NCBI GenBank assembly: GCA_963674745.2
Contig: CAXXDV010000001.1
Coordinates: forward strand, 416,001-480,000
DNA from: Desulfosudaceae bacterium
Lineage (GTDB): Bacteria; Desulfobacterota; Desulfobacteria; Desulfobacterales; Desulfosudaceae
Length of the DNA: 64,000 bases
Direction: 5' to 3'
Part shown: positions 1-64,000 of the stretch, piece by piece
Layout: every line of letters starts with the position of its first letter
Numbering within the stretch: position 1 is the first letter of the stretch
Position numbers and translations under genes: made by a program
Notes under the pieces: model-generated
What the model was told of the DNA's origin: nothing
Database searches by the model: none
The model's input: only the letters and a program-made list of their open reading frames with translations

Positions 1-805
1 CCCGCAAGGCCGAAAAAAAGGGGATTTGCGGGGCGTTGCCGGCGGTGATGTGAAGCTGGCGGGTGGGCATGGCCCGCATGACCGGCACACGGGGCTGCCA
101 GACCTTGTCAGGGTCCTTGAATATTTCAGTGGCCATAAGATTGACCGGCGCGGGAAGCACAGACGCGTCTTCAAGGGGGACCCAACCGTCCAGAAAACGG
201 GATCCAGGGATATCCCAGGTGCACAGGTCCCGGTCCACCATCTGGCGGGCAACGGTTTCATCAAGCAGCAGTTCAATGGTATCAAATCCTGCCTGGTGCC
301 ATTTGTCGGGCAAAATGGCTGTCCGAACGGTTACGTCCTTAACATAATCTAAAAGAGACCGGCTTTCAGCAAACACCTCGCGGATGCCGCGCATCAGATC
401 GATGACGCCGTCAAACGGCATGTTATAAAGGTCACGACAAAGCATACCCAGATCTTTTTCAATCACTTCGGCCGCTTCAAACACCGGCATGACCGAATAG
501 ACATAATCACCGGTATTGGTCATGGTGACACGATCGATGACCGGTTCCCGGGTCACCTGGACATTGCCTGTCCTGACATGAGTGACGGCGGCGGAGACAG
601 AACGGTTTGCTTCCTTGGCCGCAAAAACCTGTTTAATCGTGTCGATATTAATCCGCTCAGGCACCCGGATATCGCCCTTGATCAGAAAAGGGATGCGCTG
701 GATATTGTTTGCGTCGGGCTGCAACAGGTTGTGTTCCCGGCAGATTTCCCCCATACGGCCGGTCAGAAAATCCTGAGTGTTCTGTTTTTCCTTTAAATCG
801 TCCAT
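1..805 (-). CDS. luxC: LuxC-like acyl-CoA/acyl-protein reductase (runs off the window edge)
   Basis: Not in the ORF track because it has no stop in the window. Manual translation from ATG at 805 (GGAGG RBS at 811-815) is open to base 1: MDDLKEKQ...RAMPTRQLHITAGNAPQIPFFSALR. HIxAGNxP is typical of the LuxC/ALDH-like family, and the gene lies downstream of a LuxE-like gene. Confidence 0.7.
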   Translation of the reverse strand, partial: MDDLKEKQNTQDFLTGRMGEICREHNLLQPDANNIQRIPFLIKGDIRVPERINIDTIKQVFAAKEANRSVSAAVTHVRTGNVQVTREPVIDRVTMTNTGDYVYSVMPVFEAAEVIEKDLGMLCRDLYNMPFDGVIDLMRGIREVFAESRSLLDYVKDVTVRTAILPDKWHQAGFDTIELLLDETVARQMVDRDLCTWDIPGSRFLDGWVPLEDASVLPAPVNLMATEIFKDPDKVWQPRVPVMRAMPTRQLHITAGNAPQIPFFSALR

Positions 806-865
806 ACTTTCCTCCGAAAACATTAACTTATTTTTTTATGCTCTTTTTCAGCTTCGTTGGTTTAA

Positions 866-959
866 AGGGTTCAAGGATTCGAGGTTTCGAGGGGTCAAGG
901 GGTGTTGATGCCCTAATCTGTTTTGCTGTTCCCTCGACCCCTTGGCCCCTTGAATCCTG
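866..959. repeat. Octamer-repeat inverted-repeat element (GGTTCAAG/GATTCGAG/GGGTCAAG ... CTCGACCC/CTTGGCCC/CTTGAATC)
   Basis: Tandem degenerate 8-mers are followed by their reverse complements. Related copies occur at about 35281, 55218 and 57774. Confidence 0.75.
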
Positions 960-1005
960 ACAATCGCATCGGCTTAATTAACGAATTGGTTAAAGTCGTA
1001 ATTGG

Positions 1006-1128
1006 GATGGCAAAGTAAGAGGCTCAAAATCAAGGCGTGCAAATCTCGAGGAATGCAGCGTACAAAAAGTACGTGAACGACGAGAGATGAAGCGCAACGC
1101 AGAGTTTGAGCTTCTTTCGAAGCCATCA
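1006..1128. repeat. ~120-bp REP/MITE-like palindromic element
   Basis: Terminal inverted repeats GATGGC..AGAGGCTCAAA / TTTGAGCTTCT..GCCATC with an internal CGTAC-aaaaa-GTACG hairpin. A degenerate copy is at 55304-55370. Confidence 0.65.
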
Positions 1129-2553
1129 GGCATTTATCTTAGCCATAATCCCCCCACACCCCTTAACCTCGCGGCCGGCACTCCTTTCAATGGACAGAAT
1201 CATCGGTCCGGAACGGCCGCAGGGACAGGGTTGATTGACCCGCCGCACGGTATCACCGGTGATCAGAAACCCGGGATAACTTTCCGCAAAAGGGTCGATA
1301 ATGCCGAGGGTTCCCGTGACGTCATCTCCCTCAATGGGCTTGAGTGTTTCATCCAGAATGACCGTTTCAAAATGCGGCGGCACATGATAGCGTTTGTGGC
1401 TGCAGCGCAGCATCAGCCCGTGTATTTCCGTCATGGAATAGCCTTCGGCCACATACCTGGGCTCAAGGCCGAAGGTGTCGCTCAGCAACCCGATCAGTTC
1501 CTCTTCCGGAATCCGTTTACCGTCAAACGATTTCCAGCCTCCGCCGAAAATCACCCCGCTGCCTTTTTTCACTTTCAAGGTAATGTTTCTGGCCTTGATT
1601 TTCTGGCAGATCTCCAGCAGCAGGTAGGGGGTTCCGAAGATAATCACCCGGCGCCTCCGTCTGACGGATTTCTCCAGGGCATGGATCATGCGGTCGTAAT
1701 TTTCTTCCTTGTTTAAAACCGTTGCCTTCAGGAATTCATCAGCCAGGGCCTGCTCTTCAGGTGATCCGGCACCCCGGATAATGCCCCGCACCGCGGCCGG
1801 CGACAGATCCATGTCATACAGAAAAAAAGAAGAACCGCAGTATTTTCCGATTTCCTGGCCCACCAGCTGGATGCCCTGGTTGCCACCGGAAAAATTGCAG
1901 AAATACCCGTCAAAATCCTTTAAGAAAAAACGCCCGAAACGATCGGCCATATTCAAAAAGGTGTCCGGCGAAATCCGCTTGACCAGCAGTTTCAGCAGAG
2001 CATGCTTCCAGGCCGGAACCATGCCCTGCTCGGCGATCACCAGGGGAAGATAGATCAGCGGTGTTTTTAAAAAATGGTCCCAGGTGGGATTGTCCCGGGG
2101 AACAAAAGACATGTTGCCGGACGTTCCCGAAGAGAAGACCAGATTCATACCGTCTTCGGCCAGGCCATCGATCCACTGGTCAAGATTATTGATGTCCGGG
2201 GAGGGGTGGTTCAAATTCGCGGTACTGATTTGTGACAGCCAGGCGGTCATACCGGCAAAGTCCCGGGTGTCGATCAGGGCCTGTGGGTATGATTTAAAAA
2301 TATCGTCGGTCACCATGAGATTTGAAAGAATGTTATCAAACCCGGGATCTTCGACATCCATGTCGGCCATGTGGCAGACCTTTTGATAATAGGGAATCTT
2401 TTTCCGGTATCGCCGGTGATTGAGTTCAGCGGCCCGCCGTCTCAATTGCCGGGCCTTGTCTTCATCATGCGTTTTGTCCGCGGCCCAGTTCATTACCAGC
2501 CGTTTCAACCCGTCATGTACGGCCTTGAGTTCATGATCAATGGTTGTGTTCAT
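1126..2553 (-). CDS. luxE: LuxE-like acyl-protein synthetase (ANL superfamily)
   Basis: FSSGTSG P-loop-like motif, GGGWK, YSMTE, DPFAESYPGFLITGD, CPCGR and C-terminal R..GREVKGC are LuxE hallmarks. Confidence 0.8.
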   Translation of the reverse strand: MNTTIDHELKAVHDGLKRLVMNWAADKTHDEDKARQLRRRAAELNHRRYRKKIPYYQKVCHMADMDVEDPGFDNILSNLMVTDDIFKSYPQALIDTRDFAGMTAWLSQISTANLNHPSPDINNLDQWIDGLAEDGMNLVFSSGTSGNMSFVPRDNPTWDHFLKTPLIYLPLVIAEQGMVPAWKHALLKLLVKRISPDTFLNMADRFGRFFLKDFDGYFCNFSGGNQGIQLVGQEIGKYCGSSFFLYDMDLSPAAVRGIIRGAGSPEEQALADEFLKATVLNKEENYDRMIHALEKSVRRRRRVIIFGTPYLLLEICQKIKARNITLKVKKGSGVIFGGGWKSFDGKRIPEEELIGLLSDTFGLEPRYVAEGYSMTEIHGLMLRCSHKRYHVPPHFETVILDETLKPIEGDDVTGTLGIIDPFAESYPGFLITGDTVRRVNQPCPCGRSGPMILSIERSAGREVKGCGGIMAKINA

Positions 2554-2596
2554 ATCTCCCCTCCGCTATATTTTCAGACTGGAAACAATATTTTTG

Positions 2597-2648
2597 TTGA
2601 CAAAATTCATAATTTTGAATATGAGTAAGAATAATGAACACGGTTCAT
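2597..2648. promoter_or_regulatory. Divergent promoter region with candidate TetR operator
   Basis: TTGACA at 2597, palindrome CAAAATT-cat-AATTTTG (2601-2617) and palindrome ATGAAC-acg-GTTCAT (2634-2648) lie between luxE and tetR. Confidence 0.5.
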
Positions 2649-2674
2649 AATGTCAAGAAAAAAATGGGGGACAG

Positions 2675-3298
2675 GTGAAAACAACTGTTTTTAATCAGAT
2701 TCGGGCGCAGGAAAAAGAGAGCCGGCGACAGGTGATCTCCGCCCTGGCCGAGGAGATACTGGCCCAAAAGGGTATTACCGGCGTTACCATCCGCGATGTG
2801 GCTGAAGCCGCCGGCCTTTCTACCGGCGCCATTTATATGTATTTTAAAAACAAGGAAGAAATTTTTGTGCACATCCTGGCCAACGGCTTGCAGAAGCTGG
2901 AGCAGGACCTTAAAAAAAGCATGGTCCATGAAAACCTGCCGGATATCCTCAGGTCCATGGCCGAACATTACAAAACCTATTACCTTAAAATCGGTAAATA
3001 CATCGACCTGGTTGAACTCCTGACCGAAGACGGCGAGGGGACGACTAAAGTTGAGGCCGACCTCATGCAGACCCTCCGGGATCAACTGGCGTCCATTTTC
3101 GAATGGCTGGAAAAACAGATGGCACAACCGGAAATCGCCAGACAATTAAAAGGGGTCCCGCCCAAACGGGTGGTGCCGGTGTTGTGGAGCATGGTCACGG
3201 GTTTAAGCCATATCACCCTGCCCTCACCCCGCTCCCGGGAAGGTGGCTTTGATTTTGATCAGACCCTGGAAGACATGATGACAATCATAATGAAATAA
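2675..3298 (+). CDS. TetR/AcrR family transcriptional regulator
   Basis: N-terminal HTH GITGVTIRDVAEAAGLSTGAIYMYFKNKEEI. Confidence 0.92.
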   Translation: MKTTVFNQIRAQEKESRRQVISALAEEILAQKGITGVTIRDVAEAAGLSTGAIYMYFKNKEEIFVHILANGLQKLEQDLKKSMVHENLPDILRSMAEHYKTYYLKIGKYIDLVELLTEDGEGTTKVEADLMQTLRDQLASIFEWLEKQMAQPEIARQLKGVPPKRVVPVLWSMVTGLSHITLPSPRSREGGFDFDQTLEDMMTIIMK

Positions 3299-3889
3299 TT
3301 ACGACTGCACCATTCCCAACGCCCACTTTGCTTTATCTACTTCAGGCGCTTGGTATGCTTTCATCTTTTGAATCAATATTTCCGGATCATGGTCCATGAG
3401 CACCAATGAACGGCAATCTTTTCCGATGAACCGCTGACTTACCGCATGGTCTAAAAAGTCTGTCAGTCTGTCAAAATAGCCATTGACGTTTAAAATTCCG
3501 CACGGCTTCTGGTGAATGCCCAGTTGTGCCCAGGTTAACACTTCAAAAAACTCCTCTATGGTGCCGAGGCCGCCCGGCATCGCGATAAAGCCGTCAGACA
3601 GTTCAGCCATCAGCGATTTTCTTTCGTGCATGGTATCGACAACACGCAAATCCGTCAGGTAGGTACAGGCCACTTCTTTGTCAAAAAGCGCTTTGGGTAT
3701 GACGCCGACGACTTCCCCGTTGTTTTCCATAAAGGTATTGGCGATAACGCCCATCAATCCCACACCGGCACCACCGTAAACCAGAGAAAGATTATGGCCG
3801 AGCAGCGCCAGGCCCAGCTTTCCGGCCGCATCCATGTATTGATCGCCTGTTCCTGGACTCGATCCACAAAAAACACATATCCGTTTCAT
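3299..3889 (-). CDS. LOG family nucleotide phosphoribohydrolase (TIGR00730-type)
   Basis: ICVFCGSS, VYGG, MHERK and PGGLGTIEE motifs. Confidence 0.92.
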   Translation of the reverse strand: MKRICVFCGSSPGTGDQYMDAAGKLGLALLGHNLSLVYGGAGVGLMGVIANTFMENNGEVVGVIPKALFDKEVACTYLTDLRVVDTMHERKSLMAELSDGFIAMPGGLGTIEEFFEVLTWAQLGIHQKPCGILNVNGYFDRLTDFLDHAVSQRFIGKDCRSLVLMDHDPEILIQKMKAYQAPEVDKAKWALGMVQS

Positions 3890-3905
3890 ATCAATCCTTT
3901 GAATT

Positions 3906-4256
3906 TTATTTCAGCTTGGGATTGTTTCGCTGACGATCTTTATCCCGCCCGGTCTTTTTCTCAAAATTCTTTTCAATGGCCCGGGTCAGGTCTACCCCGG
4001 TCTGGTTGGCCAGGCAGCACACCACAAACAGAACATCCGCCAGTTCATCGGCCAGGTCGGAAGGCTCGTCGCCGGGTTTGGCGCACTGGTCCCCATAAGT
4101 CCGGGTCAGGATCCGGGCCAACTCCCCGACTTCTTCCATGAGAATGCCGAGGTTGGTCAACTCGCTGAAATAACGAACACCCAACGTCCGAATCCATTGA
4201 TCCACCTGCGCCTGATAATCGTTTATGGTCAATTCACCCGGTCGATCTTTTTTCAA
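3906..4256 (-). CDS. MazG-like nucleotide pyrophosphohydrolase (YpjD-type)
   Basis: LMEEVGELAR and LADELADVLF motifs; TTG start with GGAGG RBS. Confidence 0.9.
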   Translation of the reverse strand: MKKDRPGELTINDYQAQVDQWIRTLGVRYFSELTNLGILMEEVGELARILTRTYGDQCAKPGDEPSDLADELADVLFVVCCLANQTGVDLTRAIEKNFEKKTGRDKDRQRNNPKLK

Positions 4257-4353
4257 ATCAAACCTCCTGCCTGAAGATTAACCGCCAACACGTCTGCCAA
4301 AAAAAATGAACACAACGCCGACAGGGAGTAAAAAGCAATTTTCTAAGCGGTTC

Positions 4354-5400
4354 TTAAGGTTCGCACGCCTGTATCGCCTGAATCCGCTCGGCCAGGACCT
4401 CTTCCAGGCTGCGCTCTCCCATCAGCATCAACTCTACGATCTGACCGTCTTTTAAAAGCTTTTGCCCCAGATCGGGGCGGGCGGCCAGCATGCGGGCCAG
4501 TTCCGGGTCGTTGAGCCATTTTTCCGGATCCGGACTTTCGAACATGATTTTAAAGCCATTCTTGATTTCGGCCAGGACACGGGCATAAGTCACCCCGCCG
4601 GTGCAGATGCGTTCGATCGCCTGCGGATCTGAAAAAATCAGCCCCGCTACTCTGGCGTTATCAAAATATCCGGCCAGGCGTTTTTTGAGAATACGCTCGA
4701 CAGCCGCCCGGTCCTTGATCATTCTTTCCACTTTTCTGAAGTCGGCCGTAGTCCGGGCCCGTTTTTCATAAACAGGATCCGTCACCATTTCCCGTATGCC
4801 TTCCAGGTTCTGCAAAGGATGCCAGCGGGCCCGCCAGTTGGCCAGCCCTTTGGGAAGGTCCCCGCCTGAATCCACCCGCTGGGAATAGCTGACCCGCGTC
4901 TTATCACGGCCGATGTATTCCAGAAGATAGCTGCCGTTTAAAAACGGCACGCGCACCAGATCCCTGTCTTCCGGCCGATTCGGCTCGTTTATGCCTTTAA
5001 AGCGGATCATGCAGCGGGCGTTTTCATCATCGAATTCCATATCATTGCGCACATACACCACCCTGTCTTTAATCGGCCAGGGGGTACAGGTGACAATCCG
5101 GACCACCATCCGATAATAATCGAGATCACGTATGACTCCGGCCTCTTTGCAGTCAGCCAACCACATGGGATAACTTGGGATATCACGCAACACCTGGCCG
5201 ACGACTTCGATTTTGGCATCAACCAGGGCCACGGCCTTAAATTCGCGGATAGGGGAATCCGGATAGGTTCGCTGAAAGCCGTAGACACCGTCTTTCTCGT
5301 AAATGGGAATCCATTCGGAGGGATTGTCCGCCCGGGAAGGACCCGTTAAAAAAAATAATACACATAACGCGACAACCGTCATTTTTATTTTCTCAAACAT
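4354..5400 (-). CDS. Exported START-domain lipid-binding protein with C-terminal helical extension
   Basis: Signal-peptide-like N-terminus from ATG 5400; START features W..IYEKDG, REFKA, YPMWLADCKE, TPWPIKDR, VDSGGDLP. Confidence 0.75.
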   Translation of the reverse strand: MFEKIKMTVVALCVLFFLTGPSRADNPSEWIPIYEKDGVYGFQRTYPDSPIREFKAVALVDAKIEVVGQVLRDIPSYPMWLADCKEAGVIRDLDYYRMVVRIVTCTPWPIKDRVVYVRNDMEFDDENARCMIRFKGINEPNRPEDRDLVRVPFLNGSYLLEYIGRDKTRVSYSQRVDSGGDLPKGLANWRARWHPLQNLEGIREMVTDPVYEKRARTTADFRKVERMIKDRAAVERILKKRLAGYFDNARVAGLIFSDPQAIERICTGGVTYARVLAEIKNGFKIMFESPDPEKWLNDPELARMLAARPDLGQKLLKDGQIVELMLMGERSLEEVLAERIQAIQACEP

Positions 5401-5592
5401 GTGCACATCCTGAAAAATACAACGTGTTAAACCGGAACAAAACAGTGAATATAAAGCTGACTGTTTAGCATATAAATATTTTGCATGCAAGGATCGGTTC
5501 TGGGGGGATATTATGGTAGAATTATCAATCACGAACCGTTTATTTTTTCAGATAAGGAATGAACCTCAGCAACAATCGACAAAGGGGGCGCC

Positions 5593-6237
5593 ATGAATTA
5601 TTTTAAAAATCTGGCCGGAAACGGCATAAACGTCGAACCGCCGGAGACAAAGGTCCTGGGGGTCGGCGGAAGCCCCAGGAAAGGCGGTAATTCCGATGTC
5701 CTCCTGGATGGCGTGCTAAAGGGGGTCACCGCCCGTGACATCAGCGCCGTTACGGTTCATCTCCGGGATCATCAGTTTACAGGCTGCATCGGGTGTGAAA
5801 AATGCCGAAAAGATAAAATCTGTACCGGCTTGAAAGACGGCATGTCCCTTGTTTACCCGGACCTGATTGAATCCCGGGGCCTGGTGCTGGCCTGCCCCAC
5901 CCACAACTACAATATCACGGCCTGGATGAAAGCCTTTATCGACCGGATGTATTGTTTTTATCATTTTGATAAAAACCGGCCCCGTGGATGGTCGAGCCGC
6001 CTGGCCGATCAGGGTCGCAAGGCGGTGCTGGTGGCCGTCTGCGAGCAGGTCAATAAAGCAGACATGGGTTTCACCCTTGAGGCCATGCGGGTTCCCCTGA
6101 CCGCCCTGGGATATAAAATCATCGGTGAGCTGCCGGTGTTCGGCATTTTCGACAAAGGAAAAGTCAAAAAACACGACGACATCCTGGCAAAAGCCGGGAA
6201 GCTTGGCGCTGATCTGGCGGAATCGCTTGCGGCGTAA
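5593..6237 (+). CDS. Iron-sulfur flavoprotein (flavodoxin/NADPH-dependent FMN reductase family)
   Basis: GSPRKGGNS, CIGCEKC.....C, and KAFIDR motifs. Confidence 0.88.
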   Translation: MNYFKNLAGNGINVEPPETKVLGVGGSPRKGGNSDVLLDGVLKGVTARDISAVTVHLRDHQFTGCIGCEKCRKDKICTGLKDGMSLVYPDLIESRGLVLACPTHNYNITAWMKAFIDRMYCFYHFDKNRPRGWSSRLADQGRKAVLVAVCEQVNKADMGFTLEAMRVPLTALGYKIIGELPVFGIFDKGKVKKHDDILAKAGKLGADLAESLAA

Positions 6238-6263
6238 TCTTATTAAAAAAGAAAGGAAAGCCC

Positions 6264-6866
6264 ATGAAAATCATCGGCATCAATGCCAGCCCGAGAAAAA
6301 ACGCCAATACAGAGACCCTGGTGAATACGATGTTGGCGGGCGCCGCGGAAAAAGGCGCCGAAACCCGGCTGGTTAACCTGCGGGACCTGACAATCAACGG
6401 CTGCCGTGGCTGCGAAGGCTGCAAAAAGCAGTTGGGCAAGTGCGTCCAGAAAGATGATTTAACCACCCTGATGCAGGACATGGCCGGTTATGACGCCATT
6501 ATTCTGGGAACGCCGGTATACTGGTACCATGTATCCGCGCAGTTCAAAATGCTGGCCGACCGGCTGTACAGTTTTATCGAGATCAGCGAAGACCCGGAAA
6601 CCGGCGAGCAGTCTTTCAAATCCGCATTTCCGGCCGGCAGAAAAATGGTCCTGGTCATTTCCCGCGGCGATCCGGAACCGCCGGCGGCCTTTTCTCAGTT
6701 TTACGACCACCTCAATGAATGGCTGAACGTTATTCCGTTGTCATTGGGGGCCGGGCACTATGAAATTTTTCATCAATACGGGGCCCACCTGGACCGGAAA
6801 GCGGCCAAAAACGACTCAGACTTGCTTGAAAAAGCCCGGGCCACCGGCGCCGGCCTGGTGGATTAA
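6264..6866 (+). CDS. Iron-sulfur flavoprotein (second tandem paralog)
   Basis: ASPRKNANT, CRGCEGC......C.QKDD, GTPVYW, and K...DR motifs. Confidence 0.88.
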   Translation: MKIIGINASPRKNANTETLVNTMLAGAAEKGAETRLVNLRDLTINGCRGCEGCKKQLGKCVQKDDLTTLMQDMAGYDAIILGTPVYWYHVSAQFKMLADRLYSFIEISEDPETGEQSFKSAFPAGRKMVLVISRGDPEPPAAFSQFYDHLNEWLNVIPLSLGAGHYEIFHQYGAHLDRKAAKNDSDLLEKARATGAGLVD

Positions 6867-6990
6867 GGATAATCCCCCCCATTTGACCCGGATATTTCAC
6901 GAGTCGTTTTAGGCCTTGGCCGCTTGGGCATACCTGCACGGCGCAGGTCGAACATTACATTATCTACCGCGAGCGGCCTGTCTCACAACT

Positions 6991-7125
6991 CGTCATCCCG
7001 CCAGTGGAACAAAGTGGAACGCTGACCGGCGCCACTCCTCGTCATCCCGGCCAGTGAAGCAACGGAACGCCCTCTCTTCGTCATCCCGGCCAGTGGAGCG
7101 AAGCGGAACGTGAGCCGGGATCCAG
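6991..7125. repeat. Three tandem REP-like units CGTCATCCCG(G)CCAGTG..GGAACG, the last closed by CCGGGATCCAG
   Basis: Copies start at 6991, 7040 and 7079. The third forms an ATCCCGG/CCGGGAT stem. Confidence 0.8.
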
Positions 7126-7213
7126 TATAAAATTGATATGATACATTCACTTTACAAATGTTCTTTCAAGTGCCTTCCGGACTCCCCTTCAATATATGGT
7201 GGCTTCAAAAATA

Positions 7214-7242
7214 TTGACCCACAAGACCGACCTTGCTATAAA
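7214..7242 (+). promoter_or_regulatory. Candidate sigma-70 promoter of the RM-like operon
   Basis: TTGACC-N17-TATAAA with TG at the extended -10 position. Confidence 0.5.
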
Positions 7243-7331
7243 TATTGAGGGCTTATAAGGGGTTGGAACGCCACCGGATCATTCCTTGAAACAGATTAAA
7301 AGCGCCTACCGCACAGGGAATTGAATATTTT

Positions 7332-7979
7332 ATGGAATCGCAGGTCATATCAAAGAAACGGGTTGCTGATCATGGCGAAGTATTGACCGGAAACCGTGAG
7401 GTCAACGCCATGCTCGATCTGGTCAAGCAGGAAACAGAACGGATCGAATCGCGGTTTCTTGAACCGGCTTGCGGCACCGGGAATTTTCTGGCCGTGATCC
7501 TGGAAAGAAAGCTGGCGGTGGTCGAAAAGCGATACGGCAAGTCCCAACTGGACTTCGAACGTTACGCCGTCCTCGCTGTTTCATCCATCTACGGCGTTGA
7601 TATTCAGAAAGATAATGTCGAGCACTGCCGGCAACGGCTCTTCGGAATATTTGACCTGGCCTATCTGCGGTTGTTCAAGCACAAGACCAACGACGATTGC
7701 CGGGAGGCGGTGCGTTTTATTCTGGAAAAAAACATCGTCTGGGGCGATGCCCTTGATTTTAAGACCAAAGACAAGCCCCGGATGCCGATTCGCTTTTCCG
7801 AGTGGTCGCCGGTAAACGGCAGCATGCTCAAACGGCGGGACTTCATGTTGTCGTTTCTGGTGGAAAAACAGCATCAAATGCTGCTGTTCAGCGACGAAGG
7901 CGACGTTGCCGACTTAAACGAGCCTGTCAGGGAATACCCCCCGGTCCACTTCCTGGAGATCGCCCATGCTCAACAATAG
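7332..7979 (+). CDS. Short SAM-binding DNA methyltransferase-like subunit (no NPPY motif)
   Basis: HGEVLT, FLEPACGTGNF (motif I), IYGVDI, and NIVWGDAL. No [ND]PP[YF] catalytic motif in 215 aa. Confidence 0.8.
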   Translation: MESQVISKKRVADHGEVLTGNREVNAMLDLVKQETERIESRFLEPACGTGNFLAVILERKLAVVEKRYGKSQLDFERYAVLAVSSIYGVDIQKDNVEHCRQRLFGIFDLAYLRLFKHKTNDDCREAVRFILEKNIVWGDALDFKTKDKPRMPIRFSEWSPVNGSMLKRRDFMLSFLVEKQHQMLLFSDEGDVADLNEPVREYPPVHFLEIAHAQQ

Positions 7980-9510
7980 CGGCTACAATCCCGACGTGCT
8001 GTCCTGCATTGCCAACCTCTCCAGTGACGAGGTATTCACGCCGCCGCAACTGGCCAACCGGATTTTAGACCTGCTACCGGCAAAGATCTGGTCCGACCAA
8101 AAAGCCACGTTTCTGGATCCCGGCTGCAAGTCCGGCGTATTTCTGCGGGAGATCGCCAAGCGCCTGGACAAAGGACTGGAGAAAAAAATCCCCGCTCGGC
8201 AGAAACGGATCGACCACATCTTCAAAAACCAGCTTTACGGGCTTGCCATCACCGAACTGACCGCCCTGCTCTCGCGCCGGTCCGTCTATTGCTCCAAGAC
8301 AGCCAACGGCCGCTATTCCGTGTGCGACGCTTTTGACCGCCCGGAAGGCAACATCCATTTTGCGCGGGTGGAACATGCCTGGAAAAACGATCGTTGTCTA
8401 TACTGCCGAGCCGGCAAGAAGACCTACGAGCGGGGCGGTGATCTGGAAAGCCACGCCTATGCCTTTATCCATACAGAAAACCCGGAGGAACTTTTTCATA
8501 TGAAATTTGATGTCATTATCGGAAATCCCCCATACCAGTTGAGCGACGGAGGTTACGGAGAAAGCGCGCGACCGATCTACCACCTGTTCGTTGAGCAGGC
8601 AATGAAACTCAAGCCTCGCTACCTGACGATGATCATTCCCTCCCGATGGTTTGCCGGTGGCAAGGGCTTGGACGAATTCCGCCGCAAGATGCTCCATGAT
8701 CATCGCATTTCCCACCTGGTCGACTATCCCAAACTCTATGACGGATTTCCCGGCGTAAAGATCCGTGGCGGTGTCTCCTACTTCCTCTGGGAACGCGACT
8801 ACGATGGCCCCTGCTCGGTGCAAACCATGTGGGACGGCCAACCGCTCGGCCCACCTATGAAACGGCGCCTGGACACCTACGATGTTCTGGTCCGTCGGAA
8901 CGAGGCGGTCTCCATTCTGGACAAGGTCCGCGCCTACCGTGTCAAAGGAAAGCCTGAGACGACACTGGATGCGCGAGTGTCCTCAATGAAACCATTTGGC
9001 CTACGCACCTTTTTCCATGGCGCTGATTCACCTAAAGGCTTAAAAACTCCGGTGAAGTTATATGGATCACAACGTATTTCTTGGATCGACCGCTCGGACA
9101 TCCCACAAAATCCGGAATGGATTGACGAATGGAAGGTCTTGATGTCACGTGTTCAAGGTACCAGCTCTGCGGTTGAGACTATGTTTCTGAGTAAACCCAT
9201 CATTTCTGGGCCTGGAGAAGCCTGCACGGAGACTTATTTGGTCGCCGGCAGGTTTAAAAGCAAATTGAAGGCCGAACGATATGCGGCATATCTGCGGACG
9301 CGCTTTGTCCGGTTTCTTGTGTCGTTGCGCAAGTCAACACAGGATGCCGCAAAGCATGTCTATGCATTTGTCCCAGACATTCCCCTTGACCGCGAATGGA
9401 CCGACGAAAAACTCTATAAGCGGTATGGCCTGACCAAGGATGAAATCGCATTCATCGAAAAGATCGTCCGCCCGATGCCGGCCGACAGCGACGAGGCAGG
9501 CGATGCCTAA
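7966..9510 (+). CDS. Eco57I-type N6-adenine DNA methyltransferase
   Basis: DEVFTPP, FLDPGCKSGVF (motif I), FDVIIGNPPY (motif IV), IIPSRW, and C-terminal LYKRYGLTKDEI. Confidence 0.88.
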   Translation: MLNNSGYNPDVLSCIANLSSDEVFTPPQLANRILDLLPAKIWSDQKATFLDPGCKSGVFLREIAKRLDKGLEKKIPARQKRIDHIFKNQLYGLAITELTALLSRRSVYCSKTANGRYSVCDAFDRPEGNIHFARVEHAWKNDRCLYCRAGKKTYERGGDLESHAYAFIHTENPEELFHMKFDVIIGNPPYQLSDGGYGESARPIYHLFVEQAMKLKPRYLTMIIPSRWFAGGKGLDEFRRKMLHDHRISHLVDYPKLYDGFPGVKIRGGVSYFLWERDYDGPCSVQTMWDGQPLGPPMKRRLDTYDVLVRRNEAVSILDKVRAYRVKGKPETTLDARVSSMKPFGLRTFFHGADSPKGLKTPVKLYGSQRISWIDRSDIPQNPEWIDEWKVLMSRVQGTSSAVETMFLSKPIISGPGEACTETYLVAGRFKSKLKAERYAAYLRTRFVRFLVSLRKSTQDAAKHVYAFVPDIPLDREWTDEKLYKRYGLTKDEIAFIEKIVRPMPADSDEAGDA

Positions 9511-9612
9511 GCCAAAAAACAAAATTCCGGCGGACAAACCGGAGGCGCTTTTCCGGTCGCATTACCGCCCGCGTCAATCTCCAACACCTATGGATAGAAC
9601 AGGAGGTCATGG

Positions 9613-9879
9613 ATGACAAACGACAAGGCCCTGGCCGTATTCGAGAACTTCAAGATCCGGCGACGTTATGACGAAAAATCGGACGTCTGGTATTTTTCCG
9701 TGGTGGACATTATCGCGGCCCTGATCCAGCAGCCGGATCACCAGACCGCACGGAAGTATTGGAATAAACTCAAAGAACGGCTCAAGAAAGAAGGCAGTCA
9801 GTCGGTGACAAATTGTCACCAACTGAAACTGCCGGCCGCCGACGGGAAGATGCGGCTGAAAGGAAGCGAAGATGAGTAA
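9613..9879 (+). pseudogene. Truncated Bro-N domain (antirepressor-like) protein
   Basis: IRRRYD...WYFSVVDII...ARKYWNKLKERLKKEG..SVTNCHQLKL.AADGKMR, ending abruptly at the helicase start. Confidence 0.65.
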
Positions 9880-12430
9880 CGCCTTCTTCCCTCCCCGGCC
9901 TGAATCGCGGCCCACGATTTACGCTTACGAGGATACCCATCCGCAGTACGCGGGTTTGCTCAAGGTCGGGTATACGACCGTGGACGCGCAGACACGCGTT
10001 GCCCAGCAGTATCCGACCCTGCGTCCCGGCGCACCACCCTACCGAATTGTCCTGGAAGAAGCCGCCATGCGCGGCGACGGTACGGTCTTCACCGATCACG
10101 ACGTTCACCGCATGCTGCGGATCAACGGCATCAAGAACCCGCAAGGCGAGTGGTTTTGCTGCACGGTCGCCCAGGTCAAGGCGGCCATCATCGCCGTGCG
10201 CACCGGTCAATTGAACGAGGAAAACCGGTCCCTGGATTTTACCATGCGGCCCGAGCAGGAAGCAGCGGTAGAGAAAACAGCCGCCTACTTCGCCGGCTGG
10301 CGCAAGGATAAGGGCAACCGGAATAAACCGCCGCATTTCTTGTGGAACTGCAAGATGCGTTTCGGCAAGACCTTTGCCGCCTACCAGTTGGCCAAAAAGA
10401 TGGGCTGGCGCAAGGTGCTGGTGCTCACCTTCAAACCGGCGGTGCAAAGCGCCTGGGAAGAGGATTTGAAATGCCACGTAAATTTTGCGGGCTGGCAGTT
10501 TATCAAGCCCGGCGGCCTAACCTATGAACAGGCGAATAAGAAACGGCCGTTTGTCTGTTTTGGTTCGTTCCAGGACTATCTGGGCCGCAACCCCGACACG
10601 GGCGGCATCAAATCAAAGAACGAATGGGTTCATACGACCCACTGGGATTGCGTTATTCTGGACGAATACCACTACGGCGCCTGGCGGGAGACCGCCCGGG
10701 AGCTGTTTGAGGCCGAGGATAAGAAAGAAGTTGCCTTTGGTGTGGGGCAAGGCCTTGAGTTCTTAAAAGAGCGGGACGATAAAATAGCGGACATCATGCC
10801 GATCACCACAAACGGTTATCTCTACCTGTCCGGCACGCCGTTTCGGGCCATTGCTTCCGGCGAATTCATCGAAGAACAGATTTTCAACTGGACTTACTCC
10901 GATGAACAGCGGGCCAAAAACGACTGGAAAGGTTCCGGCAACCCCTACGCGGCGTTGCCAAGGATGGTGTTGCTGACCTACCAGCTGCCGGACGCGATTC
11001 GGGAAATCGCCATGCAGGGTGAATTTAACGAGTTCGACCTGAATATCTTTTTTTCCGCCGAGGGGATCGGCAATAAGGCCAAATTCAAGTACGCGAGCGA
11101 GGTTCAGAAATGGCTTGACCTGATCCGGGGCGCGTTCCTGCCGACCAGCGTCGACAGCCTGAAACTCGGCGCGCGCAAGCCGCCCATGCCGTTCTCGGAT
11201 GTGCGGCTGCTGGGCGTGCTTTCCCATTCCTTCTGGTTTTTACCGAGCGTGGCGGCCTGCTACGCCATGCGCAATCTGCTGGCCAAACGGCAGAACCGGT
11301 TCTACCACGACTACGAGGTCATTGTAGCGGCCGGGAACGCCGCCGGAATCGGCGTGGCGGCCCTGGCCCCGGTCCAGGAGGCCATGGACGATCCCCTGAC
11401 CACCAAAACCATCACCCTTTCCTGCGGCAAGCTGACCACCGGCGTAACGGTCAAGCCGTGGACGGGGATTTTGATGCTGCGCAACTCATCTGTTCCGGAG
11501 ACATATTTCCAGGCGGCTTTCCGGGTACAATCGCCATGGACGGTCCGTAATCCGGGCGGCGCCTCTCCCAATTCCGAGCAGATTATCAAGGAGGAATGTT
11601 ATGTTTTTGACTTTGCGCCGGACCGGGCCTTGCGCCAGATTGCGGATTACAGTTGCCGGTTGAACGTCAATGAAGAGAACCAGGAAAAAAAGGTCGAGGA
11701 ATTTATCAGCTTCCTGCCGGTTCTGGCGTATGACGGCAGTTCCATGAAACAGATCGACGCCGCCGGGATTCTCGACATGGCCATGAGCGGCACGACGGCC
11801 ACCCTGCTGGCCCGGCGCTGGGAAAGCGCCTTGCTGGTGAATGTGGACAACGACACCCTGCATCGCCTGATGGATAACAAAAAGGCCATGGATGCCCTCA
11901 TGAGCATCGAAGGGTTCCGCACCCTGAATCAGGACATCGAGACCATCATCAACAAGTCCGAAGCCGTGAAAAAGGCCCGCAAAGAGGCCAACGACCAGGA
12001 ACTGTCCGCACAACAGAAGAAGGAACTTTCCCAGGAGGAAAAGGAGTACAAGAGCCGCAGAAAACAGATCCAGGAAAAGATCATCAAGTTCGCCACTCGC
12101 ATTCCCATCTTCATGTACCTGACCGACTTTCGCGAGCGGACCCTGAAGGACGTGATTACCCAACTGGAACCGGGCCTGTTCAAGAAGGTGACGGGCCTGA
12201 CCGTGACCGACTTCGAGCTACTGGTCAGCCTGGGGCTGTTCAACAGCGCCTTGATGAATGACGCCATTTACAAGTTCAAGCGATATGAAGACGCCAGCCT
12301 GAGTTACACCGGAATTTACAAACACGAAGGCGAGGACATCGGCCTTTACGATACGGTCATCACCCGAAATGACGCGGCCGGCATATTCGAGAACATTTCA
12401 GCCAACCCCCTCGCCCCACCAAACTCTTGA
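9872..12430 (+). CDS. GIY-YIG/T5orf172 nuclease fused to SF2 (ResIII-like) helicase; putative restriction subunit
   Basis: N-terminal IYAY..LLKVGYT..R....HRML..GEWF; helicase motifs KMRFGKT, DEYH, LSGTP, and QAAFRVQSP. Confidence 0.82.
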   Translation: MSNAFFPPRPESRPTIYAYEDTHPQYAGLLKVGYTTVDAQTRVAQQYPTLRPGAPPYRIVLEEAAMRGDGTVFTDHDVHRMLRINGIKNPQGEWFCCTVAQVKAAIIAVRTGQLNEENRSLDFTMRPEQEAAVEKTAAYFAGWRKDKGNRNKPPHFLWNCKMRFGKTFAAYQLAKKMGWRKVLVLTFKPAVQSAWEEDLKCHVNFAGWQFIKPGGLTYEQANKKRPFVCFGSFQDYLGRNPDTGGIKSKNEWVHTTHWDCVILDEYHYGAWRETARELFEAEDKKEVAFGVGQGLEFLKERDDKIADIMPITTNGYLYLSGTPFRAIASGEFIEEQIFNWTYSDEQRAKNDWKGSGNPYAALPRMVLLTYQLPDAIREIAMQGEFNEFDLNIFFSAEGIGNKAKFKYASEVQKWLDLIRGAFLPTSVDSLKLGARKPPMPFSDVRLLGVLSHSFWFLPSVAACYAMRNLLAKRQNRFYHDYEVIVAAGNAAGIGVAALAPVQEAMDDPLTTKTITLSCGKLTTGVTVKPWTGILMLRNSSVPETYFQAAFRVQSPWTVRNPGGASPNSEQIIKEECYVFDFAPDRALRQIADYSCRLNVNEENQEKKVEEFISFLPVLAYDGSSMKQIDAAGILDMAMSGTTATLLARRWESALLVNVDNDTLHRLMDNKKAMDALMSIEGFRTLNQDIETIINKSEAVKKARKEANDQELSAQQKKELSQEEKEYKSRRKQIQEKIIKFATRIPIFMYLTDFRERTLKDVITQLEPGLFKKVTGLTVTDFELLVSLGLFNSALMNDAIYKFKRYEDASLSYTGIYKHEGEDIGLYDTVITRNDAAGIFENISANPLAPPNS

Positions 12431-12559
12431 CATCATTCCCTTGGTTCACTAATCTTTTTAATATTATTTTCGCATAATATCGGGGAGGGAGTGTTTTCAT
12501 GCCGATAAATACGGCCTTATTTCCAATAGCAAGGGATTTTCGCGTTTTGGGCGGTTTTC

Positions 12560-12620
12560 CATGTTTGCTTCTTAATAATGGTAATAAATGAAAAATGTTC
12601 TACCTATTACGCTGTTGGGC
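12560..12620 (+). other. attI-like integron recombination junction (G^TTGGGC at 12614)
   Basis: GTTGGGCTGC (12614-12623) is a 9/10 complement of GCGGCCCAAC at the end of the next gene. There is no left attC arm upstream, and the flank is AT-rich. Confidence 0.5.
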
Positions 12621-12647
12621 TGCTCATATACACATTTGGAAATGAAA

Positions 12648-13343
12648 ATGGGAAATAAGAAACCAAGGAGTTATACGCAAGAAGATCTGTTAAAACTTTA
12701 TTTGCGCCTTAATGGCTTTTTCATCACTGGTTTTATCGTACATTCACCTGATTTTGGAAAGAATCGAACCGAAATTGATGCTCTCGCCATTCGCTTACCA
12801 CATAATGCAGAACCTGAAAGAGTCTTAGAACCCTCACCTTATTTAGAACCATCCATTGACCTTGTTGATTTTTTAATATGCGAGGTGAAAAGTAAGGGAC
12901 AAAAATTACGGTTCAATGATTCTCTCTGTAACTCTCTATCAGCTATTGAAAGTGTTTTGCGTTGGGGAGGCCTTTTTTGTGAAAAAGAAGTTATAGCGTT
13001 AGCCCCTGAGGTTCAAAATATTATCCAGCAAGCTAACCCATCTAAACAAGAAATACCCATGCTTCTTGGTCCACGAAAAACCCGTATTCGAGCAATTCTT
13101 TGTTCACCGGAAAGATGGAACAAGCGAAGCAATCAACCTTGGTTTATCAACGGTCAAGAAATTTTTGGCTATCTCTGGAAATGCTTTTGTCCAGATGAGC
13201 CGCGCAGCACTTGTTCAACAGTTTATGATTTTACAGCGTGGGGCAAAAGCTATGATCAACTGGTTAGATACTTCAAAGATAGAAAGCGGAAAAATCAATC
13301 ACAAGGCACGATTAATGATCTATATAAAGATCTTGGCATATAG
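12648..13343 (+). CDS. Uncharacterised PD-(D/E)XK nuclease-like protein (gene cassette 1)
   Basis: E..L..YLRLNGF, TEIDALAIR and LICEVKS fit the E..D..ExK restriction-endonuclease fold. AT-rich. Start placed inside the cassette (12642 is an alternative). Confidence 0.65.
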   Translation: MGNKKPRSYTQEDLLKLYLRLNGFFITGFIVHSPDFGKNRTEIDALAIRLPHNAEPERVLEPSPYLEPSIDLVDFLICEVKSKGQKLRFNDSLCNSLSAIESVLRWGGLFCEKEVIALAPEVQNIIQQANPSKQEIPMLLGPRKTRIRAILCSPERWNKRSNQPWFINGQEIFGYLWKCFCPDEPRSTCSTVYDFTAWGKSYDQLVRYFKDRKRKNQSQGTINDLYKDLGI

Positions 13344-13351
13344 TTACGGCG

Positions 13352-13413
13352 GCCCAACCTTTGCTCTCACGGCGACGGCAAAAAGACGCCGCTCGTGAAG
13401 CTGAGCGTTGGGC
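13352..13413 (+). mobile_element. Integron attC site (intact)
   Basis: R'' GCCCAAC, L'' GCTCTCAC, GGCG..CGCC stem, L' GTGAAGC, R' GTTGGGC. It is 62 bp, has one extrahelical base in the L box, and begins a few bases after the stop codon. Confidence 0.82.
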
Positions 13414-13447
13414 TGATACTCTGCCCAATAACAAATGAGGAGTCATT

Positions 13448-15955
13448 GTGGTTGATTTCGAAAAATTAAGAACCAAGAAGAAAAAAATGAAGGTTATAGA
13501 ACCCTCTGAAATTTTCCGTCGTTTACCTAAGCCACTTGGAATCAATGATCTCTACACAAGTCAAGCTGAGGTGCTCCATGCTTGGTTTGAAAATCGACAA
13601 GAACGTGACACGGTCATAAAGCTGCATACTGGTGGAGGTAAAACATTGGTTGGCCTTCTTATGGCTCAATCAACATTGAATGAAACTTCAGAACCTGTTC
13701 TTTATTTATCTTCGACAGTCCAACTTGTCAACCAGACTATAGAGAAAGCTATGGCTATTGGCATAAATGCCGTTGCATACGAACGGGGGCAGCCGTTGAG
13801 CGACGATTTCGTAAACGCAAATGCAGTAATGGTCGGCACATATAAGGCTTTATTTAATGGTCGGAGCAAATTTGGTCTTCGGGGTGACCCATTACCTCAG
13901 AGAGTATCAGCAGTCATCCTTGATGATGCCCATGCTGCTTTTTCGGTTGTGCGAGAATCTTTTACACTTGATGTCAAAGCCGAGCTGGATAGGGACAGAT
14001 ATGAATGTTTAGCTGGTTTGTTCCGAAAGGCATTTAAGGAAATAGATAAAATTGGGACATTTGATGATATTCTTGCGGGTTCTGAATATTCTGTTTTGGA
14101 AGTTCCTTATTGGGATTGGCATAAACAAATTGACGCTGTCCGTGAGCAAATAAGATCGGATGCAGACAAATATTCTTTAGTTTGGCCACTTTTAAGAGAT
14201 CAATTGCACCTTTGTCATGCGCTTATAAGCCGTAGTGCTTTCACTGTTACACCGGTACTTCCCCTTGTGAATGCATTTCCAACCTTCTTTGATGCATCAC
14301 GTCGCATTTACATGTCTGCAACAATAGCAGATGATAGCGATATCGTCCGTACATTTGATGCTACACCAGAAGCAGTGCAGAAGCCACTGACTTCTCGATC
14401 GTTGGCCGGTGTAAGTGAACGTATGATTTTGATTCCTGATCTGATGCCTTTCAAATTTAACGTGCCCGATGCGATTAAAAAACTTGTAAGATGGACTTCA
14501 AAGAAAAACCTTGGGGCAATAATTCTTGTCTCATCAGGTAAAGCTGCTGAAAAATGGGTAGAGTGTGCGACTGTTGCAAAGGGCTCTACTGAAGTCGAAA
14601 AACTTGTAGCCGACCTGCAAGAAAGGACAACATCGGGACCTGCTGTATTTGCAAACCGATACGACGGTATCGATTTGCCAGGGGACTCGTGTCGGTTGCT
14701 TGTCATGAGCGGCCTGCCTGCTGGAACATCAAATTACGAACTTTTTCGAGCAGCTGCACTTTTTGGGGGTGCAACAATTACTAGGATGCTCGCCCAACGA
14801 ATTGAGCAAGGCATTGGAAGGGGAGCCCGAGGATCTGGTGATCATTGTGTAGTCCTGCTTGCTGGGGCAGATATCGCAGGCTGGATAGCAAAAGACGCAA
14901 ATTTTAAGCTTTTAACCAACGCCACAAGAGCTCAGCTTGAAATGGGTGCTGAGATCAGCAAGGAAGTGAGCGATCTTAAGGATCTTGCACAAACAATCAA
15001 ACGGAGTTTCGATCGCGATAAAGGATGGGTTGAATATCACGCAGAAACACTCGCTGAACTGGTTGAGGAAGAAGCGCCAGACCAATTGCGTTTTATACAA
15101 GCCGCTGGGGAAAGAAAAGCAATTAATTTATGGATCGACGGCTATCATGGGCAGGCAATATCGAAAATTGAGAAAACGCTGCTTAAAATAAATACTTTGG
15201 ATTTACAAATTTGCGGTTGGATGGAACAATTAGCTGGTCGTATAGCCGATCATTGGGGACACCCTGAACGGGCGGATGATTTCCAGCGACAAGCATTCGC
15301 ACATAATCGTTGCCTAATTCGCCCGAAAGTTATTCCCCCTTATCGCCCGCTATCAACGCCCGGTGCTCAAACGCAGGCAATTGTAAGTCAACTTACTGAT
15401 TATCGATTAAGACGAGGGTTTTTACAGTCTTTTGAGGAGGTTGTCGCGCGTTTACACCATTGCTCATCCGCAAATCAATTTGAACAGGCTTTGGCTGATC
15501 TTGCAATCATGATTGGGTTTTCCTCCGAGCGACATGATGTAAATGGCCAAGGGCCAGATGTATTATGGCTTTTGCCAGAAAAAATTGGATTTGTCATTGA
15601 AGCAAAAAGCCGAAAAAAGGAAAAAAAGGCACTTACTAAAGAGGAGCATGGACAACTCTTAGTCGCTGCCGAATGGTTTAATGCCAACTATAAAGGATAT
15701 GAATGTGTACGTGTGAGTGTGCATCCTAAAAATCAAGCGACCAAAGCTGCCGTTGCAGGTGCATCACACGCCTTAACCTATGAAAAATTAGCGCTCCTTG
15801 TTTCAGATTCTCGTTCTCTTCTTTCTGCTCTTTGCGAGTCCCAACTTCCGGCAGAGAATCTCGTGGCAGAGTGTCAAAGACTTTTATCATGTTCATCAAT
15901 AAAATCAGGAAAAATTATAGAGAATTATTTACTTCCTTTTAAAGAAACTGAATGA
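13448..15955 (+). CDS. SF2 (DinG/XPD-like) helicase with C-terminal PD-(D/E)XK nuclease; Hna-like anti-phage candidate (gene cassette 2)
   Basis: LHTGGGKT, LDDAH, MSAT, RYDGIDLP, and QGIGRGAR motifs; C-terminal GPDVLW...VIEAKS. Confidence 0.78.
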   Translation: MVDFEKLRTKKKKMKVIEPSEIFRRLPKPLGINDLYTSQAEVLHAWFENRQERDTVIKLHTGGGKTLVGLLMAQSTLNETSEPVLYLSSTVQLVNQTIEKAMAIGINAVAYERGQPLSDDFVNANAVMVGTYKALFNGRSKFGLRGDPLPQRVSAVILDDAHAAFSVVRESFTLDVKAELDRDRYECLAGLFRKAFKEIDKIGTFDDILAGSEYSVLEVPYWDWHKQIDAVREQIRSDADKYSLVWPLLRDQLHLCHALISRSAFTVTPVLPLVNAFPTFFDASRRIYMSATIADDSDIVRTFDATPEAVQKPLTSRSLAGVSERMILIPDLMPFKFNVPDAIKKLVRWTSKKNLGAIILVSSGKAAEKWVECATVAKGSTEVEKLVADLQERTTSGPAVFANRYDGIDLPGDSCRLLVMSGLPAGTSNYELFRAAALFGGATITRMLAQRIEQGIGRGARGSGDHCVVLLAGADIAGWIAKDANFKLLTNATRAQLEMGAEISKEVSDLKDLAQTIKRSFDRDKGWVEYHAETLAELVEEEAPDQLRFIQAAGERKAINLWIDGYHGQAISKIEKTLLKINTLDLQICGWMEQLAGRIADHWGHPERADDFQRQAFAHNRCLIRPKVIPPYRPLSTPGAQTQAIVSQLTDYRLRRGFLQSFEEVVARLHHCSSANQFEQALADLAIMIGFSSERHDVNGQGPDVLWLLPEKIGFVIEAKSRKKEKKALTKEEHGQLLVAAEWFNANYKGYECVRVSVHPKNQATKAAVAGASHALTYEKLALLVSDSRSLLSALCESQLPAENLVAECQRLLSCSSIKSGKIIENYLLPFKETE

Positions 15956-15961
15956 ATGAGA

Positions 15962-16021
15962 ACTCAACAATTTGCTGCAAGGGATCGCAAAAAGCCGCTC
16001 CCCGTGAGCAACACGTCCGGC
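15962..16021 (+). mobile_element. Integron attC site (degenerate R')
   Basis: ACTCAAC..TTGCTGCAAGGGA..TCCCCGTGAGCAA..GTCCGGC; 60 bp. The GTT core reads GTC. Confidence 0.65.
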
Positions 16022-16036
16022 ATAAAGGAGTAGTTC

Positions 16037-17821
16037 ATGAATGATTCCCCACTTATTACTTTGTTTAAAGAACAATTAGAGAATGAATCTTTATCGATAG
16101 CTCAAACCTTAGGATTATCAAAACGTGGGGACCATCTAATATGGTGGTATTTTAGGAAATTATTTGGATTATCTGATGCAGAAATTTCTGAAATAATCTG
16201 CGATGGTGGCAATGATTTGGGCATTGACGCTGTATATATAGATCCTGACAATTATGTCCATTTTTTTCAATTTAAAAATCCAGAATCTGTTGATAATATC
16301 ATGGCTGCAGGGGACATAGACAAAATGTTATCCGGTTTGCATCTTATTTTAGAAAGGAACCATGATAAAATTGCCAATGAAGAATTAAGGGGAAGGGTCG
16401 AAGAAATCTATCAAATCATACCAAATGGGTATCGTATCCATATAATAACATCTGGAAATGAAATTCCTAAAGAATCTAAGATAAAAATAGAATCTTTTAT
16501 TGATAGCCTTCAAGGACCATCAGAGGATTTCATTTCATGGATTGTTGAGAATATAAAATACCTTCAGGATACATTTTACAGGAAATCCCTACCTGTAATC
16601 GAAGACAACATTGTTTTTTCGATCGAAAGGGGAATCCCCTATCAAGTTCGATCGGCAAACCATGATTGTTATATTCTGCATTCTACTGGAAAATTTTTGG
16701 CTGAACTATATGACAAATACGGCGAACAACTTTTGCAACAAAATATAAGGGTTTATCGTGGCGACAGATCAACAAATGCAGCTATAAGACAAACCTGCAT
16801 TGGGGAAGAATCTGCTAATTTTTTTCACTTTAATAATGGCATAACTTTTTTATGTGAAGAGGCCAAATGGGATCAGTTTACGGGTGTTTTAACTCTTAAA
16901 AAGGCGCAAATAGTAAATGGTGGCCAAACAGCACGTGTTATATACCGCTCGTATAATGATGGTAATTTGAAGGGAGATGTTTTAATCCCTATCCGGGTAA
17001 TCACCTCTCAAGGTGATAAGGATTTCGCAAATAACGTCGCTGTGAATCTAAACAATCAAAATACAGTTGAAAGCAGTTTCTTAAGATCGAACCACCCAAG
17101 TATAATCCAGCTTTCGAACTCAATGGCGACACTTGGGTGGTATTTGGAGAGAAGGGAAGATGAACTTAAGTATTTGACGGATGGAGAAAGGCAAGAAATA
17201 GAACAAAAAATTGGCCAATCTTTAGACGGGCATGTTATCCCCATCAAAGCAGGAACCCAAGCCTATGCTGCAACTTTCTATAGACAGCCGGAGTTAGCGA
17301 AAAAAAATCTTAAATTACTATTTATGAATAGAAGTGACAATGGGCATTTTGATAGAATATTTAACGCTAATTTAACTGCTGAAAACTTTTTAAACTCTTT
17401 CAGGATAAAACAACATATTGATGATTATGTCAAAAGATTTGGTACAATGAAAAGAAGAAAAGCAAGAATTGATGGATGGAAAGATGAATACAAAGATTTT
17501 TTAGGTGAATCAATTTACGATAATTATATTGATATCATTGATCAAGTTATCCCTCAATCTGCTGTTTTTGTCACGGCTGTTATTTTTGAAAAAAATGTAA
17601 AAATAAAAGGAGTAAGTGTTGATAATCTATTAGATGTATTAAATGAAAATTCGGATTCTTTAATTAACGGAATCATTTCAAAAATTTTAAATTTTGCAAA
17701 GAATAATCCAGAAGTTGCCAATAAAAGTTGGCCAACTTTATTAAAGAGCCAGACTTTTTTTAATCATATTTGTGCTTATCTAAGTGGCCTTGAAGAAAGA
17801 AGTGCTGAACAAGCGGATTAA
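16037..17821 (+). CDS. AIPR family protein (gene cassette 3)
   Basis: N-terminal DGGNDLGIDA..FFQFK; AIPR motifs QNIRVY, FFHFNNGIT, QIVNGGQT, and NNQN. Confidence 0.88.
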   Translation: MNDSPLITLFKEQLENESLSIAQTLGLSKRGDHLIWWYFRKLFGLSDAEISEIICDGGNDLGIDAVYIDPDNYVHFFQFKNPESVDNIMAAGDIDKMLSGLHLILERNHDKIANEELRGRVEEIYQIIPNGYRIHIITSGNEIPKESKIKIESFIDSLQGPSEDFISWIVENIKYLQDTFYRKSLPVIEDNIVFSIERGIPYQVRSANHDCYILHSTGKFLAELYDKYGEQLLQQNIRVYRGDRSTNAAIRQTCIGEESANFFHFNNGITFLCEEAKWDQFTGVLTLKKAQIVNGGQTARVIYRSYNDGNLKGDVLIPIRVITSQGDKDFANNVAVNLNNQNTVESSFLRSNHPSIIQLSNSMATLGWYLERREDELKYLTDGERQEIEQKIGQSLDGHVIPIKAGTQAYAATFYRQPELAKKNLKLLFMNRSDNGHFDRIFNANLTAENFLNSFRIKQHIDDYVKRFGTMKRRKARIDGWKDEYKDFLGESIYDNYIDIIDQVIPQSAVFVTAVIFEKNVKIKGVSVDNLLDVLNENSDSLINGIISKILNFAKNNPEVANKSWPTLLKSQTFFNHICAYLSGLEERSAEQAD

Positions 17822-17856
17822 CTTTGATCCAAAAAACCTGGCGCTTTTTGTGGGTA
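17804..17856 (+). mobile_element. Truncated attC site (left arm only)
   Basis: GCTGAAC-aagcGGATTAAC followed by a CAAAAA..TTTTTG stem. The AIPR stop lies in the L'' box, and no L'/R' arm is recognisable. Confidence 0.45.
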
Positions 17857-17888
17857 AGACCAAACGCTACAAATTAGGTGGAAATTCG

Positions 17889-18765
17889 ATGAAAAAGAAT
17901 AGCCAGATGCCGAAATACCATGAGCTCATGAACCCACTTCTTAAAGCGCTTCATGAATTGGGCGGCTCAGGTTCCATTGAAGAGATTGCGCAAAAAGTTT
18001 CAGAATTATCCGGCTTACCGGAAGAGATATTGAATATTCCGCATAACCCGGAAAAGAGCAGTCAGACTGAAATTGAATATCGTTTGGCCTGGGCACGCTC
18101 CTATCTGAAAAAATATGGTTTATTGGACAATTCAGATAGAGGTGTCTGGCTGATTGTTCCTGAAAAACGCGATGTAAAAACGGTTGATCCCCAAGTTGTT
18201 GTAAAAACAGTACGAGACGAACACAAAAAACAAAAAGCGGCCAGCGAAAAGGCAAAAACAGAAGAAGATGTGGAAGACGATATTGAAATTCCGGATGAGG
18301 CTGAGTCCTGGCGTGGCGCCCTCCATCATGTCCTCATAAACGAAATATCGCCGGATGCTTTTGAAAGATTAACAAAAAGAATTCTAAGGGAATCCGGGTT
18401 TGTGCAGGTTGAAGTAACGGGCCGTTCCGGGGATGGTGGAATCGACGGTAAAGGCATCATGCGATTAAGTGGTCTGCTGAGTTTTCACGTAATTTTTCAG
18501 TGCAAGAAATACAAGGGTACCGTTACGCCTCGGATATTCGTGATTTCAGAGGGGCAATGATAGGGCGGGCCGACAAGGGCCTTTTATCACAACAGGCACT
18601 TTTACTCGCGATGCTGTCCGCGAGGCAACAAGGGATGGGGCGCCACCGATCGATCTTGTTGATGGGGACCAGCTCGCGGACAAGTTAAAGGAATTGGGGC
18701 TTGGAATAAAAAAAGAAATGGTCGAAAAAATTTCAATCGATACGGAGTGGTTCAAATCAATATAG
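17889..18765 (+). pseudogene. mrr: Mrr family restriction endonuclease with two frameshifts
   Basis: Mrr_N (YRLAWARSYLK..GLL....RGVW) and catalytic FE...GRSGDGGIDG..QCKKY. The C-terminus continues only after single-base losses at about 18526 and 18582-18585 (SDIRDFRGAM.. / ITTGTFTRDAVREA..IDLVDG). Confidence 0.85.
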
Positions 18766-18809
18766 GATGTATCAAGGAAAAAGATAAAGATCGTAGAGGG
18801 AAAAACAGA

Positions 18810-19838
18810 ATGACCCGACCATCCGACACATCCGAAATTGTCCTTTATCAAACCGAAGACGGCAAGATAAAGATTGACACGGTCTTTCAGGACGAAACTA
18901 TCTGGCTGACCCAGGCGAGAATGGCGGAGCTGTTTGACGTCAATGTTCCGGCCATATCCAAACATCTAAACAACATATTTGAAGAGGGAGAACTGCAAAA
19001 AGAGGCAACTGTTTCCAAAATGGAAACAGTTCAACAGGAAGGCAACCGGCAGGTGACCCGGACCAGGGACTTTTATAATCTCGACGCCATCATTGCCGTG
19101 GGTTACCGGGTCAATTCCAAAAGAGCCACCCAGTTCAGAATCTGGGCGACCCATATCCTGAAAGAGTACATTATCAAAGGCTTTGCCATGGATGATGACC
19201 GCCTGAAACAGGCGGACCGATGGGACTATTTTGATGAGTGGCTGGAACGTATTCGGGATATCCGGGCATCGGAAAAACGCTTTTATCAGAAAATTCGGGA
19301 TATTTACGCTACGGCCATAGATTACGATAAAAACTCGGAACAGGCGCAAGTTTTTTTTAAGAAGGTTCAGAATAAAATGCTCTGGGCCATCACCGGCAAA
19401 ACCGCAGCCGAAATTATCGAATCACGAAGCAATCCGGACAAACCCAATATGGGCCTTACCTCATGGCGTGGTTCCATAGTCAGAAAATATGATGTAGGTA
19501 TTGCCAAGAATTACCTGAAGGCAGATGAGATAAAGGACTTGAATGAGATCGTGACCATGTATCTGGATTATGCCGAAAGGCAGGCCCGGCAGAGAAAAAC
19601 CGTGACCATGGAACATTGGTCGGATAAACTCGATGCCTTTCTGAAATTCAATGAGCAGGAATTGTTGACCCATGCGGGAAAAGTGAAGGCGGAAGTCGCT
19701 AAAAAAATCGCTGAAGACCGATACGGAGCGTTTGATAAAAAACGAAAAACAGCCGAGGCCCGAGCGGCTGATGAGGAAGATTTAAAAGCGCTTGAAGAAA
19801 TCGAAAAAATGCTTCTTGAAAAGCGAGATGAGAACTAA
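18810..19838 (+). CDS. Virulence RhuM family protein
   Basis: ETIWLTQARMAELF, YNLDAIIAVGYRVNSKRATQFRIWAT, and RIRDIRASEKRFYQK. Confidence 0.9.
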   Translation: MTRPSDTSEIVLYQTEDGKIKIDTVFQDETIWLTQARMAELFDVNVPAISKHLNNIFEEGELQKEATVSKMETVQQEGNRQVTRTRDFYNLDAIIAVGYRVNSKRATQFRIWATHILKEYIIKGFAMDDDRLKQADRWDYFDEWLERIRDIRASEKRFYQKIRDIYATAIDYDKNSEQAQVFFKKVQNKMLWAITGKTAAEIIESRSNPDKPNMGLTSWRGSIVRKYDVGIAKNYLKADEIKDLNEIVTMYLDYAERQARQRKTVTMEHWSDKLDAFLKFNEQELLTHAGKVKAEVAKKIAEDRYGAFDKKRKTAEARAADEEDLKALEEIEKMLLEKRDEN

Positions 19839-22800
19839 CCCATCAACGATTCCACAATACCCGGCAGCAGTTCCGGGAGCATGGCAATGTCTTTGATGAT
19901 CAGGTACTCTTCCGGGGCGCACATTTTTTTCAGGTAATCGTTGCCGGCCTGGTCGATGGTAATGCAGAACGGTTTGATGTCCAGCCGTTTGGCCTCGATA
20001 AAGGCCATCATGGTGTCGTTCAGCCCGTATTCCCGCGACTTTCTGTCTTCACCATAATCAAGGTCCTGGGGAAAACCGTCACTGAGCAGAATCAACAGGC
20101 GATGGTCGGCCTCAAGGTTGCTTAATTTTGCGGCGGCATGGCGGATGGCCGTGCCCATGCGCGTGCTCTGCTTGGGCTCGATACCGCAGATCCGCATTTT
20201 AACCTTCTCGGAGTTGGTCTCCTCAAAGGATTTGATGACATAATAATCCACGTTTTTTCGACCGCGTCCGGAAAACCCGTACATGGCATACTGGTCACCG
20301 AGCGCGTCCAGGGCTTCGGACATGACGATCAGGCTCTCCTTTTCAATATCGATCACCCGCTTGTCATCCTCGTCCGGGGCGCTGTCCGGCCGGTCGCTAT
20401 CCGTTTGATCCGGGGCGGATATGTCAGACGCCCGGTCTTCGGTGGAAGCGCTCATATCAATCAGCAAAAGGGTCGACATGTGCCGCACTTTTTTGTCTTT
20501 GCGGCAGAACACCCGATCCGAAGGGATTGCCCCGGCCTTTTTGTCGACCACGCTCCGGATCAGGGCCGTCAGGTCGATTTCATCTCCCTGGTCGACATTA
20601 TGGATAATATCCAGTGATGCCGGCCGGATACGCTGAAACTGGAAGCGGACTTTGCGAATCAGGTCGCCGTATTCCGTGTATATCCGGTGATATTGGTCCG
20701 GATCACTCTGGGGCGTCCGCCTTTCTTTGAGGCAACACCACCTGGTCCGGTATTCTTCAGCCAGGTAATCCCACTCATCATAAAAAAACGTTTTCTTTTC
20801 GCTGCGGCCTTTAACCACCGCTTTTCCGGCTTTTATCCGCTGTTTGTTGTCCTTTTTTTCACGGTTGTCTGACTGATCTCCGACATCCCCCTTGACCGTA
20901 AAGTCCTCCAGATCGGAAAGATAAAGCCCTTTTGCGGACGGCGTGAAGTCAAGAGAACTTAACAGGGTCATATCCTGGGTCATATCAAGCAGCCGTTCCA
21001 GCTCTTCCGGCGTCAGGGTGATATCATCGCCCTGACCGGGTTCATCAGCCTCAACGACCCTGTCCGGCACGACATCTTCCAGCCCCTCTCCTGCCGGGCC
21101 GTCCGGCATCCCGTCCATGCGAAGCGATACGGGTAAAATTGTCTTTTGGGTTCTGCGCCGTCCGAGAGCACTCAGGGCGTCATAGATCAGGGCCGTTTTT
21201 TTATATGAATCAAGCACATTTTCCGAATTTAAATGAAAATCAGACACCTGCTCTTTTAAAAAGGCACCGGCGGAAACGAGGGGTTCGGTTGTTTCGATGT
21301 CAACCGGGTAATCAAGGCAAAGCCGCAAAAGCCACTCAAGGGCCGTGCCCAGGAGATTGTTGTAGGGGACCGGCCGCTTTAACATCGATTTTCCGATAAC
21401 GCGCCCGATATCCGGGGCCAGCCCGGGATAATGTTTTCTGAGGTTGCGAAAAACCCTGCCGTCTTCAAGGATATGAAAGATCTCAAGGGCCAGCTCCCTG
21501 TCCGGAAAAGATTCCAGAAGGGACCATATGCCGGCAAATTCGGGGTTCAATGTTCCGAACTCCAGATACCCGGCCTTTAACGCGGCGGCCACCTTATAAA
21601 AACTTAAATTGGCCTCGGCATTGTTCTCTTCGGCAACATATGGCGCCAGATAAAACGTGAACCCGTTTTCATCGGCCTTAAGGCCAAGCCGATTTTTATC
21701 GACAAGGTCCATTTCTTCTCTGCTGCGGATGCGGATTTTTTCTCCGCAGAGCGCCCGGCAGAACAAGCCCAGCATTTCCCGGTTTTGTTCCAGAAAGGCG
21801 GCGTTTCCCCATTTGTCCAGTTCGGCGGCTGAGGCCGGCGAGTTCAGGCGAAAATAAGCCAGGCCATCTTCCGGATTATCTTTGAAAATCGCCACGCCTT
21901 TGCTGACCCAGTACGCCAGAAAAAGAACCGGTATTTGCCCCAAAACCGCTTTAATATTCTGATAATAGGCCAGGCCGACGGCCGCCGAAGCCTCTTCCAG
22001 GCGGCTGTCCATCTTGACAATCATTTCCTGGACCGGATTTGAAAAAAGGGTCAGTGACTGCACCATATCATTAAAAACAGAAAGGATATCTTCAGGCCGG
22101 CCGGATGACAGGTCCATGATTTTTTCCAGAACCACATCGCGCAGGTTGGGGTTTATCCGCCGGACAAGGCCGGGACCGGTTTGGTAAAATTCAACGGCCT
22201 TGTCGGCAAAGGCGGTTGAGGCAATACCGGTAATCCTGAAAATTTTCGTTATTTCAGAAAGGTAAAGCTGATCAAGGCCCTCGGGCGTCAGAGAGAAATA
22301 ACGGGTGGCGGCCTGACCGCTTTGCCTTAACAGAAGGCAGCCGGTTTCCCGCCAGATTTTATAAACCCGTGGGGTGAGAAAGCGCAGCACCCGGCCCGAT
22401 GTGGTTAAAAAAGCGGAAACCGTCTCTTCTTCGGCATGTTCAAGGCCGAAAATCCGGATCGCGTCTGAAGCCAGCTGGTTGATCTGGGGAAACCGCGCGC
22501 TTTCCAGAAATTCCGGGGTGGCGGCAAAATAATCCCCGGCACAGGGAATCGATATTTTTCCGATCCTGATGCCGGCATTGCCCCAGTCTTTAAGGTGATC
22601 AAACCCTTCGTTGCAGAAAAACGGACCGCTTGATTCAAAATAGTGTCGCACCAGGCCGTCGTTTTCCGGAAAGGCCCGGCTGATTTTTTTCCCGGTTGAT
22701 ACCCAGCGGCCATAGTCTTTTTTTGAAAGAACCGCCCGGGCATGCCCGGCGGCCGTTAAAAACGATTTTCCGCAGGCTTCGGATATATCTGTAAAAAAAG

Positions 22801-22852
22801 CAACATCAATGTCCGGAATCATATCGCGGGTAGGGTTGTCCGGGCTGGTCAT
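19835..22852 (-). CDS. NorD/CbbO-like VWA-domain protein with long helical N-terminus
   Basis: YDEWDY, GDEIDL, MIDAS DMSAST, TRMGTAIRH, and LSDGFPQD. Confidence 0.85.
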   Translation of the reverse strand: MTSPDNPTRDMIPDIDVAFFTDISEACGKSFLTAAGHARAVLSKKDYGRWVSTGKKISRAFPENDGLVRHYFESSGPFFCNEGFDHLKDWGNAGIRIGKISIPCAGDYFAATPEFLESARFPQINQLASDAIRIFGLEHAEEETVSAFLTTSGRVLRFLTPRVYKIWRETGCLLLRQSGQAATRYFSLTPEGLDQLYLSEITKIFRITGIASTAFADKAVEFYQTGPGLVRRINPNLRDVVLEKIMDLSSGRPEDILSVFNDMVQSLTLFSNPVQEMIVKMDSRLEEASAAVGLAYYQNIKAVLGQIPVLFLAYWVSKGVAIFKDNPEDGLAYFRLNSPASAAELDKWGNAAFLEQNREMLGLFCRALCGEKIRIRSREEMDLVDKNRLGLKADENGFTFYLAPYVAEENNAEANLSFYKVAAALKAGYLEFGTLNPEFAGIWSLLESFPDRELALEIFHILEDGRVFRNLRKHYPGLAPDIGRVIGKSMLKRPVPYNNLLGTALEWLLRLCLDYPVDIETTEPLVSAGAFLKEQVSDFHLNSENVLDSYKKTALIYDALSALGRRRTQKTILPVSLRMDGMPDGPAGEGLEDVVPDRVVEADEPGQGDDITLTPEELERLLDMTQDMTLLSSLDFTPSAKGLYLSDLEDFTVKGDVGDQSDNREKKDNKQRIKAGKAVVKGRSEKKTFFYDEWDYLAEEYRTRWCCLKERRTPQSDPDQYHRIYTEYGDLIRKVRFQFQRIRPASLDIIHNVDQGDEIDLTALIRSVVDKKAGAIPSDRVFCRKDKKVRHMSTLLLIDMSASTEDRASDISAPDQTDSDRPDSAPDEDDKRVIDIEKESLIVMSEALDALGDQYAMYGFSGRGRKNVDYYVIKSFEETNSEKVKMRICGIEPKQSTRMGTAIRHAAAKLSNLEADHRLLILLSDGFPQDLDYGEDRKSREYGLNDTMMAFIEAKRLDIKPFCITIDQAGNDYLKKMCAPEEYLIIKDIAMLPELLPGIVESLMG

Positions 22853-22857
22853 GGCGA

Positions 22858-23739
22858 TTATTCCGGGAAAATGGCGAAGATCACTTCGTTGATGGCCCGG
22901 CGGACCTCTTTTTCTTCCGTCAGCAGCGATGTGATGGAAACATCGCAGGCCCGCCGGGGGGAGATCCCCTTTGTTATCAGGTGTCCGGCATACACCAAAA
23001 CCCGGGTACTGGCACCTTCGGTCAGGGCATGCCCTTCAATATGCCTGATTTTTTCGCCCACCCGTGCCAGATCCAGGGCGGTCTTTTTATCGACACCGCT
23101 TTCATGATGGATGATCTCGGCCTCGTTTTCTTTGTCCGGGTAGTTAAAATCAATGGCGATGAATCGCTGTTTGGTGCTCTGTTTCAGCTCTTTGATAATA
23201 CTCTGATAGCCCGGGTTGTAAGAGATCACCAGGAAAAAAGTATCGTCCGCTTCGATAACCGTCCCTTTTTTGTCCACCGGCAGAATCCGCCGGTGGTCGG
23301 CCAGGGGATGAATAATGACGGTGGTGTCCTTTCTGGCTTCGACAATTTCATCCAGGTAACAGATCCCGCCGCTTTTTACCGCCGTTGCCAGCGGACCGTC
23401 CATCCAGACCGTCTCATCGCCTTTAAGCAGGTATTTACCCACCAGGTCGGTCGTGGTCAGGTCCTCATGGCAGGCCACGGTTATCACGGGCAGGCCGTTT
23501 TTCCGCTTTATTTTTTTCCCCAGGGTATAGGCCATAAATTCAACAAACCGGGTTTTTCCGGTCCCGGTCGGGCCTTTTAAAAGTACCGGTATCTTGGATT
23601 CATAGGCGGCCGTAAACAACTCCACCTCATCGCCAAACGGCAGGTAATAAGGCTTCTCGGTAATGGTATGGTGCTTTATCTGGATCTCGCGTGCTTTCAT
23701 TGTCGTGCTCCTGGCTTTATCAACGTCCCCATTATTCAC
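22858..23739 (-). CDS. CbbQ/NirQ/NorQ family AAA+ ATPase
   Basis: LKGPTGTGKTRFVE, ACHEDL, LDEIVEARKD, ISYNPGYQ, LKQSTKQRF, and STRVLV. Confidence 0.92.
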   Translation of the reverse strand: MNNGDVDKARSTTMKAREIQIKHHTITEKPYYLPFGDEVELFTAAYESKIPVLLKGPTGTGKTRFVEFMAYTLGKKIKRKNGLPVITVACHEDLTTTDLVGKYLLKGDETVWMDGPLATAVKSGGICYLDEIVEARKDTTVIIHPLADHRRILPVDKKGTVIEADDTFFLVISYNPGYQSIIKELKQSTKQRFIAIDFNYPDKENEAEIIHHESGVDKKTALDLARVGEKIRHIEGHALTEGASTRVLVYAGHLITKGISPRRACDVSITSLLTEEKEVRRAINEVIFAIFPE

Positions 23740-23827
23740 ATCAAGTCCTTATACAGTCGTACAAATTTATATCTTTGTAAGCATTACCACAAAAACGAAT
23801 GATTACCAAGAAGCCTTTTGCCTAATT

Positions 23828-24937
23828 TCATCTTCTTTTTTTTATGGCTTTCACTTTCAAAGCCACCGCTTTCCAGCGTTCCTTTTCCACCCGGTCGGCA
23901 CTTTTATGCTGCCTGTCGGACAGGTATGCCAGTTCCCGTTCCATTTTCCGGAAATTTTCAAGCCGGTCCGGTGAAAGATCCCCTTCTGCCAGCGCCTGAA
24001 GAACCCGGCAACCGGGTTCATGGGTATGACTGCAATCGGGGAACCGGCAATCTCCGGCAAAGCGTTCAATTTCCGGAAAAGCCGCCCTGATCCCGCCGTC
24101 ATCGTCCCAGAAGGCGATTTCACGGATACCGGGATTGTCGATCACCATCCCGCCCCGGGGCATTACGATCAGGTCCCGGGTGGTGGTGGTGTGCACCCCT
24201 TTCCCCACGCTTTTACTGATCGTCCGGGTTGCCTGGACGTCCTGGCCATAGAGCCGGTTGACCAGGGTGGATTTTCCCGCTCCGGAAGAACCGACCATGG
24301 TCGTGGTTTGTCCCGGAGACAGACAGGCCTCCAGGTGAGCCAGCCCGCTGCCGTCCAGTGCCGAGACCGAATATACCGGCACCCCGAAGGCAATGGATTC
24401 CACCTGGCCGGTAAAATGTTCGGGATGTTGATGCAGATCGGCTTTTGTCAGAACGATGACGGGAGCCAGACCGTTGTTGTAAACCAGGGTCAGGTATCGC
24501 TCAATTCGACGCAGGTTAAAATCCCGATCCAGCCCGCAGACGATAAACACGGTATCGAGATTGGCCGCGATAACCTGTTCTTTTTGGGGCAGTCCGTTCT
24601 GTTTACCGTGTGTTCCCGCGGCTCCCCGGGACAGGGCGTTTCTTCGGGCCAGCACCTCAACGATAACGGTATCGGTCAAAAGAACCCAATCCCCTGTGAC
24701 CGGATACAGGCCACCGGTTTGGTGCATAAGCCTTCCGGCTACGGTGGCCAGCCATTCTTTTTCTCCGTTGCTGACCCAAAAGGCGTTTTTCCGAACCCCG
24801 ACCACCCTGGCCGGAATAAATCCATCCGCTCCGAAATCCTTCAGCTGTGCCTCAAAATAAGGTGTCCATCCCAGCTGTAAAAGGTGCCGGGTACGGTCAT
24901 TATTATTTATTCCATTCATATTTAATATTCTGGTCAT
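23828..24937 (-). CDS. rsgA: Ribosome small subunit-dependent GTPase A
   Basis: TKAD, GSSGAGKSTL, HTTT, DNPGIRE, and Zn finger CRFPDCSHTHEPGC. Start uncertain (24937 or 24919). Confidence 0.92.
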   Translation of the reverse strand: MTRILNMNGINNNDRTRHLLQLGWTPYFEAQLKDFGADGFIPARVVGVRKNAFWVSNGEKEWLATVAGRLMHQTGGLYPVTGDWVLLTDTVIVEVLARRNALSRGAAGTHGKQNGLPQKEQVIAANLDTVFIVCGLDRDFNLRRIERYLTLVYNNGLAPVIVLTKADLHQHPEHFTGQVESIAFGVPVYSVSALDGSGLAHLEACLSPGQTTTMVGSSGAGKSTLVNRLYGQDVQATRTISKSVGKGVHTTTTRDLIVMPRGGMVIDNPGIREIAFWDDDGGIRAAFPEIERFAGDCRFPDCSHTHEPGCRVLQALAEGDLSPDRLENFRKMERELAYLSDRQHKSADRVEKERWKAVALKVKAIKKRR

Positions 24938-25410
24938 TTCTGAACTCCGTTGCTTATTGCGTCTTCCCATACCGGCATTTAATGATACCGGGGACCTGAA
25001 CGGGCCCCGCAAACTGCCGGTAGTCATAATAACTTATTGATATCTAATCGAATGAATTGTTGCAGACAGAAGGAACAGCTGTATTGGCAGGCACTCGGGC
25101 AGGAATCCGCAGCAAAACAGACCGGGATAAACAGGTCAGTTCTGAAAAACAAAAACCGTCTAGTCTGTGTATTGCCGTGTTACGACCAATCCGCCGCCAA
25201 TGGGGTATTCCCCCTGTCGGCAACGATCAGCACAATATCCGGTAATGGTTTGAACAAAAAAACCTCTTTGTCATGGTTTTAAAAATATTATTAATATGCC
25301 ATGCCTCAAGGGCCGTCAAGTTTTTTCAACCCCTGTTATATTCTGTCTTCAAGCCTCCCGCCGCCATCCTTCTTGACGAAAAAACCGTGCCGGTGTTATT
25401 AAGATACGAT

Positions 25411-26097
25411 ATGGTGCAAGATTCCCCCCAAAGAAACGCAGATACAGTAGTCGTTCTCGACTTTGAGACCTCCGGATTGTCACCGAACCGGGGCGACCGG
25501 GCAATCGAAATAGGGGCCGTACGAATTGAAAACGGTAAAATCACAGAGCGTTTTCAGCAACTGATGAATCCGGGTATCCGTATATCACCCTTCTTGGAAG
25601 AGTTTACCGGAATCACCAACAAAATGCTGGGCCAGGCCCCTCCCTGCGATGAGGTGATGAATAAATTTGCCGATTTTGTTGATGGCCACAACCTGGTAGC
25701 GCATAACGCATCTTTTGACAAACGTTTTCTTGATGCCGAACTGAATCGCATAAGTCGAAACTACTCCGGCAGTTTTGCCTGTTCGATGCTTGTTTCCAGA
25801 AGAGTTTATCCAGAGATCAGCAGGCACACACTCGGCAATTTGGTACGGTTTAAAGGCATTCCCCAAAACGGCACCTTTCACAGGGCCTTGTCCGATTCTG
25901 AAATGACCGCAAAACTATGGCTTATCATGTTATCAGAGATCAGTGAAAAATATAAAATATCGCCTTTGTCCTTTGTTCTTATGCAGCAACTGGCAAAACA
26001 GAACAAGCGGGCGGTGCATGATTTCCTGCAGCGCCAAAGGGCTTCTGCTGATCAGGGGTGTCCCCGGAAATATTCCTCGAACGGAAGCGGACGGTGA
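25411..26097 (+). CDS. DEDDh 3'-5' exonuclease (DnaQ-like)
   Basis: LDFETSG, AHNASFD, and HRALSD. Start placed at ATG 25411. Confidence 0.88.
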
Positions 26098-26324
26098 ACA
26101 AATGTTTTGATAACCCATTAATTTAATACAGCTTATGTAAAGCTGATCGAATCAATTACTGTATTAACATTGGAAGATCGCAATACCACGGATGTTTTAC
26201 AACGGTGGTTTGAAGACCGCCGTCACACACAACCGCAAATGCCCTGCAATCAACCGCACCTAACCAGCAGAAAGATTCCGGGTCGGCTAATTTTGAGGAC
26301 CGACGCTATTTTTATAAATGCCGG

Positions 26325-28127
26325 TTATTCGTTATACAGCGCTTCGAGTTGTTCCAGGTATTTGTCATACACATTGCGGCGCTTGAGCTTCATGGTCTGG
26401 GTCAGCATGCCGTTTTCAAGCGAGAAATCCTCGGGCAGGAATATGAATTTTTTGGGGATCTCATACCCGCCGTAGGTTTTTTTAAGCTGCCGGACAACTT
26501 CGTCTTTAATAAAATCCTGGAGTTTCGCTTCCTTGATCAAATCTTCCGGCCGCTTGCCCCCCAGCCCCATTTCATCAACAACCGATTTTAAGGCTTCAAA
26601 ATCCGGCACAATCATGGACACGTTGTAGGGTTTGCCATCTCCGTAAAGCATGGCGTTAAGCACATAGGGGTTTAATTTAATATCTTCTTCCAGGGACGCG
26701 GGATGGACATACTTGCCGTTTTCCAGTTTATATTCCTCTTTGAACCGGCCGGTAATATGGAGAAAACCGTCCTCATCCAGCCGGCCCCGGTCACCGGTAC
26801 GAAAGCCGGTGCCCAGTTCGGGATCCTGCAACAGGACTTCGGCGGTTTTTTCCGGCTTGTTGTGATAACCCTGCATGACATTGGGGCCGAAGCAAACGAT
26901 CTCGCCGTCTTCACTGTCTTCACCGACATAGGTTTTGTCAATCACCACCGTCACCTTGTCTATGGCCCGGCCCACCGTTCCAAGCCGGTTGGCCGCAGGG
27001 GAATTCATGGTCATGGCCGGCGTGGTTTCGGTCAACCCGTAGCAGTCATAGGTGGGAATGCCGATATCGATAAAAAACTGGGCGATTTCCGGGTTCATGG
27101 CGGCACTGCCGGTAACCGCTTCTTTCAAACGGCCGCCGAACCGCTCCCTGATTTTACCGAACACCAGTTTGTCTAAAACCTTGAATTTCAGCCCGGCTTT
27201 TCCGGTCTTTCGCTTTTCCTCGGCGGCTTTTTTAGCGGCATTAAAGAGTTTTTCAGCCAGCCCGCCTTTTTCCGCCATCATGGTATGAATACCGCTGTAT
27301 ACCTTGTTAAACACCCGGGGGACGGCAATCAGCATGGTCGGCCGGACCTTGCCCATATCATCCACCACCGTTGCCACGGACTCCATAATGCCGGTAGACC
27401 CGCCCACGTAAATGCCCAGGTAAAGCTCGCCGGTCTGGCCGAAACTGTGCGCCCAGGGCAGAATGGACAGGGTCACCACGCTTTCATCAATATGGGGAAA
27501 CATTTTGACGGCGGCCTGGACATTGGTGGTAAAATTGCCGTGGCTGAGCAGCACGCCCTTGGGTTCGCCGGTCGTGCCCGAGGTATAAATCAGGGTCGCA
27601 ATTTCGCTGTAATGGGGTTTTACCGAGGGAACGGGGTTTTGCCGCCCCATTTCTTCCACGGCGGCCATGCTGTTTTCACCACTGCCGTATATAATGAATA
27701 CCTTCTCCAGGGTGTCGATTTCATCCACCCAGCCCTTGACCTGGTCGTATACAGCCTCATTGACCACGAACAGGACCTTGAGTCCGCTGTCTTTAATAAT
27801 ATACCGCCAGGTGTTGACCAGTTCTTTTTCATACATGGGAACCAGTCGGGCGCTTCTTCCATAAGTGGCAAAAGCGATAACGCCCCAGGCTTCGGAATTG
27901 TTGATAATCAATCCGACCCCGTCACCTTTTTCAACGCCCAGCTGCGCCAGCCCGCCCCGGAGGTTGTCCACCCGCTCGGCAACCTGCCCGTAGGTTTTAT
28001 ATTCATATTCACCGGCGGCATTTTTCATGCCTACCAGGGGGCGGTGAGAGAATTTTTTCACGCTGTCTTCGAACATATCCACCAGGTTGGTGGGATACTC
28101 GTACCAGGCATCATTGTTTTTAGTCAT
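26325..28127 (-). CDS. Long-chain fatty acid--CoA ligase
   Basis: IYTSGTTGEPKG, YGLTET, FRTGD, and LTQTMKLKR. Confidence 0.92.
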   Translation of the reverse strand: MTKNNDAWYEYPTNLVDMFEDSVKKFSHRPLVGMKNAAGEYEYKTYGQVAERVDNLRGGLAQLGVEKGDGVGLIINNSEAWGVIAFATYGRSARLVPMYEKELVNTWRYIIKDSGLKVLFVVNEAVYDQVKGWVDEIDTLEKVFIIYGSGENSMAAVEEMGRQNPVPSVKPHYSEIATLIYTSGTTGEPKGVLLSHGNFTTNVQAAVKMFPHIDESVVTLSILPWAHSFGQTGELYLGIYVGGSTGIMESVATVVDDMGKVRPTMLIAVPRVFNKVYSGIHTMMAEKGGLAEKLFNAAKKAAEEKRKTGKAGLKFKVLDKLVFGKIRERFGGRLKEAVTGSAAMNPEIAQFFIDIGIPTYDCYGLTETTPAMTMNSPAANRLGTVGRAIDKVTVVIDKTYVGEDSEDGEIVCFGPNVMQGYHNKPEKTAEVLLQDPELGTGFRTGDRGRLDEDGFLHITGRFKEEYKLENGKYVHPASLEEDIKLNPYVLNAMLYGDGKPYNVSMIVPDFEALKSVVDEMGLGGKRPEDLIKEAKLQDFIKDEVVRQLKKTYGGYEIPKKFIFLPEDFSLENGMLTQTMKLKRRNVYDKYLEQLEALYNE

Positions 28128-28328
28128 TTTTAAAACCTCATCCCTTTTTGTCTTTGATAAAAAACCGGTTTGCGACTAATAATCTGTTTTTAATACAGTA
28201 TTACCTTTATATCAAATCTTTTCGAAAATGTCTGCTCCATAACGTTTTGTGGTTTATCATTTTTGTCTTCAAATTTCATGGATTTTCTGAAATTATCAAA
28301 AAAAAAATCAGCATCAGGATGAAAATCA

Positions 28329-29384
28329 ATGAACACTTATCAGAGAAACGTTGAAGCCGCTCCTGAAAAACTGGTCACCAACGGCCGCTTTCGGTTCGGC
28401 ACCTACAACACGCCTTTTAAAATCGTCAACCCGCTTGACGCCACAAAGCCGCTCCCTGTCAGGGTGCCCAAATTCATAAAAAACATGCGGCTCAAGGAGT
28501 GGGAAGCCTTTCAGATCGGTAACCAAAATTTTTTCATTCTGGCGGCCGTTTACAACTCAAAAGGACTGGGGGTTGTTCAGTTTATTGTTATTGACCGGCA
28601 GAAACATAAAAAATACATGTTTCAACGTTTTCTGCCATACTGGGAAACCCGGGTGGCCAACTCCCTGATCAACACGGTCACCTGCAGCCATGGAAAAACT
28701 TTTTCGTTTTACATTCACAACGATCTGAAACATGACCGTATTTTTTTCAATTTCTGGTCTGTCGGCAAAAAAGGAAGCCCGGATATGCACTGCCGGTTTA
28801 AAGCCGACCACAGCCGGAATGTCTGCACGCCGATCGTTATCTGCCAGCCCTTTGATGACAATCGCGCCCTTTATTCCCACAAGGCCCTTATGCCCCTGTC
28901 CGGTCAGTTATCTATCGATGATGCTGTTTATGAATTCAACCGGGACGAAAGCTTTATGATCGTCGACGATCATAAAGGCTACTACCCCTTTGAAATGATA
29001 TATGACTGGGTCACCACAGCCGGTTATGACAACCAGGACCGGCTGATCGGCTTTAATTTAACCGACAACCAGGTCCGGGACCATCACCGATATAATGAAA
29101 ACTGTCTCTGGCTGGATGGTGATATGCAGCCGCTTCCCCCGATCAAAATCGACCGGCCGGAAGGGGTCATGGGCCCGTGGATGATCACCGACACCCATGA
29201 TCGGGTAAACCTGAAGTTCACGCCGGCCTTTGACGGACGGATCGACATCAACCTGATTGTTTTTAAAACAGACTACCGGGCGCCTTACGGGACGTTTACC
29301 GGCCACGTCCTAGATAAGAATAACAACAAGATCATATTTGACGACTTTTTCGGTGTGGGTGAGAAAAAATACATAAAAGCATAG
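28329..29384 (+). CDS. DUF2804 family protein
   Basis: RLKEWE, YSHK, DDHKGYYP....YDW, GFNL, NENCLW.DG, and PYGTFTG. Confidence 0.72.
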   Translation: MNTYQRNVEAAPEKLVTNGRFRFGTYNTPFKIVNPLDATKPLPVRVPKFIKNMRLKEWEAFQIGNQNFFILAAVYNSKGLGVVQFIVIDRQKHKKYMFQRFLPYWETRVANSLINTVTCSHGKTFSFYIHNDLKHDRIFFNFWSVGKKGSPDMHCRFKADHSRNVCTPIVICQPFDDNRALYSHKALMPLSGQLSIDDAVYEFNRDESFMIVDDHKGYYPFEMIYDWVTTAGYDNQDRLIGFNLTDNQVRDHHRYNENCLWLDGDMQPLPPIKIDRPEGVMGPWMITDTHDRVNLKFTPAFDGRIDINLIVFKTDYRAPYGTFTGHVLDKNNNKIIFDDFFGVGEKKYIKA

Positions 29385-29393
29385 GGTAAGACA

Positions 29394-31901
29394 ATGGGCA
29401 CCTGGCATAAAACAGGGTGCGTGCTTTGCGCGCAGAACTGCGGACTTGAAATTCTGGTTGAAGACAACCGCATGATCAAAGTCCGCCCGGACAAGGACAA
29501 CCCCAGAAGCCGCGGATATGCCTGTCGTAAAGGCATGAACGTGGCCCACTACCACCATCATGCCGACCGCCTGACCCACCCCCTGAAGCGGAATGGCGAC
29601 CAATTTGAAAAAATATCCTGGGACCAGGCCATCGGTGAAATTTCCGACAAGCTCAAGGGTATCATCGATCAACACGGCCCCCGTTCCTTTGCCTACATGG
29701 GCGGCGGCGGCCAGGGCTGCCATTTTGACGCCCTGTTCGGCACCCAGTTTTCCCGTTCCCTGGGTTCCAGGTATCATTACAACCCCCTGGCCCAGGAACT
29801 GACCGGGTATTTCTGGGTGAACGGCCGGGTGCTCGGCCGCCAGAACCGGTTTCCCGTTCCCCATGAAGACGATGCGGACATGCTCATCGCCTGGGGCTGG
29901 AACGGCATGCAGAGCCACCAGATGCCCCGGGCGCCGATTGTGTTAAAAGAATTTGCCTCAAACCCGGATAAGCTTCTGATTTGCATTGACCCCAGGCGGT
30001 CCGAAACCGCTCAGGTCGCCGACATGCACATCCCGATCAGGCCGGGCGCCGACGCCCTTCTGCTCCGGGCCATCATTGCCCTCATTCTTGAAAAAGGGTG
30101 GCCGGACAACACTTATATTCAGCAACATGTCACCGGATGGGAAACCATCAAACCCTGGTTCGAAAAATTTGACATCCATAAAGCAATTGATGTCTGCGAA
30201 CTGGAATATGTTCAAGTCGAGAAGCTGTGCCGGCTTCTGGTAACCCAAAAATGGTGCATGCACGCGGACCTGGGGGTGCTGATGAACCGGCACAGCACAC
30301 TCACTTCCTACCTGCAGGCCATACTCCTGGCCGTCTGCGGCAGGTATTGCGTGCCCGGCGGCAATATCATTCCGGGCACCATGATGCCGCTGGGATTTAA
30401 CTCGGACGAACGGGACCCGAAAACCTGGCGCACCCGGGCGACTGATTTTCCGCCCATCACCGGTCTGTACCCGCCCAATGTCCTGCCCGAAGAGATATTG
30501 TCCGACCACCCGGAACGAACCCGGGCCGTGATCACCAGCAGCAGCAACCCCCTGCGCTCCTATGCCGACACAACCGCCTATGAAGCGGCGTTCGCAAAAC
30601 TGGACCTGCTGGTCACCATCGAAATGTCCATGACGGAAACCGCCCGCATGGCCCACTATGTGCTGCCGGCCCGATCTGGCTATGAATCCTACGACGGCAC
30701 ATTTTTCGCCTGGAACTATCCGGAAGTATTTTTCCAGATGCGGCGCCCGGTTGTGGAAACCGAAGGCGAGCGGCTGGAGTGCGGCGAAATATTTACCCGC
30801 CTGGCTGACGGGATGGGGCTGATCCCGCCGATCCCGGATGCGCTTTACGAATCAGCCCAAAAAGGGCCCCTGGCTTTCGGCATGGATGTGGCGGTCTATG
30901 CCCAGAAAAACCCTCTGGCCCTGCGGTGTCTGCCGTTTATCATGGCGAAAACCATGGGTAAACAAACGGGGTCGGCCCATCTGGCCATGCTCCAGGGATT
31001 ACTGCAGCAGGTAATGGTTAACTATAAAAGCCCTCAAGGAAAAATCCTGGAGCCCCTGGACATCTTTGAACGCATCGTTGAAGGAGAAGGGCTTGTTCCC
31101 GAGTCACCCGTAACCTTTACGACCGGAATCGGTAAATCCCTGGCAAAACATTTGATTACCCTTTACGGATTTTCCCGGGTACGTCCGTCAACTTTTCTGT
31201 TTGAAGCAAACCGGCAGGGGTTTACAGTGGCATCGGCAGCGCTAAAAGCGCTTTCACCGGGCAGGCTGGCAACTGTTCTGGCCAACGCCGTAAAAAAGTT
31301 CAGCTACCTGCCTTTTATGCAGATAACGCCCACCGCCACCCTGTCCGAAACACTTTTTGAAGAAATTATGGATCATCCCGAGGGGCTGTGGATCGGAAAA
31401 AGCCATGCCGATAATTTTAGAGAAATAAAGACATCAGACAAAAAGATTCAGGTGTTTATCCCGGAACTGGCGACCTGGATGCAGGACATCACACCCGAGT
31501 CGGAAGAAAAGGCTCTGGCACCCGACCCGCAGTTTCCGCTGTTGCTGATCGCCGGCAGGCACATGAAAACCAACGCCAACACCCTGATGCGAAATCCGGA
31601 ATGGAACAAAAGGTTAAGGGCCTGCACCCTGCTGATGCACCCGGCCGATGCAAAAGGCCTTGGCCTGGAAGACGGGCAGCAGGTCCTGATTACAACTGAA
31701 GCCGGTCAGGAGACCCTGGAACTGGAAGTGTCTAAAACGGCCCGCAAAGGTCAGGTTGTCATGCCCCACGGCTTCGGGTTGGTTTATGACGGCGAAGTAT
31801 TCGGCGCCAATGTCAACCGGCTGACCAAAAACACCCACCGGGACCGACTTGCGGCAACCCCACTGCATCGTTACGTGCCCTGCCGGGTGGAGGCGCTATA
31901 A
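29394..31901 (+). CDS. Cytoplasmic molybdopterin (bis-PGD) oxidoreductase of unknown substrate
   Basis: N-terminal CVLCAQNC..C [4Fe-4S] motif, IDPRRSETA, ETARMAHYVLPA, and C-terminal MHPADA..LGL dinucleotide-binding domain. No Tat motif. Confidence 0.9.
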   Translation: MGTWHKTGCVLCAQNCGLEILVEDNRMIKVRPDKDNPRSRGYACRKGMNVAHYHHHADRLTHPLKRNGDQFEKISWDQAIGEISDKLKGIIDQHGPRSFAYMGGGGQGCHFDALFGTQFSRSLGSRYHYNPLAQELTGYFWVNGRVLGRQNRFPVPHEDDADMLIAWGWNGMQSHQMPRAPIVLKEFASNPDKLLICIDPRRSETAQVADMHIPIRPGADALLLRAIIALILEKGWPDNTYIQQHVTGWETIKPWFEKFDIHKAIDVCELEYVQVEKLCRLLVTQKWCMHADLGVLMNRHSTLTSYLQAILLAVCGRYCVPGGNIIPGTMMPLGFNSDERDPKTWRTRATDFPPITGLYPPNVLPEEILSDHPERTRAVITSSSNPLRSYADTTAYEAAFAKLDLLVTIEMSMTETARMAHYVLPARSGYESYDGTFFAWNYPEVFFQMRRPVVETEGERLECGEIFTRLADGMGLIPPIPDALYESAQKGPLAFGMDVAVYAQKNPLALRCLPFIMAKTMGKQTGSAHLAMLQGLLQQVMVNYKSPQGKILEPLDIFERIVEGEGLVPESPVTFTTGIGKSLAKHLITLYGFSRVRPSTFLFEANRQGFTVASAALKALSPGRLATVLANAVKKFSYLPFMQITPTATLSETLFEEIMDHPEGLWIGKSHADNFREIKTSDKKIQVFIPELATWMQDITPESEEKALAPDPQFPLLLIAGRHMKTNANTLMRNPEWNKRLRACTLLMHPADAKGLGLEDGQQVLITTEAGQETLELEVSKTARKGQVVMPHGFGLVYDGEVFGANVNRLTKNTHRDRLAATPLHRYVPCRVEAL

Positions 31902-31942
31902 TGATTGGCAACAGCCGATCCGGATAAGAGAGAGGATAAACA

Positions 31943-33736
31943 ATGCAATCAACCGACACACCCACCAACCTGGTGGAACTGTTTGAAAGTGCCGTCAAAC
32001 GGTTCGCGGACAATCCCTTGTTCGGCCTGATGAATGAATCCCAAACCGGCCTGGACTGGATGACCTATGGTCAGGCAGGCAAACGGGTCGACCATTTGCG
32101 GGGCGGCCTGGTGCAAAAAGGCATCGGCCCCGGGGACGTGGTCGGTTTTATCGGCAACAACCGTCCGGAATGGGCCATTACCGCTTTTGCCGCCTATGGC
32201 GCCGGGGCCAGGTTCGTGCCCATGTATGAAGCCGAACTGGAAAGCACCTGGGCCTATATCATCAAAGACAGCGGTATCAAGCTGCTGGTTGTTTCCCGGC
32301 CGGACATTTATGACAAGGTGTTTCGATTGACCCGGGACAACCCCGTTCTGGCCGATATTGCCGTCATCGAAACCCAAGGACAAGGATCTCTGGCCGAACT
32401 GGAGTCCCTCGGGGAAGATCATCCGGCGCCCGCCATCCAACCGGCCAAAGACGATATCGCCGCCCTGATTTACACTTCCGGCACCACCGGCGAGCCCAAG
32501 GGCGTGCTCTTAAGCCACGGCAATTTTACTTCCAACGCCCTGGCCGGCTATCATCTCTACCAGGATGTACTGGATGCCTCTTCGCGCAGTATTTCCATTC
32601 TGCCCTGGGCCCATTCCTACGGCCAGACGGCGGAACTTTACAACTGGATGCTGTTCGGAGGATCAATCGGCTTCATGCGGTCCGTGGCCACCCTGGGTGA
32701 TGATTTGACCCAGATCCGGCCCACCTTTATCATCGCCGTGCCGCGGGTGTTCAACAAAATATATGACGGCCTTTGGGCCAAGATGAACGAAACCGGCGGA
32801 TTGGCCAAGGCCCTGTTTGAAATGGGCGTCGAGAGCGCCCGCCAAAAGCGGGAACTGGCCGACCGGGGCCGATCCGGTTTCTGGGTCAATCTCAAGTTCC
32901 GGCTGGCCGATAAAATTGTTTTTCAGAAAATCCGGGACCGGTTCGGGGGAAGGGTCAAAGGCGCCCTGACCGCCAGCGCCCTGATGAATATCGATATCGC
33001 CCATTTTTTCTGGGATATCGGCATTCCCGTTTTTGACTGCTACGGGCTGAGCGAAACCTCGCCGGCGGTGGCCATGAACTGCTTCGCGGCTTACCGGTTC
33101 GGCAGCGTCGGTCGGCCGGTGGAGAACGTCCGGGTGGTCATCGACCAATCGGTGGTCGAGGACGGCAGCGACGATGGCGAAATTATTGTCTACGGTCCCA
33201 ATGTCATGCAGGGTTACCACAACAAACCCGAAGCCACCCGGGCGACCATGACCGACGACGGGGGGTTTCGCACCGGCGACCGGGGTCGCATTGACGAAGA
33301 CGGTTTCCTGTTCATTACCGGCCGCATCAAGGAACAATACAAACTGCAGAACGGCAAGTATGTCTTTCCCGGCGCCATCGAGGAAGATATCCGGCTGTTG
33401 CCCAATATCGCCAATGCCATGCTCTCCGGCGAGGGGAAAACCTTTAATATCTGCCTGGTGGTCCCCGATTTTGAGGTGCTGGGAAACTATGCCCGGCAGC
33501 AGGGCCTGCCCGATGAACCGCAGCAACTGGTACAGAATATGCAAATCCAGGACATGTTGTCGGCCGAAATTACCGGCTGGCTGAAAGGCAAATACGGCGG
33601 GTATGAAATTCCCAGAAAGTTCATCTTCCTGGCCGAAGATTTTACCCTGGAAAACGGTATGCTGACCCAGACCATGAAACTCAAAAGGCGTGTGGTCATG
33701 GACAAATACAGCCAGGACATCGAAGCCCTTTATTAA
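31943..33736 (+). CDS. Long-chain fatty acid--CoA ligase (paralog of 26325-28127)
   Basis: IYTSGTTGEPKG, YGLSET, FRTGD, and the same C-terminal YGGYEIP..ENGMLTQTMKLKRR. Confidence 0.92.
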   Translation: MQSTDTPTNLVELFESAVKRFADNPLFGLMNESQTGLDWMTYGQAGKRVDHLRGGLVQKGIGPGDVVGFIGNNRPEWAITAFAAYGAGARFVPMYEAELESTWAYIIKDSGIKLLVVSRPDIYDKVFRLTRDNPVLADIAVIETQGQGSLAELESLGEDHPAPAIQPAKDDIAALIYTSGTTGEPKGVLLSHGNFTSNALAGYHLYQDVLDASSRSISILPWAHSYGQTAELYNWMLFGGSIGFMRSVATLGDDLTQIRPTFIIAVPRVFNKIYDGLWAKMNETGGLAKALFEMGVESARQKRELADRGRSGFWVNLKFRLADKIVFQKIRDRFGGRVKGALTASALMNIDIAHFFWDIGIPVFDCYGLSETSPAVAMNCFAAYRFGSVGRPVENVRVVIDQSVVEDGSDDGEIIVYGPNVMQGYHNKPEATRATMTDDGGFRTGDRGRIDEDGFLFITGRIKEQYKLQNGKYVFPGAIEEDIRLLPNIANAMLSGEGKTFNICLVVPDFEVLGNYARQQGLPDEPQQLVQNMQIQDMLSAEITGWLKGKYGGYEIPRKFIFLAEDFTLENGMLTQTMKLKRRVVMDKYSQDIEALY

Positions 33737-33821
33737 AACTAAGGCATACGTCGTAGAAAATAAAATATATGGGACAATATAATAATCATTTTTGTAAGCC
33801 TTAAAGTCTTATAGGAGGTAC

Positions 33822-35213
33822 ATGTTTATGTCGTTCTCTTGCGCTGAATCCGTAAAAATCAGGCCGGTATTGCTCTTCGTTTTTCTTCTTTTCTCAATCA
33901 TCCTGCAGCCTGTGATTGCCTCGTCATCAACCGACCAGGAGCGATTACAAAGCACCCTGAGCGATAGCATGGAAGCGATCTGGACCGGGCAGGATTTCAG
34001 CCCGGAATTGGTACAGCGTCAAAAAGTGCTGAAAACCATGCTTTCTTCCGGAAGCGTAACAAAAGCCGAACTGCAAACCAGCCTGGGGAAAATCATTTTT
34101 TCTCTTTTGGATCGGGAAAAAACGACGCGATATATTTTAAGCAGCTTTCCCGAACGCCTTGAGTCCCTGTTGTCCCCTCTTCTCAAATGGGAAGATATCA
34201 AAGAAATACTCTGGCTCGAGGGGACATCCACGGTCAAAGAAGACGACCCCATTATTATCAAACTCGGTACCCTTGCCCCTTCCGGCACACCCTGGTTGAG
34301 CGTACCCGAAACCGTCTTTTTCCCTGAAATAGCGAGATTGAGCAACGACAAGGCCCGTGTAAAGATATACCCCGGCGGTGTTATGGGCGAGGACACCGAT
34401 ATCTTGAGGAAAATGGATATCGGTCAGCTTGACGCCTGCGGCTGTACGTCCCTCGGGGTCTGGGGGGCTTCACCGGACACCCTGGCAATGTTGATACCCG
34501 GCCTGTTCGACAATTACGAGGAAGTTGATTATATCAGTAAAAAGTTCCGAAAAAGGCTGGATAAAACCTTTGAGGAAAAAGGTTATATCCTGGCGGCCCT
34601 GATCGATACGGGCTTTTTCTACATGTTCTCCAAGAACAAAATAACCAGTTTGGCGGATTTGAAAAAGCAAAAGGTCCTGACATGGTTTCCCGCCATTGAG
34701 ACGCCGCTGTATAAAGAGCTGGGCATCAACGCCACCCCCGTAGCGGTGCCTGAAATCGTTTCCGCCTTGAGCACCGGCATGGCCGATACCAACCTGGCCC
34801 CGGCGGGCTGGATGCTGGGAATGCAGGCATACCAATATTCGAGCTTCTTCCTCAAGCTGCCGATATTTTATTCCCCCGGCGCGGTTATCGTCAGCACCCA
34901 GATAGAGAAAAGAATACAGAAACAGACGGGCAAATCCCAGACTTTTGCCCACAATATCAAAGAAATATTCGTATTTGAATTAACCCAGCTTGAAACGCAG
35001 TGGAAAGCCAAACTCAGGGATTACGAAAAAAAGTGCCTGCAGGCTTTTCAGACCAAATGCGGCATCAAAGCCATGACGCCCCCGCCCGAAGACCTGGCGG
35101 CCCTGAAAAACGCGGGTAAAGCGATTCGGGCACAACTGGCCGGACAGGATTTCCCGAAAGAGCTGATGGATGATATGCTCAAGGCGCTTGAGGAATACCG
35201 GGCTAAGCGTTAA
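33822..35213 (+). CDS. dctP: TRAP/TPAT substrate-binding protein DctP with extra N-terminal domain
   Basis: Signal peptide, then from about aa 144 IKLGTLAPSGTPW..KIYPGGVMGED..LRKMDIGQLD. Confidence 0.8.
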   Translation: MFMSFSCAESVKIRPVLLFVFLLFSIILQPVIASSSTDQERLQSTLSDSMEAIWTGQDFSPELVQRQKVLKTMLSSGSVTKAELQTSLGKIIFSLLDREKTTRYILSSFPERLESLLSPLLKWEDIKEILWLEGTSTVKEDDPIIIKLGTLAPSGTPWLSVPETVFFPEIARLSNDKARVKIYPGGVMGEDTDILRKMDIGQLDACGCTSLGVWGASPDTLAMLIPGLFDNYEEVDYISKKFRKRLDKTFEEKGYILAALIDTGFFYMFSKNKITSLADLKKQKVLTWFPAIETPLYKELGINATPVAVPEIVSALSTGMADTNLAPAGWMLGMQAYQYSSFFLKLPIFYSPGAVIVSTQIEKRIQKQTGKSQTFAHNIKEIFVFELTQLETQWKAKLRDYEKKCLQAFQTKCGIKAMTPPPEDLAALKNAGKAIRAQLAGQDFPKELMDDMLKALEEYRAKR

Positions 35214-35280
35214 CCGGCCGACTTTCAGGTCAATAAACCGCTTTATCTTTTGGGTTCTTCTCCAATTTAGTGGGTACACA

Positions 35281-35340
35281 GGTTCAAGGGGTCGAGGGTC
35301 CAAGTGATTGTTTCGGTCTTGCCCCCTCGAGCCCTTGGTC
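35281..35340. repeat. Octamer-repeat inverted-repeat element
   Basis: GGTTCAAG GGGTCGAG GGTCCAAG ... CCCCTCGAGCCCTTGG. Confidence 0.7.
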
Positions 35341-35438
35341 TTTTAAAAAACCATCGACTTCACTGAACATTATACAATTTGTCTGCTACCACTAATCGGG
35401 AGATGAACCATCTTTTTTTAAAACGCGGGTTATACGGA

Positions 35439-35906
35439 TCAAATATCCAGCGCAGCCAGAAATCCGCCATGGATGGCGTGATTCATTTTTCCCGGTTTAT
35501 CACCGTCACCGATGATGGCATAAGGAATGCCCAGTTTTTCGATTTTTTCGGAAACCCCCTTCACCGACCGGGACCCGGCCGCGTTGACAATATTGTCAAA
35601 CTGACGTTGATGTTCCTGCCCCTCTTTTTTGAACGTGAGCAGGCCGTTTTTAATGGAAACGACCTCCGCCTCGGTGATGATGCTTACCCCGTATTTCTGA
35701 AGTTCACTCATCAATACCCACTTGGTTGATTTACCCACGTCTTTTCCCGCTTTGGGCAACATCTCAAATACCGTCACACGGGAGGTGCCCTTAACAGGCA
35801 ATCTTCTTCAAGGAGGTCCCAGGCGGACATCACGTCGGGATCGTCAATACCCTCGATTGTTGGCATCAACGGTTCCGCGCCTCACGTCACAATCAGAGAA
35901 TCCGGA
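35439..35906 (-). pseudogene. Duplicated, internally deleted 3' fragment of the FadH-like gene
   Basis: 35439-35794 matches 40389-40744 (offset 4950; four mismatches by eye). 35795-35906 matches from 40896 with more divergence. The 40745-40895 segment is absent. Confidence 0.92.
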
Positions 35907-36055
35907 TATTTTTCTATGATATCACCAGCTGAATTTATTTAAACAGTTGAAACCACCCCACCAATAAGTTGACGAAGCGGTACCGGGTGTCGTACCATAA
36001 AAAATTATTTTTTACGGCATTTTACTTATATTTCTGATACGTTGATAATCCTGTC

Positions 36056-37552
36056 ATGGCTGATATTTTGTTGATATACCCCCGGGTCGGGGATATGGAT
36101 ATTATTCGGGATAAACCCCACATTCCTCTGGCTCTGATCCACGCGGCCACACTGGTAAGCCGGCATTACAGTGTCAAAATCATCGATTTACGGCTAACCA
36201 AATCCTGGCGCAAAGAACTGCGCCGTGAACTGGAAACTTCTCCCCTGCTTGTCGGCCTGTCAGTGATGAGCGGCCCCCCGATCGCCAGTGCCCTGATGGT
36301 GTCGCGTTTTATCAAAACGACCTGCGACATTCCGATCGCCTGGGGCGGTAACCACCCCACCTTGAGCCCTGAGACCACCCTGAGCAATCCGGCTGTGGAT
36401 ATGGTCGTCATCGGAGACGGAGAGGAGACCCTGTTGGAAACAGCCGACAGACTGACTGCAGAAAAACCGCTTGACGGGATAAAAGGGCTGTGGGTTAAAC
36501 AGGGCGGCCGGACTGTTCGGAACGAACCCCGCCCGCCCGCGGATTTAAACGCCATGCCTTTTCCACCGTATCACCTGGTGAACGCGGAGCACTATGTACA
36601 GCAATACAGAGAACGTCGTACCATCAACCTGGAAACATCTCGCGGTTGCCGGCATCGTTGCCGGTACTGTTATCATACCGGGGTCACCGGTCATCACCAC
36701 TTTCGGGCGCTCAAGGCCGACAAAGCGCTTGAATGGATTTTCCGGGTACGCGACCAGTTAAATGTGGACGGTGTTTACCTGGTAGACGATAATTTCTTCC
36801 TGGAAAAAGACCGGGGAATGACGATTGCTCGGGATATCGCGCAGGATTCCCTTGGGCCCTGCTGGCAGGTCCAGGGCGTTGATGTACCCAGCATGCTTTC
36901 TTTCAGCGATACGGAATTGAGCGTTCTGGAAGACAGCCGGTTGCTGCGTGTTTCTGTCGGAGCCGATTCCGGTAGCCCGGCGACCTTAAATTATATTCGC
37001 AAACCGCATACGGTGGACATGCTGATCAAGGCTAACCGGCGCTGGAGCCGGTACGCCATAAATGTAGCATACAGTTGGATAGCCGGATTTCCGAACGAAA
37101 CACTGGACGATGTCAGGCAGACCATTGCCATGATGTTTCAAATTATGAAAGAAAATCCTCATGCCAGGCTTTCCCCTTTATATAATCTGTTCCCCTTTCC
37201 GGGAACAACATTATGGGATGAAATGACAGATGATGATGGCAATGTTCTTTCCCCCTCCCTTGAGGAATGGAGCCATTATGATTTTAAACGGGTTAATGTC
37301 AGGTATCTGGACCCTTACATGAAAAAGTTGTTGAATAATCTTTATCTGCCCAGCCTGTGCCTGGACAAAAAGTTCGAGGATTATCAGGTTCCCGGTTGGC
37401 TCCGGCTGGCCATTCGTTTTTACAGGCCGGTGGCCTGGATGAGAATGAAAACCTTGTTTCACTATTTTCCGTTGGAAAAAGCCGTTGCATCATTACTATC
37501 TAATCTATTGTCGCCATCGGATAAACGGCCGAAGCTGCCATGGACCATGTGA
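36056..37552 (+). CDS. B12-binding domain radical SAM protein
   Basis: WGGNHPT and VVIGDGE in the B12 domain; TSRGCRHRCRYC, DDNF, and PFPGT. Confidence 0.9.
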   Translation: MADILLIYPRVGDMDIIRDKPHIPLALIHAATLVSRHYSVKIIDLRLTKSWRKELRRELETSPLLVGLSVMSGPPIASALMVSRFIKTTCDIPIAWGGNHPTLSPETTLSNPAVDMVVIGDGEETLLETADRLTAEKPLDGIKGLWVKQGGRTVRNEPRPPADLNAMPFPPYHLVNAEHYVQQYRERRTINLETSRGCRHRCRYCYHTGVTGHHHFRALKADKALEWIFRVRDQLNVDGVYLVDDNFFLEKDRGMTIARDIAQDSLGPCWQVQGVDVPSMLSFSDTELSVLEDSRLLRVSVGADSGSPATLNYIRKPHTVDMLIKANRRWSRYAINVAYSWIAGFPNETLDDVRQTIAMMFQIMKENPHARLSPLYNLFPFPGTTLWDEMTDDDGNVLSPSLEEWSHYDFKRVNVRYLDPYMKKLLNNLYLPSLCLDKKFEDYQVPGWLRLAIRFYRPVAWMRMKTLFHYFPLEKAVASLLSNLLSPSDKRPKLPWTM

Positions 37553-37562
37553 GGACAAATCA

Positions 37563-40337
37563 ATGATTTCCCACAGGAACATATCAATGATGGTGACAAT
37601 AATCCTCCTCCCTTTTTTCCTCTTTCACTGGATGCTTCCTTTTCTTTCGCATATCTATCCGGACCAGGACTATATGGCGATGTTTGCCCTGCTTCAGACA
37701 GAATATCTTTTTGCCCTGAAAACCGGCACCTTCCCTCTGAATATCGTATGGAGCCAGGTGCAAAATAATCAATGGGGCTGTGTTTTTAATCCTTTTTTAT
37801 ATATAGCGGAAATGGTGCCCGGCTTTTCAACCGGCAGATCGCTGGATTGTGTTCTTTTTCTGCAAATGGTCCTGCTGGGCATCACACACCTGGCGCTTTT
37901 CCGCCTTTTACGGAAAATGCTTTTCCCGGTTTCAATCGCGTTCTTTCTGTCACTAATCACGGTCTATTCACCAAGACTGTTGCTGAGTTTTTCCGTAGGC
38001 GGGGCAGCTCATGTGTGGACCACTTATATTTTGTTATGTGTCGCCATCGGCTTCTACGGTCTGGACCATTCCGGATACAGCGGTCCGTTAGCAATCATTG
38101 GCCTGTCGTACTTGCTTATCAGTTCCGGTTATACCCAGGAGACCTATTTTGCTCTGCTGGGGACGGGATTATTTACATTGTCTTTCCCCTTTCTGCTGAA
38201 TGCCATCTTGCCAGACAGACCTGCAACAGGGAAAACCATGGCATTTTTCTGGAGGCATACGGCTGTCTTCTGCCTGATCGGGACACTGCTCTCCGCAGCT
38301 TTTATCCTGCCGTTTATGCTTGACAATTTTAAAGAAGTGGCCCTGAGCAGTCAGGCTTATGAAAAAGCCTGCCAGTTTTCAAGCAGCCCCTCCGAATTGA
38401 TCAGCAACTTCTTCTCCCCCTTTCGCGCATCACCTTCCGGCCTGCTGGGCAGTTCCCCACTGTTGCTGGCAGCCATGATCATCCCGGTTTCAGTTTTATG
38501 CCGGGCCAGGATTCCCGTAATTATCTGGGTTCTCTGGGGGACATCCTGTTTTCTCATGATCTGCATGCTAGGTGACAACACCCCGGTTCATTATTATGTC
38601 TGGAAATATCTCCCCCTTTATTCCGCCACCCGCTATGTCAATCGTGTCTCCATGATATTGCCCGTCCTACTTATGCTGCTGCTGATATGGCTGTTTAAAA
38701 GCGTGCCTGCGAATCAGGTTTCTATAAAAACGATCAAAGCCTCCCCGCTTTCCGTGCTGACGACCGTTGCCTTGCTGGCAACAATCTTTTACGCTTGCTT
38801 CATGATCAAACCGGTTGAAACACTTCAACCGTCTTTAACCAGAATGAATCTTGAAATCATCCCCGGTTGGGTTGAACCATTGCTGCTGATTTCAGGGCTT
38901 GTGATTCTTGTTGTCGTGACTGTCCATGGATTGAGGACAAAACCTTCAGTCAAACAATGGACCGGTTTTGTTCTCTGCCTTTTGACCTGCCTGCAACTGG
39001 TCGTTTTTTTCCGATACGCCCCATTAACACGCAAGAAACTGGAAACAAGAGATATCAGGACCTTTACACAGTACAAAGAGCAGAAACGCCAACATACTGA
39101 TTTGTTTCTGGGTAATTATATCCTTGGTTTTGAAAAAATATTGTTCCCGGGATACGCCGTTCGCCAGTTGGAGAAGGCCGGACCGCAACCGCTGCTGGCA
39201 AAAATATATGAAAAACACATAAACGTGACAGATATTGAAGAAGCCTACCAGATTCTGAGTCGGGGCAAAAAAGAAGATGTGCTGGTGGTAGCGGGTTATC
39301 CGGGCGGAAATGACGTTAACGCGACATCCCCACCCGGGGAAGCGGACGTCATGCCAGCCAGTGTCCGGCTGACTTACAACTCCAGCAACCGGCTGGTTTT
39401 TGAAGCCCGGGCCAACAGTCCCTCGTTTTTCATGTTCGCCTATCATCGCACCGGGCACTGGCAGGCCTTTGTCAACGGGAAGTCAGCGGCCTCTTATTAC
39501 GCCGACGGTAACGCTCATGCCGTCAAAATTCCGGCCGGGAGAAGCACGGTTGAATTCCGGTACCGGAGCAGCGCCGCCTTTGCTGGAATGTTGATCAGCT
39601 GCCTGACGTTGGCCGGCATCGGTTTGTTTTACGGTGTTTTTCGCACACGCGGACCGGTCGGATATGCCCTGGCCGTAATGTCTCTGATCTGCGGCGGCAG
39701 CCTGTTCTGTCTCTGGTATTCCAGCTTGTATGCCGGAGAGAACCTGGGTACGCATTACCTGTGGCAGGCCCCTGACAGGAATGCGCCCCGTAACATGGCT
39801 TACGGGAAACCGGTCCGGGCATCCCTTCCGCCGTTCGGTCCGTTGAGGCTGAACCTAATGCACGATGCCCGGTTCGCCGTTGACGGCGGTCACTCTTTTG
39901 CTTCCTGCTTTTCAACCGGAACGCAAACGTCTCCCTGGCTGGAGATAGATCTCCTTCATCCCCAACCCGTCGGTTCCATCGTGCTTTACGCAGACCTTCA
40001 GGGCCTGGAAACGAACAATATTGTCTGGTATACTCAAGACAGTGTCAAAATTGCCCGGGAATATGACTTTCTAATATTTGAAAAATCACCCGTCGCCTTC
40101 AACCTGCCTCCGTTAACGATATCGGTATCTGCGGATCACACGCATTGGGAAACGACTCAACTGCATGGACTGATTAAGGGAAAACCGCTGACCATAAGGC
40201 CCCAAAATCCCCTCACGGCTCGATACATACGTATTACCGCCTCCGGAGAATGCCGGTTGTGTTTAAATGAAGTGGAAATCTATCCACCGGGATATGCCTC
40301 TGACAAAGAGCCCCTTGATTTATGCCCGGACAGATAA
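37563..40337 (+). CDS. YfhO-like multi-pass membrane protein (GT-C-like) with C-terminal discoidin/F5-8 type C domain
   Basis: About 13 hydrophobic segments, GHWQAFVNG...AVKIPAGRSTVEFRY, then N.AYGKP..AVDG..PWLEIDL..ARYIRI..EVEIY. Confidence 0.7.
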   Translation: MISHRNISMMVTIILLPFFLFHWMLPFLSHIYPDQDYMAMFALLQTEYLFALKTGTFPLNIVWSQVQNNQWGCVFNPFLYIAEMVPGFSTGRSLDCVLFLQMVLLGITHLALFRLLRKMLFPVSIAFFLSLITVYSPRLLLSFSVGGAAHVWTTYILLCVAIGFYGLDHSGYSGPLAIIGLSYLLISSGYTQETYFALLGTGLFTLSFPFLLNAILPDRPATGKTMAFFWRHTAVFCLIGTLLSAAFILPFMLDNFKEVALSSQAYEKACQFSSSPSELISNFFSPFRASPSGLLGSSPLLLAAMIIPVSVLCRARIPVIIWVLWGTSCFLMICMLGDNTPVHYYVWKYLPLYSATRYVNRVSMILPVLLMLLLIWLFKSVPANQVSIKTIKASPLSVLTTVALLATIFYACFMIKPVETLQPSLTRMNLEIIPGWVEPLLLISGLVILVVVTVHGLRTKPSVKQWTGFVLCLLTCLQLVVFFRYAPLTRKKLETRDIRTFTQYKEQKRQHTDLFLGNYILGFEKILFPGYAVRQLEKAGPQPLLAKIYEKHINVTDIEEAYQILSRGKKEDVLVVAGYPGGNDVNATSPPGEADVMPASVRLTYNSSNRLVFEARANSPSFFMFAYHRTGHWQAFVNGKSAASYYADGNAHAVKIPAGRSTVEFRYRSSAAFAGMLISCLTLAGIGLFYGVFRTRGPVGYALAVMSLICGGSLFCLWYSSLYAGENLGTHYLWQAPDRNAPRNMAYGKPVRASLPPFGPLRLNLMHDARFAVDGGHSFASCFSTGTQTSPWLEIDLLHPQPVGSIVLYADLQGLETNNIVWYTQDSVKIAREYDFLIFEKSPVAFNLPPLTISVSADHTHWETTQLHGLIKGKPLTIRPQNPLTARYIRITASGECRLCLNEVEIYPPGYASDKEPLDLCPDR

Positions 40338-40388
40338 AGAATGTTTTCAGACGGCATCACTTCCTTAATGTAAAAAATTCATTGTTGC

Positions 40389-42389
40389 TCAAATACCCAG
40401 CGCGGCCAGAAATCCGCCATGGATGGCGTGATTCATTTTTCCCGGTTTATCACCGTCACCGATGATGGCATAAGGAATGCCCAGTTTTTCGATTTTTTCG
40501 GAAACCCCCTTCACCGACCGGGACCCGGCCGCGTTGACAATATTGTCAAACTGACGTTGATGTTCCTGCCCCTCTTTTTTGAACGTGAGCAGGCCGTTTT
40601 TAATGGAAACGACCTCCGCCTCGGTGATGATGCTTACCCCGTATTTCTGAAGTTCGCTCATCAATACCCACTTGGTTGATTTACCCACGTCTTTTCCCGC
40701 TTTGGGCAGCATCTCAAATACCGTCACACGGGAGGTGCCCTTAAACATGAGTTCCCGCAGGCGATCGACATCCTCTGCCTCGTGGGCAAACAGGAAGTAG
40801 AGCACTTCCGGCGTAATGGTGCCTTTGGCCGCGACTTTCAGGGCGGTCTCAAGGCCCACTGCGCCTCCGCCGATAACGGCCACCTCGTCTCCCAGCAGGC
40901 AATCTTCTTTGAGGAGGTCCCAGGCGAATATCACGTCGGGATCGTCAATCCCATCAATCGGCGGCACCAACGGTTCCGCGCCTTCCGCCACAATCAGAAA
41001 ATCCGGTTGCGCTTCTTTTATCAGGCTGTCGTCGACCCGTTTTTTCAGATGCAGTTTAACATCATGTATTTTCAGCATGGACCGGTAATAATCAATCAGA
41101 CCGTACAGCTCTTTTTTGTGCGGCGGCGCGCCGGCAATCCAGACCTGCCCGCCGATGTCACCTTTTTGCTCATACAGGTCCACCTTGTGGCCGGCCTTGG
41201 CTGCCGTGACGGCCGCCTCGAGCCCGCCCAATCCCGCGCCAACCACCATGACATTTTTGGGTGTTTCGCATTTTTTAATTTTCCGGACGCCCTCGTATCC
41301 GGCCTGGGGGTTGGCCACACAGGTAACCGCCTGCCCGCTCATCACACTATCCATGCACCCTTGCAGGCAGGCGACACAGGGCCTGATCTCATCGGCCTTG
41401 TTTGATATGGCCTTGTTTGCCCAGTGGGGATCGGCGATCAGCCCGCGACCGATATTGACCATATCCGCATAACCTTCCCGGATAAGCTTTTCCGCCGCCG
41501 CCGGGGAGGTAATCCGGTTGGACGCCATGACCGGCACATTCACCTGTTTTTTAATATTATAGGCCAGAAAAGCAAAACCGGACTGTGGCAGACAGGCCGG
41601 CAACTGGGGCACATGGGTCTCGTGCCAGCCGCCGGTGACGCTGATGGCATCGATGCCCGCGGCTTCATAAACTTTGGCGAATTCTTTTGTCTCCACATCC
41701 GTATTACTACCGATCACGAAATCATTACCGGCCATACGGATGGTCAGCGGAAAATCCGGGCCCACACTTTTCCGGATGCGTTCGATGACTTCCCGGGGAA
41801 ACCGGACGCGGTTTTCAAAACTGCCGCCATAGTCGTCGGTTCGCTGATTTTTTAAAGGCGAAAGAAACTGGGTAATGAGGTACCCGCCGGAACCCAGGAT
41901 TTCAACACCGTCAAACCCCGCTTCCTGAACCCGGATCGCTGCTTTTACAAACGCATCCTGAACGGCCGCTATGTCTTCTGTGGTCATCTCACGCGGCATG
42001 GCTTTGGAATAGCGGGAAAATACGGCTGAAGGCGCGATCGGCGATTCACCATTCAACAACATGGGGTAAGAATAAGCCCCGGCGTGGAACAACTGTACCC
42101 AGGCCCGGGCGCCTTCGTCTTTAATAATAGCGGCCATTTTTTTAAAATCCGGAATGGCCTCGTCGGTATCGAGCATGGGAATGATGCCTCCGGAGCCGAT
42201 AAAATCGATGGCCACCGGCCCCAGGGTCACCAGGCCGGTGCCGCCGCGGGCTTTTTCCTGAAAGTAATCATAATAGCGGTCATTCAACTTTCCGTCATAG
42301 GAGTACAGCAGCCCCAGTGACGGATACGCCACCCGGTTTCTAATCTCCAGGTTGTTTATTTTTATGGGACTTAAAAGATTTTCATACAT
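40389..42389 (-). CDS. fadH: NADH:flavin oxidoreductase / 2,4-dienoyl-CoA reductase (FadH-like)
   Basis: QLFHAG, AGFDGVEI, YLITQFLSP..NQRTDDYGGSFENRVRF, CVACLQGC..CVAN, and two GxGxxG motifs. RBS supports a start at 42389. Confidence 0.85.
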   Translation of the reverse strand: MYENLLSPIKINNLEIRNRVAYPSLGLLYSYDGKLNDRYYDYFQEKARGGTGLVTLGPVAIDFIGSGGIIPMLDTDEAIPDFKKMAAIIKDEGARAWVQLFHAGAYSYPMLLNGESPIAPSAVFSRYSKAMPREMTTEDIAAVQDAFVKAAIRVQEAGFDGVEILGSGGYLITQFLSPLKNQRTDDYGGSFENRVRFPREVIERIRKSVGPDFPLTIRMAGNDFVIGSNTDVETKEFAKVYEAAGIDAISVTGGWHETHVPQLPACLPQSGFAFLAYNIKKQVNVPVMASNRITSPAAAEKLIREGYADMVNIGRGLIADPHWANKAISNKADEIRPCVACLQGCMDSVMSGQAVTCVANPQAGYEGVRKIKKCETPKNVMVVGAGLGGLEAAVTAAKAGHKVDLYEQKGDIGGQVWIAGAPPHKKELYGLIDYYRSMLKIHDVKLHLKKRVDDSLIKEAQPDFLIVAEGAEPLVPPIDGIDDPDVIFAWDLLKEDCLLGDEVAVIGGGAVGLETALKVAAKGTITPEVLYFLFAHEAEDVDRLRELMFKGTSRVTVFEMLPKAGKDVGKSTKWVLMSELQKYGVSIITEAEVVSIKNGLLTFKKEGQEHQRQFDNIVNAAGSRSVKGVSEKIEKLGIPYAIIGDGDKPGKMNHAIHGGFLAALGI

Positions 42390-42418
42390 GGCGTCTTTCC
42401 TCATGCAAAACGTTTTAA

Positions 42419-43570
42419 TTAGAACCCTTCGAGCTTGGCGATCACATCACTCATGACCTCGCTGGCCCCGCCGCCGATGGACAACAGTCGCGCATCCCGG
42501 TAAACCCTGGAAATTCGCATTTCATTCATAAACCCCATCCCGCCATACATCTGCAGGCACCCGTCCGTCACCTTGCTCAACAGGTTTCCGCCAAAAAGTT
42601 TGCCCATGGAAATTTCTTTCGAAACATCCTGGCCGGCCATTTTCATTCGTACGATATGATAGGTCAACTGACGAAGGCATTCAATTTCACTCAGCCATTC
42701 CACCAGCCGGTGACGCAACACCTGCTTTTTGATCAGGGGTTTGCCGAATACGATCCGACCTTTAATATATTCTACGGTTTCATCAATCACATCCCTGGCG
42801 CTGATGTAGGTCAGCGGAAGCACGGCAAACCGTTCGTGCTGAAACTGCATCATCTGGTGAATAAAGCCCTCGCCTTCAATCCCGATCAGGTTTTCCGCGG
42901 GTATGCGCATATCATCAAAATAGAGCTCCGCCGTATCACTGCTGCGCATGCCCATTTTATCCAGTTTTTTACTGACATTAAAACCGGGCAGATCGGTGGG
43001 GACCACAAACAGGCTGAAGGAATGATACCCGGGCGCATCGCTGGTGCGTGCCAGCAGCGTCAGAAAATCGGCCTGGGTGCCGTTGGTAATATAGGTTTTG
43101 GAGCCGTTTAATATATAAGAATCCCCGTCTTTTTGGGCTACTGTTTTGATGGCCGCCACATCAGAACCGGCATCCGGTTCGGTGACCGCAATGGCGGAAA
43201 CCATTTCCCCTTTGATGGCCGGCTTCAAATACGTTTCTTTGAGATATTCACTGCCGAACTCGTCTATTGCAGGTGTGGCCATGCTCATCTGAACGGCAAT
43301 GGCCATGGGAACACCACCGCAATGGATATGGGCCAGTTCTTCCATAACAACGGTCTCATACCAGTAATCCAGCCCTTCGCCCCCGTATTTCTCATCATAT
43401 CGAATGCCCAGAAACCCGAGGTCCCCCATTTTTTTAAACAGGTCATGCAAAGGGGCAATCCCTTTTTCCTCCCATTCATCCACGTAGGGATTAACCTCCT
43501 TGTTGACAAAAGCCCTGACCGCCTGACGCACCATTTCATGGTCTTTGTTAAAGTACATTTCACTGCCCAT
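42419..43570 (-). CDS. Acyl-CoA dehydrogenase (citronellyl-CoA dehydrogenase AtuD-like)
   Basis: VTEPDAGSDV, NGSKTYITNG, KMGMRSSDTAEL, FQHER, and YRDARLLSIGGG; next to atuA. Confidence 0.9.
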   Translation of the reverse strand: MGSEMYFNKDHEMVRQAVRAFVNKEVNPYVDEWEEKGIAPLHDLFKKMGDLGFLGIRYDEKYGGEGLDYWYETVVMEELAHIHCGGVPMAIAVQMSMATPAIDEFGSEYLKETYLKPAIKGEMVSAIAVTEPDAGSDVAAIKTVAQKDGDSYILNGSKTYITNGTQADFLTLLARTSDAPGYHSFSLFVVPTDLPGFNVSKKLDKMGMRSSDTAELYFDDMRIPAENLIGIEGEGFIHQMMQFQHERFAVLPLTYISARDVIDETVEYIKGRIVFGKPLIKKQVLRHRLVEWLSEIECLRQLTYHIVRMKMAGQDVSKEISMGKLFGGNLLSKVTDGCLQMYGGMGFMNEMRISRVYRDARLLSIGGGASEVMSDVIAKLEGF

Positions 43571-43612
43571 GCGTTACCCCCTTTTTTTAAGTACAATTAT
43601 CCGGTTGCAGCA

Positions 43613-45376
43613 TCACAAGATGGATTCCGGCGCCTCGATTATCTTTGCCCGCAGGTATTCCCCAAGGGTCTTGGCCTGGGGATCGTTTCGGACAGATGCC
43701 GCCACCCCTTCTCCCAGAACGCCTTTGATATAAAAATTAACGGCCAACAGGTTGGGCAGGTCATAGCGTTCGATGTCAAACTGTTTCATGTCCGGAAGCA
43801 GTTCTTTTAATTTCTCCACGGTCAGAAATTGATTTAAAAACGAATACGCCTCGATATTTTTGGCCCACACGCCGAGGTTGGCGTTTCCCCCTTTGTCTCC
43901 GGACCGGGTGGCAAACAACCGCCCGAAATGGATTTTTTTCAGGTTTTCCAGGGGGACATCCACCAGCTTTGTCTCTTTTGGCGAGATATCACCCGCATCA
44001 GGATAAGACCCGGTCGGCTTGACCGCAAACTCCCTTCCGTCCAGATAAACTTTCTGTTCGAGCCATTTATTGCTCACCAGTGTCGGCCAGTGTTGAAGCG
44101 CCGGGGTAGCGTCAGCCGGCGGGCTGGTCATGGTAAACCCGGGAATACTGGACAGTGCCATTTCCACCAGCTTGGCCGAAAACAGCTTGCCCACTTTTTT
44201 CTGGTCCGGATCGATGAGCGAAATTTTCAAATGGGCACAGGCTTCATCAATGTGTGTCGGATCCTCCCGGTCAATCCGGATCAACTGAACAGCAGCAACG
44301 GCAAATTGGTCTTTTCCGCCCAGCAGGTCAAAAATGGTGTCTTCCACGATTTGCGCTTTTTTCTCAATGTCCAGGCCGGTCAGCACCACGGTCATGGAAT
44401 TTCTGTATCCAAAAAGGTTATTTATGCATACCTTGGCGGAATCCGTGGGGGGCTGTCCTTTAACACCTTCGATCAGCACCCGGTCTGAACCCTGCTGGAA
44501 AATATTAATAGTATCAAAACGCGCTTTTACATCCGGTGTCAGGTAGGCCGGTTCCCGAATTTCATACAGCAGCTGGGCCGTTACCGTGCCGACCGACACC
44601 AGGCCCCCGGTGTTGGGGTGCTTGGTAATGACAAAGGATCCATCCGCATGCACTTCCGCCATGGGATATCCCACGTTTTTAAAACTGGGGACTTCTTCAA
44701 TAAAAGAATAGTTACCGCCCGTGGCCTGGGCACCGCATTCAATAATATGCCCGGCCACATAGGCACCGGCCAGTCTGTCCCAGTCATCTTCCCGCCATCC
44801 GAACTTCCAGGCGGCCGGTCCGGATACCAGGGCCGCATCCGCCAGACGGCCGCCGATGACGATATCCGCGCCTTCATTCAGGGCCCGGGTGACGCCCCAC
44901 CCGCCCAGATAAGCATTGGCGGTAATCGGTATGGCGCCCGCGTCCTTGAGACTGATGCCTTTATCCAGGTGTGTGAATGTTTCGCCCTGGGCCTGCAGGT
45001 CCTCAATCCGGGGCAGCAAATCATCACCTTCAATATAGGCGATTTTAGGATGAAGGCCGAGCTCCCGGGCCGCCTTTTCCAGCTCCGCGGCCAGGCCTCT
45101 GGGATTCAAGCCGCCGGCATTGGCCACGATTTTGATGTTTTTATCCATGCACGGTCCCATCACGTCGTTCATCTGCTTGAGAAACGTGGTGGCATATCCT
45201 TTTTCCGGTGCTTTCATTTTCATTCGGAAAAGCAATGCCATGGTCAGTTCCGCAAGGTAATCGCCGGTGAGCACATGGATCTCGCCGCCTTCCACAAGTT
45301 CTTTGGCCGCTGACAACTTGTCGCCCAAATAACCGCTGCAGTTTGCAATAATGAGTTTCTCCTGAGGTGCCATCAT
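43613..45376 (-). CDS. atuA: Acyclic terpene utilization AtuA family protein
   Basis: ANCSGYLGD, DYLAELTM, ANAYLG, GHIIECGAQATGGN, QLLYEI, RSGDKGGNAN, and DPQAK. RBS AAGGAG supports a start at 45376. Confidence 0.92.
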   Translation of the reverse strand: MMAPQEKLIIANCSGYLGDKLSAAKELVEGGEIHVLTGDYLAELTMALLFRMKMKAPEKGYATTFLKQMNDVMGPCMDKNIKIVANAGGLNPRGLAAELEKAARELGLHPKIAYIEGDDLLPRIEDLQAQGETFTHLDKGISLKDAGAIPITANAYLGGWGVTRALNEGADIVIGGRLADAALVSGPAAWKFGWREDDWDRLAGAYVAGHIIECGAQATGGNYSFIEEVPSFKNVGYPMAEVHADGSFVITKHPNTGGLVSVGTVTAQLLYEIREPAYLTPDVKARFDTINIFQQGSDRVLIEGVKGQPPTDSAKVCINNLFGYRNSMTVVLTGLDIEKKAQIVEDTIFDLLGGKDQFAVAAVQLIRIDREDPTHIDEACAHLKISLIDPDQKKVGKLFSAKLVEMALSSIPGFTMTSPPADATPALQHWPTLVSNKWLEQKVYLDGREFAVKPTGSYPDAGDISPKETKLVDVPLENLKKIHFGRLFATRSGDKGGNANLGVWAKNIEAYSFLNQFLTVEKLKELLPDMKQFDIERYDLPNLLAVNFYIKGVLGEGVAASVRNDPQAKTLGEYLRAKIIEAPESIL

Positions 45377-45460
45377 GTATTCTCCTTTGTGTGTCGGGCT
45401 CATTGCTCTTTTCGTGCCGTAAAAAACCTTGTACGGTCAAAGATGTCTTTTAAAAAACTA

Positions 45461-45589
45461 TTCATTTTCCGTGCCAGCGGATGCACCCAGCACAACAGCT
45501 TAAAATTAAAGATGTTTTTTTTAAAAAAACGATTGACATTGTTTCATTCTTTTGAAACTGTTGCAACAGCGTTGCGATAGTTGCAACGC
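45461..45589 (-). promoter_or_regulatory. Candidate sigma-54 promoter of atuA with upstream activator palindromes
   Basis: Minus strand TGGCACGGAAAATGAA (45476-45461; -12 reads GA rather than GC). Palindromes GTTTCA-N6-TGAAAC, CTGTTGCAACAG and GCGTTGC-N7-GCAACGC lie at 45541-45589. Confidence 0.5.
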
Positions 45590-45635
45590 ATTCAGCATCA
45601 CAACCCATGCACATTGTTTAACGGAGAAGATACAA

Positions 45636-47033
45636 ATGACATCCCGCCAGGACATCATGCACGCCCCAAGCTACCCGGAAATGAAACAGATGCTGGATTG
45701 CCTTAAAATCAGCTACTGGCTCGTGGACCTGGATTTTACCCTGCTCGACGTGAACGAGACCTTTCTGGAGTGGACGGGTGCCAGCCGGGAAAAGCTGGTC
45801 GGCCGCAATATGCTGACCCTGGTTTCACCCGAAGAAGCCGCCTATTTCCGGGAACAGGTCAAACAGATTCAGCACAAGGACAGTGCCGAATATGAATTTT
45901 ACGTTTACGGTCCGGAAAACAAGGAAAAAATCCCGGTCATGTTTTACATGATGGTCAATCGTAACAACAACGGGCAACCGGTTTCCTGCAATGTGGTCAT
46001 ATCCGATATCAGGGCTCAGAAAAGCCTTGAGGAAAAAGAGCGGGAACTCTTTCATGCCCGGCGAAAAATCCGCCAGGACGCCCTGCGCACCCACATGATC
46101 GGCACCGGCAGGGCCATGGAGACCGTGTTTTATGCCATCATGCGTTGCGCCGAAGTGGATTCGCCGGTTTTGGTCACCGGTGAGACCGGTGTCGGCAAAG
46201 AAGTGGCCGCCCGGGAGATTCATGCCCACAGTGAACGTCGCGACAAACCCTTTGTGGCGGTCAATTGCGGGGCATTGCCGGGAGAGTTGTTGGAAACGGA
46301 ATTGTTCGGGCATGTAAAAGGCGCGTTTACGGGAGCCACCACGGACCGGTTGGGACTGTTCCGTGAGGCGGCGGGCGGAACCCTTTTTCTCGATGAAATC
46401 GGTGACATGGAAAAACGGCTGCAGGTCAAACTGTTACGCGCCATTCAGGAAAACGAGGTCCGTCCGGTGGGGGATGACCGAAGCTATAAAGTGGACCTGC
46501 GGCTGATCTGCGCCACCAACCAGAATCTCCGCCAGCGTGCGGAGACCGGGGCCTTCCGGCTTGACCTGTTTTACCGGATTTCGGTCATACCGATTTATAT
46601 TCCGCCGCTGCGGGAACGAACCGAAGACATCATTAAACTGGCGGAATACTTTAACCGCAAGCACCCCAAACATATGCAATTTTCCGCCATCTCGTCGGAG
46701 GCGCGTCAACTGCTCTATCGCTATCACTGGCCGGGCAACATACGGGAACTACAAAACGCCATTGAACACGCACTGGTGATGAGCAAGGAAAGGATACTCC
46801 AACCCGAGGCCCTGCCCGAACAAATTCAGCGGCATGAAAGATCGTCTGATACCGGGAAGACCGTTCGAACAGGTGCAACGTTAAACCACAGACGCGACAA
46901 GCACGAATTCGACAAAAGAAAAATTATCAATGCCCTGAAAAAACATAATGGCAACCAGACAGCGGCGGCAAAGGATCTCGGGATTTCCCGGGTGACCCTA
47001 TGGCGCAAAAAAACCATGTACGGGATTGACTAA
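45636..47033 (+). CDS. PAS-domain sigma-54-dependent transcriptional activator (Fis-type HTH)
   Basis: [36 protein letters not shown], and [15 protein letters not shown]. Confidence 0.93.
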
Positions 47034-47149
47034 AAAACGGGCTCGACCATAAGAAATCTGGATTTAAGGAATCTTTTCAGTTTTAATCTATACAGCGAAA
47101 GAATTCTAAAACCGTCAATAACCATAAAGAAGATAAGCGGGGTGCTGAT

Positions 47150-47977
47150 TTGAAAAAACTGGATAAAAAAGTGGCGGTCGTCACCGGCGCCGCCATGGGA
47201 ATGGGAAAATGCATCGCCGGCATGCTGCTTTCTGAAGGATGCGCGGTAGCCCTGCTGGATGTCAACGAAACATTGCTTTCAGAAACCCGGGAGGACCTGT
47301 CCGAACTGGGGACATGCCAGGCTTTCGTCTGTGATGTATCTGATCGTGGCGCGGTCTACGAGACAGCCTCAAAAATTCGAAACGAAATGGGCCGGGTTGC
47401 TGTTCTGGTAAACAATGCCGGTATTGTAAAAGCCGGTGATTTACAGCAACTGGAAGATGAAACCATCGAAAAAATTCTGAATGTCAATCTGACTGCCGTG
47501 TTCTGGACCTGCAAGGCCTTTCTGCCGGACATGATCGACCAGGGGCAGGGACATATCGTGAACATGGCTTCTGCCGGCGGGATACTGGCCATACCAGGCC
47601 TGACGGCTTATTGTGCCAGCAAATTCGGGGTCATCGGATTTTCAGACGCATTGCGCCAGGAAATGGCCAAACACCAGGCCCATATCGGGGTGACCTTTGT
47701 CTGTCCCAACACGGTCAACACCGGCATGTTTGACGGTTCTAAAATGGTTACCGGCACATCCCTGCTTTCGGCGGAAAACGTCGCCGCACAGGTGATTAAA
47801 GCCATCAAAAAGAACCGTGCCATGGTGGCGGTTCCCAATGTCCCCGTAAAATTTCTGACCCCACTGACAAAGCTCATCATGCCGATCAAACTTATGGACC
47901 TGATGAACCGGGCGCTGGGTATGTGGACAGCCAATGATACATGGACCGGCCGGACGGCTGAAAAGAAAGGGGTGTAA
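47150..47977 (+). CDS. Short-chain dehydrogenase/reductase
   Basis: TGAAMGMG, NNAG, and YCASK. Confidence 0.92.
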   Translation: MKKLDKKVAVVTGAAMGMGKCIAGMLLSEGCAVALLDVNETLLSETREDLSELGTCQAFVCDVSDRGAVYETASKIRNEMGRVAVLVNNAGIVKAGDLQQLEDETIEKILNVNLTAVFWTCKAFLPDMIDQGQGHIVNMASAGGILAIPGLTAYCASKFGVIGFSDALRQEMAKHQAHIGVTFVCPNTVNTGMFDGSKMVTGTSLLSAENVAAQVIKAIKKNRAMVAVPNVPVKFLTPLTKLIMPIKLMDLMNRALGMWTANDTWTGRTAEKKGV

Positions 47978-47979
47978 AC

Positions 47980-48594
47980 ATGGCCTCAATAACAAAGGTG
48001 ATGGTCAGCCTGGCACTGAACGGTTTTTCGGGATGGAAGGCCCTGACCATCGAGCAGATACTGGGAAAACCGGCCGAGGAAGTCCGGCTGGAAGATATGC
48101 GGGGGCTCTCACGCCGTCAGGTTTTAGACTTGTTCCACGCGGCAGACGCCCCGGAATTCAAAAAAATCAAGGGCGAATATAAGGCGGAGATTCTGCCGGC
48201 AGGCCCTTTTGCAGCGGTGGCCGCTTTTTACACCCATAAACTTTTCGGCCCCGGCCACTGGGAAGGCAAAGCCTTTTTTCCCTTCAGCGATCGGTCGGGT
48301 TGGGGGTACAATATTTTTTCCGTTAACAGGAAGAGTCGGGAAACAATGGCCCGTACCTGCAAAATGAACACCTGCCATGGCCTGTCCAATATAGACAACA
48401 AATGCTCCCTGCATCTGGACTATGCCGCTCATAACGGTTTTTTGAACCACACCATGCATGACGAAATTCGACGTATAAACGACGAATTGTATATCGGTAT
48501 GGGCTACATGAGTGTCGGCGGAGGACCGGCCAATCCGGCGCCGTTTGTACTTTTCGACAGGCCCTCTAAATGGGTAGGGCCGGACAAAACCTGA
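47980..48594 (+). CDS. Hypothetical protein (possibly beta-barrel/lipocalin-like)
   Basis: Coupled to the SDR gene (2-nt gap); W.GK.F, LDY and DEIRRIN motifs. Function not recognised. Confidence 0.6.
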   Translation: MASITKVMVSLALNGFSGWKALTIEQILGKPAEEVRLEDMRGLSRRQVLDLFHAADAPEFKKIKGEYKAEILPAGPFAAVAAFYTHKLFGPGHWEGKAFFPFSDRSGWGYNIFSVNRKSRETMARTCKMNTCHGLSNIDNKCSLHLDYAAHNGFLNHTMHDEIRRINDELYIGMGYMSVGGGPANPAPFVLFDRPSKWVGPDKT

Positions 48595-48744
48595 GGGCGG
48601 CTGATATTTATCCAGACCGTGTTACAGCTTGACCGCTGACAGCAACATGTATTACTTTTAATAATAATCCAAACTCAGGGGAAAGCCATGAGATCATCCA
48701 CATTCTTCACTCATTCAGCCCAAACCTTAAAACAGGCGTTATAA

Positions 48745-49025
48745 ATGACCCGCAAAAAAAGGGACCCTGATCGCGAATATGAAGAAGCCGTCAAGGATTT
48801 CAAAAAAACCTTTGTGAAAACCCGGGACTTTTTGGATTTTTCGGTGGATTAATGACCGGCTTTTTAATTGGGTGGGTACGTTGGTTTTTCGAACTTAAAC
48901 ATACCGGAAATATGTTTGAGGCAGCCGCAAAAACCATACCGGTAAGCATGTTTTTAGGCGGATTCATCTGCTTTATCGCCGGTACGATATTACACTTTAT
49001 TTTTGAATGGTTTAGAGACAAATAG
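48745..49025 (+). pseudogene. Small two-TM membrane protein interrupted at an A7 tract
   Basis: MTRKKRDPDREYEEAVKDFKK joins NLCENPGLFGFFGGLMTGFLIGW...FIFEWFRDK* if one A is added at 48802-48808, giving 93 aa. Confidence 0.45.
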
Positions 49026-49043
49026 AGGGAAAAGGCCTTATTC

Positions 49044-50006
49044 ATGAAAGATGACACTGCGGACACAGGTCTGCAGACAGCCCATGACATCTGCCAGAAG
49101 CTGACCGCCAATATCGAAATCGTCATGCGGGGCCAGAGCGCCGCCATACGGTTGCTGCTGGCCGGTTTCGGCAGTGGCGGGCACATCCTGCTGGAGGACT
49201 ATCCCGGAACCGGCAAGACCACCCTGGCCAAAACCCTGGCTTTAAGCATCAACACCGGTTTCCGTCGTATCCAGTTCACACCCGACCTGTTGCCGTCCGA
49301 CATCCTGGGGGTTTCGATTTTCAACCAGCAAAGCCAGACCTTCAACCTGCACAAAGGGCCGATTTTCACCAACATCCTGCTGGTGGATGAAATCAACCGG
49401 GCTTCACCCAGGACCCAGTCCGCGCTGCTGGAAGCGATGGCTGAAGGTCAGGTCAGTATTGATGGTGAAGTCCGCCGTCTGGAAGACCTTTTTTTTGTCA
49501 TTGCCACCCAGAACCCCGTGGAGTCCCGCGGAACCTACCCCCTGCCCGAGGCCCAGATGGACCGGTTTGCGCTGAAATTCGACCTGGGCTATGTCTCTGC
49601 CGGAGAGGAAGTCGCCATCCTGACGGACCAGAAAGAAAGCCATCCCATTGAGCAGGTATCATCTTGCGTAGACACCGGCGATATTAAGACCCTCAAACAG
49701 GCCATCAACCAGGTACGCATCAGCGAAGAACTGAAAAATTATATTGTTGCCATCGTACGCCGGACCCGGAACATTGAAGGAGTTGAACTGGGTGCCGGCC
49801 CGAGAGCATCGCTGACGCTCATGAAAACCGCCAAGGCGATTGCACTGTATGACGGTCTTGAATACGTGACGCCGGAACATATTCAGGAACTGGCCGTTCC
49901 GGCCATTGCCCACCGCATGGTGCTGTTTCCCCAGGCGACATTTTCCGGCCGGACAACGGCGGATGTCGTAAAAGAGGCCTTGGAAGCGGTGCCGGTTCCC
50001 TCATAA
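49044..50006 (+). CDS. moxR: MoxR family AAA+ ATPase
   Basis: LLEDYPGTGKT, RIQFTPDLLPSD, DEINRA.PRTQSALLEAM, and PLPEAQMDRF. Confidence 0.93.
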   Translation: MKDDTADTGLQTAHDICQKLTANIEIVMRGQSAAIRLLLAGFGSGGHILLEDYPGTGKTTLAKTLALSINTGFRRIQFTPDLLPSDILGVSIFNQQSQTFNLHKGPIFTNILLVDEINRASPRTQSALLEAMAEGQVSIDGEVRRLEDLFFVIATQNPVESRGTYPLPEAQMDRFALKFDLGYVSAGEEVAILTDQKESHPIEQVSSCVDTGDIKTLKQAINQVRISEELKNYIVAIVRRTRNIEGVELGAGPRASLTLMKTAKAIALYDGLEYVTPEHIQELAVPAIAHRMVLFPQATFSGRTTADVVKEALEAVPVPS

Positions 50007-50024
50007 CATGCCATAAAAAAACTG

Positions 50025-51377
50025 ATGATCAATCGCTTTCTCTATCGCAGCTACCGTTTTTTTTATGCCTGGCAACTGTGGCGCGAACGCCGGTTTAGCC
50101 GTGCCGGCTGGGTCCTGTTCTGCCTCGTCGGCGTCCTGGGGCTGTTCAGCCTGGAGACCAACCGGGCCATGGTTTATCAGGCGTTTGCTTTTCTTCTGCC
50201 CGTCATGGGCTTTGCCGTTCTTTTCAGCCTGTTCTTCAGAAGCCGGTTCGAAGTTCGACGTGAGCTTCCCCGATATGCCACCGCCGGCGAAAACCTGACA
50301 TACGCTGTTTACGTAACCAATAACAGCCGTCATCGTCAGCGGGGATTACTGGCCATCGAAAATATGGCCAATCCCTGCCCCGACATGGAAGAAATGCTAA
50401 CCATACCCGAGCCCGGAGAAAACAAACGTAATGCCTGGGATCGACGGGTCATGTGGTTCCGGTTTCAGTGGCTCATCAGACTGCGCAAACGGGCCGATGC
50501 CGGTGAATTCTCCCTGTTGCCCATGGAGCCCGGGGCCACGGTGAAAAACCGGGCCGTGCTCATGCCGCTGCGGCGTGGCCGCATCAACCTGACCGGCATG
50601 ACCATTACCCGTCCCGATCCGCTGGGACTATTCAAGGCAACGGCCCGTATCCAAAACCGTCAGTCCGCCATTATTCTTCCCCGGCGGTATCCGGTACCGT
50701 CACTGACGCTGCCCGGTGTCCGCCAGTATCAGCCGGGTGGCGTGGCCATGGCATCATCGGTGGGAAATTCACAGGAATTCTTTTCTGTCCGGGAATACCG
50801 TCCCGGAGACCCTTTACGCCACATCCACTGGAAAAGCTGGGCGCGAATCGGCAAGCCCGCAATAAAAGAATTCCAGGACGAATTCTTTGTGCGCCACGCC
50901 CTTATTCTGGACACCTTTGAGCCAAACGGAGAGACAGACGTTTTTGAAAGTGCCGTCTCTGTCGCGGCGTCTTTTGTTGATGCTTTTCAGTCACAGGAAG
51001 CGTTGCTTGATTTAATGTTCGTGGAAGACCGGGCCTATTGTTTCTCTTGTGGACGCGGATTGTCCGATACCGGACGGATGCTTGAAATTCTGGCGGATGT
51101 GACCGCCTGCCGGGATAAACCCTTTGAATCCCTGTGGCCGATTGTTTTTGAAAACGCGGCGCATTTAAGCGGTTGCCTGTGTGTTCTGCTGGGATGGGAC
51201 GAAACAAGGCGGAACTTTGTCCGGCAGTTACAGGCAATGCATCTGCCAATGTGCGTCATCATCATCAAAGACAGCCAATCCGAAAAGGAAATTGATCCGG
51301 ACCCCACACATGATCAGACCGCGGCGTTCCATGTCCTGGAAACCGGATCAATCAAAGAGGGACTTGCCGCCATATGA
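50025..51377 (+). CDS. DUF58 domain membrane protein
   Basis: DPLGLF and EFFSVREYRPGDPLRHIHWKSWAR. Confidence 0.9.
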   Translation: MINRFLYRSYRFFYAWQLWRERRFSRAGWVLFCLVGVLGLFSLETNRAMVYQAFAFLLPVMGFAVLFSLFFRSRFEVRRELPRYATAGENLTYAVYVTNNSRHRQRGLLAIENMANPCPDMEEMLTIPEPGENKRNAWDRRVMWFRFQWLIRLRKRADAGEFSLLPMEPGATVKNRAVLMPLRRGRINLTGMTITRPDPLGLFKATARIQNRQSAIILPRRYPVPSLTLPGVRQYQPGGVAMASSVGNSQEFFSVREYRPGDPLRHIHWKSWARIGKPAIKEFQDEFFVRHALILDTFEPNGETDVFESAVSVAASFVDAFQSQEALLDLMFVEDRAYCFSCGRGLSDTGRMLEILADVTACRDKPFESLWPIVFENAAHLSGCLCVLLGWDETRRNFVRQLQAMHLPMCVIIIKDSQSEKEIDPDPTHDQTAAFHVLETGSIKEGLAAI

Positions 51378-53344
51378 AACCGCCGCCTTTTATCATCACC
51401 GCTGCCATCCTGTTCTGGGGTGCCCACACCGGCATGATACCCGTTGCCCTGGCCATGGCCCTTCCCCTGGAATTGCCCCGCCTGGTGCAGCGCCGGTGGA
51501 ACTTTGATGACGCCGACTTTAACCGGGTGGCAGACATCTGCGCGGTGGTTATTATCGGCCTGTTTGTCTATTTTCTCAGCATCACGCCCATCAAGGCCCT
51601 CTATGCCGTCGGCAAATGGCTGCCTGTGGCCGTATTCCCCATAATGGCCGTTCAGTCATACAGCACGCAAGGCCGGGTGCGCGCCAGCTCCCTGATCTGG
51701 ATGCTGAGACGCGCGGAGGCCCGGGGTGAGATCACACCGCGTTACGTCGACCTGTCTTATCCTTACATCGCCATTTGCGTCATCGCCGCCGGGATCGCCA
51801 ATGTCCGAACGCCATGGTTTTATCCCGGTGTAATAGTTCTTTCCGTGTGGGCATTATTTCCGCTTCGCTCAAGGCGTTATCCCTTTGCCGTATGGATTAT
51901 CATTCTGACCTTTATCGGTTTTACCGGTTTCGGGCTGCATAACGGCATGCACGGCTTTCAAAAACTGGCCATGCGCTGGTATTACAAGAACTTCATGAGC
52001 CCCGCGGATCCTTTTTTTGCAACCACGGCCATCGGGGACATCGGTGAGCTGAAACCGTCGGGACGAATCCTGTTCCGGGTAAAACAGGCCGGGGCTGAGC
52101 CGCTCCCTGCCATGCTGATCGAAGGTGTTTATAATCTGTATGTCTCACGGGACTGGGTTGCCATGGGCGCCGACTTAAATTCAATAGACCCGGAAAACAG
52201 CACCAATAAATGGGTCCTGACCGCCGGCGCCGACCTCAAAGCCGCCGCAACAATAGCCGCCCCTCTCAAACGGGGCGAGGGAATACTGAAACTGCCGCCT
52301 GACACCATTGAAGTCACAAATCTGCCTGTGGCCGCCATCCATCAGAACCGGTTAGGCGCGGTCACAGTGGATGGCGGTCCGGGCCTGGTCACATATACGG
52401 CCAAAACCGGGATATTAAAAACCGTTTCCGCTCCTGATCGATATGACTTAAAAATACCGCACCAGGAGAAAACGGTCATTCGTGACGTAGCCCGATCACT
52501 GGCGTTCGAGGGGCAATCACCGGATAAAATTGTTGCACGGTTGAGCAACTGGTTTCAGGAAGCGTTTACCTACTCCCTGGAACTGGAGGCGCACAAAAAA
52601 GGCACGGCACTGACCGACTTTCTTTTGCGCACCCGTTCCGGACACTGTGAATATTTTGCCACGGCAACGGTTCTCCTGCTTCGCGAAGCCGGTATTCCGG
52701 CCCGTTATGTCACCGGTTATGTTGTGCCTGAAAGAGCCGAGGACCCGACGGGCTGGGTCCCCGTCAGGGGCCGTCACGCCCATGCCTGGGCCACGGCATT
52801 TATCAATCAAAAATGGGTGCCCGTTGACACCACCCCGCCGGGCTGGATACAGGCGGAGGATGAGAACGCTGCTGTATGGGAACCGCTCTACAGCCGGCTG
52901 TCTGGCTTTTATTTCGCCTATAACTTGTGGCGTTGGGGAGAAGAGCGCAACCTGTCCAATTACCTGCTGTGGCTGCTGATTCCCATGATACTGTATCTCG
53001 GCCGTAGTCTTTTCCGTCGCCGGGTCACCCATAAAAATCAGACGGCGAAAACGCAAAAACGGATGGAGGCCATATGGCCGGGCACGGATTCGGCTTTTTA
53101 CCGGGTGGAACAGGCCCTTTTATCCCGGGGATACGACCGGTTTGAAGGCGAAACCCTGACGGCATGGATATTGAGAATACAGGCACATCTGCCCGACCGG
53201 GAACTGACGGATCACATAAAGACCTTACTGGCGCTTCACTATAAATACCGGTTTGACCCGATTGGCCTCAATCCGGATGAAAAAGAACGACTGGTCCGGG
53301 ATGCCGACCAGATTCTGTCAGGCATGGCGTCAAAAACAATATGA
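51374..53344 (+). CDS. Membrane-anchored transglutaminase-like protein (TgpA-like)
   Basis: N-terminal TMs; Cys-His-Asp triad in GHCEYFATA, AHAW and VDTTP. Confidence 0.88.
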   Translation: MKPPPFIITAAILFWGAHTGMIPVALAMALPLELPRLVQRRWNFDDADFNRVADICAVVIIGLFVYFLSITPIKALYAVGKWLPVAVFPIMAVQSYSTQGRVRASSLIWMLRRAEARGEITPRYVDLSYPYIAICVIAAGIANVRTPWFYPGVIVLSVWALFPLRSRRYPFAVWIIILTFIGFTGFGLHNGMHGFQKLAMRWYYKNFMSPADPFFATTAIGDIGELKPSGRILFRVKQAGAEPLPAMLIEGVYNLYVSRDWVAMGADLNSIDPENSTNKWVLTAGADLKAAATIAAPLKRGEGILKLPPDTIEVTNLPVAAIHQNRLGAVTVDGGPGLVTYTAKTGILKTVSAPDRYDLKIPHQEKTVIRDVARSLAFEGQSPDKIVARLSNWFQEAFTYSLELEAHKKGTALTDFLLRTRSGHCEYFATATVLLLREAGIPARYVTGYVVPERAEDPTGWVPVRGRHAHAWATAFINQKWVPVDTTPPGWIQAEDENAAVWEPLYSRLSGFYFAYNLWRWGEERNLSNYLLWLLIPMILYLGRSLFRRRVTHKNQTAKTQKRMEAIWPGTDSAFYRVEQALLSRGYDRFEGETLTAWILRIQAHLPDRELTDHIKTLLALHYKYRFDPIGLNPDEKERLVRDADQILSGMASKTI

Positions 53345-54321
53345 TGGTATCCGGTTTTTTTATGCGACAAAAAAGCCCCTTCAACCCGTCCACCCGGCGG
53401 ACCAACGTTATCACCGTTTCCCGGATCGCCGGCTGTTATATCGCCTGGTGCCTGCTGCAGGCCCTGATTTACGGGGCGGGTTTCATGTTTCCCCCGGCTG
53501 AGACCATGTCCTGTATTTTGATCCCCGCAGCCGTCATCGTTAACATTTTGTTCGCCTGCCAATTGACCCTCGCTCATCTGGTATACGTCGAACCAGTTCT
53601 GGCGCGCCGCCCGGTCTTTCGATCCCTGCTGATCATTGTCTGCCTGGCGCTTGGAACGGGCCTGCTCTTCTGGGCTCAAGGCAGAGGATCGACTTTTTTT
53701 ATCCAGACACTGTCGACCGCCAATCTTTTGGTGCTGGCCTGCCTGACAGGGCCCTGGCTCACGGTTTCCCTCAAGCGGCCTTCGGAAATCGTCCTTCTGG
53801 CCGCGCTGGTCCTGGCCATCGACGGGATAAGCGTGCTGGCCGGTCCCACGCGAACAATCAGCACTGTTCTCAAGCCGTTTTACAAAGGCGGCATGAAAGG
53901 TCCGGTACCGCTCAGCGACGCGCTGATTGTCAAAGCAGCCGTGCCCGGCCTGCCTCAGGCGATACCGGTGTTCGGCGTCTCCGACTGGATCATGCTGGTG
54001 TTTTTCGCGGCCGCCTGCGCCCGGTTCAATATCCGGGACAATCTTCTCGGCCCGGGGCTTGATAAACTTGTCCGCCGGAAACAACCCGGCCGGCCCTTCC
54101 TTCCCATCACCGGCGCCGGCCTTATCGCGGCCGTCGTCACGGCCCAGATCCTGGGCCTGTTTCTCCCGGCCCTGCCGTTTATGGCGCTGGCCCTGATATT
54201 ATATCTGACAATATGCTTTCCGGAAACACGGCATATGAAGCTGCGGGAATGGATCATCGCGGCCGCGTTAGTCACGGCTACCGGTGTCGTATGCCTTCTG
54301 GTTTTTCATACCGGCGGATAA
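53341..54321 (+). CDS. Multi-pass membrane protein, presenilin/signal-peptide-peptidase-like aspartyl protease candidate
   Basis: Intramembrane AID.ISV..GPT, FGVSD (GxGD variant) and LPALP appear in the canonical order. Confidence 0.6.
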   Translation: MMVSGFFMRQKSPFNPSTRRTNVITVSRIAGCYIAWCLLQALIYGAGFMFPPAETMSCILIPAAVIVNILFACQLTLAHLVYVEPVLARRPVFRSLLIIVCLALGTGLLFWAQGRGSTFFIQTLSTANLLVLACLTGPWLTVSLKRPSEIVLLAALVLAIDGISVLAGPTRTISTVLKPFYKGGMKGPVPLSDALIVKAAVPGLPQAIPVFGVSDWIMLVFFAAACARFNIRDNLLGPGLDKLVRRKQPGRPFLPITGAGLIAAVVTAQILGLFLPALPFMALALILYLTICFPETRHMKLREWIIAAALVTATGVVCLLVFHTGG

Positions 54322-54341
54322 ACGCCTAAACCGGGCCGCTG

Positions 54342-55115
54342 TTACTTTTTAATCAACTTCTTAAAATCCGGCTTTCGTTTTTCCAGAAAGGCCATTACGG
54401 CTTCCATGTTTTCCGGGCTGCCCGCCTGGCGGCTCATGGCATCATGTTCGGCGTCCAGGGCCGCCTGGATACCCGTCTTATGCATGACATTCAGGCACCG
54501 CTTGGTTTCTTTCAAGGCGTTGACCGGCCATTGCGCGATCTCCGCCGCTGTTTTCAGGGCGGTCTCCAGGACTTCGGCATCGCTGCACTTGGCCTTGGCG
54601 ATACCCGTTGCCACGGTTTCATCCGCGTCTACCCATTTTGAGCTCAACAGGATTTCCGCCGCCCGCTGGGTGCCGATTCTGGCCTGCAGCATATAGGTAC
54701 TGCCAAACTCGGGTGCCATGCCCAGGCTGGTAAACGGCACCCGCAGGCGCAGGCTTTCTCCGACATAAAGCACATCGCAATAAAACAGTATGGTCGCACC
54801 GCCGCCCACGGCAACGCCGGTGGCCGCGCCGATAAGGGGTTTGTCGAATTCAACCACGGCATCCTCACCGGTCCTGTATGAAGCACCGCCGCCACCGGGC
54901 AGGCTTTCAAAATCGCCCAGGTCCTGGCCGGAGCTGAAATTGTTACCGGCGCCGGTGATCACCACCACGTTGACATCATCGTCCTGCCTGGCCTCGTTCA
55001 GGGCGTCGGCAAGTCCCTGCCATTGCGCGGCGTTAAAGGCGTTTTTTTTATCAGGCCGGTTCAGGGTCACCACCAGCACACCGTCATTCAGTTCTTTTAA
55101 AACGACATCACTCAT
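54342..55115 (-). CDS. Enoyl-CoA hydratase/isomerase family protein
   Basis: LNRPDKKNA, FSSGQDL, AVGGG, PE.G, and FLEKRKPDF. Confidence 0.9.
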   Translation of the reverse strand: MSDVVLKELNDGVLVVTLNRPDKKNAFNAAQWQGLADALNEARQDDDVNVVVITGAGNNFSSGQDLGDFESLPGGGGASYRTGEDAVVEFDKPLIGAATGVAVGGGATILFYCDVLYVGESLRLRVPFTSLGMAPEFGSTYMLQARIGTQRAAEILLSSKWVDADETVATGIAKAKCSDAEVLETALKTAAEIAQWPVNALKETKRCLNVMHKTGIQAALDAEHDAMSRQAGSPENMEAVMAFLEKRKPDFKKLIKK

Positions 55116-55217
55116 CTTTTACTTTCCCTTCAATAAGTTAACCGGTTATTTGTATCAAAATAACAACTTCATTTTCATTTCCGCCGATGACTCCCGGAAA
55201 AACCCAAGAGGCCGGAG

Positions 55218-55370
55218 TTTCAAAGGGTCAAGTGAACAGAAAAAAAATCACCCAGCACAAGCCCTTGGCCCCTCGACCCCTTGAATCCTTGAACCCTTCA
55301 CAATGTATGCAAAATTTCGAGGGGTGCAGCGTAACACAAAGCAGAGCTCGAACGTTTTACAAAGCCATTA
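55218..55370. repeat. Octamer-repeat element plus degenerate copy of the 1006-1128 element
   Basis: CCCTTGGCCCCTCGACCCCTTGAATCCTTGAACCCT (55262-55297), then GCAAAATTTCGAGGGGTGCAGCGTA..GCAGAG..AAGCCATTA. Confidence 0.65.
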
Positions 55371-56618
55371 CCAGCGGCGGCCCAGCCATGCACTGATCGA
55401 GGTCCTTATCAAATTAGGCGTCAGCCTGGCGCCCAGAGCGACATAACCGCCCGGCGGTTTCTTGTAATCCGCAACCGGCTTCATGGTGATCGCCCGGGCC
55501 TTGTCGCAGGCCACGACACACTGGCCGCAACCCACGCAGCGTTTTAAATCATGATGGTGGGTCTTGTTGCGGGTGTCCACCGTTATGGCGCCCATGGGGC
55601 AACGCAGGGCGCACTTGGCGCAATGGTCACAGGCGTTCATATCAAACACCGGCAGATATCGCGGCGGCGCGATCATGGCCGGCATGTTGTACTGGGTCAC
55701 GGTCTGCATCATATGGCAGCAACAACCGCAGCAGGAGCAGGAGGAGCCGCCGTATTTCCCCGAATCTTCATTAAATATCCAGCTCACCAGACCGGCCTGT
55801 TCGGCCTGACATTTTATTTCAACCGCTTCCTGTTTATCGATAATACGCGCCTTTCCGGCATCGGCCAGGACTTTCACAACCCCTTCCCCGAAAATCACAC
55901 AGTTTTCCAGGGGGCGTCCGCAGCCCCGCCCGGCCAGTATTTCGGTCATTCTGCACTGGCAATTCGTGACCCCAAAGATATGATAACGATCCATGATCTC
56001 CTCCAGGCGATCCGAGGGCAGGGCCACTTGCTGGGCCTCCAGAGTATGATGGCCGGGAAGGTAACGAACGGCCGGCAGATCATATTTCAGATAATCGGTC
56101 AGAAAGCCGGTTTCCACCAGGCGCTCAAACAATTCGGCAAACCGGCGCTGCCAGTCGGACAGGTTGTCCAGGGCCGTGGTCATCATAACCGCTTCAAAGG
56201 TGCCGGGTAAGATAGGCATGACCGCGTATTTTCGTTTTGGCCCGTCTCCCGTGGCCAGGAGAATAAATTTCTCGCGGCTTAAATGATCCAGTATTTTCCG
56301 TACCTCTTCCACCGGCCGCTGGCTGGCCTTGGCCGCTTTCTGAGCGGTCATGCGGACCATGGGCTTAAAATGCCTCACGATATCCGCTTCTTCCTCCGTA
56401 AACATATGCATGATCAAATCCATCAGCTCGTCACAGACTGGCGGACCGGCAAGGCGGGTGGAAGAATAGAGCCTGGCCGTATCCCGGAAGGCTTTAGGCA
56501 CATCCGGGTAAGCACCGAGTGGCTTAATATTGACACTCTTGGTCAGGGGGGGTTTGGGCCCGACGATTCCCTGATTGACTTCAATGATAGTCGTGGCCTT
56601 GGATTTTTCGTCCGCCAT
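55368..56618 (-). CDS. Cys-rich 4Fe-4S dicluster protein
   Basis: CQCR..CGRPLENC, CSCCGCCC, and two ferredoxin motifs CDHCAKCALRCP / CVGCGQCVVAC. Confidence 0.85.
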   Translation of the reverse strand: MADEKSKATTIIEVNQGIVGPKPPLTKSVNIKPLGAYPDVPKAFRDTARLYSSTRLAGPPVCDELMDLIMHMFTEEEADIVRHFKPMVRMTAQKAAKASQRPVEEVRKILDHLSREKFILLATGDGPKRKYAVMPILPGTFEAVMMTTALDNLSDWQRRFAELFERLVETGFLTDYLKYDLPAVRYLPGHHTLEAQQVALPSDRLEEIMDRYHIFGVTNCQCRMTEILAGRGCGRPLENCVIFGEGVVKVLADAGKARIIDKQEAVEIKCQAEQAGLVSWIFNEDSGKYGGSSCSCCGCCCHMMQTVTQYNMPAMIAPPRYLPVFDMNACDHCAKCALRCPMGAITVDTRNKTHHHDLKRCVGCGQCVVACDKARAITMKPVADYKKPPGGYVALGARLTPNLIRTSISAWLGRRW

Positions 56619-56635
56619 AATTTTCTCCCTTTGTC

Positions 56636-57760
56636 TTATTCAGGAAAACACTGCCCGGGTTTTTCGCCGGCTTTTTCCTTGAGTTCTTTTAAACCCGGCC
56701 GGGCGTATTCCATGTGCCCTTCCTTTAAGGTGGGGCCATTGATGATGACCTCGGATCTGAGCCGGCGGCCCATGGTTTTTTCCATATTCCTGCCCAGTTT
56801 TAACACCTTCCGGACATCATAGCCATGATCGATGCCCATCTCATCCAGTTGCACGATCAAATCTTCCAGGCAGACGAGCCCCACATATCTGGGGTCGTCA
56901 TAATAGTAATCCCCGGTGCCCTTGACCGGACAGTCATCGAGGAAATTGGCGGGCTGCCCGCCCAGGCCGCCCAGGGTGGCCTCGAAGTTGGTGATACCCG
57001 CCTGCAGGGCCGCCAGAATAGAGGCCGAAGCCACGCGCTTGGTTTCATGAAAGTGGGCGATATGCCTGGAGACATCCGGGATTTCGTCCAGGACCATGGA
57101 AAAATAGCGATACACTTCAGGGGCCGAGGCGCTGCCGTCATGGTCGGCATGCTCGACATCACTGGCCCCGATATCAAGCCATCTTTTCGTGAAAGTGACG
57201 GCGTCTTTCATGTCGGTTGCCCCGCCGATGGGACTTCCCCAGATGGTGCTGACCGTACCGCACATCTTCATACCCGCATCACGGCACTTCTTGATGGCCC
57301 GCTCGGCTTCGGCCCAGTACCGGGGCAGCGTGATACCGGAATTGGCATAATGGTGCTCTTCTTCGGTGGATACCATCATCAGGCACCTGTCCGGCCCTAC
57401 GCCCGCTTCTCTTAAGCGGATGGCCTTGTCAACCGCAGGCTCCCGGATGGTCACCGCCGTAAAGCAGATATCGGCCGGATTAATCCCCCGCTTTTCACAA
57501 CCCTTGATAAACCGTTCGCTCCGGAAGTACTTAAGTACCTCTTCGGCGTCCCGAAACTGCGGCATGATATAAGGATTGCCGAGGTTGGTCAGTTCAATAT
57601 ACCGGCAACCGGCAAAAATCAGTTCTTCGGCGTAATGAATTTTGGCCGCGGTTGAAATAAACTTCTCCTCGTGCTGAAACCCGTCCCTGACGGTAATGTC
57701 ACCAATCGTGACTTTTTTCGGCATTCTGGGGAAAACTTTCCATAAATCATGTTCGGACAT
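56636..57760 (-). CDS. HMG-CoA-lyase-like DRE-TIM metallolyase (pyruvate carboxyltransferase domain)
   Basis: DITVRDGFQHE, HFHET, and LGGLGGQP (Gln at the HMGL Cys position). RBS supports a start at 57760. Confidence 0.82.
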   Translation of the reverse strand: MSEHDLWKVFPRMPKKVTIGDITVRDGFQHEEKFISTAAKIHYAEELIFAGCRYIELTNLGNPYIMPQFRDAEEVLKYFRSERFIKGCEKRGINPADICFTAVTIREPAVDKAIRLREAGVGPDRCLMMVSTEEEHHYANSGITLPRYWAEAERAIKKCRDAGMKMCGTVSTIWGSPIGGATDMKDAVTFTKRWLDIGASDVEHADHDGSASAPEVYRYFSMVLDEIPDVSRHIAHFHETKRVASASILAALQAGITNFEATLGGLGGQPANFLDDCPVKGTGDYYYDDPRYVGLVCLEDLIVQLDEMGIDHGYDVRKVLKLGRNMEKTMGRRLRSEVIINGPTLKEGHMEYARPGLKELKEKAGEKPGQCFPE

Positions 57761-57773
57761 ATACACCTCTTAT

Positions 57774-57808
57774 AGGGTTCAAGGATTCAAGGGGTCGAGG
57801 GTTCAAGG
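57774..57808. repeat. Octamer tandem repeat
   Basis: AGGGTTCAAGGATTCAAGGGGTCGAGGGTTCAAGG; near-exact reverse complement of 55262-55297. Confidence 0.75.
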
Positions 57809-57946
57809 TTCTTCCTGAACGGCCTCATTAACACTTTTAAATATTTTCTATGGTTCGGTTGAACACCAACCACATAATCACATAAACACTTAACCGCCTA
57901 AAACCTTAAAACTCTAAAACCATAAAACCAAATCCTATTCTGACTT

Positions 57947-58825
57947 TCACGCCGCCCCGATTTTACTCAAAATAAACGCCGAAGCCGCATCCAACTTTTC
58001 CAGATCCACGCCGCAATCAATATTCAGCTTATCGAACAGATAAACCAGATGCTCGGTGGCGACATTTCCCCGGGCGCCCCGGGCAAACGGACACCCGCCC
58101 AGCCCACCGGCCGAGCCATCGAAAATCGTGACGCCGGCCTCGAGCCCGGCCATGACATTGGCCACGGCAATACCCCGTGTGTCATGAAAATGAAGGGCCA
58201 TTTTTTCAAGCCCGAACCGTTTTTCGACCCGGCCCAGAAGTTCCTTTACCTGCCGGGGACCGGCCACACCGATGGTATCGCTCAAGACGATTTCATAGGC
58301 TCCCAGCGTCAAAAACCGCTCGACAATTTTCATTAAAAGCGATTCATCGATTGAGCCTTCATCCGGACAGCCGAAAACCATGGAGATCAGCCCCCGAATA
58401 TTCATGCCGTGACCAGCGGCAACCCGGGCCACGGCCGCGATGTCCTTTAACGAACCTTCGACATCCCGGTTGATGTTTTTCCGGTTGAAGGTGTCGGACG
58501 GCGAAGTAAACAGGGCGATGGTTTTCACCTGACAACGGACGGCCCGCTCCAGCTGCTTTTCATTGGGCACCAGGGCCGTCAGCCGTATGCCCTGGCCTTT
58601 AAGCCCGGATATTAACGGATAAAAAGTATCCGCATCACCAAGCTGGGGAATCCGTCCGGGATCAACAAAACTGGTCACCTCAAAATCAGTTAAGCCCGCG
58701 GCCAGGAGCTTGTCAAAGAACGCCTTTTTATCCTCCGTGGAGATGACCGGGCCGGTTTCATTCTGAAGCCCGTCCCGCAAGGCCACCTCGACAATCTTAA
58801 CCTTTGGCGGAAAACCGGAAAGCAT
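57947..58825 (-). CDS. liuE: Hydroxymethylglutaryl-CoA lyase
   Basis: EVALRDGLQNE, DTIG, HFHDTRG, and GLGGCPFARGARGNVATE. Confidence 0.92.
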   Translation of the reverse strand: MLSGFPPKVKIVEVALRDGLQNETGPVISTEDKKAFFDKLLAAGLTDFEVTSFVDPGRIPQLGDADTFYPLISGLKGQGIRLTALVPNEKQLERAVRCQVKTIALFTSPSDTFNRKNINRDVEGSLKDIAAVARVAAGHGMNIRGLISMVFGCPDEGSIDESLLMKIVERFLTLGAYEIVLSDTIGVAGPRQVKELLGRVEKRFGLEKMALHFHDTRGIAVANVMAGLEAGVTIFDGSAGGLGGCPFARGARGNVATEHLVYLFDKLNIDCGVDLEKLDAASAFILSKIGAA

Positions 58826-59323
58826 CTACTCGGCGTCCTTTTCGGGCGTTATGGCCGCCAGTTCCACATCCCCTTCCACCTGGTCGCCCTCTTTGTAAAA
58901 AATTTTTGTCAGACGGCCGTCCGTATTGGCAGTCATGGTATGTTCCATCTTCATGGCTTCTAAAATAAGAATCTTGTCGCCTTTTTTAACAAGGCTGCCT
59001 TCTGTGACAAAAATTTTAAATATATTGCCCGGCATGGAGGATTTCAAAGAGCCGCTGCCACCGCCGGATTTTTTCGCCCGGACGGCGCCGGGCAATTCGA
59101 CAAAAGCCTCCAGGGGACCGATATTGACCTGAACATTTCGGGCGGTCCGGCTGCACCTGACAACATGGTTCAAATGGTCATTGGTTATAACCAGGCGGGA
59201 TTTGTTTTTCCGTTGCTTAAACACATAGTCTTTACCTTCAAACACAAACGACAGTTCATGACCGTCCATATTGACGGCATCAACTTGATAGGTCTTGCCA
59301 TTGATGATCAGTTCTCGTTTCAC
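58826..59323 (-). CDS. Biotin carboxyl carrier subunit (separate C-terminal part of the carboxylase alpha subunit)
   Basis: SMPG..and LEAMKME biotinylation motif. Confidence 0.9.
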   Translation of the reverse strand: MKRELIINGKTYQVDAVNMDGHELSFVFEGKDYVFKQRKNKSRLVITNDHLNHVVRCSRTARNVQVNIGPLEAFVELPGAVRAKKSGGGSGSLKSSMPGNIFKIFVTEGSLVKKGDKILILEAMKMEHTMTANTDGRLTKIFYKEGDQVEGDVELAAITPEKDAE

Positions 59324-60808
59324 TTATACATTCCTGAAGCCGGAGATTATATCCCAGGCGTTTTGGGCCGTTGTTTCATCGGCCGACACGGGTGTGTCTT
59401 TTTCATAAAAAAGAAAACCGGCGATAATCAGTGCCAGTTCATCATTGGAATAGTCTCTCTTTGCGAGCACGCTTCCGAATTCGGCAATAAATGTGGTAAA
59501 GGTATTGCCCTCGTTAAAAGGCCGGGACGACAACACCCGCTTTAAAAAATCCCGGTTGGTTTTAACGCCCTGGAAAGGAATGTCGTCCAGGCCCAGCAGC
59601 AGGCGTTCCCGGGCTTCGGTTCTGGTCATCCCGTGGGCGATCAGCTTGGCCAGCATGGGATCATAGTTGATGGTGACACGATTGGAATCACAGAAGCCGG
59701 AATCCAGCCGGACGCCGTTAATCCGGGACATTCCGATCTGTTCGATGACCCCGGTGGTGGGCAAAAATTCATTGTCCGGGTCTTCGGCATAGATCCTGGC
59801 CTCGATGGCGTGGCCGGTCTGCCGGATGTCCGCCTGTTGAACAGGCAGGGCTTCGCCGGCGGCCACTTCGATCTGTAAGCGGACCAGGTCAAATCCGGTC
59901 ACCATTTCGGTTACCGGATGCTCTACTTGAAGCCGGGTGTTCATTTCCAGAAAATAAAAGTTGTCGGCTTCATCATAAATAAATTCCACGGTACCGGCAC
60001 CGACATAACCGATGATACGGGCCACCTCCACCGCGCTGGCGGTAATGGCCGCTCTTTTTTCCGGGGTCAGGGCGGGTGACGGTGTCTCTTCAATAATTTT
60101 CTGGTGACGACGCTGAATGGAACATTCTCTTTCGAAAAAATGGAGATAATTGCCATGAGTATCACCGAACACCTGGACCTCGATATGACGCGACCGGGGC
60201 ACATACTTTTCGATCAACACCCGGTCATTGGAAAAGGCGTTCTGCGCCTCTCTTTTGGCACCCTCGAGGGCATCCGGAAAATCCGCCGCCTGATGGACCA
60301 CCCGCATGCCCTTGCCGCCGCCGCCGCCGCTGGCCTTGATCAGCACCGGAAAGCCGATGGTTTCGGCCTGTCCCATAAGAAAGGCGTTATCCTGGTTATC
60401 ACCGTTGTAGCCGGGAATAACCGGAATGGCGGCCTCGGCCATCTTTTTCTTGGAGGTGATCTTATCGCCCATCAGCAGCATGGATTCCGGCGTGGGCCCG
60501 ATAAAAGCGATACCGGCGGTTGTGACCTTTTCACAAAAAAGGGGGTTTTCCGACAAAAAGCCGTAACCCGGATGAATTGCGTCGGCCCCGCATTGGCCGG
60601 CTATGGACAGGATCTTATCCTGATTCAAATAAGTATCCGCCAGGGCCCCGCTCCCAAGGCAATATGCCTCGTCCGACAAAAAAGCATGCGGCAGATTGGT
60701 ATCATCCTCACTGTAAACGGTCACACTGGTGATGCCCATTTCCCGGCAGGTGTTGATTACCCTGACGGCGATTTCGCCCCGGTTGGCAATGAGTATTTTT
60801 CTTATCAC
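59324..60808 (-). CDS. liuD: Biotin carboxylase subunit of methylcrotonyl/geranyl-CoA carboxylase
   Basis: ANRGEIA, HPGYGFLSEN, GGGGKGMR, ERECSIQRRHQK, and EMNTRLQVEHPVTE. Confidence 0.88.
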   Translation of the reverse strand: MIRKILIANRGEIAVRVINTCREMGITSVTVYSEDDTNLPHAFLSDEAYCLGSGALADTYLNQDKILSIAGQCGADAIHPGYGFLSENPLFCEKVTTAGIAFIGPTPESMLLMGDKITSKKKMAEAAIPVIPGYNGDNQDNAFLMGQAETIGFPVLIKASGGGGGKGMRVVHQAADFPDALEGAKREAQNAFSNDRVLIEKYVPRSRHIEVQVFGDTHGNYLHFFERECSIQRRHQKIIEETPSPALTPEKRAAITASAVEVARIIGYVGAGTVEFIYDEADNFYFLEMNTRLQVEHPVTEMVTGFDLVRLQIEVAAGEALPVQQADIRQTGHAIEARIYAEDPDNEFLPTTGVIEQIGMSRINGVRLDSGFCDSNRVTINYDPMLAKLIAHGMTRTEARERLLLGLDDIPFQGVKTNRDFLKRVLSSRPFNEGNTFTTFIAEFGSVLAKRDYSNDELALIIAGFLFYEKDTPVSADETTAQNAWDIISGFRNV

Positions 60809-60852
60809 CTTATATAAGACCTTTCACACAAATACGTTTTTTAGCGGCTACG

Positions 60853-61641
60853 CTAATCCAGCCATGACGGTTTTCTCTTTTCCAAAAGCGCCGCCATTCC
60901 TTCCTGGCCCTCGTCCGAGATTCTCAGCTTTGCAATCAACTCGGTCGTGTACTTACTGACAGAACCGTCTTTGTCCTTGTTTAACCGTTCCACCTCGCGG
61001 ATCAACGTCTTGGCATGCCGCTGGGCAATCGGCGCGGCCTTTAAAAACCCATCAATAACCACCTCACCACGTTCCCGCAATTCTTCTTCAGGCACAATTT
61101 CATCGACCAGGTTGATCTCTTTGGCAATCCATACCCCGAAACGTTCTCCGGACAGAAACCAGGCCCGGGCATTTTGCGCCCCGATTTTATCCATCACATA
61201 GGGCGAAATCACCGCCGGCACCAGCCCCAGTCGGACTTCTGTAAAACCGAATTTGGCGCTTTCCACCGCCAGAACATAATCACACACGGAAACCAGCCCG
61301 GCCCCGCCACCCAGGGCCGATCCGTTGATCAGCCCGACGACCGGCACCGGGCATTCGCTGAAAGCGGCAAAAAGTCCGTCCAGGCGTTCACTGTCCCGGA
61401 TATTTTCCTCCAGTGAATAATCTTTCATGGACTTCATCCAGTTCAGGTCCGCGCCGGCACAAAAGGATTTACCTTCACCGGCCAAAACAACCAGACGGAT
61501 GGTTTCATCACGGTTTAACTCGGTCATCCGGGCGGTCAGCTCCGCGATGAGTTCATCATTAAAGGCGTTGTGAATCTCCGGGCGATTCAAGGTCAGGTAG
61601 ACCACGCCGCGTTCGTCGATACGTTCGGTAACAAATTTCAT
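60853..61641 (-). CDS. liuC: Methylglutaconyl-CoA hydratase
   Basis: LNRPEIHNAF, FCAGADLNWM, and EVRLGLVPAVISPYV; position within the carboxylase operon. Confidence 0.85.
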   Translation of the reverse strand: MKFVTERIDERGVVYLTLNRPEIHNAFNDELIAELTARMTELNRDETIRLVVLAGEGKSFCAGADLNWMKSMKDYSLEENIRDSERLDGLFAAFSECPVPVVGLINGSALGGGAGLVSVCDYVLAVESAKFGFTEVRLGLVPAVISPYVMDKIGAQNARAWFLSGERFGVWIAKEINLVDEIVPEEELRERGEVVIDGFLKAAPIAQRHAKTLIREVERLNKDKDGSVSKYTTELIAKLRISDEGQEGMAALLEKRKPSWLD

Positions 61642-61645
61642 ATGC

Positions 61646-63253
61646 CTACATCCTGAATACACCGAAATCGGTTCCCGGCAGCCCTGAATTCAGGGAAGCG
61701 GAAATGGTCAGCCCCAGCGCATCCCTGGTTTGAACGGGGTCGATGACCCCGTCATCCCAGATTCGGGCGCTGCTGTAATAAGCGCTTCCCTTTTCGTCGT
61801 ACATGTCGATAATGGGTTTCTGGAATTTTCGAATCTGTTCTTCAGACATGGGCTTTTTGCCTTCCGAGATCATCTGATCGTTTTTGACGGTGGACAGTAC
61901 CCCGGCCGCCTGTTCGCCGCCCATGACCGAAATCTTGGCATTAGGCCACATCCACAGAAAACGGGGATTATAGGCCCGGCCGCACATGCCGTAGTTGCCG
62001 GCCCCGAAAGATCCGCCCACCACCAGGGTATGCTTTGGCACTTTGGCGCAGGAGACAGCGGCCACCATTTTAGCCCCGTCCTTGGCAATACCGGCCGCCT
62101 CGTACTTTCGCCCCACCATGAAGCCGGTGATATTCTGCATAAACAGCAAGGGCGTTCGCCGCTGGCAGCACAGTTCCACAAAATGAGCGCCCTTCAGGGC
62201 GCTTTCCGAAAAAAGAATGCCGTTATTGCCGATGATACCCACCGTGTAGCCGTAAATCCGGGCAAAGCCGCAGACCAGGGTGCTGCCGTATTTTTCCTTG
62301 AACTCGTGGAACTCGGACCCGTCTACGAGCCGGGCAATAATCTCCCGGATGTCGTACGGGGTGCGGGTGTCTTTGGGCAGAATGCCGTAGATTTCTTCGA
62401 TATCATAGGCCGGTGGAACGATCCGGCCGGGCGGTTCCCGCCGGGATTTATAGCTCAGATTTTCAATAATGTTGCGGGTGATGATCAGGGCTTCTTCTTC
62501 ATCTTCGGCAAAATGGTCGGCCACCCCGGACCTGGCCGTGTGCACTTCAGCCCCGCCCAGTTCTTCGGGCGTGACCACCTCGCCTGTGGCGGCCTTGACC
62601 AGGGGCGGCCCGCCCAGGAAAATCGTACCGTTGCCCTTGACAATGACGGTTTCGTCGGACATGGCCGGCACATAGGCCCCGCCGGCCGTGCAGGAGCCCA
62701 GCACTACCGCGATCTGCGGGATCCCCTCGGACGACATCACGGCCTGGTTGTAGAAAATTCGACCGAAATGCTCCTTGTCCGGGAAGACCTCGTCCTGCAT
62801 GGGTAAAAACGCTCCGCCCGAATCCACCAGGTAGACACAGGGCAGCCTGTTCTGCAGGGCCACTTCCTGAGCCCGCAGATGCTTTTTGACCGTCAGGGGA
62901 AAATAAGTGCCGCCTTTGATGGTGGCGTCATTGGCCACAAACATGCACTCGACACCATGCACCCGGCCGATTCCGGTGACAATACCGGCGCCCGGCACGT
63001 CCGTATCATAAACCCCGTTCGCGGCCAGGGCGGAAAGCTCCACAAATGCCGCGCCCGGGTCGAGGATGCGATCGATTCGCTCCCTGGGCAACAGCTTGTT
63101 CCGCGCCCGGTGCTTGGCCACTGCTTTGTCACTGCCCCCCCTTTTGACGACGGCCAGCTTTTCTTTCAGTTCCGCGGCCAAAACGAGATTAAAATCTCTG
63201 TTTTCCAAATATTGCTTCGAAGAAGTGTCAACCTGAGAAACAATCTGATCCAT
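61646..63253 (-). CDS. liuB: Methylcrotonyl-CoA carboxylase carboxyltransferase (beta) subunit
   Basis: [58 protein letters not shown], and SARIWDDG. Confidence 0.92.
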
Positions 63254-63570
63254 CCGCCCGCCTTCAAGCTAAGAGGTGATTGATTGGCGCTGTCTTCAAT
63301 ATTCCTGATCTTTATTTAAGGATATCCGGATGAACGCGCTGAATCGCCAGAAAACCTTTAACGACCTGAAGCATTAAACACAGTAAAAATCAGTTTATCA
63401 TAAAACATAAACCGCAACCAAAATAATCTCATTCACTTTTTGAATCTTATTCAATATTAAAATCTTATTCCGTTAATAGCAATAAAATAATGGAAACCGT
63501 CAGTTGAAGATCACCCTGGGGTCTTGAATTTTTTAATGAACAAAATTTGATTCATCATTTTTACCAGCCC

Positions 63571-63598
63571 TTGATATCATGGCAAAATATGATATAAT
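63571..63598 (+). promoter_or_regulatory. Candidate sigma-70 promoter of the protease gene
   Basis: TTGATA-N16-TATAAT with an extended TG. Confidence 0.45.
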
Positions 63599-63650
63599 TA
63601 TTCAATTTTTCAACTAATTTTAAAAACAACACAACCATGCGGGGCAGTAT

Positions 63651-64000
63651 ATGCGAACTGATCATAACAACCGGATACCGCCAAGATCTTTTCTGCTGAT
63701 GGTCTTAACCCTTTTCTTCCTGGTTTCGCCTGTTCTGAAAAACCCGGCCTGGGCGGACATCCGCAGTTCCATGGTCAAAATCACCACGGTTTATAATGAG
63801 CCGTCATACATCAACCCCTGGAATTTTAGTGGTTCGGAAACATTGAGCGGCTCAGGATGCGTGATCGAGGGTGATCTTATTTTGACCAACGCCCATGTGG
63901 TCAGCTATCAGACTTACATTGACGTGCAACGATACGGCGATCCCAAAAAGTACAAGGCCAGGGTGAAAGCGGTTTCACACCAGGCCGACCTGGCCCTGCT
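63651..64000 (+). CDS. Exported trypsin-like serine protease (HtrA/Deg family), runs off the window edge
   Basis: Manual translation: signal peptide, then GSGCVIEGDLILTNAHVV...ARVKAVSHQADLAL (catalytic His and Asp motifs). Confidence 0.85.
   Translation, partial: MRTDHNNRIPPRSFLLMVLTLFFLVSPVLKNPAWADIRSSMVKITTVYNEPSYINPWNFSGSETLSGSGCVIEGDLILTNAHVVSYQTYIDVQRYGDPKKYKARVKAVSHQADLAL

Follow-up and report, generated by a model that had tools for sequence, protein, structure and literature searches.

The question raised by this locus is how three co-oriented genes, each followed by an attC-like site, came to stand side by side on a chromosome with no integrase gene beside them, and whether they can still move. 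The stretch of DNA analysed (the window) is 64,000 nucleotides of a Desulfosudaceae genome, positions 416001-480000 of contig C1, and coordinates given without a contig refer to it. We suggest that the region from 12555 to about 17866 is in all likelihood an integron remnant, consisting of a shortened attI without adjacent intI and, behind it, three co-oriented cassettes placed by an integron integrase. The locus is a CALIN-type degraded integron within a defence island. The preliminary description of this DNA, which reported an integrase-less array with an attI-side junction and large defence cassettes, was confirmed as a whole, and its core interpretation, with attI at the first junction and attC quality falling with distance from attI, was supported. 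The features are as follows:

9872 to 12430, + strand: left neighbour, outside the array, a T5orf172 and ResIII helicase, type IIG-like restriction-modification (RM) module (Pfam T5orf172 and ResIII; PADLOC REase_MTase_IIG, E 7e-25)
12555 to 12614, + strand: shortened attI, one 42-nt repeat unit (12555-12596), core TTCTACCTATTACGCT and crossover G at 12614 (attI homology)
12615 to 13407, + strand: cassette 1, 793 bp (9-nt repeat GTTGGGCTG at 12614 and 13407)
12648 to 13343, + strand: cassette 1 gene, 231 aa, uncharacterised family with a PD-(D/E)xK nuclease-like fold (structure model, homologue alignment)
13352 to 13413, + strand: attC 1, intact, 62 nt (model matches, fold, homologue)
13408 to 16015, + strand: cassette 2, 2608 bp (bounded by G|TT of attC 1 and G|TC of site 2)
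13448 to 15955, + strand: cassette 2 gene, 835-aa DEAD/ResIII helicase, PDC-S28 (Pfam DEAD, ResIII and Helicase_C_2; phrog_16128)
15962 to 16021, + strand: attC 2, decayed (model matches; homologues in genomes G007, G029 and G028)
16016 to about 17866, + strand: cassette 3, about 1.85 kb (start at the site 2 crossover; end approximate, set by the point at which the G037 attC ceases to match)
16037 to 17821, + strand: cassette 3 gene, 594-aa AIPR / AbiU-like abortive-infection protein (Pfam AIPR, PADLOC AbiU, phrog_1841)
17804 to 17850, + strand: attC 3 remnant, R'' GCTGAAC, left arm and loop (G037 homology)
17889 to 18765, + strand: right neighbour, Mrr-type type IV restriction gene (Pfam Mrr_N and Mrr_cat; PADLOC mREase_IV)
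18811 to 19838, + strand: right neighbour, RhuM / PDC-S05, right edge of the island (Pfam RhuM, E 2.8e-114; PADLOC PDC-S05)

A CALIN is defined by at least two covariance-model attC within about 4 kb; we detected two such sites at a distance of 2.55 kb and no intI in their vicinity. A complete integron would have intI adjacent to attI, which is lacking here, and attI at the head of the array, which was recognised at 12555-12614 by homology only.

The proposal that the first junction is attI agreed with the comparison inside the genome. The unit at 12555-12596 and the core TTCTACCTATTACGCT|GTT match both the attI beside its own intI at C3:2348261 and the intI-less attI at C1:2265473, and the window attI was also matched at G002:C5. 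The 42-nt unit is identical at 36/42 positions to C1:2265473 and at 35/42 to C3:2348163, the core at 19/23 to C1:2265642, and relative to those copies the window attI is short by a repeat unit and some 34 nt. The crossover falls at the position corresponding to the start of the first cassette in the C3 integron. The coordinate of the attI-side G|TT is corrected to 12614/12615 (GTTGGGC occupies 12614-12620).

The RM-like helicase reported upstream of the array was recovered as the T5orf172 and ResIII gene matching REase_MTase_IIG. Its region is 92% identical to G007:C1:1057607-1060170, with the homology stopping at 12431, and the genes that follow the helicase in G007 and G002 differ from those of the window. 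The 124 nt between the helicase and the attI remnant showed no intI similarity and no detectable intI pseudogene, and 12431-12554 resembled the left parts of three attI regions no more than shuffled sequence does (330-515 of 1000 shuffles reached its scores).

The absence of a tyrosine recombinase from the window held in the genome search, where 0 of 31 TIGR02249 and 0 of 21 PF00589 matches fell inside C1:416001-480000. Three intact intI above the cut-off were found genome-wide, all outside the window, and the closest one on contig C1 begins at C1:2117407, some 1.69 Mb distant. The genome contains at least three attI heads that lack intI (the window, C1:958693 and C1:2265473), each shortened differently. 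The host's own attC family is ~125 nt long and forms about eight clusters in the genome, unlike the window attC sites, which are of three different short types; an nhmmer search with each of the three sites found no paralogue in the genome.

All three sites were located where they had first been read (13352-13413, 15962-16021 and 17804-17856). The reported rise of attC decay along the array was reproduced, with site 1 intact, site 2 carrying GTC and broken pairs and site 3 reduced to its left half, an order that with three sites arises in one given direction with a chance of 1 in 6. For detection we built two covariance models, R1 and R2, trained exclusively on attC from elsewhere (other loci, other genomes), with no window sequence. 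The covariance-model check proposed for site 1 gave an end-to-end match at 13352-13413 (R1 23.0 bits, E 0.0018; R2 32.8 bits, E 4e-6). Site 2 was detected with 48.1 bits by R1 and 38.0 bits by R2 (E 1.7e-7), scores that rest partly on sequence kinship, since both training sets include homologues of sites 2 and 3, and that of R2 also of site 1. The matches at sites 1 and 2 are on the + strand only, site 3 had no match with either model, and a search of both strands of the whole 64 kb with filters off gave no third match at E<1, the next R2 score being 8.9 bits (E about 9).

Bottom-strand folding supported site 1 (-19.4 kcal/mol, z -3.9, 0/200 shuffles as good) and did not support site 2 (z -0.84, 42/200) or site 3 (z -0.85), and sites 2 and 3 are not callable as attC by structure alone because their folds are no better than those of shuffles. 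All three sites have an intact homologue elsewhere in the order, in another genome and behind unrelated genes. Kinship between sites 1 and 2 themselves is suggestive only: their pairwise score of 24 was reached by 4/2000 shuffles and 18/4736 windows of the 64 kb, and nhmmer with site 2 did not retrieve site 1 at E<=100. The complementarity of each cassette start to its own R'' held for cassette 1 (9/10) and, imperfectly as had been noted, for cassette 2 (6/9), while the match earlier claimed for cassette 3 came to just 6/9.

Other scans of the region were less informative. Rfam gave six matches in 11000-21000, none reaching the gathering score, from a library without an attC family, and a promoter and terminator scan of 12300-18900 found 15 promoter-like sites vs 14.7 expected, none standing out. 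Home-made scans for AAC...GTT hairpins gave too much noise for attC detection; perfect 7-nt R''/R' pairs at 40-140 nt spacing occur 28 times in the genome and are mostly un-attC-like.

Cassette 1 is closed by a site with the full attC architecture (boxes, spacers, extrahelical base and folded bottom strand): R'' GCCCAAC and R' GTTGGGC are complementary at 7/7 positions, the spacers measure 5 and 6 nt, with one additional C in L''. The homologue of this site in G022 is 85% identical. The attC 1 core forms a depth spike in the source runs, where it occurs in many differently flanked copies, followed by GTTAGGG, GTTATGC or GTTAAC, and a 151-nt contig from a run of another study matches 12614-12719 and ends at the cassette 1 boundary. 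No excision joint of cassette 1 was present in the contigs of four runs, contigs being assemblies that drop rare variants. A joint 12995>17980 was discounted, with 21 letters on its shorter side and a single contig.

The cassette 1 protein has no Pfam, NCBIfam, PADLOC or PHROG match. Its 169 homologues at E<=0.001 are all about 225-235 aa long, and D44 and E79-V80-K81 are invariant among 40 aligned sequences of the family. The structure model (pLDDT 91.9) has PD-(D/E)xK nucleases as its best structural matches, led by 1y88 (Z 6.5, rmsd 3.0 over 103 residues), although the matches are weak (Z <=6.5, best Foldseek E 0.02). Scanning with R2 covered 54 of 60 genome loci of this family and yielded four matches at E<1, two of them directly beside the gene. 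The statement that the array carries only large defence-type genes is right for cassettes 2 and 3 and overstated for the array, because cassette 1 is 793 bp long and has no known defence role. The cassette 1 protein and PDC-S28 were also considered as a conserved pair, which they are not, because the 260-aa gene upstream of PDC-S28 in the metagenome locus L060 is unrelated to the cassette 1 protein (E 2.1).

The cassette 2 helicase is a full-length member of PDC-S28, a candidate defence family (PADLOC E 2.2e-277, residues 1-832 on profile positions 1-828 of 831), with a predicted anti-phage role. Its 5' boundary is supported by L060, which is 82% identical and aligns over 13405-15967, starting 2 nt before the G of the attC 1 R' and so placing the boundary to within 3 nt of the attC 1 crossover; an X4 run contig gives further support for a cassette boundary. 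In L060 a different attC-like hairpin, ending GC|GTTGTGC, precedes the relative of cassette 2, and one PDC-S28 homologue in another genome of the order has two attC sites upstream.

Site 2 lies at the usual place, 8 nt after the helicase stop codon, and has the full R''-R' span in the right orientation. The change of GTT to GTC in R' was verified; R'', the L boxes and the spacers are kept, three stem pairs are broken, and R'' and R' are not complementary. The site keeps 14/18 pairs, compared with 17, 18 and 14 in its homologues in G007, G029 and G028, and pair count alone does not single out the window copy because G028 also has 14/18. The window copy carries four private changes at positions invariant in the three homologues, each of which breaks a pair or GTT, and its fold is the weakest among the four copies. 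The 3.7-kb contig that carries the G029 copy has four attC sites.

The cassette 3 protein has PF10592 (AIPR) at E 2.9e-32, above the cut-off, PADLOC AbiU at E 3.1e-39 and phrog_1841, which is Abi alpha-like. Its stop codon sits within site 3. The earlier reading of site 3 as a left arm only was substantiated by an intact 70-nt attC of G037 (L025:3980-4049, minus strand), to which 17807-17850 is 89% identical while the right arm is unrelated; the two diverge after GCGCTTTTTG. Among AIPR homologues elsewhere in the order, 2/18 loci carry a 3' attC, and one of the two is bounded by attC on both sides, with 11-nt complementarity between its start and R''.

Taken together, these data suggest that the three cassettes would have been integrated at attI by an integron integrase whose gene was later lost from the locus, and we infer that the junctions were made by IntI. 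Cassette 1, proximal to attI, may still be excisable and movable by the resident integrases acting in trans, because its attC is canonical and the attI core beside it intact. Cassettes 2 and 3 would be fixed in place because mutation has taken away attC features required for recombination, namely the GTT triplet and stem pairs at site 2 and the right arm at site 3. The decay of attC would then mirror cassette age, and the three sites, read together, suggest that the newest cassette is the proximal one and that the genes are being fixed.

The cassette 2 data complicate this history. In its two closest relatives, DNA homology reaches no further than 15967 (L060) and 15971 (a 6.5-kb X4 contig, 92.6% identical over 13449-15971), in or just past R'', which a simple history of one cassette with one decaying attC does not explain, and site 2 and the helicase gene may have separate histories because the homology of the relatives stops at the R'' of site 2. 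It is conceivable, though we consider it unlikely, that IntI made only the attI and cassette 1 junctions, that the PDC-S28 and AIPR genes came by illegitimate or homologous recombination at short R''-type microhomology, and that sites 2 and 3 are attC fragments carried from other arrays. The homology stops at the CAACAA of R'', where the conserved core of the site 2 family begins, the similarity of site 3 to its intact homologue ends abruptly past the loop, and among eight metagenome loci with PDC-S28 relatives R1 found no credible attC at any and R2 none at seven (all but L067; best E 0.12), all of which would fit such an origin; but the cassette 2 5' end falls within 3 nt of the attC 1 crossover, site 2 is a complete and correctly oriented attC span just past the stop codon, and homologues of both AIPR and PDC-S28 are found elsewhere in cassettes bounded by attC. 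We would likewise give little weight to a distributed integron, in which intI-less attI heads each receive cassettes in trans, full-size defence genes were captured at the window head, and the homology break at the site 2 R'' in the two independent helicase-cassette relatives is a trace of attC-gene joining, that is, of cassette genesis, a process whose mechanism is stated as unknown in PMC4889954.

Because attC sites tolerate much change in sequence, site 2 at least could still be recombined by the resident integrases, leaving the array fully active and nothing being fixed, but this seems highly improbable: the 38-48 bits of site 2, the presence in another genome of the G028 homologue with as few standard pairs and the three intact intI genes would agree with it, but the crossover triplet is GTC and not GTT, R'' and R' of site 2 do not pair, the fold is no better than those of shuffles, and site 3 has no right arm. 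Chance resemblance of ordinary intergenic hairpins or terminators to integron sites is the least probable reading, and the results already contradict it; the frequency of perfect R''/R' pairs in the genome and the weak folds of sites 2 and 3 could be brought forward for it, against the attI homology at the array head, model matches far above background, homologues of the sites in arrays of other genomes and the variety of flanks of the attC 1 core in the source runs. The reading that we prefer remains the integron remnant with cassettes placed at attI.

On its right the array is followed by Mrr and RhuM. A pseudogene status of Mrr was rejected because its two frameshifts are bases missing from the assembly relative to the run contigs, which add one base after 18525 and one after 18581, the frame then coding for 292 aa instead of 223. 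The region 18787-19838 is 91% identical to G007:C1:813077-814128, and in G007 an attC lies about 700 nt upstream. The array, with the RM module before it and Mrr and RhuM after it, makes up a defence island of low GC; the GC content is 0.34-0.44 across the three cassettes vs 0.57 in the left-flanking helicase gene and 0.53 in the gene beyond the right edge of the island. None of the three cassette genes was found in a search of 12 further genomes of the family. We infer that the cassette genes protect against phages.

It has been proposed that CALINs are degraded integrons in which captured genes are on the way to being stabilised (Cury et al. 2016, PMC4889954; Néron et al. 2022, PMC9024848), and the same papers present attI as poorly described outside class 1 and not searched for. 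Like the CALINs described there, the window array has two attC 2.55 kb apart and no intI nearby, with IntI encoded elsewhere in the genome; unlike them, it keeps a recognisable attI remnant. In a survey of sedentary chromosomal integrons that includes CALIN cassettes, defence systems in cassettes are reported as smaller than elsewhere, or "streamlined" (Darracq et al., bioRxiv 10.1101/2024.07.02.601686). The window shares with those cassettes the single-gene defence system as an integron cassette, but its PDC-S28 spans the full 831-position profile, its defence cassettes are 2.6 and 1.85 kb long, and its host is Desulfobacterales-type where theirs is Vibrio. Mobile-integron cassettes of unknown function were reported to encode phage defence (bioRxiv 10.1101/2024.07.02.601719); these are plasmid-borne with an integrase, whereas the window array is chromosomal, integrase-less and decaying. 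Insertion of cassettes by IntI outside att sites (bioRxiv 10.1101/2022.09.11.507474) would likewise put cassettes far from intI, but the window array comprises more than one cassette, and its upstream junction has homology to a genuine attI and is no random genomic site.

The CALIN as a stabilisation step and defence cassettes in integrons are already known, and the full-size 2.6- and 1.85-kb defence cassettes and the attI remnant are modest additions. The locus leaves the knowledge of integrons unchanged and is a clear but expected example. It indicates that full-length defence genes of this size can be integron cassettes, where the published surveys stress small streamlined ones, and its genome provides matched controls in three complete integrons and two further intI-less attI heads. 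With intact, damaged and half-lost recombination sites in a row behind a recognisable attI, the locus is a clear natural case of a published and rarely illustrated idea, that of captured genes turning into ordinary chromosomal genes.

We confirmed overall the integrase-less cassette array noted at 12560..17860 in the preliminary description. The array lies in a low-GC stretch (0.34-0.45 at 12-20 kb vs 0.52-0.58 on both sides) of the host genome (5.55 Mb, three contigs, 50% GC). The genes listed below are all on the plus strand, and a convergent VWA gene adjoins the RhuM gene.

Genes of the array and its neighbours
7332-9510, plus strand: two DNA methyltransferase genes
9872-12430, plus strand: T5orf172 and ResIII helicase
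12588/12648-13343, plus strand: 231-251-aa protein, no family (cassette 1)
13448-15955, plus strand: 835-aa DEAD/ResIII helicase, PADLOC PDC-S28, full length, E 2e-277 (cassette 2)
16037-17821, plus strand: 594-aa AIPR protein, PADLOC AbiU-like, E 3e-39 (cassette 3)
between the AIPR and RhuM genes, plus strand: Mrr-type restriction gene, PADLOC type IV restriction enzyme
18747/18811-19838, plus strand: RhuM gene, PADLOC PDC-S05

Each cassette ends in an attC-like site. In site 1 (13352-13413) the outer boxes are R'' GCCCAAC and R' GTTGGGC, and the inner arms L'' and L' enclose a short loop; 5 nt separate R'' from L'' and 6 nt separate L' from R', and the L'' arm has one C more than L'. For the bottom strand the folding energy was -19.4 kcal/mol (z -3.9), a value reached by none of 200 shuffles. 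The bottom-strand fold of site 2 was not better than shuffles (z -0.84, equalled by 42/200), nor was the fold of site 3 (z -0.85, 41/200). Rfam, whose library has no attC family, returned nothing. DNA search with 9000-21000 against 41 genomes (the host and 40 relatives) detected short isolated matches at precisely all three sites: 13356-13409 (site 1) in G022 (85%), 15965-16017 (site 2) in G007 (90%), G029 (87%) and G028 (87%), and 17807-17850 (site 3) in G037 (89%). All these homologues form intact hairpins of attC type whose boxes read AAC...GTT, and the genes ahead of them are unrelated to the window genes; the G029 copy is on a 3.7-kb contig holding four attC-type sites.

Two attC covariance models were built. 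R1, made from six of the homologous sites with no window sequence and no site 1 homologue, was run unfiltered against both strands of the entire window, and the only two matches with E<1 were site 2 (15962-16021, plus strand, 48.1 bits, E 5.5e-10) and site 1 (13352-13413, plus strand, 23.0 bits, E 0.0018). The R1 score of site 1 thus owes nothing to its own homologues, whereas the scores of site 2 partly reflect kinship, since the models include homologues of sites 2 and 3. R2, built from 18 sites of seven genomes (the host outside the window, G007, G022, G028, G029, G037 and G241), scored site 2 at 38.0 bits (E 1.7e-7) and site 1 at 32.8 bits (E 4e-6), with 8.9 bits as the next-best score in the window. 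In the host genome (150/708 candidates scored), R1 found short attC sites lying at or past the distal ends of known arrays and sharing their orientation, and, at lower score, the host's long attC family. Both models and the fold bear out the attC-like site described at 13352-13413. Site 3 matched neither R1 nor R2.

The damage at site 2 was assessed by alignment with its three homologues (G007, G029 and G028). The window copy deviates at four positions on which all three agree; every one of these deviations either disrupts a stem pair or is the GTT to GTC change already described there.

Stem pairing and folding of site 2 and its homologues
Window site 2: 14/18 standard pairs, -9.1 kcal/mol, z -0.84
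G007 copy: 17/18 pairs, -15.4 kcal/mol, z -2.0
G029 copy: 18/18 pairs, -17.2 kcal/mol, z -3.4
G028 copy: 14/18 pairs, -12.5 kcal/mol, z -1.2

Site 3 resembles the intact G037 attC from R'' through the left arm to the loop and then diverges; the right arm to pair with GCGGATTAAC is absent, in agreement with the left-arm-only reading. These changes at sites 2 and 3 make the series from intact through damaged to half-lost along the array real. The proposed rise of decay along the array holds as this order; from three sites we infer that it may also reflect cassette age.

By homology, the first junction is identified as an attI, as had been proposed. DNA search matched 12555-12607 to G002:C5 (another genome), host C1:2265473 and host C3:2348163-2348203, the last directly upstream of the intI gene C3:2348261. 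In this integron family a ~42-nt unit (TTTCCAYGTTT...TTAATA...GTAATAAATGGAAAAT) occurs twice after the intI start, and between the two units the first part of the unit is repeated in inverted form; next comes a core ending ...TTATTACACT, after which GTT starts the first cassette. Cassette one of the C3 integron starts with GTTCGGTGC and closes with the R'' GCACCGAAC, complementary at 9/9 positions. The window attI retains a single unit (12555-12596) and the core TTCTACCTATTACGCT followed by GTTGGGC, with ~34 nt missing between unit and core compared to full sites. The 124 nt from the helicase stop codon to the unit have no likeness to other attI regions. Four units were found genome-wide at <=9 mismatches (window, C1:2265473, C1:958693 and C3:2348163), and intI is beside only C3:2348163. 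The window has no tyrosine recombinase, as stated previously.

A full-length attI of the window type lacks intI at C1:2265473-2265662 (loci L019, L029); it begins right after an acyl-CoA-synthetase-like stop codon, and its array extends to about 2286728. Another attI without intI (C1:958600-958740, minus strand) is shortened otherwise than the window copy and ends ...ATTATTACACT before GTTATGC. The longest cassette 1 frame (12588-12647 extension) has its ATG within the remnant of the attI, 60 nt ahead of the position at which the 231-aa homologues start; the attI may supply a translation start for this gene.

A copy of GTTGGGCTG lies on each side of cassette 1 (12615-13407, 793 bp), at 12614 and at 13407; of the ten opening bases of the cassette, nine are complementary to the cassette's R'' region, as expected from the earlier reading. 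Public sequencing runs were compared over 11000-20500. Two runs of one sample reproduced 11000-18221 without difference. Depth rose from ~7 to 154-233 in the attC 1 bin, and loose ends at 13356 and 13398-13403 continue into varied sequences, several starting GTTAGGG, GTTATGC or GTTAAC; that community thus contains many copies of the attC 1 core with differing flanks. A run of another study (X4) contained a 151-nt contig that matches 12614-12719 (92%) and stops at the 12614 boundary.

A less likely alternative is that the PDC-S28 and AIPR genes arrived by other recombination, with sites 2 and 3 being attC fragments from other arrays. A metagenome relative of the cassette 2 helicase gene (L060; 86% protein and 82% DNA identity) aligns from 13405 to 15967, and upstream of the alignment it has a different attC-like hairpin (bottom-strand z -3.0) ending in GC before GTTGTGC, which makes cassette 2 cassette-precise at its 5' edge. 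A 6.5-kb X4 contig matches 13449-15971 (92.6%) and is unlike the window beyond. The main support for the alternative is the 3' edge, where the homology of these two independent relatives ends at 15967-15971, in the R'' box of site 2, and where the attC family of site 2 has the start of its conserved core. More speculatively, this end may record how the attC was joined to the gene.

The search for relatives of the cassette genes covered 400 genomes of the order besides the host. PDC-S28 relatives were found in 4/400, and that of G265 has two long attC sites ahead (R2 E 4e-5 and 0.009). AIPR relatives were found in 18/400, with attC at the gene 3' end at two of the 18 loci; the 578-aa G241 relative is attC-bounded on both sides, and the first 11 bases of its cassette are complementary to its own R''. 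The cassette 1 protein had zero relatives among these genomes. Its unnamed family comprises at least 169 proteins of ~230 aa in many phyla, with invariant D44 and E79-V80-K81, and attC is immediately beside the gene at 2/54 scanned loci. The predicted structure is confident (pLDDT 91.9), and the known structures that match it best are PD-(D/E)xK nucleases, with modest scores (1y88 Z 6.5, FokI 5.1, HamA and VRR-NUC 4.7).

At the left edge, the methyltransferase and T5orf172-helicase module (7332-12431) is 87-92% identical to a G007 copy beside a glycyl-radical enzyme gene, at a different chromosomal place, so the module is itself mobile; homology stops one base past the helicase stop codon. At the right edge, the RhuM segment 18787-19838 has a 91% identical counterpart in G007, which extends as far as the stop codon and has an attC ~700 nt upstream; no attC was found in the Mrr-RhuM interval. 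The assembled Mrr gene has two apparent frameshifts (18525 and 18581), and the run contigs have one extra base after each position, giving with both a 292-aa frame; these frameshifts are probably assembly indels. G007 (99% complete, single contig) has attC sites at L026:2345-2405 (L026 = G007:C1:810000-817000) and C1:1931881 and no intI, so isolated cassettes persist there too.

Other integron-related features were observed in the host. In a further degenerate integron (C3:365500-381500, L030), intI survives as a fragment interrupted by two stop codons (C3:367178-367351, minus strand), and there are two short plus-strand attC sites, one at C3:369453-369510 and one at 376409-376468, the latter directly after a Phd/ParE toxin-antitoxin pair. 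A 255-aa tyrosine-recombinase-like frame, followed by TAA and a 70-aa piece, is present in four copies (C1:1739981, C1:2102784, C1:2282749 and C3:2332314), each within a cassette array or at its border, and may be a mobile element targeting arrays. The host ~125-nt attC family (core CCAGGGC...GCCCTGG) forms about eight clusters by a loose pattern with approximate counts; the largest (C1:1480170-1531328 and C3:1816447-1849471) have no adjacent intI.

CALINs, attC clusters without integrase, were defined by Cury et al. 2016 (PMC4889954), who found intI pseudogenes near 15/279 CALINs only, proposed that CALINs may bridge integron acquisition and genome stabilisation, and noted that CALIN cassettes may remain excisable by an integrase whose gene lies elsewhere. 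attI is poorly described outside class 1 (Néron et al., PMC9024848). Darracq et al. (bioRxiv 10.1101/2024.07.02.601686) reported 783 defence systems in integron/CALIN cassettes, of smaller size than their counterparts elsewhere and with at most two components. The array fits these descriptions, and the reading as an integrase-less array of defence cassettes is supported with caveats, among them the inferred age order and the homology end at the cassette 2 3' edge. To the published picture the locus adds a readable attI remnant, a graded attC damage series, attC types not native to the arrays of the host and, probably, two full-size defence cassettes.
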